A stretch of DNA of 64,000 nt, taken from Paramecium tetraurelia (Eukaryota). A model generated the notes under the pieces. The model had not been told where the DNA came from, ran no database searches, and worked only from the letters and a program-made list of their open reading frames with translations. A program made the position numbers and the translations under genes. Location: contig CT867989.1 of assembly GCA_000165425.1 (NCBI GenBank), positions 1-64,000 on the forward strand, written 5' to 3'. Positions within the stretch are counted from its first letter, which is position 1; every line of letters begins with the position of its first letter. Shown piece by piece: positions 1-64,000 of this stretch.

Positions 1-59
1 ACATAAGAATTTTTTCCTTATTACAGATTTAAATAGGTTAATGTAAAATATTTATTAAG

Positions 60-392
60 TATATACCAATTTCGTCACCTATTTAATCGCCAATATCAAC
101 ACTAATTTCAACGACTATTTTAACGCCTACTTCATCAAGTATTTCATCGCCAATATCAGTTCCAAATTATACACCTATGTCATACAAATTTCATCACCTA
201 TTTCATCTCCAAAATCAACACCAATTAAATGCCTATTTCATAATCAATATCATCGCCTATTTCATCGCAAATATTAACACTAATTTCACCGCATATTTCA
301 TAACAAATTCATCACCTATATCAACACAAAATTAAACGCCAATTTCAACGCCTATTTCATCGCCAATTACATCACCTATGCCAATCCCTATA
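60..392. repeat. Degenerate ~12-bp tandem repeat (units like cctatttcatcg / ccaatatcaaca); reads SPIS/TPIS on + or IGDE/IGVE on -, broken by indels
   Basis: Visible 12-nt periodicity of cc(t/a)at(t/a)tca(t/a)c over ~330 bp. Confidence 0.7.
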
Positions 393-2419
393 GGGGTTCG
401 TCAATTTTACAATTTTTGTAACGGCCACGACCATATTACTGGCTTCTTATAGAGACAGTCTTATGCCAGTCCTGACCAAACCCATTCTATGGGTTTATCA
501 CCAACTAGACTTACCTAATAATCTTAGACGGTTCAGATTTTTTCAAAGGTATTCTGAGTAAATTATGAAACCTCATAAAACAATGATGTCCTCATGTCAG
601 AATTCTTATGCAAAATGGTGATCTCAACAATAAGTAGTAATCATGGCCTACATCGAATAGATATTTTGAGCTTGCTTGACTAAACAGTGTCTGATAATAA
701 TTATTAATTTCTATATCATCCTTAGTACAATTTAGGCAATATCAAATGCCACTTGTTTGTAACTATATTTTTCTACACCTGTACGTATCGCTCTATCCAT
801 CTTTTTAATTTAGCTACTATAAGAATCGGCTAAGAAGAAGGCTTCATGGTTAATTGTTCTTTAAGCTCACTAGAATTAATTGTATATATGCATATTCATG
901 CTAATTCATTTAGCTTATGTTATCAATTTCAATTGCAAATTAATATTGATCTCTTCAATGTCACTTTGTTCCAATATTCTATGTAATGAGTTGCGTAAAA
1001 AGTGCCAATTCTCCATATATGATAAAATTCAAAACGAGCTTTATATTGCACTCTTTTGTAAGTGAAGGTAGATGTAAATTTGTTGGAAGCCCGACCTTTT
1101 ACTACAGTTCACCATGTAATCGAAATACTTATTGTAGAAAAGGGTATAAGATATTCTGACATCATAATTTATTCATCTCCTTTGTGTTTAGGCCTCTAAA
1201 TACTGTCCTTAATACATCATTGATATTTCATTTATGAGTATTTGCCATTTGGAATAGTTTGTAAATACTACTTACATTTTTATGCCACATGCCAAATTCA
1301 GTTGATTATACTTATTGTTGACTTCATTATCCTCTTTAGTTAATGCTATTAATTGTAGTAATTGCATGTTTCTACCTTGTCAATTTTACATAGCCCGAAA
1401 CTAATTAATTATAGCAAAAGAAATACTTTCTATCATGATAATACAACCACCATTTTGTAATTTTTGATATTGGTTTGATTAAACTTGCGATCCATTCAGA
1501 AAATGATACATTCAATAAGAAAAATATTGACCTCTAGAGAATTACTGTTCCATACACTCTAAGAGTACTATTTCTTTCTCTTTTCCTCAAGGCTCCTATT
1601 TATAATCTCCATCATGATCAAAATATTAGTTGTATCTTGAACACTTATTGTTCATATAAAATGTTGATTTTCATGATTTAATTTTGGAGCGATATCAAGC
1701 ATACTATGTGTAAATGGAGATAGACACAGGAAAGGAATGAACATATGCAAGCAGAATACTGTCCAAGCAACAAACACTTCATATAGTGAGGTAGCCGAAG
1801 AATTAATTTCAGTTACAAAAATTGCTTTATACACAAAAAATTAGTTGAATTTAGAGAAAATGAATTATATTATTTTGAACAAATTTTTCAAGCCGTGTAT
1901 CTATTTATAAATATAACTTAAGTATGTTTGGATATTGCGAGGATTCATATTTAACTTAGAGAAGAAGTAACCAGATCAGCATTACTAAAAGCACTGGATA
2001 AAAACGATAGTGATCAAATATATGATGAATCAATACTAGGAGTATAAAAACCAAATGAATTAGTACACATTAAGTGCAATATAAAAACACCAAGAGTAAA
2101 TCCAAAGTGGCAACAGTATATGTTGAATAATTATCAGAATCTGTTAGAAAAAGGTCTAAGGATAGTAGTTCAGAAATTTTGTTTGCTAAGCTGATTTGTA
2201 GCAGCTCAAGAATATTTCTATTAATATCAAGTACATGTAGGACATTTGTCACAGCTAGGATGGTTACTAGGACATTTAAAATTTATTGCTATTGCGAATA
2301 TAGTAACATTAAAAGATTTTAATAAAATAATTCTGATTGCAAGGAAATTATAAGAAACATGAGATCAAATAAATCTACACCTTAGTTTGGAGGCCTTTTA
2401 AATGTACAAAATAAGTAAA

Positions 2420-2510
2420 AATTTTGTAAGATGAATTGAACTGAGAGACAATTCCATACCATAACTAAGCAAGAAGATCGAATAGGAATGAAAAAAAGAA
2501 CGATTTATAT
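2420..2510 (+). pseudogene. 3' remnant of a copy of the geminin-like gene at 53927-54329
   Basis: gatgaattgaactgagagacaattccatacc...aagatcgaatag aligns with the reverse complement of 53930-54010, with indels. Confidence 0.7.
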
Positions 2511-2712
2511 TTTGTTATTATTTTGTAATGCTTTTATCAAAATATAAAAAAGTACAGAAGTATTTGAAAAAGTAGTGTGTTTTTTGAATAAATTGTGATT
2601 TATTAGGTTATAATTTATTTTAATAAAAATCAAAACTTAATGGTTTCAAAATAAGAAAAGTATAATAAGAAATTTATATAATGAATTTATAGATATTTAT
2701 GATTTATGAAAT

Positions 2713-4630
2713 TCATTTTTCTTCTAAGGCATATTTTTTAAGGATTGGTGGGACTGATTTGGGACCTCCTTCGTTTCTATTTTATTCAACATCAACAATC
2801 AAACAGAACATTATAGTATCAACTCCATATCCATATAAACTCATGAAAATAGAACCAATAAAACCGGAAATAACGGCAACGAACTAAAATATTGACTATT
2901 ATTAGTATTACTAAAGTGGGAACAAATGGATCCAAAATATTGGTTTTATCCTTAACAGTAAAGTAACAAAGTGTGGCTGAAGTTGCTCCAATAAAAATAA
3001 TTCCCAAATATTGAAAAATCTCGCCCACTAAGTTAGAATTTAAATAGTTCATACATCCTTGAGTGATGGTCATACGAGTAGAATTTCTAAAATCAAGATA
3101 GAAGGCATCAACTGCAGAACGGCAAAAGTCATTTCCTGTTAATACAATTATTGTATAAGCATTTTTATCCAAAAACTTAATTACCTGATCAAAACAACGA
3201 GCGCACAATGCTGTGTATAAATAACAAAAACATATAAATGGAATATGTTTATTAATTTTAATCATACATTTATAAAAGTACTAATTTACTAAAATTTAAA
3301 TTACACAGCACTACGATATGATGAATTTAATCAACCACATAAAAGATAAAATAACTCCGCCATATAAAAGACTACCTAAATTTTTTGTGAGTCCATTACG
3401 AAAACCTTTTTTAATAGTACCTTTTCTTGAACAACCTTAATGACTATAATACCAATAGCAACAACAAGTACAGATAACAAATTGAGTTAGCGCGTTTAAA
3501 AAACAAACATTCCAACCCATCCCAAATAAATATAAGGCTATTTACCAAAAGGTTTTTATATCCATATATAATATAACATAAGGGTTATTCTGAGTTTTAT
3601 TTTCATTGCTGGTAGCTGAAAAAATGAGAGCTGAGAATACTACCCAGTAGGCCATTACTCCAATTATTATAAATTACATAAACACTGGAACAAAAATAAT
3701 CTACCACTCCGATCTAATAAAATCACTAGCTGCTTCCAGTATAATAATGGCTTGTTTGATTTTTTTAGCAAAATAGATCACTAAAATAAGTCCTGCTATT
3801 CCTAGAGCTAGAATCACATAAGCAGTTAATTTTAGAGATTTAGAAACTTTCTCATCTTTAACCCCTCCATTGTAGCCTATAGCTTAGAGATAACACGCTC
3901 CCCCAGCCCAAGCTAAAATCGAGATAATTAAAACAACCATTCCCCAAACTACACATCCTGCTGCAAATCTAGCCAAAAGTAGAACTATGGCAGAAATAAT
4001 AAATGCGATTCCAGCACAAACCAAAATTATAGGCCATGTCTCTTGAATGTCTGCATAATATAGCTAACTATCGCCGAAATAATTTATTTTGCTCACCATT
4101 TTTTGATATATTGGGTTTTCACTTTCAGGAGGGACACACAAAGTAAAAAATTATTTGGCGGAATAAGGTGCTGGCTTTGCAGAACATTGATAGCAAGGAA
4201 GTTCTAAACCAACTTCACTTATTCCAGGACAATGAGAAACACAATAATACTCTAATTCACTTAATATATAAACATTTGGATAGTCTTTGGTAACACCACT
4301 TCCACATTATCGTTACATCTAAAATTAATGTTATAATATACACAATCGTAGGGCATATATATGTCATAAATATTTCCTTTCCCCCATGCTGTTATTGCAC
4401 AATAGATCATCAAGACCCATATTACAAAATATAGAATAATCCAATTTATGTTTTTGAATTCTCTTATTTCAATAGGTCCATTTTTCAATTCTTTAGTCAA
4501 TTTTCTACCTAAAATAATTTTTAATTGATGTACCTGTAAAATTGACATCTTGTTCAGGATATTCATATTCTTCCTGTACTTGTACACGCACATTACTGGA
4601 TTATTTTTCGAGGAATGCGTCTGTTATCAT
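2713..4630 (-). CDS. Choline transporter-like (CTL/SLC44) membrane protein, copy 1
   Basis: MITDAFLEKQ...GRKLTKELKNGPIE, many TM segments, FLDKNAYTIIVLTGNDFCRSAVDAFYL, GVDTIMFCLIVDVE; short GT-AG introns; TGA at 2713-2715. Confidence 0.9.
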
Positions 4631-4779
4631 TTAGGAATAAACACAAATATAATAATAATTTGATAGAATGTTATCACTTACAGGTTATATCGAAATGTTA
4701 ATGAATTATGAATTAATAGAAAATTTTCATTAATTGATTATATTAAAAAGTTATGATATAACGAAAAGGGAGCAGTCTA

Positions 4780-5250
4780 CATTAAATTTTTCTGGAATAA
4801 ATATCTCATCAGCCTGTGTAAATACAATTTGCAGTTTTCTGTCACTTTCTTAATAAATTTGTGATCATTGAAATAACATCTATAAAAATTCCTGATTTCC
4901 TACCCAGCAAGGGTGTTTTACAAAGCCAATTTGAGTAGTTTGTATTCAATCTCAAAGGGTTGGATTAGATAAAAGTTGAATAAGCTCAACTTAGAAGGAA
5001 AACAACTTTTCTGACAATTTGAGTGAACAAAAATTATGTAAGGACAACAGACAAAGATATATGGTATTAAGTCCCATAAGTGTATTATCAATCAACTCTT
5101 TGAATTCATTATCAAGATTATTGGGCAATTAATTGACTATATACGATTAGTTACAATAATACATTTCTGAAAGGTTACATAACAGATCCTTCAGAGGGCA
5201 AGTCTGCAACGAAAAGACTCTTCAATAATTACATGCCATCAGAATTATTA
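4780..5250 (-). pseudogene. Frameshifted paralogue of the small membrane protein gene at 51013-51576
   Basis: NLDNEFKELIDNTLMGLNTIY then a 1-nt deletion relative to the intact copy; further indels. Confidence 0.75.
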
Positions 5251-5344
5251 TGAATCAAAATTATTAAAATTAAATGATTATCAAGATTGATAAATTCATA
5301 TCTTCATGCTTATTCATTAACAGATGAGAAAATTTGTATATTGA

Positions 5345-6990
5345 TTCATTTAAATACTTTTTTAAAATAGATAGTAAATTCTTCTTTGGATTAGAGAATT
5401 ACTTTTGATGGTGAGGCATCCTTTCCTTTTATAATAATATCATTAACATCTGGATATTTATCATTAAGTGTAAGAAAGTCAACTAGTTACTAGCAATTAG
5501 GATGAATTATCATTTGATTGGTCGTGAAATCCTCAAGTTACAAAATAACTCATCTCTTTATAATTTTCAGAACAATTGTGATGATTATTGTATTGATTGG
5601 AACTTAACAATCTCCTTAGCCTTGATCATACTAGTAGATAGCCTTCGAATGAACTAAGCTATCTGTACTTTAAACAACCAGACAATATCAAGGTCTTCAA
5701 TGAACTTTTATCTTAAATTAGGCAATAGTACTCAAACATACTTTTTTATAAAAACCATTAATTCTCATATCTCTCCACATATTTTGATTAAATCTAAACC
5801 TTGGAGATAGATCATTCATCACAATTGTGATATTGATGCTGCAAGAGACATAGTTATGATCCCCCTTTTTCTACCTTTAATAAAAAAAGATATTTACTAA
5901 AGCAGGTATTTGAATTATTAGGCATTCTACTCACTTGGCTGTATACTGGCCGTGTGAATGTTGACTAAAAGAACAGAGCTCCAAAAAGAAGATATTACAT
6001 GGTTTGCTTGATATAATCAATTTTTGGAAATACCCTACATTATAAGGAACTCTAAATAATTATTAAATATTTAGTCGAGCACCACGATTTAGGTATTTTC
6101 TTGTTCTATAATTGGACACTGTAATACTGTTCCTGGGTTTAAGTGCATTCAAAATTGATCTATAAGAACATTTGGCATCCATAAATTATGAAGTTTTTAA
6201 ATTGATCAATTGAATGACCTATTTGATATTCCTTCTAAAGAGTTGGTTTATTATTTACTAATTTAATATGAATGAGCATGGTATTTGCTCACCATATTCC
6301 TAATAAATAGTAATTAGTCTGTGCATTTAATTAGAACTTTATAAATTTTAATCTGCAAACCTTAGTTTTTATTTATGACATATACTTCTTGGAGCATATG
6401 ATGTNNNNNNNNNNNNNNNNNNNNNNNNNNNNNNNNNNNNNNNNNNNNNNNNNNNNNNNNNNNNNNNNNNNNNNNNNNNNNNNNNNNNNNNNNNNNNNNN
6501 NNNNNNNNNNNNNNNNNNNNNNNNNNNNNNNNNNNNNNNNNNNNNNNNNNNNNNAGCATATGATGTGGTTGAATAAATGCATTACGATCCAAACTTACTG
6601 TACGCCTATAATCTCTCCATTGGGACAATTAGTCTAGCGATCTTTGGTCTATATTAGATTGTGTTACCAAATTTATATCATCTATTTTGATTATGTTATT
6701 GTGGAATAGGAATGGGAGCAGCCTAATTATGTATTTTTATTCTTTAAATGGACCATTATGATTTTATTGATAGTGCAAACAATAAAGAAGCATAAAATCA
6801 AGGTTTAAATAACTGAGTATGGTTCAAAACTTTTTGTCTGCAGATTGCCCTTTTAGGGATTGAATTGGAAATTTTAATGGAGGAATATTTATAGGCTGTG
6901 GAGAGCCTTATTTGCAATATCTTGTTATATTAAAACAAGTCATATTGGTTAGGAATAATAGGGAGTAGAAATGCTAATCCTCATTCATAG
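5345..6990 (-). pseudogene. Decayed gene of unknown function spanning the first N gap; 3' end homologous to 50750-50921
   Basis: HPNCQQLVDFLTLNDKYPDVNDIIIKGK vs HPYCLQMLDYLTLNDKYLDVDNITLKGK; several TGA stops and frameshifts; boundaries approximate. Confidence 0.45.
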
Positions 6991-7285
6991 ATTTTGTGTA
7001 TATAAATTGAGTTTAATTTGGTTTATTAGATGTAATATAATTTGGTTTAAATGTAATTTATTATTATTTATTTAGTTTAATTTTAATCTATATTTAACTC
7101 TAAAGCATATTATTGATATTTATAATTATGTTCAAACTATCCAATCTTGAGATATTTTAATGTTTAAAACTTATTATAGTGATACTATTTTTTAAATTAC
7201 TGAGTTATTACATTATTTATAATAGAGCAAAGTTGAAATTGTGATTAAAATAAATTAACAAATTTAATTATAAACTAAATTTAGA

Positions 7286-10200
7286 ATGTTCTTGGTAATT
7301 TATTTTATGCTTCTCTTTTGAGTTTGAAATATCTAAATTTAAATTTTTAGATCTAAGCTAAATATTGAATCACCTATAATTAGCTTTAATTTATATTCAT
7401 CTCAATGGAAACTCTCTATATAAACAAATTAACGAATTTTCAAAAATATAATTATTTTATGCAACATTAGTGTTTGATATAATTCTTCATTATAACAGAG
7501 GTGCTAGGAATGGCTTGTAACTTTTCCCCTTTTTATTTTAAGTAGCTTGTGTTATAAAAACAAAAGGAATTTCATGTAATTATAATATCAAATAGGCTAA
7601 TTCAATTACTTTGAAATGCATGTGTCGAAACAAGGGTACAGACTTAGGATGCATTTCTAATTTAAATTAATAAGCTTGTATGCAATAATAAAGAAATATA
7701 TAATTAACTTAAAGGTTTTGGAATAAAAATGGCAAATAGGTGAAATGTAAGCTCAATATTAAAATAGGTTTTTTCAGAAAAAGGTTCATTGATGCAAACT
7801 AATTTCATTTAAAGAATTTGGATTGTGATTCAAACTTTTCTATTTATGCTTGTGTTAGTGTATATGGAAAAAATTGTGTTTGGACCAATAAGGGTCTGTG
7901 TTACAAATAGCAGTGAGATTATAAAGGGTGCTTAGATCCAAGATTTATAATTTATATTTTAATAAATACGTGATAGGTTTTATTAACGGTTATTAAAATG
8001 GATATTTTTATTAGACAGTAATGTAAGTTAGACATTAAAAGTATTATTTGATTGACATTAAATGAGAAGTTATGCAATCGAATGTATCAGATTAACAGCT
8101 TTAATAGTTTACTTGTGATACTCCTGGGCTTAATAAGGATGCTTGCGTTGCTATACAAACAAAAGGATAAAGATGTAATTAAAACAATATATTAGACATT
8201 ATTATAAATAACATATTGAATAAATGAGATTGTTTTTTTTATCTGCAAAGACTTTTAAATAGAAGATGAAATAAGCCGCTTAATCTAATTAGATAAGGAA
8301 GCATGCCTTAGTATTTCCAATCCAGCATTATTATGTGTTTGGAATAATCTTGTTTGTGAAAACAATTTTGAAATTTAAAACAATTTAAACCCCAGTCATT
8401 AATGTTTATCCCCAAATTCAAATTTAAGCAGGCATGCTCAACAAAAGGACTTAATGAAACTGGTTGCTCAAGAATTAAAAATGTATTTATAGAGTTAATT
8501 CTAAGCAATTTTATAGTGTTTTTATGATAAACAAGAAATAATACAATGTTTCATTAATATTGAACCAAAAATAATTATTTAGGTACAGTTAAACCTAAAT
8601 TGGTTGATTTTTATTTATATAAGCAGGGATGGTTGCTCGGAATTTGAAGAAGTTCAATTAAATAAGCCATAAAGCCAATGTTTATGCAGCATTCTTATGA
8701 ATTATTCGGCCTAATAAAGATCCAACATTGCTAACAAAGCAAGTAGATCCCTCAGAGCAGTCAAAGTTTTCTACAATTTTAAAAAATACAAATGCTCATC
8801 GATGAATCAACATTCATGTTTGATTATGATTGGTCTCCTACTTAGCAATTTTTTTGGACGGATTTGTGTTTACATAGATTAATCTTAGCGACTATTCTAA
8901 ATTTACTGTTGGGGACGGAATTAAAATAATCAATAAAATGGATGCTAAGCAATTAAGAAGATTAAAATAAAAACGTTTATCACTAATACTCTAAATTTGT
9001 TTTAGGCAATACTTGATTTCCATATGCTGTTGTATTTGTTAATTATGAAACTGAAGGAATTAACTCCAATGTTGGTTTGGGACAATCTACTTTTTATTGT
9101 AAATGGGACAAATTAATTTATAATGTGTCCCCATTGATTACTTATCATTATACTCTTTCAATGAATATCAAAATAAGAAAGCTTGTATTAGCAATCCTTA
9201 TCCCAGCGTGACTTCCTTACATCTACTGATAAATGTATATCTAGCCCTCAAGATATAAATTGTTCAGATTTTAACGTAGGTTAACCTTATTAGGGATTTT
9301 TGAATTAAAAGCCTGTTAAAACGTCAATGAAGGTGGGTAAATTTGTGAATATATACCTGATACAAACAAATGCCAAACTCTAAATAAAGCTCAATAGCAA
9401 AATTGTGAATTATCTGATATTAATTCAAATGGGTGCTATTATATTACGGTTCTTGCTATTCTTAATGAATATTATTAAAAGAAATGGGATAAAATTTAAA
9501 ATATACACTTTAACCATAATACTCATTGTAGATGGGATCCCATAAATTTGAATTGCTATGAAAAAGGTAGATGCCGTATACAATTTATAATGCAATTTGA
9601 AAATTAATAAATAATTATGTTTATCTTAATTTTTTGAATGGTCAATTTCTGATATGAAATGCTCATAAGTTGAATAACTGGGGATCTTTAAAAGTGACAC
9701 CTATTATGCATAAGGCTGTACGAACTTAAAAGGGAAATGCATATTATCTTAAATCTGCTAATAACAACGCTATAATCTAATGTAATTTTTAACTACTTTT
9801 GATAATAAATGCACAGATTATATAATGAATAAACAGGCTTGTTTATTAAACATTAGAGGGCATAAATGTTTCTTCGATCCAAATCAATATCCAGAGAACA
9901 AATGCTAAGAATACAAAGAAGAATAAATAGTTTGTTCCTCCTTAACCTAAATTAATATAGAAATATGCATGAATTATTACTACATAATGTTTCTTTAAAG
10001 AATCTTCCTTAGGCTGTAAATCGACTAAGGTTTACCATGCTTATGGTTAAATGGTGCTTGTTAACTCTTTTAAGCAGTTTCACCTGATACTTGTTCGAAG
10101 GCTGGAGATTAAAGATCTAAAAATGTTTGTCTAAGTATTTCAGGAAAGGATAATTTTGTCAACATCAAGATTTTAATTCTTCAACACAAAGGAAATTATA

Positions 10201-10900
10201 AGGCTGAAAATTGTCTAAACAATATAAATAAATTATAGTGCAATTTCTTAATAAACCAGTTCTTGCACACATAAAATACTGTTCAAAAAGAATTTTAATA
10301 AGTCTGGATATCTTTTAGATCATATAAAAATTTGAAACTCCCAACACTTATGATTGCAATATAGCTTTTAGTTATAAATCATGCTTACCAATTACAAAAT
10401 ATGTTCAACTAAATAATTATAATACTATCTAATTAATTTCTATGTTATCTTAATAAGTAAATAATTTATTTCCAATGCACTATCAAATATTTCAAAGATT
10501 ATATTAGTAATATAAATCTTTTAGAATTTGGATCTTAAGATCTCAAATTTCAAGAATGTTTTGGTTCAAACTCAATTCTTCAAATTTACAATTAAAATAA
10601 TTTTATTGGATAAGGTAAACCGCATCTCAGAATAATTTACATCTTTACCTATTTTAGCAATCTCTATTTTGATGCACTAATAACTCTAGCTTAATGTTGC
10701 AATGGCGAGGTTAATTCCTTCTTCAAGTAAGTTATTTCCTTATGATCTAATTTTTCAAATAAATAAGGAAGATTCTAGCTTATTCAACTCTGTTTTCTTT
10801 CTAACCAAAGTAAAAATATTGCCAAATTATTCTTCTGCCTTTTGTCATTAAGTTCATTAGGTTAATTACAACCTGTAGGAAATAATAGAAAGTATATTTT
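7286..10900 (+). pseudogene. Large cysteine-periodic surface-protein-like pseudogene
   Basis: Recurrent motifs CDTPGLNKDACVAI, DKEACLSI, CSTKGLNETGCSRI, NKQACLLNIRGHKCFFD spread over several frames with TGA stops; boundaries approximate. Confidence 0.6.
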
Positions 10901-11242
10901 TTTAATACTACTTTTGCAATGAGGCGAAAATTGAGATTGTATATTCTAATTCTTTTGGTTCACTGTGCTTGGTATTCATGATTTTAATGATATTAAATTT
11001 TTTCCATTACCAATAATTGATCAAATCATTCAAATCAATAATCTATTATTATTAAGTAAAAAATTCGACTTATGCATGACTCATTATTCATTTATCGAAA
11101 TCCATATAGAAAAATGTTCAATTGATTTCCAATATTCTTGGTTACTTCGAAAATAAATTAACTCCAAATTTATACAAGTCTGCTTTACTAATTATATAAA
11201 TAATATACGTCATAAAATAATAGAAATTTATTATTAAAAAAA

Positions 11243-14200
11243 ATGGATGGCTCTTGTGAATAGAAAGAGGATCTTGAAGAACTATTCATCTAAGTTAAAA
11301 ATGTAGATGAAAAAATCTTTAGTGCCTTAGTTGAAATGTTTAGACAAGAGGATATTTAAGAGTATCTTTCAGATGATCAATAGAAAAATCACGGCGATTA
11401 ATATTTTTTATAGGGTTTGAATTTAACATAAATAGAAAGAGAATAGTAGTTGAACAATTTCAAAAATAGCTTTCAAAAAGTTTTTAATGTGATTTAAAAA
11501 ATAAAAAGTCACGACTTTAACAAAAATGACTATTCCAATTAAGAAAATTTTGAATGTAGATAAAATCTAATTAAAAAAATAAATGATGATAAGTAGATCA
11601 TAGAACTTTTGAAACTTTTAGTTTAACTTACAGCCAAAGATGAAAAATTAATATAATGTGGATCAAATTCGCTAAACTTATTAGTTGAGATGAAGGTGGA
11701 TCTGGTTAAATAATCACTTGAAAAAATAAGAATTAGGAATACATCTCTAATCGGAGGAAGCTTCGTCAGATGCAATTTGAGTGAATCTGAATTCGAGAAT
11801 GTAGATATAAGTGGGGTGAATTTAAATGGAGCATTATTATACAATTGCAAATGGAAAAACATGAAAATACATGAATTAAATAAATTAGATGGTCATAGTC
11901 AATAAGTCTTATCAGTATGTTTTTCACCTGATGGTAATACTTTGGTCTCCGGTAGTTAAGATAATTCAATCCGATTATGGAATGTTAAGACAGGAGAATA
12001 AAAATCCAAATTGGATGGTCATACTAATAATGTTAATACAGTATGTTTCTCTCCTGATGGTAGTATAGTATCATCAGGGAGTGATGATCAATCTATCCGT
12101 TTATGGGATATTAAGTCAGGGCTATAAATATTTAGATTGTATGGTCATAGAGATAGGGTCATATCAATATGTTTTTCTTCTGATGGTCGTACATTAGCGT
12201 CTAGTAGTCATGACAGAACTGTCTGTTTATGGGATGTTAAAACAAGAAAAAAAAAACTAATATTAGAAGGGCATAGTGATAGTGTACTCGCAGTAAGCTT
12301 TTCTCCTGATGGTACTATTTTAGCAACTGGTAGTGAAGATTTCTCCATTTGTTTATGGGAAGTCATGACAGGACTATAAAAGTCAATATTAATAGGTCAT
12401 GATTATGCTGTCTATTCGGTATGCTTCTCCCCTGATGGAACGACAATAGCTTCTGGCAGTTAAGATAATTCGATCTGTTTATGGGATGTTAAGACAGGAC
12501 AATAAAAATCCAAATTGAATGGTCATGATCGTATTGTCGGTACTGTTTGCTTTTCTCCTGATGGTAGTATATTAGCATCTGGTAGCGATGATAGGTTAAT
12601 CTGTTTATGGGATGTTTAAACAGGAGAGTAAAAATCAAAATTAGTAGGCCATGGTAATTGTGTAAGTTCAGCATGTTTTTCTCCTAATGGTACTATATTA
12701 GCATCTGGCAGTTATGATAATTCTATTATATTATGGGATGTTAAGATAGGATTATAAAAACACAATTTAGATGGTCCAAATGATGCAGTTCTATCTGTAT
12801 GCTTCTCTCCTGATGCTACTTCATTAGCATCTGGTTGTTCAGATAGCTCTATCCATTTGTGGGATGCTAAAACAGGACGATAAAAATTAAAATTGAATGG
12901 TCATAATAATGTAGTAATGTCAGTATGCTTTTCTCCTGATGGCTAGACTTTAGCATCTGGCGGTGGTGATAACTCTATTCGTTTATGGGATGTTAAGAGT
13001 GGATAATAAATATCTAAATTAGATGGTCATAGCGAATGGATTCAATCAGTGCGCTTCTCCCCTGACGGTACTTTATTAGCATCAAGTAGTAATGATTTCT
13101 CTATCCTTTTATGGGATGTTAAGACAGGATAATAATATTCTTAATTATACGGTCATTAATAATGGGTTCAAACAATATGTTTTTCTCCTGATGGTACCAC
13201 ATTAGCATCTTGTAGTGGAGATAAATCCATCCGTTTATGGAATGTTAAGACAGGAAAATAAAAATCCAAATTATATGGTCATAGTAGTTTTGTATAAACC
13301 ATATGCTTCTCTTTTGATGGTACAACATTAGCATCTGGTGGTAATGATAACGCTGTCTTCTTATGGGATGTGAAAACTGAGCAATTAATATACGATTTGA
13401 TTGGTCATAATCGAGGAATCCTATCAGTATGCTTCTCTCCATATAATACTTTATTGGTATCTGGGGGTTAAGATAACTTTATTTTATTATGGGATGTTAA
13501 GACAGGGCAATAAATATCCAAATTAGAATACCATAAAAGTACAGTCTATTAATTATGCTTTTCGCCTGATGGTACGACATTAGCATCATGTAGCCATGAT
13601 AAATCAATCAGGTTATATGATGTTGAGAAAGTGTTAAAATAACCAAAGTTCCATGGTCATAGTAGTGGAATATTATCAATATGCTTCTCACCCGATAGTG
13701 CTACAATAGCATCTGGCAGTGATGATAAGTCTATCCGTTTATGGGATGTTAGGACAGGATAATAAAAATTAAAGTTTGATGGTCATAGTAGAGGAGTCTT
13801 ATCTTTATGCTTTTCTCCTAAAGATAATATATTAGCTTCAGGTGGTAGAGATATGTCGATCTGTTTATGGGATGTTAAAACACAACAATTAAAGTACAAA
13901 CTGGATGGTCATACTAATTCAGTTTGGTCAGTATGCTTTTCTCCTGATGGAACTGCATTAGCATCTGGTAGTGTTGACAACTCTATCCGTTTATGGAATC
14001 TTAAAATACGACAATTAAAATTCAAATTGGATGGTCATACTGATTCAGTATGGTAAGTATGTTTTTCTCCAGATGGTACTACAATAGCGTCTAGTAGCAA
14101 AGATAAATCTATCCGATTATGGAATGTTAAGACAGGATAATAAAAATTCAAATTAAATGGTCATAGTAATTGTGTAAATTCAGTATGCTTCTCTCCTGAT

Positions 14201-14814
14201 GGTATTACATTAGCATCTGGTAGTGCGGATAATTCTATCCGTTTATGGAATGTTAGGACAGGACAACAAAAATAAATGTTAAATGGTCATAGTAATTAAA
14301 TCAATTCAGTATGCTTTTCACCTGATGGTTCTACATTAGCATCTGGTAGTTCAGATAATTCTATTGTTTTATGGAATGTTTAGACAGGACAATAACAATC
14401 ATAATTAAACGGTCATAGTGATTGTATCAATTCAATATGCTTCTCTTCAAATGGTACTACAATAGCATCTTGTAGTGATGATAAATCCATCCGTTTATGG
14501 AACTTTCAAACAAGAAGTGAAATAAAATCCTCTGATAATATATATAAAGATATTCAAGGATATATCAAAACTCCGCTTTTTTAATACAATCATTTCCTAG
14601 AAAAAGGTATTCTTATTTATTTTTTAATATTTTAGTAAATACTAATATCCCTATTCTACTGATATCTCAAACTCTAATATTTCAAATCCAAAGTGCTTTG
14701 ATTTTATAAGGAGAATTTTCTAATTATTTGGGTTTAGATCTCCTATCATTATTCAAATCCAAAGGGAGTTATATTTTAGATAATTAAATAGAATTAAATA
14801 AAACTAATAATTGA
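11243..14814 (+). CDS. Pentapeptide-repeat + 21x WD40 protein (Paramecium NWD-type family, no NACHT domain seen)
   Basis: MDGSCEQKED...[16 protein letters not shown], pentapeptide stretch, then 21 repeats [42 protein letters not shown]; one intron at ~14607-14635; TGA at 14812-14814. Confidence 0.93.
11880..14510 (+). repeat. Tandem array of 21 x 126-bp coding WD40 units
   Basis: GH-position codons at 11891, 12017, 12143 ... 14411, an exact 126-nt period. Confidence 0.93.
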
Positions 14815-16209
14815 ATATGATAAATTATTGTTCACAATTTTAGTGCTTGGTCTTTTTTCTAAGCTTTTTATTCTAAAAATTTCACTTATAATTTTCCAAA
14901 ATTAGAGCCAAATTGTTTTATTAACTCATTTTAAATTTATTTCTTCTCTTAGAATATTTCGAAAATGTATAAAATCAACCAATATAAATACATATATTGT
15001 AAATAGGTTATTGAGTAATTTATAAATACACTTCAAAATTTTAAAATTAGACAAGATATGCATTTAAATCTAATAAAATTATAAAAACATTAATGAAATT
15101 CTCAAAAAAATAGTAAGAAATTGTTAAATATGTAAGCAAATTAAACTAATTAAAAAAATCAATTTTAATTTCTAAATCAAAGAAATTTGTAAATATAATC
15201 AAACAAAAAATTTGAATACATTGAACCCTAAAATTCTCAAGAGGGTAAGAATATAAACCATTGCTATCTATTGACTTTGATATTTTAATCACTAACTAGA
15301 TTATGAATTGTTTTTTTGATCATTTTTCAGAGGAACAAAAAATAGAATCCATATTTAATAATCAAATATAATAATTCATTGAATATTACCTTTCATCAAA
15401 ATGATTTAGATTTAATGAAGAAATCTGCAAAAAATGCAATTTTATTATTAATTAACCGAAGTCAAATTTAAGTATTATTCATCTTATTACATTTGAATAA
15501 TATTACATCTTAAATAAATTTCATCAAATGATACTATAGGAAGTATATAAAATATAAGCTCACCACTTAAACTAAAATTTCTTGAAAAGAATTTCTTATC
15601 AAAATATTTTTAAAACAAAAGTAAAACACCATTCATTTGAATGTTCGAAAGTTCAAAAAATTGAAAAATAAACTGATCTGTATTAAATTTAATGATCAAT
15701 TTTTCTTATAAATGAACCTATCATTTTTTAGATTTATTTTGTTCTAACCTTACAAAATTTAACCAACAGGATATGGCTCCTTCACCTCCAACAAAAATAA
15801 ATGATTTTTATTCTGGGTTTTGGGAATCCAAAAAAAAAAAAAAAACAACCCTTGTTATTGGGCGGAAAGGGCCTTTTCCTTTNNNNNNNNNNNNNNNNNN
15901 NNNNNNNNNNNNNNNNNNNNNNNNNNNNNNNNNNNNNNNNNNNNNNNNNNNNNNNNNNNNNNNNNNNNNNNNNNNNNNNNNNNNNNNNNNNNNNNNNNNN
16001 NNNNNNNNNNNNNNNNNNNNNNNNNNNNNNNNTTGAGTTAATTGACAAAATAGGAAGTATATAAGATATAAGCTCACCACTTAAACTAAAATTTCTTGAA
16101 AAGGATTTCTTATCAAAATATTTTTGAAACAAAAGTAAAACACCATTCATTTGAATGTTCGAGAGTTCAAAGGATTGAGAAATAAACTGATCTGTATTAG
16201 GTTTGATGA

Positions 16210-18206
16210 TCATTTTTCTTTATGAATGAACCTATCATTTTTTAGATTATTTTGTTCTAGACTTGACAGATTAAGCAACAGGATTATGGCTCCTTCAGCT
16301 CGAACAGAGATGATTGATTTTGATTCTGGGCTTATGGTAATCTAAGAGATAAGGGGATACTACTCTTGTTATTGTGCGGGAATGGCCTTATCCTTTGAAG
16401 TAGCAGATTCCTTTATGATGACCCCAAAGTTTTAGGTCTTTGTCTTCTCCTCCAGAGACAAAATGCTCTCCTTATTTAGTAATGGCAAGTGCATTGACCT
16501 CTCCTTCATCGGATTCATCAAGCATTCTTATTGCTTGACCATCAAAGGTTTCCCTATAAGTTATCTCAAAATTAATCAACATTTTACTTTTCTATCACTT
16601 CCTGTTGTTAGTAATTAACTTTCTTCAGGATGGTAAAGAACAAATTAAACAAAGTACTTTCGAATAGACACATAACTCTGGTGAATGATTTTAAATCCCA
16701 AATTATACAAGATCCATCAGCACTTGCACTCACATCTTATTCATTATTGTTCTAACTTGGATTTACCATACTCTTCCTCTGTGTTCTTTTATCGATGACT
16801 TCATAACTTATGTTTGTTTGCCTATATCCCAAACTCTCACTTCCCCTTGAGATCCTGTTGAATTATTCTTTAGCAATCAGATGGACAAGCGAAAGATGTG
16901 CATCCATGAATATTTGCATCGTTGATTACATACATCAATCTCCCTGATTGAGGTAAAATGCTTTAATTTTGGCATCACTCCATCCACTCACTATACTTTT
17001 TCCATCATTCGTAAATGAAACTGTCCTACATTCTAAATTAGGAACTTAGATTTTAAGTAATTCTTATCTATTTTTAGCATTCCATATTCTTATATTATTA
17101 AATGAACTAGTAGCAAAAACTTCTGAATAGCTATGAGGAAAAGCAACATCATTAATTCTTTCATTATGGTAATGGCATAAATTTCGAAACTCCGGTAGCT
17201 TTGATTTGTTCCAGTGAAAAAATGAGTATAATCATAAATAAATGTTATTGACATAACACTTCCAAAAATTCACTGCCTGAATTATTAGCATTGTTTAAAA
17301 TGATACTTTCGCTCCCATTTCATCCCCAGCACCAACAATAACATCGCCATTAGGTAATAAACCTAAGCAATTAACTCTTTAACTGAATATTTTTTTAACA
17401 GGGGCTAATCTTTTCTCTATGGCCAGCTTTTTTACCGCAATAACAATATTTATCATTTTTATCAATCGATACACAAGTGAAAGTTCGTTTAAAATTGTCA
17501 CAGTTTACATCTACAGATTAAATCTTTATTATAAGAATACCTTTTTAATTTGCTTATCAATTGTTAAAATTTTAAACTCCAGTATTTAAACTGCTATCAA
17601 TTTTTCATCTGATTAATTGTAAAATTAGATTTAATTGACTGGATCCCTATTTGGAGTTCCATATAATACTTTTCCTGCTTTAATTTCCCAAACAATCATC
17701 ATATTTTTATCTTCGATTCCTCCTAAAGAGGCTAAGTATAGTCATTTTAGGAAAACTGAGCGATTGAATTAACACTTTATGTAGTTTCAATTTTGTGAAT
17801 CATGCTTCTTCCTTGAAATCCCAAATAATAATATCAGCTTAGAATCCCATATAAATTCTTTATCCGGAGGCTACATAATCGCCAGAGCGAGAAACTGTTA
17901 ACACAGAAATTTAGTTATGATGTCCTCTAAAAAAAATGAATATCAGATTTATATAATTAAAGTTTATATAAATTTCAACTTATTAAACAATCATACAGTA
18001 CCTTAAAAATATTTGAGCCATGCTGATTATAGGTCTACAACAATAGTCGAACCGAATGGATATATTATATGCTTGTAATGATTAATTAAAATATACCTCA
18101 TTATCTGGATGCAAAATCAACCCTTAAGTAATTTTATCTGAAATAATAATATTGTCAATATACCAGTAAATCCAATAACTGCTTGTATTTCAAGTTCTGA
18201 TAACAT
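16210..18206 (-). pseudogene. CFAP52: CFAP52/WDR16 ciliary WD40 protein, frameshifted copy
   Basis: MLSELEIQAVIGFTG...GLILHPDNE, HIIYPFGSTIVV, VAFPHSYSEVFATSS, SGWSDAKIKAF followed by a frameshift (expected FLPQSGR), GEHFVSGGEDK; 3' end approximate. Confidence 0.8.
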
Positions 18207-18306
18207 TATTTGTATTTTTATTTTTCAAATATTATAGTTCAATATTAATTAAAAAAGTTGTATTTTAGATAAATATTTATATGAAAATGTTATGAAAGCT
18301 AATTAA

Positions 18307-18995
18307 TCAAACAGTCCAGAATTCTTCTTTGTCTTATTTTTCTAATCTTATTCTTAAATCCTTATTCACATTTTCTACAACCTAATTAGAATAATTAAAT
18401 TAAATACCATTTTCCATAAATTAGATGAGAACTCATCTTAATAAAATGATTTTACATCATCCTTTTCCTTCTACAAATTGATTTTTTAGCGGTCATACAC
18501 AACGGCTGAAATAATGGAATTCGAAATGCTATCAGCAATAATTTTCTCCTTAGCATACTGAACTTCCACAGAAACGCAAGTGTTGGATTTTGATGACAGA
18601 GACAAATTTGCTTGTATTTAGTAAAGCAAAAGGGCAAAAGCAATCACACTCAAAAAAACAATTATTTTAAAGAGTAAAAATTTAGAGTTTTATTAACTAT
18701 TGAATGTTTTTCTGAGTTCTTTTGATTTGTTATCATCATCGCTGTTTAAACTAAGTCTGGGAGTGGAAGTGAACGAAGTAATACTACTTTTAGGGGTTAT
18801 GATATTGTTTTTTAGAGTCTTGACTTCATAAATGGTAGATTTGGCAAGAGCAGTTTATTGTGGATATATAACTGAATTTTGAGCAAAAGATTTTGAGGAA
18901 TTTTAATTTTGTTTGTTTTATACATTTATGGACGTAAGTTTTCTGTTGGATATATTTGAAAGAGGTCTCAGTATTGGGGAATAACTTCGATTCAT
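18307..18995 (-). CDS. Single-TM protein with a MAN1/Src1 C-terminal-like tail
   Basis: MNRSYSPILRPLSN..., TM FLLFKIIVFLSVIAFALLLY, ends NLWKM|VVENVNKDLRIRLEKQDKEEFWTV*; one intron. Confidence 0.75.
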
Positions 18996-19219
18996 TCGAA
19001 TTCAAATTTTTTAATTTATTTATTTATCGTTAATGTTAAAAATTAAAATTGATATATCATAATCATTATGAAACATTTTTCTTATTCTTCCAACCTTCTC
19101 TCAAGAATATCAAAGCCTTTTTTACATCTCAACTATAATAATTTATTTCTCCTAAATTACATTTATTTAATATTTTTTTTCTTCTCGCTTTAAGTCATGT
19201 AAGAAGTAAGTTGAATGAA

Positions 19220-20500
19220 ATGACTAAATATGATGATATTTAATTAAATATTTTTTTATCTTTTAAATTAAAAAGACTACAAATTACCAAAGTAAAAATT
19301 TTTAGGCTCTGTACAATTGAAATCATTTTCCAAAATTGATTTTCTCTAAACCTGAATCATTATAAACCAAGTGAAATAGTTAATTCACGCACGAGTCTAA
19401 TCGTTAAAAATTATTAATAACAAATCGATGATATTGCTGAAGCAGATGTACTCAGAAAAATAGAATTAAACCTTGAGAGAAACTATGCTTAGCAATCAAA
19501 ATATGAGAGACGTGTAAGAAAATGATTAAATTCATAAACTTCATGGAAACACAAAATAATCTTCATGGTTTTTAAGGTTTAATTGTTGAGATTTAAAGGT
19601 TAATTATTAGTGTTTCATTTGGTGATTCAACAGCATCTATTATAGCAAAGATTGAAGACAAACTCACAGAATGACTCATTCTATATTAACTTAGATATAT
19701 TTTGATTTGCTCAACTGTTCTATTATTAACATAAATTCAAATGATTTTCTCAGAACTAGAACTGTATTCCTAAATGGAAATTCTGTAAATTTCTGTAAAG
19801 CCATTTTAATTTACTGTTTAATCTAAGAGCTCAATTTATATCGCTGATCTAATTTCTACAGCAAAGATCACCTGCATCACTATTTTTGGATATTTCAAAA
19901 TTTTATAACTGTGAATGGATAGCACATGAATAACTTATGAAATATTTTGGATGAATAAAAACAGAGAAGTAAATAAAATTGAAGGTCTTTCAAGGTATAG
20001 AAAAGAATAATAATGGAATTGGGATGGAAATCAATTTCCAACTGTTAATACAATTAGATAATTTAAATTATAATATGATTAACAGTATAGATAACCTTTT
20101 AGGAAATATACCAGTTACCAACACCTACAAGAACATATAAATGAACATTGCTTATACTTGTGCAAAGGAATATTTACAATCCACAGAAGTCTTAAATTGA
20201 TCATTATTAAATGAATCTATGTAGAAGACAAGAACAAGAAAAATTTTAATAATTAGACGATTAAGCAAGTAACATCATTTGGTTTAGAGTTAGCCAAACA
20301 GGAATAGTATTAAGGATATTAGAAATTTAAGAAATATGGTGTAGTTAAAATGATAATTTAAGTATAAAAGGTTATGTTAGAGATTCACTCAAATGCAAGG
20401 CAAATTACAATCGTTGATCAAAAATAAATTTACTTAATTCTCCTAAGTAAATTATCAAAAGTAGTCAGACTGAAGAAAAAGAGAACCTTTCTTAGATGAG
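19220..20500 (+). pseudogene. Decayed coding sequence of unknown family
   Basis: Coding-like stretches (DIAEADVLRKIELNLERNYA, FGDSTASIIAKIEDKL) interrupted by TGA and frame changes. Confidence 0.35.
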
Positions 20501-20592
20501 GATTAAATTACTTTAAATAATATGAAAATGATTGATATATTTATAAATTATATTTATAAATTTAGTTAACAAACTTGAGGTAGAATATAGAG

Positions 20593-21063
20593 ATGAATAA
20601 AAATATGTAATAAAGTGATGGAGATGAAATATTCTTTCATATTTAAAATAACGCAGATCAATACAACATTTAATCATCAGATGAAAAAAATTAAAACTAA
20701 AATATGATTCCTGACTAAGTCATAGAATCATAGACGACAAAACCAAGGCCATTGACATTTGATTAAATAAAATTGGTTTCATCCACTCAGGTAAGTGGTG
20801 ATGGGCATGTTAAATCAGTAAGAGTGCAATGTCCGTAATGCAAATAAAAAGTATCATAATTCATATACTAGGTTGATACTGTGATTATTCGAAAACCAGG
20901 AACTTAAACCTATCTTGCCTCATGTATTCTTTTGCTTTGCTCCTTTGGTTTAGTATGCGTTTCTTGTTTACCTTGTATTATTGATGATTGCAAGGATGTT
21001 ATGCATTCATGTCCTCAATGTAAAACACCATTAGGAAAGACATAATTTAAGATTTTAGATTGA
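20593..21063 (+). CDS. LITAF/zf-LITAF-like domain protein
   Basis: VQCPQCKQK|VDTVIIRKPG...hydrophobic...CLPCIIDDCKDVMHSCPQCKTPLG; 21-nt intron. Confidence 0.9.
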
Positions 21064-21151
21064 TTCATATATATCGACACTTTATTACAATTAAATTAAA
21101 ATGTAAAACAATATGTCTAATATTGCATTTTTTTTATAAAATAGAAATTTT

Positions 21152-22614
21152 ATGAAATAATTTCCAATACAATAAGCAAGAACTCTTGTGAATGAATTCT
21201 TTGACTTTGTTGCAAAAGCAGTGAGTCCATTTCATGTAACTTCTCTATGCAAAGAAAGACTAGCCAAATCTGGATTTTTGGAATTGAATGAAACAGAAAA
21301 TTGGAAATTGGAAAAGGGTGGTAAGTATTTCTTCACAAGAAATCTCACCACTATTGTAGCCTTCACAGTTGGTCAATAATTTGACCCAAATAATACAGGA
21401 TTTAAAATAATTGGTGCTCACACCGATAGTCCTTGCTTAAGATTGGCTCCAGTCTCTAAATTAGATTCAAATGGATTTTTATAGACATGCGTTTCTACTT
21501 ATGGTGGGGGTTTGTGGCATACTTGGTTTGACAGGGAATTGACTTTGGGAGGACGAATTATTTTTAAAAAAGAGAATGTCTTTTAGAGTTAGTTATTCCA
21601 TTATCAATAACCATTATTAAAGATTCCTAATTTGGCAATTCATTTAACTACAGATAGAAATAGCTTTGCTCCAAATAGTACTTATTTAACTGAACTTAGA
21701 CGAATCAAATTTAAGGCCTGTTTTTGCCTAGGAAGCCTATTAAACTTTAACTGTAATTCAAAAGCCAAAAACTGAGGGACAAACAAATTTCGAAAATAAG
21801 CACTATAAGTATTTGCTGAATTTGATCACTGAATAGACAGGCATTCCAACATCTGAGATCTTAGATATTGACTTATACTTCTCAGATTGTTAACCACCTT
21901 CCTATTTTGGTTTGAATCAAGAGTTCATCTCCGCTGCAAGAATTGATAATTTATTTTCAAGCTTCTTTGCCCTTTTGGCAATTACAAATCCAGAGAGTTT
22001 CACAGAGGACCAAACATTTATTAATATGATTTGTCTCTATGATCACGAAGAAGTTGGGTCTTAAAGTGCTCAAGGAGCTGACTCTTCTTTATTGTCTAAT
22101 AATATGAAGAGAATTTATGATATTCTATCCAATCCTACCAATACGTCTACTGATAGTTTTTATAAAGCAATTCAAAAAAGTTTCTTAATCTCATCAGATA
22201 TGGCTCATTCTATCCATCCAAATTATTCAGACAAGCATCAATAAAACCATAGAGTGAAGATGAATGAAGGAATTGTTATCAAAGTCAATCATAATTAACG
22301 ATATGCAACTGATGGTGTTTCGTCAGCTATTTTAAGAGTTGTAGCTTAATCTGCCAATGTGCCAATTCAAGATTTCATTGTGAAGAATGATTCACCTTGT
22401 GGGTCAACAATAGGACCTTTATAAGGTATAAATATTTGATAAACTTTTAGCTTCAAATACAGGAATCAAAACTATTGATATTGGAGCTGCATAATGGGGC
22501 ATGCACTCTATCAGAGAAACTGCTGGCGTCGTCGATGGATACTATCTGGAAAAGCTTTTCGTTGAATTTTACAAACAATATGAAAAGATAGATCATAAGC
22601 TGCTTGGTATTTGA
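21152..22614 (+). CDS. DNPEP: Aspartyl aminopeptidase (peptidase M18)
   Basis: [76 protein letters not shown]; two introns. Confidence 0.96.
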
Positions 22615-22622
22615 GTATTATT

Positions 22623-23880
22623 ATGATTATTGAAAAATTAAGAAATCCATATAATACATACATTCAAGTCAAAGATAACCCTAAGCTATTATTCAAGATC
22701 TCATTCTACTCTTTTGCTCTACTCCTTTTATCACAGCTACCAGCATTTGTATTATTCTTATCTATTTAGGCTTGTGTTTGTTTGATCATTAGTTATTTAA
22801 CTGGAAAAAAGTTCTTTGAGATTTACTTTCATAAACACTTAAAGGAAGGAATTATGGAGATGTTCCCTCAAGGCCTTAGAGATGCTTTGATGAAGAGATC
22901 CATTTTTGATCTTCTTTGTGATATCTGGTTTATGCCCAAATTCTCATTGTATATCAAAGCATTCCTAAAGCCATTTGTAGCCAACATCGATCCTGAAAAT
23001 GTAATATATTCTTGTCACTTATATATAGGCTGAACAAGCCCTCAATGGACTACCATTAGAAGACAGATAAATCATCACCAAAAAAGGAATAATTAATACA
23101 CTACCTATGTTACTACAAACAACAGTAGACACCACATAACAATAAATTAATGACAGTGAAGCTCCTTTGACTCCTCATACTCCCTCAAAAAATAAATAAA
23201 AAAAAACTAGATATGATAGAAAATAATATAATAGGACAAAATCTAAACGAGTATTCAAAGAAGATAAAATTGTTTCCACCTTTAAGATGCCTTGGACCAT
23301 TGTAAAGACGTATGAAGAGGACAGAGCTTCTATTATGTCTTCATAATCAGATATTGACTTTTCAAATAAATAAAACTTTTCCATTGTAGAAGAAATGAAG
23401 CCTTTACCTACCCTTTAGGAAAATATTGGTTTCAAAAATATTGAGCTTGTTCTTAAACCATAAACCAGTTAAGAATAGATCAAATGGGATAACCTTGATA
23501 ATTTCTACAACTAAGTCAAAGACACCGTCCCAGGAAGTCATAAAAGTACATTTCAAAAAATATCAATAGGACCATTAGAAACGATATTAAAAATTACAAA
23601 TCTTATTAATAATATAGTTCATTTTGAGAAAAGAAGCAAACAAATTTTGGCTATCAATAATAATGCGTTAATTAAGGCCTTTATAATTTCTGCAGTAATT
23701 ATAACTCAATAATATAAGGCTGCTTTGGCATTTTAATCTTACATATCCACTAGGACAAGAAGATTGATGATGCAAACTATAATGATTATTTGTTATTTGG
23801 GAAGTGCAGGAATAGCTACAGGAACACTAGGTCTTTGCCTTATCAAAGTTGTTAATCAAAGCAAAAAAAAAAGAAATTGA
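22623..23880 (+). CDS. Uncharacterised membrane protein
   Basis: MIIEKLRNPY..., N- and C-terminal hydrophobic segments, SIFDLLCDIWFMPK; short introns; TGA at 23878-23880. Confidence 0.75.
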
Positions 23881-24313
23881 ATCGAATTTAATTATTCTAT
23901 TATTTTCATTAGATTAAAAAGAAATATAATTGATTAGATATATCTCATCCCCTTATGACCGAATCATAAGTGAAGGTTTCAAATAAAATAAAAATTAGTG
24001 TTTAACATTGGCATCTCACAATTAATGGATTAAAGTATATTACATTTGGAAATTTTAATTGATATTATGATTAAAGAGATTAATTAATCATTCTGATTAA
24101 TTATTTTATTCTAATTTTAAATAGTATTGAGGGTAAAATTAAATTAGGCTGAAAAAAGTAAAAGGAAAAATTTATCAATTCTTAAATTTTGAGTCCTAAT
24201 AGCTGTTAAAAGCTAACAGAGTATAGTACTATGAAAAATTATTGATATTTTGAGATCATTTAATATATTTACTATTCATGAAATATCACACTATTCTTTC
24301 AAGATTACTTTTC

Positions 24314-25431
24314 TCAAACTTCAAATAGGTCTGTTCTGGGAAATGCGCTCTTTTCTGCATTTCTTATAGGGAGGAACCAATATTTAATTTCAGGACCAAA
24401 GACCTCCTTAAAGTTGTCAATAATTCTAGGTTTTTTGAAAGGATTCTAAGAATAGTTTGTAGATGCTTAAATACATTTGCTTTCATTTCATTTATGTGGA
24501 ATTCAACGGTAGTGATATTTTAAGCAATGTGATATAGATGAAACCCCAATAGAAATCCCATCACAACTACTAGAGCAAAGCAAGTAACATTACAAATAGT
24601 TAATATAAACTGTTGATTTTTTGTTAACTCCTACAAAATAGCTTAAGCAAATTTTACTTGCAATACTAACTTATCATTTACAAATATATCATAAGAAATA
24701 AATAAAGAGCACTGAATCATACACAAGATTGCATAGAAATTGAATTGACAAAAATATCTATGGTTTTTCAAGCCAACACAATTGTTCACCCAAGGGCAAT
24801 GATGATCCTAATTTAAATAAAATCAAATATAAATTACCATTCTCAGCACACATTTATTGCATTCTTTACAATGATGGGTCCTTGGTAATTTGATGTTATC
24901 ACATTTAAAACAGTATGAAACTAATTATAATACTTGGATAATATCGCTAGAACCATATTATAAAATTATTTTATTACAATTTCATCATCATTCTCATCAT
25001 GCAATTCAATATGGTTTTACATTCTTCTTTATCTATGCTTATTAATTTTCTCTGTCATTTTTTTTGTTCTTTATTTGATGTCTTCCAAAGTTCTTTCGTG
25101 ATAATGTTTGGCCTATTTCTATAGAAAAATAAATACTAAATCTTGTGGAGGATATCCTGGTTTAATATATTAAATCATGATGTAAGCTAAGTTTAGGAAA
25201 ATAAATATTATTGAAAATTCGATCCCAATAAAATAAGAAGTAACTCCATGCTAATATTAAAAAAAAACGAATTACTTTAATAAGAAATGCAGGTAGGAAA
25301 ATAAATACAAAGGCATAGTATTCGCTGAAAATAATTCCATAAACAAATATCACAGCTATGAAATCAGAAAATTAATGTTCGCCTTAAAGCATAAATTATT
25401 AAGTTTATATTTAATATTTAATATTTTCCAT
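24314..25431 (-). CDS. DHHC palmitoyltransferase
   Basis: [59 protein letters not shown]...WFLP. Confidence 0.95.
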
Positions 25432-25660
25432 TTGCAACAATAGATTTTTCTATATAAATAAATCATGTGTTTACTGGAGAAGGAATAATGAAAATTTGCA
25501 TTAGAAATCGAATTTTTAGTAAATTTCGTGTTTTGTGTGTCTTGGAATAATCTAAAGAATCCTTGAAAATTGCTTAGGATAAAATTATGAATTAGAATAT
25601 ATCTTTATTAAAAGTAATGATATTGTATATGTATATATATTATTTTTTATTTGAAAAATA

Positions 25661-27136
25661 ATGGAGCCAGAGCAATTGTTAGATTAATTAAATGATATAT
25701 TGTTGGCAGATCATTTTAGGTTTATAGAAGTAATTGGGAAGGGGAGTTTTGGAGTAGTTGTGGCTGCGTTTTGTAGTAATCTAGATCGAGTAGTGGCAAT
25801 AAAAGTTAATTTGATTTTAGAATATATTAGATTACATCAAATGTTGATCAAGAGAATGAGGCCAATTTGCTTAAAGCGTGTTGCCATTAGAATATTGTCA
25901 AGCTCTATAAAGTAAAATAATTATTTTTTATAATAGGTGCTAATAGCCAATAATCATCTTTACCTAATTATGGAGAGACTTATTGGTTTGACGCTAGACA
26001 AACTGATGAAACAATCTGTCTTGTCAGAACAAAACATTAGAAATTATATGACTCAAATTTTAAACGCTTTAGTGTTTCTTCATAGAAAAAATATCATACA
26101 CAGGGATCTCAAGCCAGGTAAAACGAACTCATATTTTAGAAAATATATTTATTTGTGAAAACTCATATGTTAAATTAATCGATCTAGGTTTAGGACAAGA
26201 AATAGTTTGTAAAGGATGTGTTTATTAATCAGTTGGTACTCCGTATTTTATAGCTCCAGAAGTCATATTAGGAAAGGATTAAAGTCAGGTCTGTTATTCT
26301 GTTATTCTAATTTAGGCTGTTGACATTTTTAGTTTAGGCATTATCTTCTATATGATGATCAACAATTTATAGCATCCATTATGGGATGGACAGATGAGAA
26401 AAAGGCATTACTACTAATTGATATCTAACGAGTTTTAAATTTCTTTCCCAAAAACAATGCCTGAGTATTTCATTATGATCACATTTTTAGAATGGCCAAA
26501 GATTTTGTCCTTAATACAGTATAATTCAGGGCAGAAAATAGAATGACTGCATAGTAATGTTTAGAACACCCTTGGATTAAAGGAAAGTGTGTTAAAACGC
26601 ATCCTATGACTACAAGAGAGATCATGCTAAGATATAACATTTAACAGCAAGCTATAACATGTCTTTTTATTTTTAATTAATTAGATAATTAAATCATTGA
26701 TGTTTTTAAAGACTCTTCAATAAACATGCGAGGAGGAGATTTGCTATATAAAAACAACCCATTCTCCTTTAAGAGAGGAAAAGGAATAAGAGCGAGTCTC
26801 TCCTGAAAATGCTAGATTAAGCGTTGAATTAACAAATAAAAAATAAAAGTCCTTTAAATTGCATGCAATTCCATTAAAAAAAGTGAGTTCATATAAAGAT
26901 CTAGTATCTTTAAGAGAAAAATAACTAAATCAAAAGAAATATTAAAGTATTAACTTTTATCTAAACAAGATATGATATCAAGATTTAGAGAAAAGATGTC
27001 TTTGGGTAATCAACTCAATGCCATTGGGCATAATAAGTTTGATTCTCCTATGAGTCATCGAAAATTAACTACTTTACCTTAAATTAATACTAATAGGTTA
27101 CAAAGATAATCAACTTTTAATTTTTAAAATTTGTGA
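25661..27136 (+). CDS. Ser/Thr protein kinase (CAMK-like)
   Basis: IGKGSFGVV, VAIK, HRDLKP, IDLG, VGTPYFIAPE, RMTAQQCLEHPWI; several ~23-nt introns. Confidence 0.93.
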
Positions 27137-27164
27137 AGTGCTTTTATAATTTATCAATAAGTAA

Positions 27165-27989
27165 TCAATTTTACTTTAATCTATTCATAATTTCATCTGC
27201 CTCTTATGCTTTAGTTTCATCATAAGGGATATAATAATTAGATAATCTGGATTAGGGATTACTCATCGGTTTGCTCTATTCTCTTAAGATATTCATAGAT
27301 TTAATGATCTCCTCATTATCCATCTCAATCTATTAAATCAATTTTTTGATATCATTATTAATAAAGAACAATTCAGTATTGTCTTATTTGAGTAATTTAA
27401 AATTGGCTTGCATCTTTGCATTTTCTAATTTCAATTTATCAATTTATTATTGCAAGTCAGTATGTTTATGATTATCAACTCGTAAATTTAAATTAGAGAT
27501 TTCAGAAATCAAATTATCCACATTATTTCTTACTATCTGATATTATTGATAAACTTCTTATGGTTGTTATTATTCTTATGTTGTTTATTATATTGTTTTA
27601 ATAGCAGATTTAATTTAAATGGAGGACTCTTCCTTCTTGCTTTATTGGAATGATTGATTCTAACTTTAATCGTCTTTTATTCTGGGAACTTTTGAAATTA
27701 AATCTTTGAATTACTCATCCGAATTGTAAATTTTTTCATTTTGTATCAATACCTTGCTGATATTCAATTTTAAAGTGTCCAATTTATCCTTCTCATTTAA
27801 GGTTAACTGATTTCCTTCCTCTAATCTTTTTATTATTAGTTCCAATTGTTTTCCATCCTATTCCAATCGTTATTTATTCTTATCAATCATTTATACCATC
27901 GTTGTTGACTTTCCCTTATCCAAACACATTTTAAGAATTTCAATTTCTGCTCTGAGCTACAATTTCAATTTATTTAGAGATTATAGCAT
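27165..27989 (-). CDS. Coiled-coil protein of unknown function
   Basis: MLQSLNKLKLQLRAEIEILKMCLDK...EADEIMNRLKQN*, Q/E/K-rich frame in ciliate code. Confidence 0.75.
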
Positions 27990-28029
27990 TTATTCAAAAA
28001 ATCAATTAATTTATAACAATAATTTATAC

Positions 28030-28480
28030 TCTTTATCATTATTTAATATGGTTTCCAGCATTCTATTTTGCCAAAGCCAATTCTTTTGAAAGAGCTTATT
28101 CTTCCTTCAATATCCTAATCAAATTTGAAAACCCTCTCTTTGTAATAACACTGCCACAAATTAAACCTAAGGAGACCATTAATAAAGTCACACTTCCATC
28201 CATCAATTCCTTGACTTTTCGATTTGATCTCAAATTGGAAGATTGCAACTTAAACTTTATGATGTCATTAAAAAATAAGAAACTCTATAATCCAAAACCC
28301 AATCCAAAACAAATGGTAGCCATTCTAGGAAATATAAAAGAAAATGGTAATGCAAATGGATACAAATAATACACATTTGGAACTGTACATGAATGTTTGA
28401 ACTCTTGCAATCTGATACTTATTATAAATGTACTTATATAGTGTTTTGAATTAAACATTTTATTTGATATCTCTTGCATC
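28030..28480 (-). pseudogene. Possible decayed small membrane-protein gene
   Basis: Hydrophobic stretches (YLYPFALPFSFIFPRMATICFGLGFG; LLMVSLGLICG) with an internal TGA and no clean start. Confidence 0.3.
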
Positions 28481-28928
28481 TATTTCAGAATTTAACATAT
28501 TGATCTCCTTATTTCCTATGATTCTCATTTCATTTTTTATTTACTCATTTATTTGTTTCCCTGTTTTCGAATAGTCAAAATATAAACTAAACAGTTGTTA
28601 TTCAAAACTAATCATTCCTAAATACAATATTGGCATTAGTGTATTTTAATTCATTTTATTTTTATTATTTATTAATAATTAAACAATACTCATATGAAAT
28701 ATAATAGGATTTCAAAGTAAAATTTCAATGTCAACTATTCTTTCTTATTATTTACATTTACTAATATAATTATTGTTATAATAATACTTATTATTATAGT
28801 ATATATATATAATATCAATTACTTTGCTTTTTTTACATGTAATAAACCATTAAGTCTATAAAATTCACAATAATACCTTGATTAATTGATATTAATTGAT
28901 ATAAGCTATGTATTTTTTTCTTATTTTT

Positions 28929-28994
28929 GATTGGCCGATTAGAATTGAAAAAAGATTAATTGGGATTTATATTTGTAATAAGGCGGGTTTGAAA
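28929..28994 (+). promoter_or_regulatory. H2A upstream region: inverted CCAAT (attgg) and GCGGGTTTGAA motif
   Basis: gattggccg at ~28929; GCGGGTTTGAA at 28983-28993, 26 nt before the ATG. Confidence 0.5.
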
Positions 28995-29019
28995 CATTAA
29001 TAAATAAATCAAAAATCAA

Positions 29020-29421
29020 ATGTCATCAGGAGGAAAAGGAAAAGCAGGAAAGGGAGGCAAAGCCGCAGGAGCTCATAAATCAGTTTCCAGATCACACAAA
29101 GCTGGTTTGTAATTCCCAGTCGGAAGAGTTTCAAGATATTTGAAATAAGGAAGATACACAGAAAGAGTTGGTGCTGGAGCTCCAGTTTATCTTTCAGCTG
29201 TTTTGGAATATTTGGCTGCTGAAGTTTTAGAACTTGCTGGAAATGCTGCTAAAGATAACAAGAAAAACAGAATCAATCCAAGACACATTCTTTTAGCCAT
29301 CAGAAACGACGATGAATTAAACAAATTAATGGCCAACACAACAATCGCTGACGGTGGTGTTTTACCAAGCATTCATCCATAATTATACCCATCAAAGGAA
29401 GATCCAAGTTAAGCAGTTTGA
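29020..29421 (+). CDS. H2A: Histone H2A with C-terminal SQAV (H2A.X-like)
   Basis: [24 protein letters not shown]...[18 protein letters not shown]...GGVLPSIHP...PSQAV*; intronless, 133 aa. Confidence 0.98.
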
Positions 29422-29525
29422 AATGTTTAATTTGTTTTACAATTAACATATACAAATTTATTTTTTAAATTCTAGACTCCAATATATATTAAAGAAATAA
29501 ATAAATGAACTTGAATATTGATAAA

Positions 29526-30877
29526 TCAATTCTTCTTTGATGTGTGTGCAATTTTAACAGACTTTTATGCTGCATCATCTAAATCTGTTGCAGTTGTAAT
29601 TGATACTTTAGTCTATGATTTGGCAAATTCATCCAACATCTTGGCGCCTTTTAATTATTCTCAATTTATTACCTTATTATGAATTTGTTCCTGTTAATCT
29701 AACAACTAATGGTGTCTTTAAATCAACCAATTAAGCTGCTTTGATAATACCTTCAGCAATAATGTTGCATTTCATAATACCACCAAAAATATTAATAAGG
29801 ATTGTCTCTACCCTTGGGTGTGAGTTCAAGATTTCAAAAGCTGTCTTAACTTATTCAACATTAGCACCACCTCCGACATCTAAGAAATTGGCAGGTTCTC
29901 CACCATATAATTTAATAATGTCCATTGTAGCCATTGCCAAACCAGCTCCATTCACCATACAACCAATATTTCCATCTAATGCAACATAGTTCAATCCTGC
30001 TGCCAATGCCAATTCTTCATGTGGGTCTACCTATTCTGATGCAACTGATGTTTTTCTCAAATCTACCAACTACTTTTATCTAAATTTAGCGTTGTCATCA
30101 ACATTAATTTTAGCATCGATGCAGAATAATTGATTCTTTGGATCTGTTGCCCATGGATTGATTTCTACTTAAGTAGCATCCAATGAGATAAACATCTTAT
30201 ACAGATTTCTCAATTATTCGACTGCTTATTATCTAACAGATTATAATTGAAGAGTGTCAACAACCTTATTGGCAATTTGATCAGTCAATCCTGTGTTTAT
30301 ATCAATTGGTAACACAATAATACTATTTGGATCTGTCTTTGCTACTTCTTCGATTTCCATTCCACCATTAATTGATGCAACAATAGCTGGCTTTTAAGAA
30401 TTTCTATCCAGAATAAATGCTAAGTATAATTGACGTACTATATCCACACCTTCATGTACAAGCACTGCATTCACTTATAAACCCTAATTTAGTAAATATT
30501 AGTCTGTACTTCTTTTGGTGTCTAATGTGTTACCAATTTATATCCAATCATTTATTTAGTATAGTTGGCTACTTCTTCTGGAGTTTTGCAGATTTTTACT
30601 CCTCCTTTCAAACCACTTGATAATGTTCCTTAAATAGACCTATTTTCATACCCTTTCCTCTTCCACCAGCATGGACTTATGACTTAAGAATCAAACCACC
30701 ACTTGGATCAAGTGTTTTTGCTACTTTGGCAGCATCGTCAGCATTCAAAGCGATTGCTCCTTTTTACACTCTGACATTGAATCCTCTCATCAAGTCTTTA
30801 CTTTGGTATTCATGAAGATCAAAACATTTAACAACTTTGTGTTACAATGCAGCCAACCTTGTAATACGATTGAACAT
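29526..30877 (-). CDS. Succinyl-CoA ligase beta subunit, mitochondrial
   Basis: [75 protein letters not shown]. Confidence 0.96.
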
Positions 30878-31043
30878 TTATTTTAAATCTTTTTATTTAA
30901 TCAAAGCACAATAACTAATCACTTAAAATAAACTATTTTTAGGATTCATTAAAGCAATCTCTATATACTCCTCTAAGTCATCAGATAAATCTAATAAATA
31001 ATTACAAAAGAAAATTTTATAATCAAAGAAAACTATTTTGATG

Positions 31044-32485
31044 TCATTTCCTAAAATAATTTGATCTTAAATTGTATTTTTATATTGGATTCTTGAAGTT
31101 AAAGTAGACCGATTTGAAATGTAGTAAATTATATTTTACTTCTAGATCTTGATTCTCCCTTTCCATCAATTGCTATTCAGCTTTTAAGGTCATTCCTGGA
31201 TCATGTTCAATGATACCTTCAAAGGTAGAAATCCTTGCAATTTAATTATTGTGTGGCTGTACTTTTAGATCTTCTTGTATATCACTTAAGGAAAAACCCA
31301 CTCTTATGCTTTTGATACTTCCTTAATTGGTAACCGCACTAAATTGTAATGCACTACTTCCATGTTCTGAGGATCCTGCTAATTCATCCTAAACAGCAGA
31401 GGTTTTAACATTTTGAGGAACTAAACTCTCTCCTAAAAATCCTCTAAGTTTTTATGTTAATTAAATTACCTCTTAATTGTACTACAACTTTAATATTTTG
31501 AATTTTAATTGCTCTTCCGTCTTTTGTTTAATTTTTATTTATGAGATCTGCTTTTTTGATAAGTCCAATCAAGTCCTTAATCTGGAAAGTTATGTAATTT
31601 TGTTAGAAATAACCCTCTCAACATTGCATATTGTGGTTTTATTTATTAAGTCAATGACTTTACATATTTCATATACCTAAGATTTTTATTAAATTATCAC
31701 TTTAATATTGAATTTGGACAATCGAAACATAATTCTTCCATTTTAGTTTCCGATTTTAATTTTCCTATTTTATCCAATCTTAATAAATCAGTTTTTTCTA
31801 TATTCATCCAAGGCAAACTCTATTTCATTAAGTAAATTAGTAAATAGCCTAATGATTCTAAATCGTCCTTTGCTGACTGCTCTATGCCTTAATGAGCAGC
31901 CAAACTTGCATATCTACTTGTACCAATAAAGGAGATTTTCTTTTTCCTATTTGGTTTTTAATTTAGATTTCGAGAAATTCCGTAATCGATGAGATAGATC
32001 TTCTCAGAATCGCTTTTACTTAAAATATTCTCTGGTTTCAAATCCCTATGTATTACATTCCTAAAAATCAATTACTTAATTACCTTGAGTGTATTTGTTC
32101 CAAAATCCACAACATTTGAAAGGCAATGTTGTAAATACATTATGTTGAAAACTTCTAATATTGTTTTTAAAAATATATTAGGTCATGTCCAAGCAAATTG
32201 GTTATCATAACGTTGCATTTCTTGAATTGGCCATACCAATATAATTCAGGAATCTAGGAAACACCTTGAAGTAGTTTCAATATTTCAATCTAATTTTACA
32301 TATTGTTTTACTTCTCTATTTAGGCTACTATAACTTGCCATTTCTTGTTTTTCCACCTTTATTGCTACATTTTTGTTTCTTGTCAAAGATTTTCCAACAT
32401 ATACTATTCCAAATGAACCTTATGATATTTTTTTTATTATTTCATATTGATTATCGATAACATCTCCTTATTAAATTTAGTTCAT
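31044..32485 (-). CDS. Casein kinase 1-like kinase
   Basis: [63 protein letters not shown]. Confidence 0.93.
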
Positions 32486-33627
32486 AAATTTAATAATAGA
32501 AAGACTTGATGATATATTTTAGATAATTTCTTATTAAAAATATATTAAATTTTGAAGAAGTTGAATTAACATATCAATCAATTTTCCATAAGTTTATCTC
32601 TTAGTATAATTGTTATATACTACAATCTATAGATTTTTATTCTGATATATATTCACCTTTATCAGAGTACTGATTTATATTTTATAATATTATAATTAAC
32701 AATTTTAGAAAAATCAAAGTTTAGGGCGACAGGTTGGAATTTGGATTAATTGATTAATATTTGTGAGATTAAATAAGTATTAAGTTTTAATTTATTTAAT
32801 GATGAATAATAAGAAATTTTATCCAGGGATTAGATAGATCGAAAATAAAATAACAATATTATAAAATTAAGGAATATTTAATAAATTTAGTGGGGAAAAA
32901 TAACAAGCTAAGATTAAGTATTGAGAATATATTTAAGAGGTTATTTTCAGATAAATAGCATAGAAATCAAGAAATTTTGAGACGAAATGAAATTACTTCA
33001 AATATCTCCTTAGTGCCTGCTTAAAGAATGTATCTAATTGAAAAATGAGGGATTGATTTTATAAAGGTTGCGTTTAGTTCGATCTATACTCGCATACAAT
33101 GAATGAATTAATACTTTTTGGAAATGAATAATTGTATAAGATACCTTTGTAATATTAGATTGTAGTTATATTGATAATGATATATTTTGTAGTATAAGAA
33201 AGATTATTTGAATAAAAAAAATTTTATTTGTTAAATCAAACATAATTTTATTAAATAAAACATAGTAAATTTGGATATAATTGAATTACTTTAAATACAT
33301 ATCATTAAACTTTTAGGGACAGAAAATATTTTTTATTAACTTCATAAACAATAATACAACCTTATTAATGCTTTTGGAATTATTTCCTATCTTTTAAATG
33401 CAATCAGAATAAATGAAAATAGTTTACATTTAAGAGAAAGGAAGAACTATTTAATTTCTATAGATTAACCATGAATATAGTACTATTTTGATTAAACAAT
33501 TATAGGAAATCTTTATTTAATAAATTTTAATAGAAAATTAATATTAATACTAAATTTAATAGAATTATTAAAGGTATAAAACCACTTTATTCCTGAAAAT
33601 TCTAATATATTTTAATAATTTAAGTAT

Positions 33628-34017
33628 ATGTTTTCAAGATATTTGGTTCTCTACCTAGTATTATCAACCTTGGTGATGGAGGTATAAGGAGGAAAAACAG
33701 TATTATCAACCTGTTTTGGTAAATTAGTCCCTGCTGTTATTAAATGTTTCGGGGCTAGAATATTTGGACTAAATATGAACAAAGTGAAACACATAATGAT
33801 TGCAAGACATTATCTAGATAAATTAGATCCAGGAGAAATCGTTTATGAAGTGATAACTGTAGTTGCATCAAACTTGCCTTATAAAAAATATGTTGATATT
33901 ATGCTTGTGTCAGGAAAAATAATAAGAATCACTGTTAAAATACTGGCAGATGGAGTTGGAATTGGAACTGGTTATGCAATTGAAAAAATTGCCGATGCCA
34001 TTGAAAAATAATGCTGA
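33628..34017 (+). CDS. Small secreted cationic protein (129 aa, intronless)
   Basis: Signal-like MFSRYLVLYLVLSTLVMEVQG, then GKTVLSTCFGKLVPAVIKCFG...GVGIGTGYAIEKIADAIEKQC*. Confidence 0.75.
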
Positions 34018-35395
34018 AAAACTATTAATATAATAATTTATAAATTCTTTAACAATTCTAGAACTTTTCTTCCTAATAAATTTTAAGTCAGAAAGAAATA
34101 CTCATCAATTTTTTAAGTTTAGATATTAAGATCTGAAAATATACAAATAAGATATTACTACCTTATGAATCGAACCACAATTATTTATCCAAAACTAGAT
34201 ATCACTATATTTTAACTAAAATAAAAATTCTTAATCTAGTCAAAATAACATCCTCCTCCTGCTTTATAATTTTCTCAACTTGATCATTGAGGGTGTGTAT
34301 TATGCTCTCGGCAATTTAGTTATACATATATATTTTTAATTTATTATTTAAGTATTAATTTATAAAAAATAATTTCTAGAAATGTATAATTAGAATAAAG
34401 AGCATTTCTAATTGCTTTTAATATTTTACTAATTCAAGAATATAAGTACTTTATCATTATCATTTTTTCTGACAATGTTGGCTTTTTGAATTTATTAATG
34501 TTTTAATAATAAACAATTTCATTAATATCTTCTAATAAAAACATTGCCTTTTTCCATAGTTTATAGTTTAGATTGTTTTAATATATTTTATATAATAATT
34601 TTTTGTTATATTTGAATTGTAAAAGAATGTTGTTTATTAAATTTACTGATATTATCATCATATTAATTAATATCAAATAGTAAATTTTCAATCGAAAAAT
34701 AAAATAATGATTATGATTAATACAAAGCATTTAAGCCATTTCTCAATAATTATTCATCTATAAGCAAAGCCTACAATTATTCAATTTTCATTTCACTTAG
34801 ACTATCAAAAAAACATTGTCCTTAAAATTTCCATAAATAAAGTCGAATAGTAAAGATAAGCAAATCTCCAAGTTCAGTTGATGTAGTCTTATAGATGATA
34901 ATAGATAGCCTTAGTATTAGTATATTTTTATTAAATCATATTTACTTTGATCATATCTGAGCAATGCGGTCAATCTCCTATGAATTAGCACTTTCACATA
35001 CTTTCAATCTAATTCTTTTAAATTAATCGTTTACGCTAATATATTGTACCGATAAACCAATCATATATAAATCAAAAAATTAATCATAGTTTATTATTTC
35101 AAGGATGTTCAATAAAGAAATGTCGACAAAATTTATATTATTATCTGAATGCTTTAGTCTTGTTCTTTATAATATCTTAAAGACCTTCAATTATTCTCTA
35201 CTTCTGTGCTTTTAGTCAAGATGACACTTGTGAAGATACTCTACTTTTTGTTAATTATTTCAAAAACGAATATTGTTATTTCTTGATTCACATCTTAGAT
35301 TCAACTTATCTTTTGAGTAAGTTCTCTAACACTCTGTTTATCGATGAATAAAAGTTAAAGTAATTTTGCATGAAGAGATAATAATAAAATAATGA

Positions 35396-35650
35396 TCAAG
35401 AGAATTATCTTTATACAAATGAATTCTAAGCCTCTTATTGATTCTCATCGTTTATTAAACTTGGCTTAGCAGAATGAGCTCTTCTTTGAACTATAGGATT
35501 CTTTTAAATTTTGTATTTTTCTAAACAAAATTGATTAAAAATCTCTCTTTCAACTTCATCTCCTTCAATTAGTTTTGAAGTTATCTGAGAAGGCAACTAT
35601 TGAGATTGAAATTGGTCAGTTTTTTTCTTAGATGACTATGAACAACCCAT
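35396..35650 (-). CDS. Small protein with MGC N-terminus (predicted myristoylated/palmitoylated), 84 aa
   Basis: MGCSQSSKKK...KIQKNPIVQRRAHSAK...RQFS*. Confidence 0.75.
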
Positions 35651-36235
35651 TTAAAAAATAATTAATTAGATTGAATCATCGTGTTTAATATTACGAAAAT
35701 TAACAAACATGAAGTTCTAAATCATAACTACTAGCTATGCTGATATTTTTTATTCATACCATTCGAACTATGTACAAGATATTTAGTATAACACTTCCTT
35801 TTCTTCCATCATCATAAAATTTTGTTTATTCTAGACAATTTATTTATTTATATAATCTAATCTTTAATTTAGAAACAGATTAATTTAATGTAATTTTTAT
35901 TTTCTAGTAATCCATAAATTTAACTTCACCATCAGTATGTTTTCACTCATATGATCAACTATATTGCTTTGTTAGTCTAGGATCTAATATGGATAACAAC
36001 TCCAAAAACTTTAAAATTGTATCTCATAAAGATGATTAAGTAAATTTGGTATAAATTTAAATTAAATATTCATTCTTTCTTCAAATTACTTCTAATTTCT
36101 TTTAGATTGAAAATATACATAGAAGAAACATTGTGAATCAAAACTAATTTAAATGCTCTTAAAACTTCATATTAAAAAATTGTTTGAAAGAGTTAGATAA
36201 ATAATACTACATTTATTTTAAACAAATATATCATC

Positions 36236-37886
36236 TCAATGACGCCCTTCTTGAATTTCTCTAAGTGGAGTTCGCATAGCTTCAGTACTTAAAACTTCTA
36301 ACATAATGTAAATTTGATAGAGTAAATTATTATCATCTTAGTCGATAAACCCAAATTCTTAACAAATGAGTTGAGGTAGCTAATTTTAGCTATTGTTTAT
36401 TTTGTCCTCTATCTTCTCATTTTTATCTTTTTCATCTTACTTATCCGATTAAGCATAGCGTGATTTTATTTAACTTTTTAATTATTAGTGTTCATCCAAT
36501 GCTTTGCCTTTAATTTTATCTATATTGTCTTTTATTTTTTTCAATTTCATTTCATTTATAAAACCTTTTAGTTCAACTTCATCAAGTAACCTAATTAGCT
36601 ATGAAATAATATTACTCAAAATTGACCCTAAAAAATATTAGAAACAAAACTTTTTTTGTAAATTCATCCAATTCTATCATATCTTTATTGAATGCTAAGT
36701 CCTCCTACTATCTAGCTGCATTCCTAAGATTGCCAGACACGCTTTGAAGTAAAATAACACATTTTTCATAATTCTTATCTTCATTTTAAAGTTTCTGATT
36801 TGGAATAATCATTTCAAATTCATCAAGTAACAATTACCAATCAGATAAGAGTAATTTAAAATCTTTATTGTTTTCTTGATCTCTAGAAATCAATATATTA
36901 TTTCTTTTCACTGTGCACAATTTCTTAGATATCTATACAGACAGCCTTTGATTTACAGATTATTTATCATCTTATATTTTAGCTTTCAAAGCTAGGGAAA
37001 TTACTTGGATGGCTTAATATGCCATTTTTACTTTGTCTAATAATGTTATTGATTAATGATGGCTTAATTATATAATTAATATGTACCTAAAAGTGTAAGT
37101 ATTATATTATTCTAGGTTGCTAATGATATAACAGTTGCAATATTCTTGTTCATTCTTTACATCTTCTATTTTGTAATAGTAATATTTTTAACCAAAGATC
37201 TCTATCATCGCATCATCAGGTTTTTTCTAAACCTATAAAACTCTTTCTATCCACTTTTTAATATCTTCTTTCTTTGCCATTGGCAATAATTTTACACAAC
37301 AATATTTGTCATCTATTTTGCCAAGATAAGTGCAAATTGCCGATTTTTATTTTTAGATTAATCTCACTATAGTTATTTTTCCTCTATATTCTTAAAATTC
37401 ATTCACTTTGGAAAAATCGTATTTGTCTTTGATATCACAAATATTTCTGTTTGCTACATTAGGTCCACAAAAATCGGGATTTTCTGAACAATCTCTTATT
37501 TTATTTTAATCTTGTTTAAACATAGCACTTAATTGGTTTTCTATTTCCTTCTTATTTTCCTAAAAGACTTTGCTTCTATCTAAAATAGCAGTTACTGCTT
37601 TATCAAAGTCTGATTCGTCCTGATCTGTTTATTAAATACTTTCTTCCTTATCAACCTCAATTGGTTTTGCTTCTTCAGGTGGGTTCAAATCCACTTTTTC
37701 TTCTATCTAAATTTCTGGCTTTGGTTCTGGTTCTGGTACCACAACTATTGGTTCCGGTTTTGGTTCTGGTTTGGGTTCTGGTTTAGGTTCAATTATCAAT
37801 TTAGGTTTAGTCTGCTCAACTTTTTAAGGAGGATTTGGCTTGGCCTTTGAGCATCCACAACATTTACATGAACATATAGCACCCAT
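36236..37886 (-). CDS. N-acylated pseudokinase-like protein; 3' part appears frameshifted or truncated
   Basis: MGAICSCKCCGCSK, (KPEP)n linker, kinase-like CCVKLL, VKRNNILI (no HRD), LSDW (no DFG); frame does not resolve near 36630-36660. Confidence 0.6.
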
Positions 37887-38517
37887 AAATTTATTATTTT
37901 ATTAACTTTTATTTGTTTCGAGATAAAGTTTATAAAGTAAATAAATTTGAGATATTATAATTGTCAATTATTTCTTTATAGTTTTTATAATTAGACATGT
38001 AATACATTTTAACTAATTACTATTGTTCATATAGTAATAATATTAGATCATTTTTATTAGATTATTATTTGTATTCTATAAGATGTGATCTGATTTATAT
38101 TAAGTTGATTATTTATTTCGAGAAAATCTATCTAAAAATTAAAATTATTGCACACTTAGATTTGATACTAATTTATTACTTATATTAGGTACTATTATCA
38201 ATAATTCTAATTTTATTAAGACTTAAGAGGTAAATTAATGAAGTAATAAATTATTAAGATAATAATAATAATAATATAAATTAGATAATGTTTTCTGGCT
38301 ATATACAATAATTGAAAACTTATCTCTATATTAATTTTAGCTCAAAGTCTCTTAAACTTTAACTAAAGCCACTATATTTATATGGTAATTTGTTAATTTT
38401 CGTTTATTAATTATAGTATCATTAATCTGTTTTAGAAAAAATTTGTGTTTATTAATTTTTATAAATAGCTCATTTCCTCCATGCTTAAGAGTGTGAATAT
38501 TAAAAAAGAAAGTTATA

Positions 38518-41226
38518 ATGCTTAGCAAATAAGTTAAAAATTTAAAAGTGATAATCTTGTATTTCAATCTTACAGATTGTTTTGATTCTTTAATAGAATT
38601 AGAAAAATTGTCAGATCTCAAGTTACTTAATCGAAATACTATATATTCCGAATTTGGGTTATGATCAGAATGCCATGATAAGCAATCTCTACAACTTTAT
38701 TACTTTTAAAAGCTAATTTAAGAAAATTTATCTAATGAAATCGATATACTGAATTTAACTTTATTAAGGATTAATTTACTCAAACTTGCACAAAATTTTG
38801 GAAAATGCTATATGAAAATTGTTATCCAATACAATAACACTATATCATAAAATGACCAAAGCTAAATTGATAAACATATTAATTAGTTATTTGATGGCTT
38901 CTTAACTGAATAATAGGAAGTCATATTAGTTTCAAGAAATTTGAGAGAGTAGAAAATGATTTGTTATTTAAGAATGCCAATTGCAAACTTATAGATTTTT
39001 CAAATTAACAGTCTGAATTCTGAAGTTATTTATGAAGAAGACGATCTTAGTTAAATTTTTCAATGCAAAGGATTTGATTAGCAATTTATGAGTCTTTTAT
39101 AACTATCTTAAGGATATTTTTATTTTGAATACAATGATTTCTGTTCTATTGGCTTTGATTGTTATATGTACATACAAGATTAGCTGCAAGTACTTTCAAA
39201 CTAGATCCTGAAAAATATAATAATGTTTTAATATAATATAAATGAATTACTTGAATTACCAAATAGTTTAAAAGGTTAGAATTATTCAGATGAGGATATT
39301 AAACAATTTCAAAAATTATTATATTCTCTTATAATTAGATTCAGGTAAATAATTAATGAAAAGAATTAATCTATTTCAACTATTGTCGAACAAATCTAAT
39401 AAACTATTTAATATTGGGAGCATCGTATTTTAAATCGATTAAGAAGTTTGGCAAGAAATAACTTGAGTTTTAGTTCATATGCAAACAAGGAAAGGATTTT
39501 TTTATTTTAGTTTGAGTAGATTATTGAAGCATATAGCGAAAAATAAAAATTATTTCAAGATGAAACTTAAGATGAAATATTAAGTAGTTTTTTAAAATAG
39601 GATTTGGAAATAATATCTAAATAATGTGCAGTAGAGATTAAGTACTTTGATACTCATCTTCCTTACAGATTTAAATTGTTTTAAGAATCAAATAGGGTTT
39701 CAAATTAATAAAAACCGATTTAAAAACCGAATATCTGTATATTAGGTTTGACAAAAACTGGTAAAAGTACATTGTTGAATATATTGATCAATCCCGAAAA
39801 TATTACAATTTCTGACAATGGCAACCGTAAGCATTTCTCTACAATTGACAAATAAAAGGGAATTTAAATATCCTAAACTTGTGAAAGTGAAACTAAATCC
39901 ACTTTTGATCGAGAAATTGATGATTTTGTATTCACAGATACACCTGGATTTGAAGATACTGATAGGGAAAATAGATTGATTAATTAAATAAAAATCTTTT
40001 CATAATTACAAAGATCTCCCTAATTAATCTTTTTAATTTTGATTGATGGATCAAAATTGTGTGAAAATAAAAATGAACTTTACTCAACTATTGAACATAT
40101 CAATTTATTTTTTGGAGATAAACTATTTGAATCTAAATTGGAAAACTTTATTATACCAGTATTTAACAGATTAGAATCCAATACCATGGATTATATAAAA
40201 AAAATATGGAACATACAAATAGAAGCAAACTGTTGTAACGAGAAAATCTCTTACTTCTTAAAAGCAATAAAAAATAGAATTGATAATTAGAGGTATATTT
40301 AACTATTGAATGCATCCAATTTTATTGATGAAATAGAACTAAAAGATTTAATCTAATAGAAGTAAAAATATTAAGATTAAATTACCTAATTGATTAATGA
40401 TAATAAAATTTCAGAGCAGCTTGGTTATTTAAATAAATAAGCAATTTAATTATAAAAATAAATTGATATTAAATCAAATCAATCGCCATAAATTAACTAT
40501 GAATTGTTATAGGGAATTAAATCAAACATTTTAGATTTAAGTAGATAATTATAAAATGAATAGATATAATAACAAGCAAAAATAGCTTTTATTTTGGAAT
40601 TAAATGCTGAGATGAAAGAGAGTTATGATATCATATTAACATACTAAGATGAAATATGCTAATGCCTTTTAACATAAGTTACTGATGTGATAATTAATAA
40701 TCTTTTAAATAATCATTCTAGAAAAGTAGATGATGTAATAAACCTATGTTCTTTAATATCAAATATTATAGAAAACTATAAATCATCAGAAAATATAAGT
40801 GTTTTTGCGTTTTTCGATTAAATAATATAACAATTTATTAATCTTTTCAAAAATCAAATTTTGGTTATGGATTTAATTGATAAATTGAAGTCTGTTAATA
40901 ACCTCTCTTAATTCATTAATAATGGATAAAAAATATAAAATATTTCAGTTTAATACTTAGAAGATGAATTAGAACTAATTAAAAAAAGCAGTAGTAAAAT
41001 ATAAAATAATAAGCAAGTTTAAGATTTGAAGTTTAATAATAAATTAAAAAAAATTGGAATATATTTTTTAAAACTAATAAAATTGGTTGAAACCGCGTAA
41101 AACCTTGAACAAACTTCTCAATAACACTATGAAAGACTCAAGATGATAATTTTAAAGGATGAGTATGAAGAATTAAAAAATCTTAACGTCCAATATTAAA
41201 TTAATGATTATTATTTTTATATTTGA
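38518..41226 (+). CDS. Large P-loop GTPase of AIG1/GIMAP-like (TRAFAC) type, copy A; in-frame TGA at 38662
   Basis: ICILGLTKTGKSTLLN, SETKS, FTDTPGFEDT, LIDG, VFNRLE, C-terminal coiled coil; single frame, no introns seen; start uncertain. Confidence 0.8.
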
Positions 41227-41337
41227 TTTTTATGATAAAAAGATTCATCCATACCTAAATCCATTAAAATTCCTCTATTCTTGTTGTATAAATAATTTTA
41301 TTTAATTAATAATTTGTTTACGATGAATACTATAATT

Positions 41338-43671
<2,334 letters not shown>

Positions 43672-43836
43672 AATATGTAAAGTATTTCTATCATTATATC
43701 TATCTCTAATTATTTAAAAATAAAATTAATATCTTATCCTAAATATTATACATGTCTCGAATGTAAGTTATAATTTATTATTTTTTCAGTAATTATTCAT
43801 AAAAATATGAAGAATTTATCATGTATTATTAATAGA

Positions 43837-46689
43837 TCAAATATTATCATAATATCCTATTCTAATTAATTGTAAAACTGCCTCATTATATTACTTTATA
43901 TCTTATTCTAATTTTAATTACTTGATTTAGTAATACAAATCATAAATAAAATAAAATGGAAAAGCCATTCTGATCATGTTAGGGTTAATTAAAGTCTTAA
44001 TTTTGGTAAATATTCTTATTATTTAACATTCTAATATCTATGTTGTTATTGTATCCTTTACTTTTGTACAATTTGTTTTTAGTTTACATATGTTGGATTT
44101 TAGTTGTTAAAAATATTACTAGATTTCAATCTAGCCTGGGATACATATTGAGCATAAATAATGAAATTTAAATATTTAGGATAATTCTTTATCTAAATAT
44201 TATATATTTTTTGCCATATCCAATTTTTCACAAATGTCCAAAAAAAATTATTCACAATTTATTTGTTATTTGTGAAACATCTATAAGCTGCCTTAGATAT
44301 ATTAAAGTAATTTCTCAATTTCATCTAATGATCTTGATTTATATAAAATGTTATAAACAATTGCATCTGATATCAATTCATCAATAATAATATTAAGGTT
44401 GTTTAATTATTTTAAAACAATCTCAAAACTTTCTTTCATAGATGGTGTTAAAGATAATTATAAATTAAGTTGTTCATGTTGTTCCTTCTATTAATAAATT
44501 AGTAATTAACATTAACTTAAAATTTATTCTCTTAAATCATAAATGCTTGAACTTCTGATTTTAAATTCAATTTCAGAATTATTATTTTCTAGATCTTGAA
44601 TTTGTTCTTCGATTTTCTCTTTTTAATTTCTCTTATCATTAATAAGTATTTCGTCTTGCTCTGCGCTTTGCTTTAATTATTAAATTTCATTAAATAGTTT
44701 TGCTTTTGTCTCTTACAACTAAATCAAATTACTTGTGAAATAACTCTCTGCTTTTAATGTTAAAATATATTAATTGCTATCAATTTTATTTTTTAAAATC
44801 CTTAAAAATTCTTTCTCTTTTATATTATTGCAATTATTCATAGTCTCTGTCTCCCATCTTTTTTTTATATCTGTCATCATACCTTAACTAACCTTTGTAA
44901 ATACAGGTATAAGAATTTACTCTAAATTTTATGTACTTATTTATTAATTAAAAAAATTATTTGTAAGTTCTATTAATTCCAATAAATCCTTTTTTGATTT
45001 ATTAAGTTGTTCTCCATCTATCAAGAATAGAATAACAAATTATTTTGATTTTTTTAATCTTAAAAAGATGTTGATTTGATTAATCAATCTTCTTTCTTCA
45101 CATGTATCTCCTAATCCAGGAGTATCAATAAATATCCAATCAGAATCATTAATTCTTATCCCTAAGTCGATTGTTTAGCAAGTTTAACTATTGTTTGTGT
45201 GAGAAATTAATATACTTTTATCAACATCAATTACATCGAAACTTTAACTTTCTGAACTTGTTTTTACTAGTTTCATATTATCTGGATTGCTTATAATATT
45301 CATAAGAGTGCTCTTTCCTACTTTAGTTAACCCTAGCAAAACAACGTACTAACTATTGTCTGTACTTTAAAAATTGCTTGAGTTATGAAAAAGATTACTG
45401 AAAAAGAAGAGCCTTTAAGGTATGTAAGACTCATAATGATCAAACCAAAATTTCAGTTATATTTAAAATTATTAAATTGTTTACTTTACATAATCAGATA
45501 TCTAATATTCTTTGAAATATTCCAAAATGTTATTATATTCTGATTAAAAATCAAATTAGAAATTAAGAATATTGTTTTATTATTCCGATAGATATTTTTT
45601 AATTTTCCAAGAAATATTTGGAATATCTTACATATTTTGTAAATCTTCTTTAATGCATTATGAAGACTCTCTAACAATATTTAAGATATTGCAAATTAAT
45701 ATATATAATTACGATTTTTCTATTTCATGAGATATTTTTTCCATAATTATGTAGATTAATTATTTTAAATCATTCTAATATTTCTTTATATTAGGATCGT
45801 TATTTTATTCCTTATTAAGGTTTGTTGGCAACTCTAATAAAGATTTAAGTTAGAATTTTAATAGGGAAATTATTTTATTGAGTTCATAAAACACAATTAA
45901 TATCTTATTTTAAATGTATTAATTGCAAGAGTATCCAATAGACTTAAAATATATATCCTTCTACATTACTGTAATTCTATTAGTGCTAATTTAGTTAAAA
46001 TAATTAACAGTTATTTCGGAAACGTCCATTTGTATCAATTCATTTTGGAATTCTTATTGATTAAGAATATATATTTATCCGAACTTTTCATATTAAATAA
46101 TTTCTAAATCACCATTTGTATTTTCTTTATTACTTTAGACACAAAATATCATAATATCCTCATTAGCTTCTTCGAAAAATCCTTCAAATAATTAATATAT
46201 TCGATGTTTCATTTTTTTTTCTAATTCATCTACATTTTACTCTTTATTAAATTAAACTACAAATGTCAATCTTTTAAATTTATTTTTTTCCAAAAACCAT
46301 TTCACAAAGAGTTTTATTTTTGATAATTAACCATAATTTATTACTTCAAGTTGATCATCAACTTTGATAATGTTCTAAAAGTATGCTATAATTTACTAAT
46401 CATTATCTTTCTTTAAAAATCCATCATTCCAGCTCTTAATTATATTTGGATTTATCGCTTGTTAAGATTAATGGTAAAAAAATTTGTCGTTTGTAAAGTT
46501 AAAATAAAACAAGCATTAATCCATTATATTTTAAAACTCTTGATTATTGTTGAGTTGGAATTATTTAATATCCTCCAATTCTTGGAATATTGTTTTTATA
46601 GATGTATATTCTTTGTTTTCTAAGTCTTGAAATCCTGTTTAAGTAGAGTTTTCTTCCTATATCATTCCAATTTAAGATAATTCTATCAT
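43837..46689 (-). CDS. Large AIG1/GIMAP-like GTPase, copy B (~950 aa, apparently intact and intronless)
   Basis: VVLLGLTKVGKSTLMN, FIDTPGLGDT, LIDG, VFTKV; shares YFNxT and QLF(D/E)GF motifs with copy A. Confidence 0.85.
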
Positions 46690-46746
46690 TTTTATAATAA
46701 AAATGCAATAATATTTATATTATTATTTTAATTTTAAAATAGAAAA

Positions 46747-46960
46747 ATGGAAGAATTATAGGTTATAAAAATAATTATTGTTGTTGGTGAACCATAAACA
46801 GTAAAACCCTCATTATTCTAATAATATGGCTTTAATGAGTTGACTCATAATCATCAAACAACAATAGGGTATGATTTTGCTTAAAAGATGTTAACGAAAA
46901 ATGGCGTCAATTTGAAACTTTAGATTTGGGATGTAGCTGATTTTAAATATAATTATAGCA
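46747..46960 (+). pseudogene. Rab GTPase pseudogene (Rab32/38-like)
   Basis: KIIIVVGEPQTVKPSL (broken P-loop), TTIGYDFAQK, LKLQIWDVA; no recognisable remainder. Confidence 0.7.
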
Positions 46961-47745
46961 CTCACATAGAATATTTTAATTGTAAGGTTATTAATTACCT
47001 TAAAAATTTTCCTTATTTCTTTATTATAAATATAACATATCTATCTTTAATCCTTGTGATTTCTCCATTTGTAAATTTATAATTGATTGAAGTTAGAATT
47101 TGGTTTAGACTTTTAATTCTAATGATGTAAAATGTCTTGTATTAAGTACTAGTTTCGATAATGAACGACTTTTGATTTAACCTCGAACGATAGCAAGCAA
47201 AAGTAGAGCACTTAAAAATTTAATGTCAAAATTTGATTTCCATGAATGTGATGATACATTATTTAACCTTTAAGTCAGATATCCACCGCATTTTCTCATT
47301 ACATATAACTGTATTCCCTATAAACCATAATAAATCATTATTAGATCTTAGTTAAGTCAACCAATGTTAGTTATTTTTGGTATATTTTATTTGAAGTTTA
47401 TCTAAATGAATATTATTAATTTGGATAAAATTTATAAATGTGTTACAACTATATTAATAGTTTCTTAGATGTTCTACAAACATAAAGTTGAAGTTTTGAA
47501 CGCAAATAAATAAAGAAATTTTTTGATAATTAGGTGATTTTAGGTTCTTCTACTTCTCTATATATTTTTAAAGTTCCAATCACTAAGGCTCTGATTTTAT
47601 TATTTTATATGCAATTGCATTTTCATTCCCTCTTTTTTCCAAAATAAATTATAAATTTGAAGCGAGTAACATACAAAGAAATATCAATTGATTCAGAATG
47701 TACTCTTTTTCCTTTAAATATAAAATGATATTAATAAAATTAAAT

Positions 47746-49471
47746 TCATGACACAAGTGCATCTTCACCAGCCATTGGTTCTAATGGGATATCTTCCACT
47801 TTTACAGGTACTTCATTCATTATGGTGTAGTTCTTCAATTTCTGATGTAGTATTCTTCTACACAACAACAAAACGGCGAGTAACAGTATTATTAGACCAC
47901 TAGTAAATGTATAATTTTAATTAGTTATACCCTAAAACACTACCAAGAGCAATGACTAAATTTTCATCTTCTTCAAAAAAGAGAATTTCCTTGCCAGAAA
48001 CTGTAAAATTATGATAGATGACACATTATGAAAATGGAGAGTAATCGTTGTCGGATTCTTTGGTGCTACATTAAGTGGAGTTCATAGTTAAGGAATAATG
48101 CTAATATTGAGATGATTAAATTACTGTGACATCAGTTGATTGGGGTCTGCATTGTAACCAAGGAAAAACACTCTTGATGGCAAAGATATTGATATCATTA
48201 TCAGATATGCCAACCATGAATGCTTATTTGTAATAGATGGTAGCTTTTTAGAATGGTTCAAAATCTAATGCATTTTGATTGTATAATTTCTAAGTCTTAA
48301 CTCTGAATTCCTCTACGTTTTCTAAATCAAAATCTTCAAAGTATAATGGAACATCAATTTTATTCATATGTTTGTTGTAGATTGAATGGTAGATTACTCT
48401 ATGAATTTCTTACCCAATCAGAATGGCGTATTGTTCCCCCATATAAACATCGAAGATATCCATGTCTTTGGAATAGATTCTATTGAAGTAATAATCATTG
48501 CTTTGTAGGAAGACTTCGATGGCATAGGGATCGCCAGAATCAGTGTTGGCAACTAGAATGAAAGTCTTTTTATAGAAATCAAAGGAAACAACGTTTTTTA
48601 GATAGATGATGATACCAGTATCCTCATATTGACTGACTGAAAATATTTCATAAATTAACAATCCCACATCAGCATTTAACAAATAGAGTTGAGTGCTTTC
48701 TTCATTTGTCAAGACTTCCAAAAAGTTACCATTCAGATTCAAACTTGTGAGATATTCGAAATTGTTTTTATTATCAAACAGATACACATCAACACCATCT
48801 CTACCATAAGCGGCATAGAGTGTCTGCAACTTTTCACAATAATGGATATGTTGGGGTGTTTATTTTTTATTCAAATTCAATTGAGTAAATTAATCGGTTA
48901 GGGTATTCACTATGAATGCATCTTACAATGTGAAGATTATGCAACTATTTGTATTGCACACTATCTAATGTGAATCACTCGTTGGTTTAATTGATGGTAT
49001 CTATATGATTTTTACTCTTTTGAAATTTTTTATATTATCTCCATCAAAATCAATGTCCATTACGATCAAATGATTATCACTTCTGGTTGCAAAGACTTAG
49101 TTAGTCTCAATGTAAAGAGCTGTAAAGAATGCATTGGTAGAATTCGATTCGAATGTTTCCATGAAGAGGTCTTGATACACTAATCTTCTTGCGTATGGAT
49201 AGCAATCAGGCAATGTAAATGGATCAAGTGTTGTATTGGGCATCATTTCAATGGATTGGCCATCTATGATTTAATTGAGCTTCATATCGTAAACCCCAGG
49301 ATAACTAGATGATAGATTAAGACACACTGCTCACCTGTTGTATTGCAATAACAATGTCTGTCCAACATTGGGACTGTATTCTGTGTGCAATATTTGCTCA
49401 TTTATTTTAGTTAATGTAGGTTGTGTGATCCTTTGAAGTTTGGCTATTGCAAGCAAATAAAAAATAAACAT
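47746..49471 (-). CDS. Type I membrane protein (signal peptide, beta-rich ectodomain, C-terminal TM)
   Basis: MFIFYLLAIAK..., LYAAYGRDGVDVY, TM LVIALGSVL|SGLIILLLAVLLLC, ends GEDALVS*. Confidence 0.8.
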
Positions 49472-49526
49472 TAATTCAAAATCGAAACAAAAAAAATCAT
49501 TATTGCAAAAATCTATTCATTGGATT

Positions 49527-50536
49527 TCACTGTTCTTTATTAATTTGTTGAAACATTTTCTATTTTGATTTTTGATTCTTAATCTTCTGGATCACACCCA
49601 TGATGCTTCCGATTTTAAGCGGATGAATTTTCAATGGTTCATCAGGAATAATCAATTTTTCCTTTCTTAACATCATTTCCAACTTTGAGGTTATGATGTT
49701 GGAATTCTTCTTTTTTACCAATTTGATTGCTGGAGTTGAGATCTTCCTATTGCTTTCAATAGATTATTATGATACACATCTTAATTTTGAGATTTTACTC
49801 ATAAATTCATCAATAGCTTGTTTACTGCAATTGCTATCCTTCAGCCTCTAACGAATTCCCGTTATTATGGTTTGGTTTTTGTCTGTTATGTTCTTACGCA
49901 ATGATTCGTTTAATTGTTCCATAGTACTCGCTTCAATTGAAGCCTGTTGTTTAGAATACAAATCAGCCACACTTTGATTGTTGGAAATTGTAAACTCTAT
50001 CCATAATGCACAACTTTACTCTTGTGTATGATTCTTTCCGGACTTTGAGAAATGAAAGTGTTTAGATCCTTAGGTGGCGATTGCTGCTATATCAATGTCC
50101 TCTCTGTTATTGATTTAATCTAATGATGATTCAATTTTATTATTCTCGATTTCCTCTCATCCCTCTCTTGAGTTTTCTCCCTGTATGATATTATACGAGG
50201 TTAACTGTTGCTAACAATTTTCTTCTGCATCCTTTGATCCAATATTGCTATTATCTCATCTATGTTTCCTGGCTCCGTGCAATCAATCGATTTATCCTTT
50301 AAATTCATTTTCGCTATTTCTTACTGCAATTTTTTTATGTTCATTACAATCGAATGTAAGTATGAAAAATAATCTTACTAACTATTATTTGCAGTCATAT
50401 ACTCCAAGTAGCTAATCTTCTATAATGCCCCTTAACTCAATCCCAATTTACTCATCACACTTTAAGTTGCCTAACAATCAAAATCAATCTTTTGTTCTAA
50501 AATTTGTTTCATCTCTTATATTGACATTTTATGCAT
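49527..50536 (-). CDS. Uncharacterised protein
   Basis: MHKMSIQEMKQILEQK...; one 29-nt intron restores the frame; ends FQQINKEQ*. Confidence 0.75.
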
Positions 50537-51012
50537 TTCTTTAATATAATATATATATAACTTATGTAAGATGATTTTCGATATAATTTAGATATATATG
50601 GCGATAATGATACCTAGAATAGATATTAGTGCGTATTTTAAATATATAATATGACATTACTACGTTGTAAGTCTAAGAATTTTAAATATTACAAAAATAA
50701 TCACAATATCTACCTATTTTGTAAATAACCAAAAGTCATTTAATGTATTTAATGTGAGCATTCATCCTTACTGCTTGTAAATGCTGGACTATCTTACACT
50801 TAATGATAAGTATTTAGATGTTGATAATATTACTCTAAAAGGAAAAGGTACTCCACTATCACAAGTAATTGTCTAATCCAAAAGAGAATTTACTATCTAT
50901 CCTAATAGAGGATCTAAATGAATCAATTTTTTCTTTTCTAATCAGCTAATAGTAATGGATAAGCAAGAAATGATTAATTTATCGTTCTTGGTAATCATTA
51001 ATTTTATTAATT

Positions 51013-51576
51013 ATGGGTGATAATAATTCCAATAATTCTGATGGCATGCAATTATTGAAGACTCTTCTCACTGCAGACGTGCCATCCGAAGGATCTGTGA
51101 TGTAATCTATTAGAAATGTATAAATGTATCTAATCATAGAAAGTCAATTCATTGCTCAATAACAAATAATAGATATCCATTTTATAAGAATTACAATAGG
51201 CGTATGAGTAATAATCTATCATGTTAGAAATCTTGATAACGAATTCAAAGAGATGACTGACAATACACTTATGGGACTCAATGCCATATATTTTTCATCT
51301 GTTGTCCTCACATAATTTATGTTCACTCGAAAAGTCAGCAAAGTTGTTTTCCTTCTAAGTTGTGCTTATTTCAACTTTTATTTAATCCAACCCATTGAGA
51401 TTGAATACAAACTACGCAAATTGGCTTTGTAAAACACTCTTGCTGGGTAGGAAGTCAGGAATCTTTATAGATTCTATTTCCAAGATCACGAATTTATAAA
51501 GGAAATGACAGAAAAGTGCAAATTGTATACACAAGCTGATGAGATAAAAAAATAAATTTATTCCAGAAAATTGTGA
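51013..51576 (+). CDS. Small membrane protein (two hydrophobic segments), intact copy
   Basis: MGDNNSNNSDGMQLLK...NLDNEFKEMTDNTLMGLNAIYFSSVVL...KQIYSRKL*; 22- and 26-nt introns. Confidence 0.8.
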
Positions 51577-51733
51577 TGTTGACTGCTCTCTTGTCATTAT
51601 AATATAACTAAATCATCCGATCAAATCAATTAATCAACTTTTTCTATTAATTTATAATTCATTAAAAATCTCTTCATAACCTATAAGTGATATGATTCTA
51701 TCAAATTATTATTTTAATTGTATATATAATTAA

Positions 51734-53706
51734 ATGTCTACCGATTAGTTCCTGAGGAGTGATCAAAGGCTTGTACGTGTACAGATATAAGATCAAAGGC
51801 TTGTACCTGTTCGGGTCTAAGCGCAGATACAGGTTTAGTACGAATATCAAGAATAAGATATTGAATACACAGGTATATAAATTATCAATTATTTTAGGCA
51901 GGAAATTGAATTATGAATTGAAGAAGGGTCCGATTGAATATAGATAACTCAAAAATCGCAGATATCTCGTTGCTTTTGTGGCGATGTGGGCCGCGATATT
52001 AGCTTTTTCAATATCGTCCATTGGGAAAGGAAATCTATAGGACATGTTTAAGCCATATGATAGTGTAAAATGAAAATCAATAATTTAGTAAAATAGATAA
52101 TGTGGAAATGGTGATCTCATTAACTACCCTTTTATATATATGATAAATGAAGTAGATTACTATTGTGTTTATACTTGTCCCACAAAAGATGATCTTGGCA
52201 AACCACTTCCTTGCTTCCAATGTCCTTCAATAAAAACACCTTATCCCTCCAGAAAATATCGCACCATGTGTCAACCGACATAGGATGCAGATCCTTAATA
52301 CAAAAAGCTGGCTTAGGGAGAATATATCTTTGACATGTTTAAAGATTATTCTATAGACATCAGAGAAGGACTGCCAATAATTTTGGGTTCAATCGGATTG
52401 AGTTTTTTTTTTTCTTTTTCCATATTACTTTTGATGAGATCTTCACCAGGATTCGTAGTTTGGGGAATAATTTTTATCATTTTCCTGCTCTTTGAAACGG
52501 TAGGAGGGGTTTCATTATCATTATATTACGGCTATAGAGTTGCCTATATACCTATATATGAAGACGGTAACCCTATAACTCTATTAATTGAGGGTTATGG
52601 GAGTTGTTGTGTTGGGGTGATTGTAGTAATTGTAGCCCTCTGTTTGACTAAAAAGATCAGATTAGCTATTTGCATAATGAAAGCAGCTGCCACTTTTGTA
52701 TCTTAGGAATTTCCAATAGCTTTAGTTCCACTACTTATGTCAACCTTGGTACTTGGAATGATCGCATACTGGGCAATATTCTCAACTCTGATCTATGCAG
52801 CTAACACCGAGGCAAAGAAGGAAATAGATGATCCTTATGTTTAATTTGAAACAGATAAAAAATCCGAAACTAAATTACTTATCCTTGAAGTAGGGATAAT
52901 GTGGACTGTATGTTATTTAACTGCACTTACTAATTTTGTTGTCGGCACTTCTTGTTGCTATTGGTATTACAGCCATTAGGGTAATTCAAGGAAAGGTAGT
53001 ATTTAGAAAGGTTTTCGTAATGGATTATCGTATAATTTTGGTAGTCTTTTATATGGCGCAGCAATTTTTCCTCTTATTTGGGCAATTAAAAAAGCATTAT
53101 CATAATACGTTGTAATATAAGTGTGTAATAATATAGAAACTTTATAAATCTATAGCGGTCCTTGCTTAGTATAACATGTGTTACTGGCTTTAATTTTTAT
53201 ACTGCAAATGCTACGTCAAATTTTTCGATAAAGTAATTAAATTCTTGGATAAAAATGTATATATAATAATGGCATTAACCGGAGACGACTTTTGTACTTC
53301 TGCACGTGATGCCTTCTATCTTATTTATCGAAATCAAGGTCGTGTGGCTTTCACACAAGGAGGTAAGAACTCTATTAATTCTAATATTAGTGGGTGCGAT
53401 TTTTCAAATTTTGAGTGTTCTCTTTATCGTGTTAGCTTCCACCTCAATTTGTTTCTTTATCATGCTTAGTGAATATTTTACTTTTAAGGATTCCAATTTC
53501 ATCTTAGTTGTAATTCTAATAATCAATTATTATAGCTCATTTAAGTTATTTCCTATTTTATTGCTCAAAATTTCATGTTGTTATATGGGTATGGAGTTGA
53601 TACTATATTGTTCTGTTTGATTGTTGATATCGAATAGAATATAAACGAAGGAGGTGCCAAATCAATACCACCAGTCCTTAAAAAATATGCCTCAGAATTA
53701 TTTTGA
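51734..53706 (+). CDS. Choline transporter-like (CTL/SLC44) protein, copy 2
   Basis: GRKLNYELKKGPIE, KKIRLAICIMKAAA, FLDKNVYIIMALTGDDFCTSARDAFYLI, GVDTILFCLIVDIE; introns at similar positions to copy 1. Confidence 0.92.
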
Positions 53707-53926
53707 ATTTGATAAACCATATATAAATATATCTACAGTACTCGTTATTCCTCCTTAAATATTTTTTATAATTCTCCTATTTCGGTTGATTTTAATGAAT
53801 TCCAATAATAAATTATCACTATCATAATACATCAAAATTTATTTAAAAAATACTCTACTTATTTGATTAATGCTGTTCTTTTTATAATTCATTAAAGGGT
53901 TTACAAAAATAATAACAAAAAATAAA

Positions 53927-54329
53927 TCATTCTTTTTCCTTCTATTCGATCTTCTCACTTAGTTCTAGTATGACATTGTCTCTTAGTTCAATTTCATCTT
54001 ACAAATTACTGAATTATGCTTCAATTGCAGCTATTCTTTCTCTCAGCTAAAAATAATCCTTCTAATAATTGTACAATGTCATTTTCATCAAAACAATGCT
54101 TCAAGATCAACTTGTGCAATTTTAGCTATTGTATAAGTGTCTGCTTGTCCATGTTCTCAAATTACAACTCATCTAAAGAACCTTTCACATTGTTAATTTC
54201 TGTATTTGTAGGTGGAACTTACTTTTCTGTATTTCCAATCTTTTCAACTTTCTCCCCGAGTGCGGCAGCCTATTTCTCCCCTTTATTCACTTAACTAACA
54301 TTAGAGAATGGAATTCTTGCAGTAGCCAT
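53927..54329 (-). CDS. Small coiled-coil protein with D-box-like N-terminus (geminin-like)
   Basis: MATARIPFSNVSQ...LKHCFDENDI|LRERIAAIEAQFSNLQDEIELRDNVILELSEKIEQKEKE*; 28-nt intron. Confidence 0.8.
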
Positions 54330-54357
54330 TTTAATTATATTAATAATAATTATTAAA

Positions 54358-54376
54358 TTTAAACCCGCGCTTTCAA
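54358..54376 (-). promoter_or_regulatory. GCGCGGGTTTAAA motif upstream of the geminin-like gene
   Basis: Same GCGGGTTTRAA core as upstream of H2A, 28 nt before the ATG. Confidence 0.5.
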
Positions 54377-54479
54377 TTCATTAATGTCCCGCTCATTAAA
54401 AACATATTCTTGATTATTTTAATATTTATCTGAGTAAGTTGCCAATATTCTTAATATAAGAAACAAATAAAGCAAAATA

Positions 54480-55475
54480 TCATTATTTAGGAAGTGAGTC
54501 AATCTCTTCTTGTAGAATGTTTTAGACACATTTTGGATATTCGTAATTCTTATACCCACGAAATAATGGAGTATATTCTTTCTAGATAAAATTAATTAAT
54601 TATATTTTACTAAATATGCCAGGATATTTTTGGCCATTTAATCCTTCTTAACAGTAAACGATGGAATTATCAAATCTGGTATTGTTGGAACATTCTCTCG
54701 ATTGAATACTCTTAATTTGTGTTCCTCAGGATCCATTCTTCCATTCCCCTTTGTAATCTTATTTTTTGATGTAATATTTAAAATAGGAGGCTTCTTTTTG
54801 AATTTCTCTTAATAAATTATATGATATTACTGCAAATAGTACTGGGTTTTATCTCTTCTCGTACATCCTTTAAAGTGTGTGATCGTATATCTATTCTCTC
54901 TTCTTCACGGCCTCAGAATACGAAGTCTTCTCACTCACTGCTAATCGTTATAGTTCCTGAGCTCTTGGTTCCTCAGACAACAGTTCTTCATCATCTTACT
55001 CCTACTAAGAAAGTTCCTCCTCCTTTTAATCCACGATCTGAGGATTTGTCATAAAATCTAATGCTCTTTTCTGATCCTCCTCATTTTCATATAATTTCTA
55101 TTATTCTTATTTTTCACGTTGCAATTTCTCGTGTCTCTCCCTCTCCATCACTCTGCGATAAGCCAGAATTTTCTTGTCTATCTATTTGATTGCCTCAGGT
55201 ATGGGAATAGGCTTTGGAACATACTAAGTAGTGTTAAGTGTTAATTACTGGCTAAGCATACTGAATAGAGGGTTGAGGAATAACAATCATCTCCTAGGTT
55301 GCTTTTGGTTTTCGACTTTCTTAATTATGAAATGGAATTACAAAAACCGTTATGCATTTCTCATTTGAGGGGGATGTTCACTCTCTTCCTTGTCATTTAG
55401 AAACCTAGCTTTTTAATTCTAAGATTTAGCTTTGTTTTCTAAATTCTGTTTTTGTGAAATGAACTTTTAAGACAT
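54480..55475 (-). CDS. Uncharacterised protein
   Basis: MSQKFISQKQ...YVPKPIPIPEAIK...EEIDSLPKQ*; four short introns. Confidence 0.75.
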
Positions 55476-55516
55476 CACTTAATTATTTTAATATAATACT
55501 ACAATTTAATAGATAG

Positions 55517-56221
55517 TCAATGTTTTTGAGAACAATTATGAAAATTCAGATTGTTCATCATCCCAATCTATAAGTCCGAATTCAACTCATCTAAAATTTG
55601 TTAATATTGACTGATCGACTATTCCAAATCAGAAATATAAGTTTATTTCTACGCAATATAATACTTCACATCATCCAACATCTATTCATAATAAATTTTC
55701 TAATATTAATTGTGTTTTAATTGCCTCCCCGTTTATTACAACTTGGGTGCTGTTACCTCTATTTTCTTAATTAATTGAGCTCTCTCCTTTTACTTACTCT
55801 TCATTTTCCTCTTCTCCCTTTCTATTTCATCCAATTCATTTAAAGCAATCTCATCCTGCTCTCTGAACTCAATGAATTGTTGTTTCTAAGTAAAGGGGGC
55901 CTTCTAGAATGCCTTTGAGTCGACTTCGTAATCGATTAGGGATATCTAATATTTATCCTTTTATAGTTCAACGCATTTTTAATATTCCTCTTCCTAGCAT
56001 TTGCTCAGTTTCTCCTGGATTTTATAAAAATTATTTGTTTATTTTTCCTCCAAATTTGAGTATTTTTCATATTGGCTTTTAACTCCATTGAATAGGATTC
56101 TTTTCTCTTTTAATTCTTTTTTTTCATTTTATAACTTAAGTTGTAGTTTCTTGATTTTGACATTGGTTTTGTCTATCTCTTACTTCAAGAAATCAATTTG
56201 TTTATTAGTCCCTTAAGACAT
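55517..56221 (-). CDS. Coiled-coil protein
   Basis: MSQGTNKQIDFLKQEIDKTNVKIKKLQLKL...NCSQKH*. Confidence 0.75.
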
Positions 56222-56364
56222 ATTTTATTATTTGTTTGTTAAAATAAATAATTTTTAAAGAATCAGTAATTATAGTTCCGTTTAAATTGAAACTTAAACA
56301 CCCATATATAATCAGCATTTCTGTCTTATAAATAATATATTATTTCATAATAAAAATCAGAAAC

Positions 56365-57295
56365 TCATATTAATGAGCACCATCCTGGTTTTTAATTTTA
56401 GACGTCTTCCTCCACTTTTTTGAATTGTTTTTATTGAATGATATCATTAATAAGGCCAGTAAACATTTAATTGACATTGGATCCATTCTTGGCTGAGGTC
56501 TCATAAAAGAGTGCTTTGAATTAAGCAGCCAACTACTTTCCTTCATCGTAGGCAATAACTCTTTCAGAAGCTAAATCAGTTTTATTTCCAACAATAACAA
56601 TGGATGGAACATAATCTTGCATCTTAAATAACTATTAAAATAACAACAAAGTGTTTTTGATATCTTCAAAACTTTCTAAAGAGTTGATTGCATATGTGAA
56701 TATCAACCCTTCCTTATCCTTCATCCATTGGGTTCTCAAGGATGTGTATGCTTCTTAACCACAGGTGTCCGATATCTTTGTGAATGGATATACAATTTAC
56801 TTCGATTTGGCATTGTTACTCACCTACGATTACTCTTTTTGTGTATTTATCCAAAAGAGTGAGACTGTATTCTTCAAAAAATTCATTGTTAACCCATCGA
56901 GTGGTCAAATTGGATTTTCCAACAGAACCCATTCCCAACAATGAAATCCTGTATTAAACTAATTATTTTGATTCTGCTGAAGAATTTTAAAAATTAGAAT
57001 TATAATTATTGAACTCCTCTCCCTATAATGATAATACATTTTGGGCATACGCTGGATATGAAATAATTCCCTCCCATTTAGATCCTGTCTATGTCCAAAA
57101 TCTCCTTGCCTGATTGATCAAATATCCTAGACGCTCTTATTTCTAATAATGATGATGTCCAGAACCTAAAACTGCTGAGCACATCTGCATGAATTTCCTT
57201 CGGTCGGTTTCTTTCCTTAAATAATGCACCTTCATTGATTTACGTGGATTCCCATTATTATATATTTGTATTGTAACATTATTGGTATTTATCAT
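56365..57295 (-). CDS. Ras-family GTPase with N-terminal DCX/KHA-like domain and CaaX box
   Basis: GMGSVGKS, EEYSLTLLDKY, DTCGQE, GNKTD, ETSAK, CSLI*; N-terminal VTIQIYNNGNPRK...RIFDQSGKEILDIDRIQMGGNYFISSGEEF after removing introns 57143-57165 and 57023-57050. Confidence 0.88.
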
Positions 57296-57441
57296 ATAAA
57301 TTATTATATTTTCTTTATGATTATCATTATACCAAAATAAACTTATGTTGAACTAAACAAAGTGCTTTTATGACTTTGCCCTCTGCAGAATTGATATTAA
57401 ATTAATATAATACGAATTTGAGAATATAAGAGTGAATTAGT

Positions 57442-58032
57442 TCATTGTTGTTTTTTTGTGCTAAAGTGGCTTAAGTAATTTTGGAGAATGGTTCTGGCAA
57501 AGGGTTTGACTCGGTTAAGACAACTCCTCAATTGTGCATCTGGTATTTATGCATGTTTCGATATGACGGTTAAATTGATACCGCCATATTAAGAATATAT
57601 GATATCAGATGCCAACTTTATTGCCAACGCATTCTAAATTTACTTTGGCAGTTTGTTCACCAACTATCTAATTGTATTGAGCATTATTTGACAAGCCTTC
57701 GTGGCCTTATTGTCCATTTTGAGTTTCTTGCATAAGTTAGGTAGACTATTGTTCAGTTGGGTCTCAATCAAAGAAGACAAAAACTGAATCTTCGAGTTAG
57801 CCATTACAGGCTCAAGATTCAATTACTTCATTGCGATATGGATTACAGCCTAGGCATACTAGGATGAGTTGGGTATTTAAATCGAAGACAAAATTTAAAC
57901 ACATTGCTTCTCAATCTCCATGTTTAGATCCATTTTGCCAATTTAATGGCTAATTTCTTCATATAATGAAATTTATTTTGTGGGAGTTTATTCTCCTTCC
58001 GTAAATTTGGGAATGGGAGTCCATTTTGACAT
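57442..58032 (-). CDS. Helical protein, possibly cyclin/TFIIB-fold
   Basis: Intronless MSKWTPIPKF...LPNLCKKLKMD...ALAIKLASDII...STKKQQ*; the fold call is an inference. Confidence 0.7.
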
Positions 58033-59190
58033 TCTTTTTGATTATTTATTAATTAAAATCAAAAATTCTAATTAATTCAAGAATGACACCGCAACTAAAC
58101 ATACAAATTTTAAAATACACCAATATCAAATATCTTCTATAATATAAGATAAATTAATCTTTACTTTTCTTAATTCATCCCATGAACACATCACCTTTGA
58201 AAAGGAACACCCTTTGGAGCATATAACATCTTTATTATCATTTTAATATAAATGTAAGCAATATATTCCACATTATCAAATATTTTAGTTGATTAAAAAC
58301 CGTTTACAGCATAATTATAAAATCCTTTAAATGTGATTTTTAATCAAAAGGTATTAGGATGTAGAAATACAGCTTATTATTCATTTTAATCAGATAGAGT
58401 AACAAAAGGATGATGATAAATTTTAGCATAAAAAATAAATTTTTATATTTGAATAAATTAGCAGATATTATTACCTATTATTTTGTACAGCATTCGATTA
58501 TACAGTTTAAATATGTTTAACAGAAATCATAATATATAAATCTGAATATAAAGTAAAGTGATATAATTTTTAAATGAATCAACTCATTCTTACTCAAAAA
58601 ATATTTCTTTTTAATTGAACACACAGATAATCTTTGGATATATATACAATCTAAATAAGAAAAAGGTGTATTATATTTTAAATTTATAAGATTTCAAGAA
58701 ATAACTGTTATGGTATAAATTATAAATGTTATATATATAATTATATTTCAATAAAACTAATTAGATATCTAGAAAAATTCTGAATGGAATAATTGACTTT
58801 TATATAATTAAGCAAACAAGAGTAATGAAATTGTTCAAATTTTTATATAAATCTTTTTTAAATTCTTATTAAAATAATCTCAATATTATGACACACAGAA
58901 TCAAACCAAAAATATTTGATAAAATTTTTAATATAAATAGGAGGTGGAAAACATTTAAATAGAATTTCTTCCCAGGGGTCACTCGATGTTTGGGTCTTCT
59001 TCTGAAATTGGTTTCGTTCATTCTTTTTACGGTGAGGTTTTTGGTGGTTCAGTTAAAATAAGATTCTTAGGTCTAATTTTATTTGTCTTCATCTTCTAAT
59101 TGCCATTTGGAAACAGTGAGTTGTATTTCTTGGGAGAATTCGATTTCCGTTGATTAATTTATGAATATTAAATTTATTGAGAATTGATAA

Positions 59191-60136
59191 TCAAAATTAG
59201 TTATATAATTGTGTTCTTTCATACTTATAGAAATTGTGATTGTCTTTCAAATCGTCTCTTTCCATTCTCTCTTTGGATTCGCATATCTTGTATTTGTATG
59301 TGCACAAGTTGTGATTTTTCTTAAACTCTTTAAACTTGGATTAATCGAAATTGCATCTGTTTAAATTGCAGTAATATTTCAATTGTTTGCTAACCAAATA
59401 CATTTATAAATAAATTTCTTAGGTCTAATTCATATCATGGGTGCTCATGAATTTAGACAATAAATCGATGGTTTGATTCTGATATGAAACAAGATCTTTG
59501 AGAATTAAATCAAAACAAAAACGAAGTCTCGAATTTCTCTGGCCTTCAATTATTCTTAATCCCAAACATTAGATATTTTAGATGACGAAACAATCTATAA
59601 CGGGAATATCACAAAGTTGCTACATGCACACTCTTTTTAAATAGATGTAATAGACCTGTAGAATCTATTGGTAAGTTAGAGGTTCTCTGACTTCTTAAAA
59701 ATAGATTTTCTTATCAGTCGCACTCTACCTGTAATTCTGTTCATCTTTGAAGTAATTTTACTCCAGAGACTGCTTAGGCGCGTTATCCCAACTAGGTGCC
59801 ACGTTCACACTTTTAGAGATGGTCAAGTTCAATTCAGTGGGCAGTCTCTCCAATACAAAACTTGTGTTGAGTGTGTTGGTTATCATGCTTATATTGCAGT
59901 CGGCGAATACGTCCTTCGGGAGAGAACATTATTGAATCATATAATGAAATACACTTAGGAGTCGTAATATTTATTCAGGGGACAAAGAACCATCAAATGG
60001 TTTTGATAGTTCTTGGAAAACTTTCGAAAGGCCTATCAAAATACCATAGAAGCATACCAATTTTTAGTATCTATTCACTTATGTCAATCTCATCATTTTT
60101 ATGATTCATCATGTGAATTAGAGTTTGTTTAATCAT
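59191..60136 (-). CDS. ANTH-domain-like protein (AP180/PICALM family)
   Basis: LRLLSVFHYMIQ, YYIYLKRV, CFDLILKDLVSYQNQTIDLLSKF resemble ANTH helices; 3' end uncertain. Confidence 0.65.
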
Positions 60137-60154
60137 TTTTAATAAATAATTATA

Positions 60155-60877
60155 TCAGGAAATAAATCTCCCTGTAATAGGATCTCTACTACCCATTCTA
60201 TACTAAGGGATCTCGGAAGTGTTAAATGATTGATGTTTCTTCTCTGTAGTCGGATTCCAATAGTCAAAAGCAGATGCCTTTTTTATTCTTTCCTAATTTG
60301 CCTAATGGTCATACAGCCACAGCACATACCTCATGATTAGTAATGATATCGTATTTCTCTGGTTTCGGATGATACACCAATTGTCTTTAGGGGGGTTTGG
60401 GTTCTTGAGCAATCAGTTAGGCAGTCTTGTAATTTGGATGGTCATCGCCCATCACTATTTGAGTGGCCATCAAGGTAAGCTTGTCTCTAATAGGTTTGGC
60501 TCTGGGGGGATTCTGATAGTCCTTATAATTCTTGTATTCGGAGTTGAAGTGAGTATCCTTTTTGTAAGGCACATTAATGTGATCAATATGTATGGTTGAT
60601 GGATGCATATTGGCGCACTAAATAACGATTACAACATCAGTACATTGTCCCTTTTCACTACATCTTTGTTGGGCTTATAGTCTACTTCATAAACGGTTTC
60701 ATTTGATTATTGCCATGGTTTCCATCCGATGTTGTAGTGATGTTCTCTCTATTCCATGCCTATTGGAGGAGCGTACTTGCCTACTCCGACATTCAGGTTG
60801 TCTGAAATCCCCTTAAATACCCCTTTATACCCTTCAGTCTGAGGTCCTGGATCTCTTTGAATTTTACGAACGCTCAT
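60155..60877 (-). CDS. Uncharacterised protein, possibly ciliary/cytoskeletal
   Basis: MSVRKIQRDPGP..., TVYEVDYKP, TQIVMGDDHPNYKT, YDIITNHE, RDPITGRFIS*. Confidence 0.7.
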
Positions 60878-61074
60878 ATTTTATTATATTAATCATAATA
60901 TTTTCTCAAGTTTCCCAATTCTCAATCCCAATTGAATATCATAAGAAATACTTAGATTTCATGTGTGTAAATATTTTTGAGTTTACTGATTGCAATTTAG
61001 AGGGACGAATTACCAAACCTACAATAATAATTAGCTAATCCATAATTGATTGTAAAAATAAATATTTTTAAAAA

Positions 61075-61559
61075 TCAATTTGTTATAAAATTAGATTACA
61101 TTTATTGTTGCCCCAATTCCACCCTAACCTTCTCCATTATGGAGTCAATTATATCCTCATTGTTTTCGTCTTCCTATTGGAAGTACTTAATTTTTTCTTT
61201 GTTTTAAATGTCCTTCAATTTTTCCAATTATTTCTTATCCTTTAGTTTTTAGAGCTGTTTCTCTTTTTTATGTTTCTCATAAAGGAAATCACTAAAACTC
61301 TTTAAATCATCTCAACAAATACAATAATTGAATAGCTTTGATAAGGCGAAAAGGCTTGCACGACTTTCGGATTCAGCTTTAAAGGAACTCTTCGAAACTA
61401 TTGATTATACGATCCAATTTGCTGTGCTCTTGGCAATGATATAATGTCCTTAACATTCGGTTCTATAATCATTCTTGCATGTATTCTTTTGGTCGAATTC
61501 ATATTCGGATTAGTAGTTACGTGTAAGGAAGGAAGAGAAGGTTATGCTTTTTCGTGCAT
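61075..61559 (-). CDS. Small uncharacterised protein
   Basis: MHEKAQPSLPSLH...; a 23-nt intron restores the frame; K/E-rich C-terminus. Confidence 0.7.
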
Positions 61560-61589
61560 ATTAATAAAATATTTAATTAATTAAATAAT

Positions 61590-62573
61590 TCACTTAACCT
61601 TGTAAGAGTCCTTGTCCTTCTTCTTCTTTTCTTCGTCCTTATCCTCCAAAGGAATGACACATTTGATCAACCGATTGGATCCATTTGAATTGTCAGTCAA
61701 ATAGAGGTTAGTTGGTTTAATGATGGAAAAGCACATTCCTGTTATTTCTGGACTTCCTGGAATCAGAATGTTTTCTAAAAGTTAGCCTTAAGGATTTAAA
61801 ACGGATATCAAACCCACATCGTGTTCATTGCCTACTGAAAATTCATAACGAGCAACATAAAGGAAATCCGATTGAGAAATTACAAGTGCTGTGGGTCCAA
61901 ACCTGCCTGAAAATTAATGATACACACTTTTATAATAGCATAAAAGTCATACCTAAATGCGTAGATCCCAGAATTTGTAAGCACAAACCTTATGATACGA
62001 TTCTCACATGTCTCACTGACAAATAAGTTCTTCTCATCATGACTCAAAGCCAAACCACTTGGATGGGCTAAACATCTGTATGCTAAGGCAGTTGGCTTGA
62101 TTTCTGGACCGTCTACGTCAACCATGAAAACTGAGCCAATTGGGTTTTCAACACTAGTTTCCCCAAAAGGACCTGAATCTGTAAAAAATATTGCATCTAG
62201 GATTTAAATCACATTCTCGATTACTTAAGGTGACATACGAGATGATAACTTAATTGGGACCCAAGAAAGGCATTCCTTCATATTCAGTGACAAAATCCTT
62301 GGCTCCTTCTTAGAGTTGATTAGTTGATGACAGTTAATTTAATTGCTTGTATGTAATTGCTTGATGTGCCATGTCAGCAATATAGATTACTGTATGATCT
62401 CGTTCTATTGTAATTGATGATGGTTGTCCTCCCATTCTGGTGTCAATTTTGAGTTCGTTATTCATTATTAAAATGTCTCCATTCTCAGATACCATATAGA
62501 TGGATCCATTGACTTCATGTGGTGAGGAAAGAGGATTTGAAAAAGAGCAAATTTTTTCTGCAGTTACTTACAT
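61590..62573 (-). CDS. SMP-30/gluconolactonase/strictosidine synthase-like beta-propeller
   Basis: IYIADMAH, YEGMPFLGPN, FFTDSGPFGET, LAHPSGLALSHDEKNLFVSET, GPEITGMCF. Confidence 0.85.
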
Positions 62574-63334
62574 AAGCAAAATTAATTAATAGTTATTTAT
62601 AAACCAAAATCAATTTTTATTCGCAATTCATGAATTTGAAAAAAATCAATAATTTCATCACTTATCATAAATGGAGTAATTTAGGTTTAGATAAAAATAG
62701 ATTTTGTTGAAATCATAATACTAAAAATATAGACTATCCTAATTGACAAATTTTTACAACCATTAATAGGAGAATATCATTGGAATTCTCATTTACTTGC
62801 TAAAGAGAATTTCCTACAGTTCTAATATTCATCATTGATGTATTTTACAATTATCGATGTTCTGATTTATATATTGTTATCAGATTATAGGCAGTGTAAG
62901 AATCATTTAGAAACCTTTTGTTTGGTTTTAGAGATGTAGCTTTTTATTGGAGATTTGATCTAATGTATATAACTTTGAAGAAATAATAATAATTATTGTC
63001 TTAGATGAAGAATATTTCTAACTCCTTTAATAATGGTAAATGTAATGTTTGAACATCAAATGAAGATAAAAGAAAGTTCAAATACTGATATCGAATACCA
63101 TTTTAAGAATTGCCTTGCTACTTTGATAGTTTAATTGTTTTTCTGATGAGTCAAATGCGAACGATTATTTGTAATGATTTCGGAAAGTGCATAAATAAGG
63201 TAGAAATATCAAGCAATTGGAGTTATGAGGCTTAATGAGGTTGTTTTGCTTTTGGGAGTATTGGAGATTAAACTATTAATTTGATATTGGTTTTATATAA
63301 TTAAAAAATTAAATTAAAATGTGTTTTTCCACAT

Positions 63335-63349
63335 GTTCTAGAATATTCA
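63335..63349. promoter_or_regulatory. Perfect three-unit heat-shock element upstream of BiP
   Basis: gTTCtaGAAtaTTCa about 70 nt before the ATG. Confidence 0.6.
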
Positions 63350-63415
63350 ACATATATATTTTTAAGAAAAGTTAAAAGAAAATTAATATTATTTATTTTT
63401 CACACGTCACAAATT

Positions 63416-64000
63416 ATGAAAACAATTATCCTCGTCGTACTTCTACTCGGAGCATGGGCATAGGAAAAGTCAAACAAAGTTGAATGCCCTGTCATTGGTA
63501 TTGATTTGGGAACAACATATTCATGTGTTGGAATTTACAAAAATGGAAATGTCGAAATCATTCCAAACGAATAAGGAAACAGAATTACACCCTCAGTTGT
63601 AGCATTTACAGATGAAGAACGTCTCATCGGAGAAGCTGCCAAAAACTAAGCAGCCATCAACCCTACCAGAACACTCTACGATGTCAAGAGATTGATTGGA
63701 AGAAAGTAAGAATATTAATCTTATAGTATTTTAGATTCACAGATTCCACAGTCCAATATGATAAAAAGTTTATGCCATATGATATCGTTGATAAGGACAC
63801 CAAACCATACATTAAAGTCACCAACATCAAGGGTCATCAATCCAAGATCTTTTCCCCTGAAGAAATTTCAGCTATGGTTTTGACCAAAATGAAGGAAATC
63901 TCAGAAACCTATTTGGGAAAGAAAGTTATTAATGCAGTTGTCACAGTGCCTGCCTATTTCAATGATGCTTAAAGACAAGCTACCAAAGATGCAGGAACCA
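63416..64000 (+). CDS. BiP: ER Hsp70 (BiP/GRP78), truncated by the window end
   Basis: Signal peptide [65 protein letters not shown]. Confidence 0.96.

What the first reader, a model, noticed from the sequence alone, without database searches (positions are those of the whole stretch)
56365..57295. DCX/KHA-like (beta-grasp) domain fused to a prenylated Ras-family GTPase
Seen: removing two canonical introns (23 and 28 nt) gives VTIQIYNNGNPRKSMKVHYL...CSAVLEIRASRIFDQSGKEILDIDRIQMGGNYFISSGEEF, in frame with a full Ras-type G domain ending in CSLI. No other ATG precedes the P-loop. Known: this pattern matches doublecortin/KHA domains such as the KCTD9 N-terminus (NG..., G..I.DI..I...GEPF), which are ubiquitin-like folds, as are Ras-binding domains. 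The effector loop is divergent (EEYSLTLLDKY vs DEYDPTIEDSY). Inference: this could be a membrane-anchored Ras switch that binds microtubules or carries its own cis-effector. I do not recognise this architecture from characterised Ras proteins.
Basis: partly seen in the sequence, partly recalled or inferred. Interest (0 to 1): 0.8.

Follow-up and report, generated by a model that had tools for sequence, protein, structure and literature searches.

The report
Doublecortin-domain Ras GTPase of Paramecium
A Paramecium gene really does encode a lipid-anchored Ras-type molecular switch with a doublecortin-type (microtubule-binder-like) domain fused to its front end, a combination found so far only in Paramecium and never studied at the bench.

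Summary
It has an N-terminal beta-grasp domain (about residues 1-80), a disordered linker of about 15 residues, a complete Ras-family G domain and the CaaX end CSLI. The end of the N-terminal domain and the P-loop lie in one exon, so these are not two genes. Stranded poly(A) RNA reads cover exactly this span on this strand, dip at all three introns and cross the intron-2 junction. The N-terminal domain is a doublecortin (DC) domain. Its only significant sequence relatives are DCDC1-like multi-DC proteins. Orthologues pass Pfam thresholds for DCX or DCX2_DCDC1. The AlphaFold model matches solved DC domains best (Z 10.5-11.9; TM about 0.7). The fusion is conserved in aurelia-complex species (two ohnologues) and in P. 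bursaria, and was not found elsewhere. Public databases already hold the proteins with automatic domain labels, but I found no paper on the architecture. Microtubule binding, or docking of the DC domain on its own G domain, is inference. This is a new variant of known kinds, of moderate interest.

The parts
56365..57295 (-). Whole coding region of the DC-Ras gene (ATG 57295, TGA 56367-56365); 284 aa after splicing, ciliate code
   Evidence: RNA coverage limited to ~56355-57300 on this strand
57166..57295 (-). Exon 1: residues 1-43 plus one base; strands 1-2 and the helix of the DC domain
   Evidence: Pfam DCX2_DCDC1 E 0.03 on this exon alone; AF2 secondary structure
57143..57165 (-). Intron 1, 23 nt, GTTCTG..TTAG
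   Evidence: Its removal is needed for the frame. The depth dip is 4.25 and 4.67 against 11-13 beside it. No junction reads were listed.
57051..57142 (-). Exon 2: residues 44-74, the C-terminal half of the DC domain (..ASRIFDQSGKEILDIDRIQMGGNYFISS)
   Evidence: Pfam Ubiquitin_DCDC1 E 0.048 and DCX E 0.062 on this exon alone
57023..57050 (-). Intron 2, 28 nt, GTATGC..TATAG
   Evidence: spliced junction seen in 3 reads of this gene and 32 reads of the ohnologue
56801..57022 (-). Exon 3: end of the DC domain (GEEF), linker NNYNSNFQNSSAESKQL, P-loop GMGSVGKS, switch I YSLTLLDKY, strands 2-3 of the G domain
   Evidence: One exon spans the domain boundary, so the fusion does not depend on any splice call.
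56776..56800 (-).
   Evidence: placed by the gap-free fit to P0002-P0006; depth dip 2.5 and 1.5; no junction reads listed
56365..56775 (-). Exon 4: switch II DTCGQE, NKTD, ETSAK, hypervariable tail, CaaX CSLI, stop
   Evidence: (Pfam Ras E 1.3e-28 on the long frame)
56661..56662 (.). TA where one public run's contig carries 70 extra letters: probable germline internal eliminated sequence site inside exon 4
   Evidence: table 8 (X1 record 2)

Best explanation
Shown: this is a single expressed Paramecium gene for a 284-aa protein. Its parts are one doublecortin-type (DC) beta-grasp domain, a ~15-residue disordered linker, a complete Ras-family GTPase domain and a C-terminal CaaX prenylation box. 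All GTP-binding and hydrolysis motifs are intact, including the equivalents of Ras G12, T35 and Q61. The fusion is conserved, with both domains under similar constraint, across the aurelia complex (two ohnologues) and in P. bursaria.

Inferred mechanism: the protein works as an ordinary GTP/GDP switch held on a membrane by its prenylated tail. The DC domain supplies a second address, most likely tubulin or microtubules, as DC domains do in doublecortin, DCLK and Toxoplasma TgDCX. The switch would then act where membranes lie against microtubule arrays, such as the cortex and basal bodies, cilia, and oral or contractile-vacuole ribbons. Its diverged effector loop implies partners other than Raf-type effectors. 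My odds: architecture and DC fold about 0.9-0.95; microtubule or tubulin as the DC domain's ligand about 0.35.
For: Gene model and expression:
- Searches give the model. It fits P0002 without gaps, 270 of 284 identical, and every single retained intron gives an early TGA.
- One search gives strand-specific RNA limited to the gene, dips at the three introns and junction reads for intron 2. 159 of 215 and 117 of 204 laid reads are at least 99% alike.

G domain:
- Pfam Ras at 147.9 bits against a cut-off of 21.6, residues 100-261 of P0002.
- The best solved relatives are KRas, Rap1b and R-Ras2, E about 1e-32. P-loop, T35, DTxGQE, NKxD and SAK all align.
- The CaaX end is CSLI, CSLL or CSLV in 5 of 5 full-length aurelia orthologues.

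DC domain:
- phmmer of residues 1-95 of P0002 against 1.84 billion representatives gave 24 hits at E<=1e-3.
- Of these, 7 of the 7 long hits that I scanned are strong multi-DCX/DCDC1 proteins. Named ones are 'doublecortin domain-containing protein 1-like'.
- Pfam DCX2_DCDC1 scores 28.7, 29.7 and 29.9 bits (cut-off 27.8) on P0004, P0003 and P0006, and 26.4 on P0002. Classic DCX scores 29.4 bits (cut-off 22) on P. bursaria P0030.
- The AF2 model of residues 1-95 has pLDDT 84.8 and order b-b-a-b-b-b.
- Foldseek's best matches are TgDCX 6b4a (TM 0.71/0.73, rmsd 1.9 over 80 columns, E 2.7e-5), TgDCX in the conoid fibre 9y9z, DCDC2 2dnf, and DCLK and DCX N-DC.
- VIA-align gives Z 11.9, 11.4, 11.2 and 10.5 for four DC domains, against about 8 for generic ubiquitin-like folds.

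Conservation, window protein against P. bursaria: DC domain 37 of 80 identical, G domain 81 of 170.

Precedent: prenylated Ras-family GTPases with an N-terminal targeting domain exist as PX-Rheb and FYVE-Rheb, read as attachment 'via both termini' (PMC5869587, passages read).

That DC domains bind microtubules is established knowledge: Burroughs et al. PMC1949818, passages read; and the titles of PDB entries 4atu, 6rf2 and 9y9z.
Against: - No test of tubulin binding was possible.
- The domain is single, whereas doublecortin uses a tandem.
- Its closest sequence relatives are DCDC1-type repeats, and I could not document their ligand: search listed 7 of the 10 papers it found, and none is on DCDC1 mechanism.
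- The net charge of the domain is only +1 to +3.
- Pfam scores are near threshold. P0002 falls below the DCX2_DCDC1 cut-off, and aurelia proteins score only 15-16 bits on classic DCX.
- CIDE-N domains score nearly as well structurally, Z 9.9-10.0.
- Introns 1 and 3 have no junction reads.
- All protein-level tests used the 95%-identical P. primaurelia orthologue P0002 as a stand-in, because the window's spliced product could not be handed to the tools.
Confidence: 0.5

Rival explanations
1. The DC domain is a built-in pseudo-effector or autoinhibitory module. As a ubiquitin-like fold on a ~15-residue flexible tether, it docks on its own G domain, or on a neighbour's, in a nucleotide-dependent way, much as Ras-binding and RA domains do. 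This would gate access of real effectors or drive clustering.
For: - complex prediction with the G domain (residues 94-268), GTP, Mg and the DC domain (1-85) as partner gave the verdict 'weak support'. The median score was 0.41 (runs 0.46, 0.41, 0.41) against a best control of 0.09. Partner pLDDT was at least 88 and the runs agree in at least 95% of contacts.
- By the tool's calibration, the mark was reached by 51 of 78 solved complexes and 2 of 108 mismatched pairs. At 0.60 or under it was reached by only 5 of those 78, and by all 4 mismatches that passed.
- The linker is disordered, pLDDT about 41 for residues 83-92, and long enough to allow back-folding.
- The switch I loop has diverged in the aurelia lineage but is nearer canonical in P. 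bursaria (YDPTFWDTY).
- A Ras-binding ubiquitin-like fold (ELMO1 RBD with RhoG) is among the structural matches at Z 8.4.
Against: - By the tool's own calibration, such a weak pass is more often wrong than right.
- It may also come from memory of the many solved Ras/ubiquitin-like-domain complexes. No interface was reported, and the calibration held no ride-along ligands.
- The full-length AF2 model has pTM of only 0.60, and the five models range from 51 to 79 mean pLDDT. No confident fixed domain packing follows from that.
- RBD/RA folds rank well below DC domains, Z about 8 against 11-12.
Confidence: 0.2
2. The DC-type domain is a generic protein-protein adaptor or oligomerisation module, like KHA, CIDE-N or PB1 domains. 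It recruits a non-tubulin partner or makes dimers, and microtubules play no part.
For: - A KHA cluster was first in the language-model look-up, 0.82, with DCX second at 0.78.
- Bona fide DCDC1-like proteins also hit Pfam KHA, so the families overlap.
- CIDE-N domains (DREP3, FSP27), which pair head to tail, score Z 9.9-10.0.
- Burroughs et al. class DCX with CAD/CIDE as adaptor beta-grasp domains (PMC1949818, passages read).
Against: - Pfam KHA did not match P0002 or P0004 at E<=1 and scored 0.09 on P0030.
- 0.82 is below the look-up tool's own lead threshold.
- The top four structural matches and all significant sequence matches are DC domains.
Confidence: 0.2
3. This is a gene-model artefact. 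The DC exons and the Ras exons belong to two adjacent genes, or the N-terminal part is untranslated or non-coding.
For: - No junction reads were listed for introns 1 and 3.
- The 2005-era public model of the ohnologue, P0001 'Ras_A03' of 307 aa, differs from the present models.
Against: - Exon 3 alone runs from the end of the DC domain (GEEF) through the linker into the P-loop, with no TGA and no in-frame ATG before the P-loop Met.
- RNA coverage is continuous from about 57300 to about 56355 on one strand, with none in the 100 nt upstream.
- The same 284/290-aa architecture is annotated in P. primaurelia, P. sonneborni, P. tetraurelia and P. octaurelia, and as DC+Ras in P. bursaria.
- P0001 is explained by reading introns 1 and 2 through in frame, since 23+28 = 51 nt.
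Confidence: 0.03

Closest known systems
Canonical Ras/Rap GTPases (KRas4B, Rap1b, R-Ras2)
   Same: The G domain is about 40% alike with all five G motifs, E about 1e-32 to solved KRas, Rap1b and R-Ras2 chains. It has a C-terminal CaaX box.
   Different: It carries an ~95-residue N-terminal DC domain plus linker. The effector loop is YSLTLLDKY, not YDPTIEDSY. The P-loop is GMGSVGKS and switch II is DTCGQE. The tail has no second cysteine and no clear polybasic run.
Doublecortin / doublecortin-like kinase (DCX, DCLK1)
   Same: Same DC beta-grasp fold: Z 11.9 to DCX N-DC 5ikc and 10.5 to DCLK 1uf0. In DCLK the DC module also sits N-terminal to a signalling enzyme domain (recalled architecture; Burroughs et al. 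mention kinases fused to doublecortin).
   Different: One DC domain, not a tandem. The partner domain is a small GTPase, not a kinase. Only 16-17% identity.
Toxoplasma TgDCX (conoid-fibre DC protein of another alveolate)
   Same: Best Foldseek match: 6b4a, TM 0.71/0.73, rmsd 1.9 A, 21% identity. It also matches TgDCX bound in the conoid fibre, 9y9z. TgDCX also has a single DC domain.
   Different: The 6b4a title places TgDCX's DC domain C-terminal. That it is paired with a P25-alpha domain is recalled. It has no GTPase and no lipid anchor.
DCDC1/DCDC5-like multi-DC proteins
   Same: These are the closest sequence relatives of the N-terminal domain, E 3e-11 to 1e-3. The best Pfam models are DCX2_DCDC1 and Ubiquitin_DCDC1.
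   Different: They are 570-1840-aa proteins with 3-6 DC-type repeats and no G domain.
PX-Rheb and FYVE-Rheb / TbFRP (Ras-family GTPases with an N-terminal targeting domain)
   Same: A lineage-specific accretion of a localisation domain at the N-terminus of a Ras-family GTPase. In Cryptista and flagellate SRT308 the CaaX box is kept (PMC5869587, passages read; TbFRP PMC3593210, search listing only).
   Different: Those domains bind the lipid PI3P and the GTPase is Rheb. Here the domain is a cytoskeleton-type DC fold on a Ras/Rap-like GTPase. The paper's main text has 0 occurrences of doublecortin, DCX or Paramecium.

Membership tests
Ras family of small GTPases (Pfam PF00071; Ras/Rap-like) | Profile match above the curated threshold over the whole G domain | tested here: met
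   P0002, 95% identical to the window protein, scores 147.9 bits against a cut-off of 21.6 over residues 100-261. The window's exons 3 and 4 alone score E 4e-7 and 1.3e-28.
Ras family of small GTPases (Pfam PF00071; Ras/Rap-like) | G1-G5 motifs with catalytic residues: P-loop GxxxxGKS, switch I Thr, DxxGQ, NKxD, SAK | tested here: met
   GMGSVGKS..SLTLL.. with T aligned to KRas T35, DTCGQE, GNKTD and ETSAK, in the window translation and in the KRas alignment.
Ras family of small GTPases (Pfam PF00071; Ras/Rap-like) | C-terminal CaaX prenylation box | tested here: met
   CSLI in the window protein; CSLI, CSLL or CSLV in 5 of 5 full-length aurelia orthologues. Prenylation itself was not tested.
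Ras family of small GTPases (Pfam PF00071; Ras/Rap-like) | Canonical Ras effector loop (YDPTIEDSY) for Raf/RA-type effectors | tested here: not met
   YSLTLLDKY in the aurelia proteins; YDPTFWDTY in P. bursaria. It is therefore Ras-like, not an orthologue of Ras proper. No subfamily tree was built.
Rheb | Orthology to Rheb | tested here: inconclusive
   None of the 60 listed PDB hits, out of 802 matched, is Rheb. The P-loop keeps Gly at the Ras-G12 position; that Rheb has Arg there is recalled. Two papers report no conventional Rheb in ciliates or alveolates (PMC3236823; PMC5869587; passages read). No tree was built.
Doublecortin (DC/DCX) domain superfamily (Pfam PF03607, PF24478, PF25510) | Profile match above a curated threshold | tested here: met
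   PF24478 scores 28.7, 29.7 and 29.9 bits (cut-off 27.8) on P0004, P0003 and P0006. PF03607 scores 29.4 (cut-off 22) on P. bursaria P0030. The nearest orthologue of the window protein, P0002, falls just short at 26.4. So 4 of the 5 family members tested pass one model. The window's own spliced protein could not be scanned whole; its single exons give E 0.03-0.06.
Doublecortin (DC/DCX) domain superfamily (Pfam PF03607, PF24478, PF25510) | Reciprocal sequence similarity to bona fide DC repeats | tested here: met
   Of the 24 hits at E<=1e-3, I scanned 10 with Pfam. All 10 carry a DCX-clan model at E<=1e-3: 7 long proteins strongly, 3 short ones weakly. Two unscanned hits (P0011, P0017) look like unrelated repeat proteins. 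The A2 profile, which includes those DC repeats and so is not independent, hits doublecortin C-DC at 4.6e-9.
Doublecortin (DC/DCX) domain superfamily (Pfam PF03607, PF24478, PF25510) | DC-type beta-grasp fold | tested here: met
   AF2 pLDDT 84.8. Foldseek ranks 1-13 are all DC domains, with TM to query 0.63-0.71. VIA Z is 10.5-11.9 for four DC domains.
Doublecortin (DC/DCX) domain superfamily (Pfam PF03607, PF24478, PF25510) | Binding to tubulin or microtubules | not testable with these tools
   Needs co-sedimentation or imaging.
KHA domain (Pfam PF11834; KCTD9 / plant K+ channel) | Profile match above the curated threshold | tested here: not met
   No KHA row at E<=1 for P0002 or P0004. P0030 scores E 0.09, 13.2 bits against a cut-off of 29.6. 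Only a feature-based lead at 0.82.

The most novel reading that the evidence does not exclude
Paramecium has made a Ras switch that reads or writes the state of the microtubule cytoskeleton directly. A prenylated GTPase has its own DC domain, which either tethers it to cortical or ciliary microtubules or folds back on the switch region. Nucleotide state and microtubule or tubulin binding would then be coupled within one 284-aa polypeptide, giving a minimal membrane-microtubule signalling link with no known counterpart among characterised small GTPases.
Probability: 0.2. Interest if true: 0.75.

Novelty: new variant of a known kind. Interest (0 to 1): 0.45.

Why it matters
Small GTPases nearly always find their place through lipid tails and separate partner proteins. 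Covalent fusion of a cytoskeleton-binding fold to a Ras-family switch would be a compact, genetically tractable way to couple membrane signalling to microtubule arrays. That bears on the ciliate cortex, whose patterning is still poorly understood.

It would also add a third kind of N-terminal accretion, a protein-binding or cytoskeletal domain, to the lipid-binding PX and FYVE domains already described for Rheb.

The stakes are limited. The fusion appears confined to one genus, its parts are well-known families, and the sequences are already public with automatic labels.

A practical point: the older public model of the ohnologue ('Ras_A03') reads two tiny introns through in frame and so hides the DC domain.

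Tried and rejected
- Whole genome: none is held for this window, so paralogues and Ras regulators (GEF, GAP) could not be sought in the genome.
- My first placement of intron 3 (28 nt at 56827-56800) was wrong. It was replaced by 56800-56776 after comparison with orthologues.
- RNA holders: no indexed RNA holder was listed. The RNA evidence comes from laying raw reads of two runs with the same species label.
- Read laying listed no formal 'joints'. With 58-nt reads, only loose ends mark the splice sites.
- Metagenome scans for more distant DC-Ras genes:
  - A2 was too diverse to search with.
  - A3 matched 590 pattern stretches, none confirmed.
  - P0008 was too short.
  - A4 matched 326 stretches, none confirmed.
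  - Ciliate introns and TAA/TAG glutamine codons may defeat this tool, so this says little about absence.
- Short DC-like ORFs from unnamed contigs (P0008 of 43 aa, P0018 of 62 aa, P0022 of 89 aa, P0025 of 74 aa) may be first exons of similar genes in other ciliates.
- Sequence search of PDB with the whole protein found only G-domain matches, none to residues 1-94.
- Literature: 9 searches found no paper describing a DCX/doublecortin domain fused to a Ras-family GTPase, or this Paramecium protein. Subscription journals and database-only annotation are outside that library.
- Earlier notes of this scan: nothing on this place or these words.
- Neighbouring ORFs (55520-56221 and 57445-58032, minus strand) gave no Pfam family above threshold. 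There are no tRNA genes in the window.
- I did not look for a myristoylation or palmitoylation signal beyond reading the ends: the N-terminus is MINTNN (no Gly2) and the only tail cysteine is the CaaX one.
Full report
**What the window is**

The DNA is 21-34% G+C. Long frames open only when TAA and TAG are read as glutamine. Introns are 23-28 nt. The best protein matches are Paramecium proteins. So this is macronuclear DNA of a Paramecium of the aurelia complex. No whole genome is held for it.

**The observation**

On the minus strand an ATG at 57295 opens a frame that ends at the TGA at 56367-56365.

A third intron, 56800-56776 (25 nt), lies in the G domain. Comparison with annotated orthologues fixed it.

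The spliced product is 284 aa. It aligns without a gap to the annotated 284-aa P. primaurelia protein P0002, 270 of 284 identical. It aligns to the 290-aa ohnologue type P0003-P0006 with 257-261 of 284 identical. Retaining any one intron gives a TGA at codon 121, 130 or 193.

The key point for the fusion is that exon 3 (57022-56801) alone contains:
- the end of the N-terminal domain (GEEF);
- the linker;
- the P-loop and switch I.

It has no stop, and no in-frame ATG before the Met inside the P-loop. The two domains therefore cannot be two genes.

**Transcripts**

Two oligo-dT, stranded RNA runs carrying the same species label were laid on 56100-57600.
- 215 and 204 reads of 58 nt lay on it, and 159 and 117 of them are at least 99% alike.
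- All have the first mate on +, which in the usual stranded libraries means RNA of the minus strand.
- Depth is confined to about 56355-57300. It is zero at 57324-57425, so the upstream gene is a separate transcript.
- Depth falls in each 51-nt bin that holds an intron: 4.3 and 4.7 against 11-13; 4.4 and 6.4 against 12-25; 2.5 and 1.5 against 9-24 and 3-16.
- No formal joints were listed.
- Three reads in X21 carry, before 57050, the letters of 57011-57021. That is the exon 3/exon 2 junction of this gene.
- 12 and 20 reads run from 57022 into a sequence that encodes the same YFISS with two synonymous changes. Together with other loose ends encoding ERVISY and YGESK, as in P0004, these show that the ohnologue is also expressed and is spliced at the same place.
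- Introns 1 and 3 rest on the frame, on the orthologous models and on the depth dips.

**The G domain**
- Pfam Ras scores 147.9 bits (cut-off 21.6) over residues 100-261 of P0002.
- The window's own exons 3 and 4 score E 4e-7 and 1.3e-28.
- The best solved relatives are KRas, Rap1b and R-Ras2, E about 1e-32.
- In that alignment GMGSVGKS, the switch I Thr, DTCGQE (Gln kept), GNKTD and ETSAK are all in place. The effector loop reads YSLTLLDKY where KRas has YDPTIEDSY.
- The P. bursaria orthologue has the more canonical YDPTFWDTY.
- The tail ends CSLI (CSLL or CSLV in some orthologues). It has no second cysteine.
- No Rheb chain is among the 60 listed of 802 PDB matches.
- Two papers whose passages I read report no conventional Rheb in ciliates or alveolates (PMC3236823; PMC5869587).
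- I built no subfamily tree, so 'Ras/Rap-like' is as far as this goes.

**The N-terminal domain**

Sequence evidence:
- The window's exon 1 and exon 2 alone give weak hits to DCX2_DCDC1 (E 0.03), Ubiquitin_DCDC1 (0.048) and DCX (0.062).
- On whole orthologues, DCX2_DCDC1 scores 26.4 (P0002), 28.7 (P0004), 29.7 (P0003) and 29.9 (P0006) bits against a cut-off of 27.8.
- Classic DCX scores 29.4 bits (cut-off 22) on P. bursaria P0030. It scores only 15-16 bits on the aurelia proteins.
- Pfam KHA did not match P0002 or P0004 at E<=1, and scored 0.09 on P0030.
- phmmer of residues 1-95 of P0002 against 1.84 billion representatives, without a word filter, found 24 proteins at E<=1e-3:
  - the Paramecium cluster itself;
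  - sixteen proteins of 843-1838 aa and two of about 570 aa, most matched at several stretches;
  - five ORFs of 42-89 aa.
- I scanned ten of these with Pfam. All ten carry DCX-clan models, and the seven long ones do so at E 1e-16 to 1e-77.
- The named ones are 'doublecortin domain-containing protein 1-like' from echinoderms, a ray and a frog. Others come from Diphylleia, Chromosphaera and Mesostigma.
- Two hits (P0011, P0017) are repeat proteins. One cluster member is named MucBP from a bacterial MAG. They have only weak per-repeat matches and I regard them as spurious.

Structure evidence:
- AlphaFold2 on a 19-row alignment gave pLDDT 84.8, with order b-b-a-b-b-b and a disordered tail from residue 84.
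- The full-length model gave pLDDT 78.9 and pTM 0.60, with the linker at residues 83-92 at about 41.
- Foldseek against the PDB puts DC domains at ranks 1-13:
  - TgDCX 6b4a (TM 0.71/0.73, rmsd 1.9 A over 80 columns, 21% identity, E 2.7e-5);
  - TgDCX in the conoid fibre 9y9z;
  - DCDC2 2dnf;
  - DCLK and doublecortin N-DC.
- VIA-align over 48,161 representative chains gives:
  - Z 11.9 (5ikc), 11.4 (2dnf), 11.2 (6b4a) and 10.5 (1uf0) for DC domains;
  - 9.9-10.0 for CIDE-N domains;
  - about 8 for generic ubiquitin-like folds, including ELMO1 RBD.

**Distribution**
- The word-based searches found the fusion in P. primaurelia (both ohnologues), P. sonneborni, P. tetraurelia and P. octaurelia.
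- They also found it in P. bursaria at 49% identity (250 aa; the model lacks the C-terminus).
- The next best hits are plain 189-193-aa Ras-like proteins at 37-41% identity.
- In the exhaustive search with the DC domain, only 1 of 24 hits has the size of a DC-Ras protein, and it is Paramecium.
- This is not proof of absence:
  - P. bursaria's full protein was itself not listed; only a 42-aa fragment of it was.
  - The word-based search saw only 343 candidates.
  - Two metagenome scans confirmed nothing.
  - Four short DC-like ORFs from unnamed contigs could be first exons of similar genes.
- Against P. bursaria, the DC domain keeps 37 of 80 residues and the G domain 81 of 170. The linker keeps 4 of 15. 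Both domains are under similar constraint.

**How it probably works**

Shown: an expressed, conserved, single polypeptide with a DC fold, a flexible linker, an apparently competent Ras-type switch and a prenylation box.

Inferred: the prenyl tail puts the switch on a membrane and the DC domain gives a second address.
- DC domains are microtubule or tubulin binders in doublecortin, DCLK and TgDCX (PDB titles; PMC1949818).
- Ciliates are built around membrane-apposed microtubule arrays.
- On those grounds I favour a membrane-microtubule tether, at about 0.35.
- The precedent is PX-Rheb and prenylated FYVE-Rheb, read by their authors as attachment through both termini (PMC5869587).

Against this reading:
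- there is a single DC domain;
- it is nearest to DCDC1-type repeats, whose ligand I could not document;
- its net charge is only +1 to +3.

Rival readings:
The G domain with GTP and Mg against the DC domain scored 0.41 (runs 0.46, 0.41, 0.41) against a best control of 0.09. Partner pLDDT was at least 88 and contacts agreed at 95% or more.
- The tool calls this weak support. The mark was reached by 51 of 78 solved and 2 of 108 mismatched pairs. At 0.60 or under it was reached by only 5 of the 78, and by all 4 passing mismatches. It warns that likeness to solved complexes can give such a pass.
- I put back-folding at about 0.2.
- I put a non-tubulin adaptor or oligomerisation role at about 0.2.

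**What is known, and novelty**
- The ohnologue has been public since about 2005 as 'Ras_A03' (Q3SCY4, P0001). That 307-aa model reads introns 1 and 2 through in frame (51 nt), so exon 2 is scrambled and no DCX family is recorded for it.
- Newer models carry automatic PF24478/PF25510 labels, and one UniRef cluster is named after the DCDC1 domain.
- Nine full-text searches found no paper on a DCX-Ras architecture or on this protein.
- The Rheb survey has 0 occurrences of doublecortin, DCX or Paramecium in its main text. I did not read its supplements.
- I file this as a new variant of known kinds: two textbook domains in an undescribed, genus-restricted combination.

**Verdict**

The DC-domain-plus-prenylated-Ras reading is supported. 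The KHA likeness, microtubule binding and cis-effector role are not shown. Interest is 0.45.

**Limits**
- All protein-level tests used orthologues, chiefly P0002 at 95% identity, because a spliced product cannot be handed to the tools.
- No tubulin-binding, localisation or nucleotide data exist.
- Absence outside Paramecium is provisional.

Noticed in passing
window 56661-56662 (inside exon 4): One public run's contig (X1, record 2, 425 nt) matches 56509-56662 and 56661-56861 with 70 extra letters between, at a TA dinucleotide. A second run's contigs break at 56654-56685. This looks like a short germline internal eliminated sequence (IES) interrupting the coding sequence, as is usual in Paramecium.
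   Followed up: partly
P0001 (public protein 'Ras_A03', ohnologue of the window gene): The 307-aa model keeps introns 1 and 2 in frame (23+28 = 51 nt). Residues 44-91 are therefore wrong and the DC domain goes unrecognised. The newer 290-aa models correct this.
   Followed up: yes
P0030 (P. bursaria orthologue, 250 aa): The model stops soon after ETSAK and has no CaaX box, probably because a 3' exon was missed. Its switch I (YDPTFWDTY) is closer to canonical Ras than that of the aurelia proteins.
   Followed up: no
window 56355-57300, RNA reads: About a quarter to two fifths of the laid reads carry systematic differences (for example at 56867, 56870, 56903 and 56912). Their loose ends encode the ohnologue's residues, so both whole-genome-duplication copies are expressed in these samples.
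   Followed up: partly
window 55520-56221 (-) and 57445-58032 (-): The flanking genes sit only about 145 nt from the Ras gene on either side. One is a 234-aa lysine/glutamine-rich, coiled-coil-looking ORF and the other a 196-aa ORF. Neither has a Pfam family above threshold.
   Followed up: partly
P0011 and P0017 (hits): These are long repeat proteins with many weak per-repeat matches to part of the DC domain. One cluster member is a bacterial MAG protein named MucBP. They are likely summed-score false positives rather than prokaryotic DC domains.
   Followed up: partly
P0008, P0018, P0022, P0025 (unnamed contigs): These are short stand-alone ORFs of 43-89 aa, 26-66% identical to the DC domain. 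P0008 stops exactly where exon 1 ends. They may be first exons of DC-Ras genes in other ciliates.
   Followed up: no
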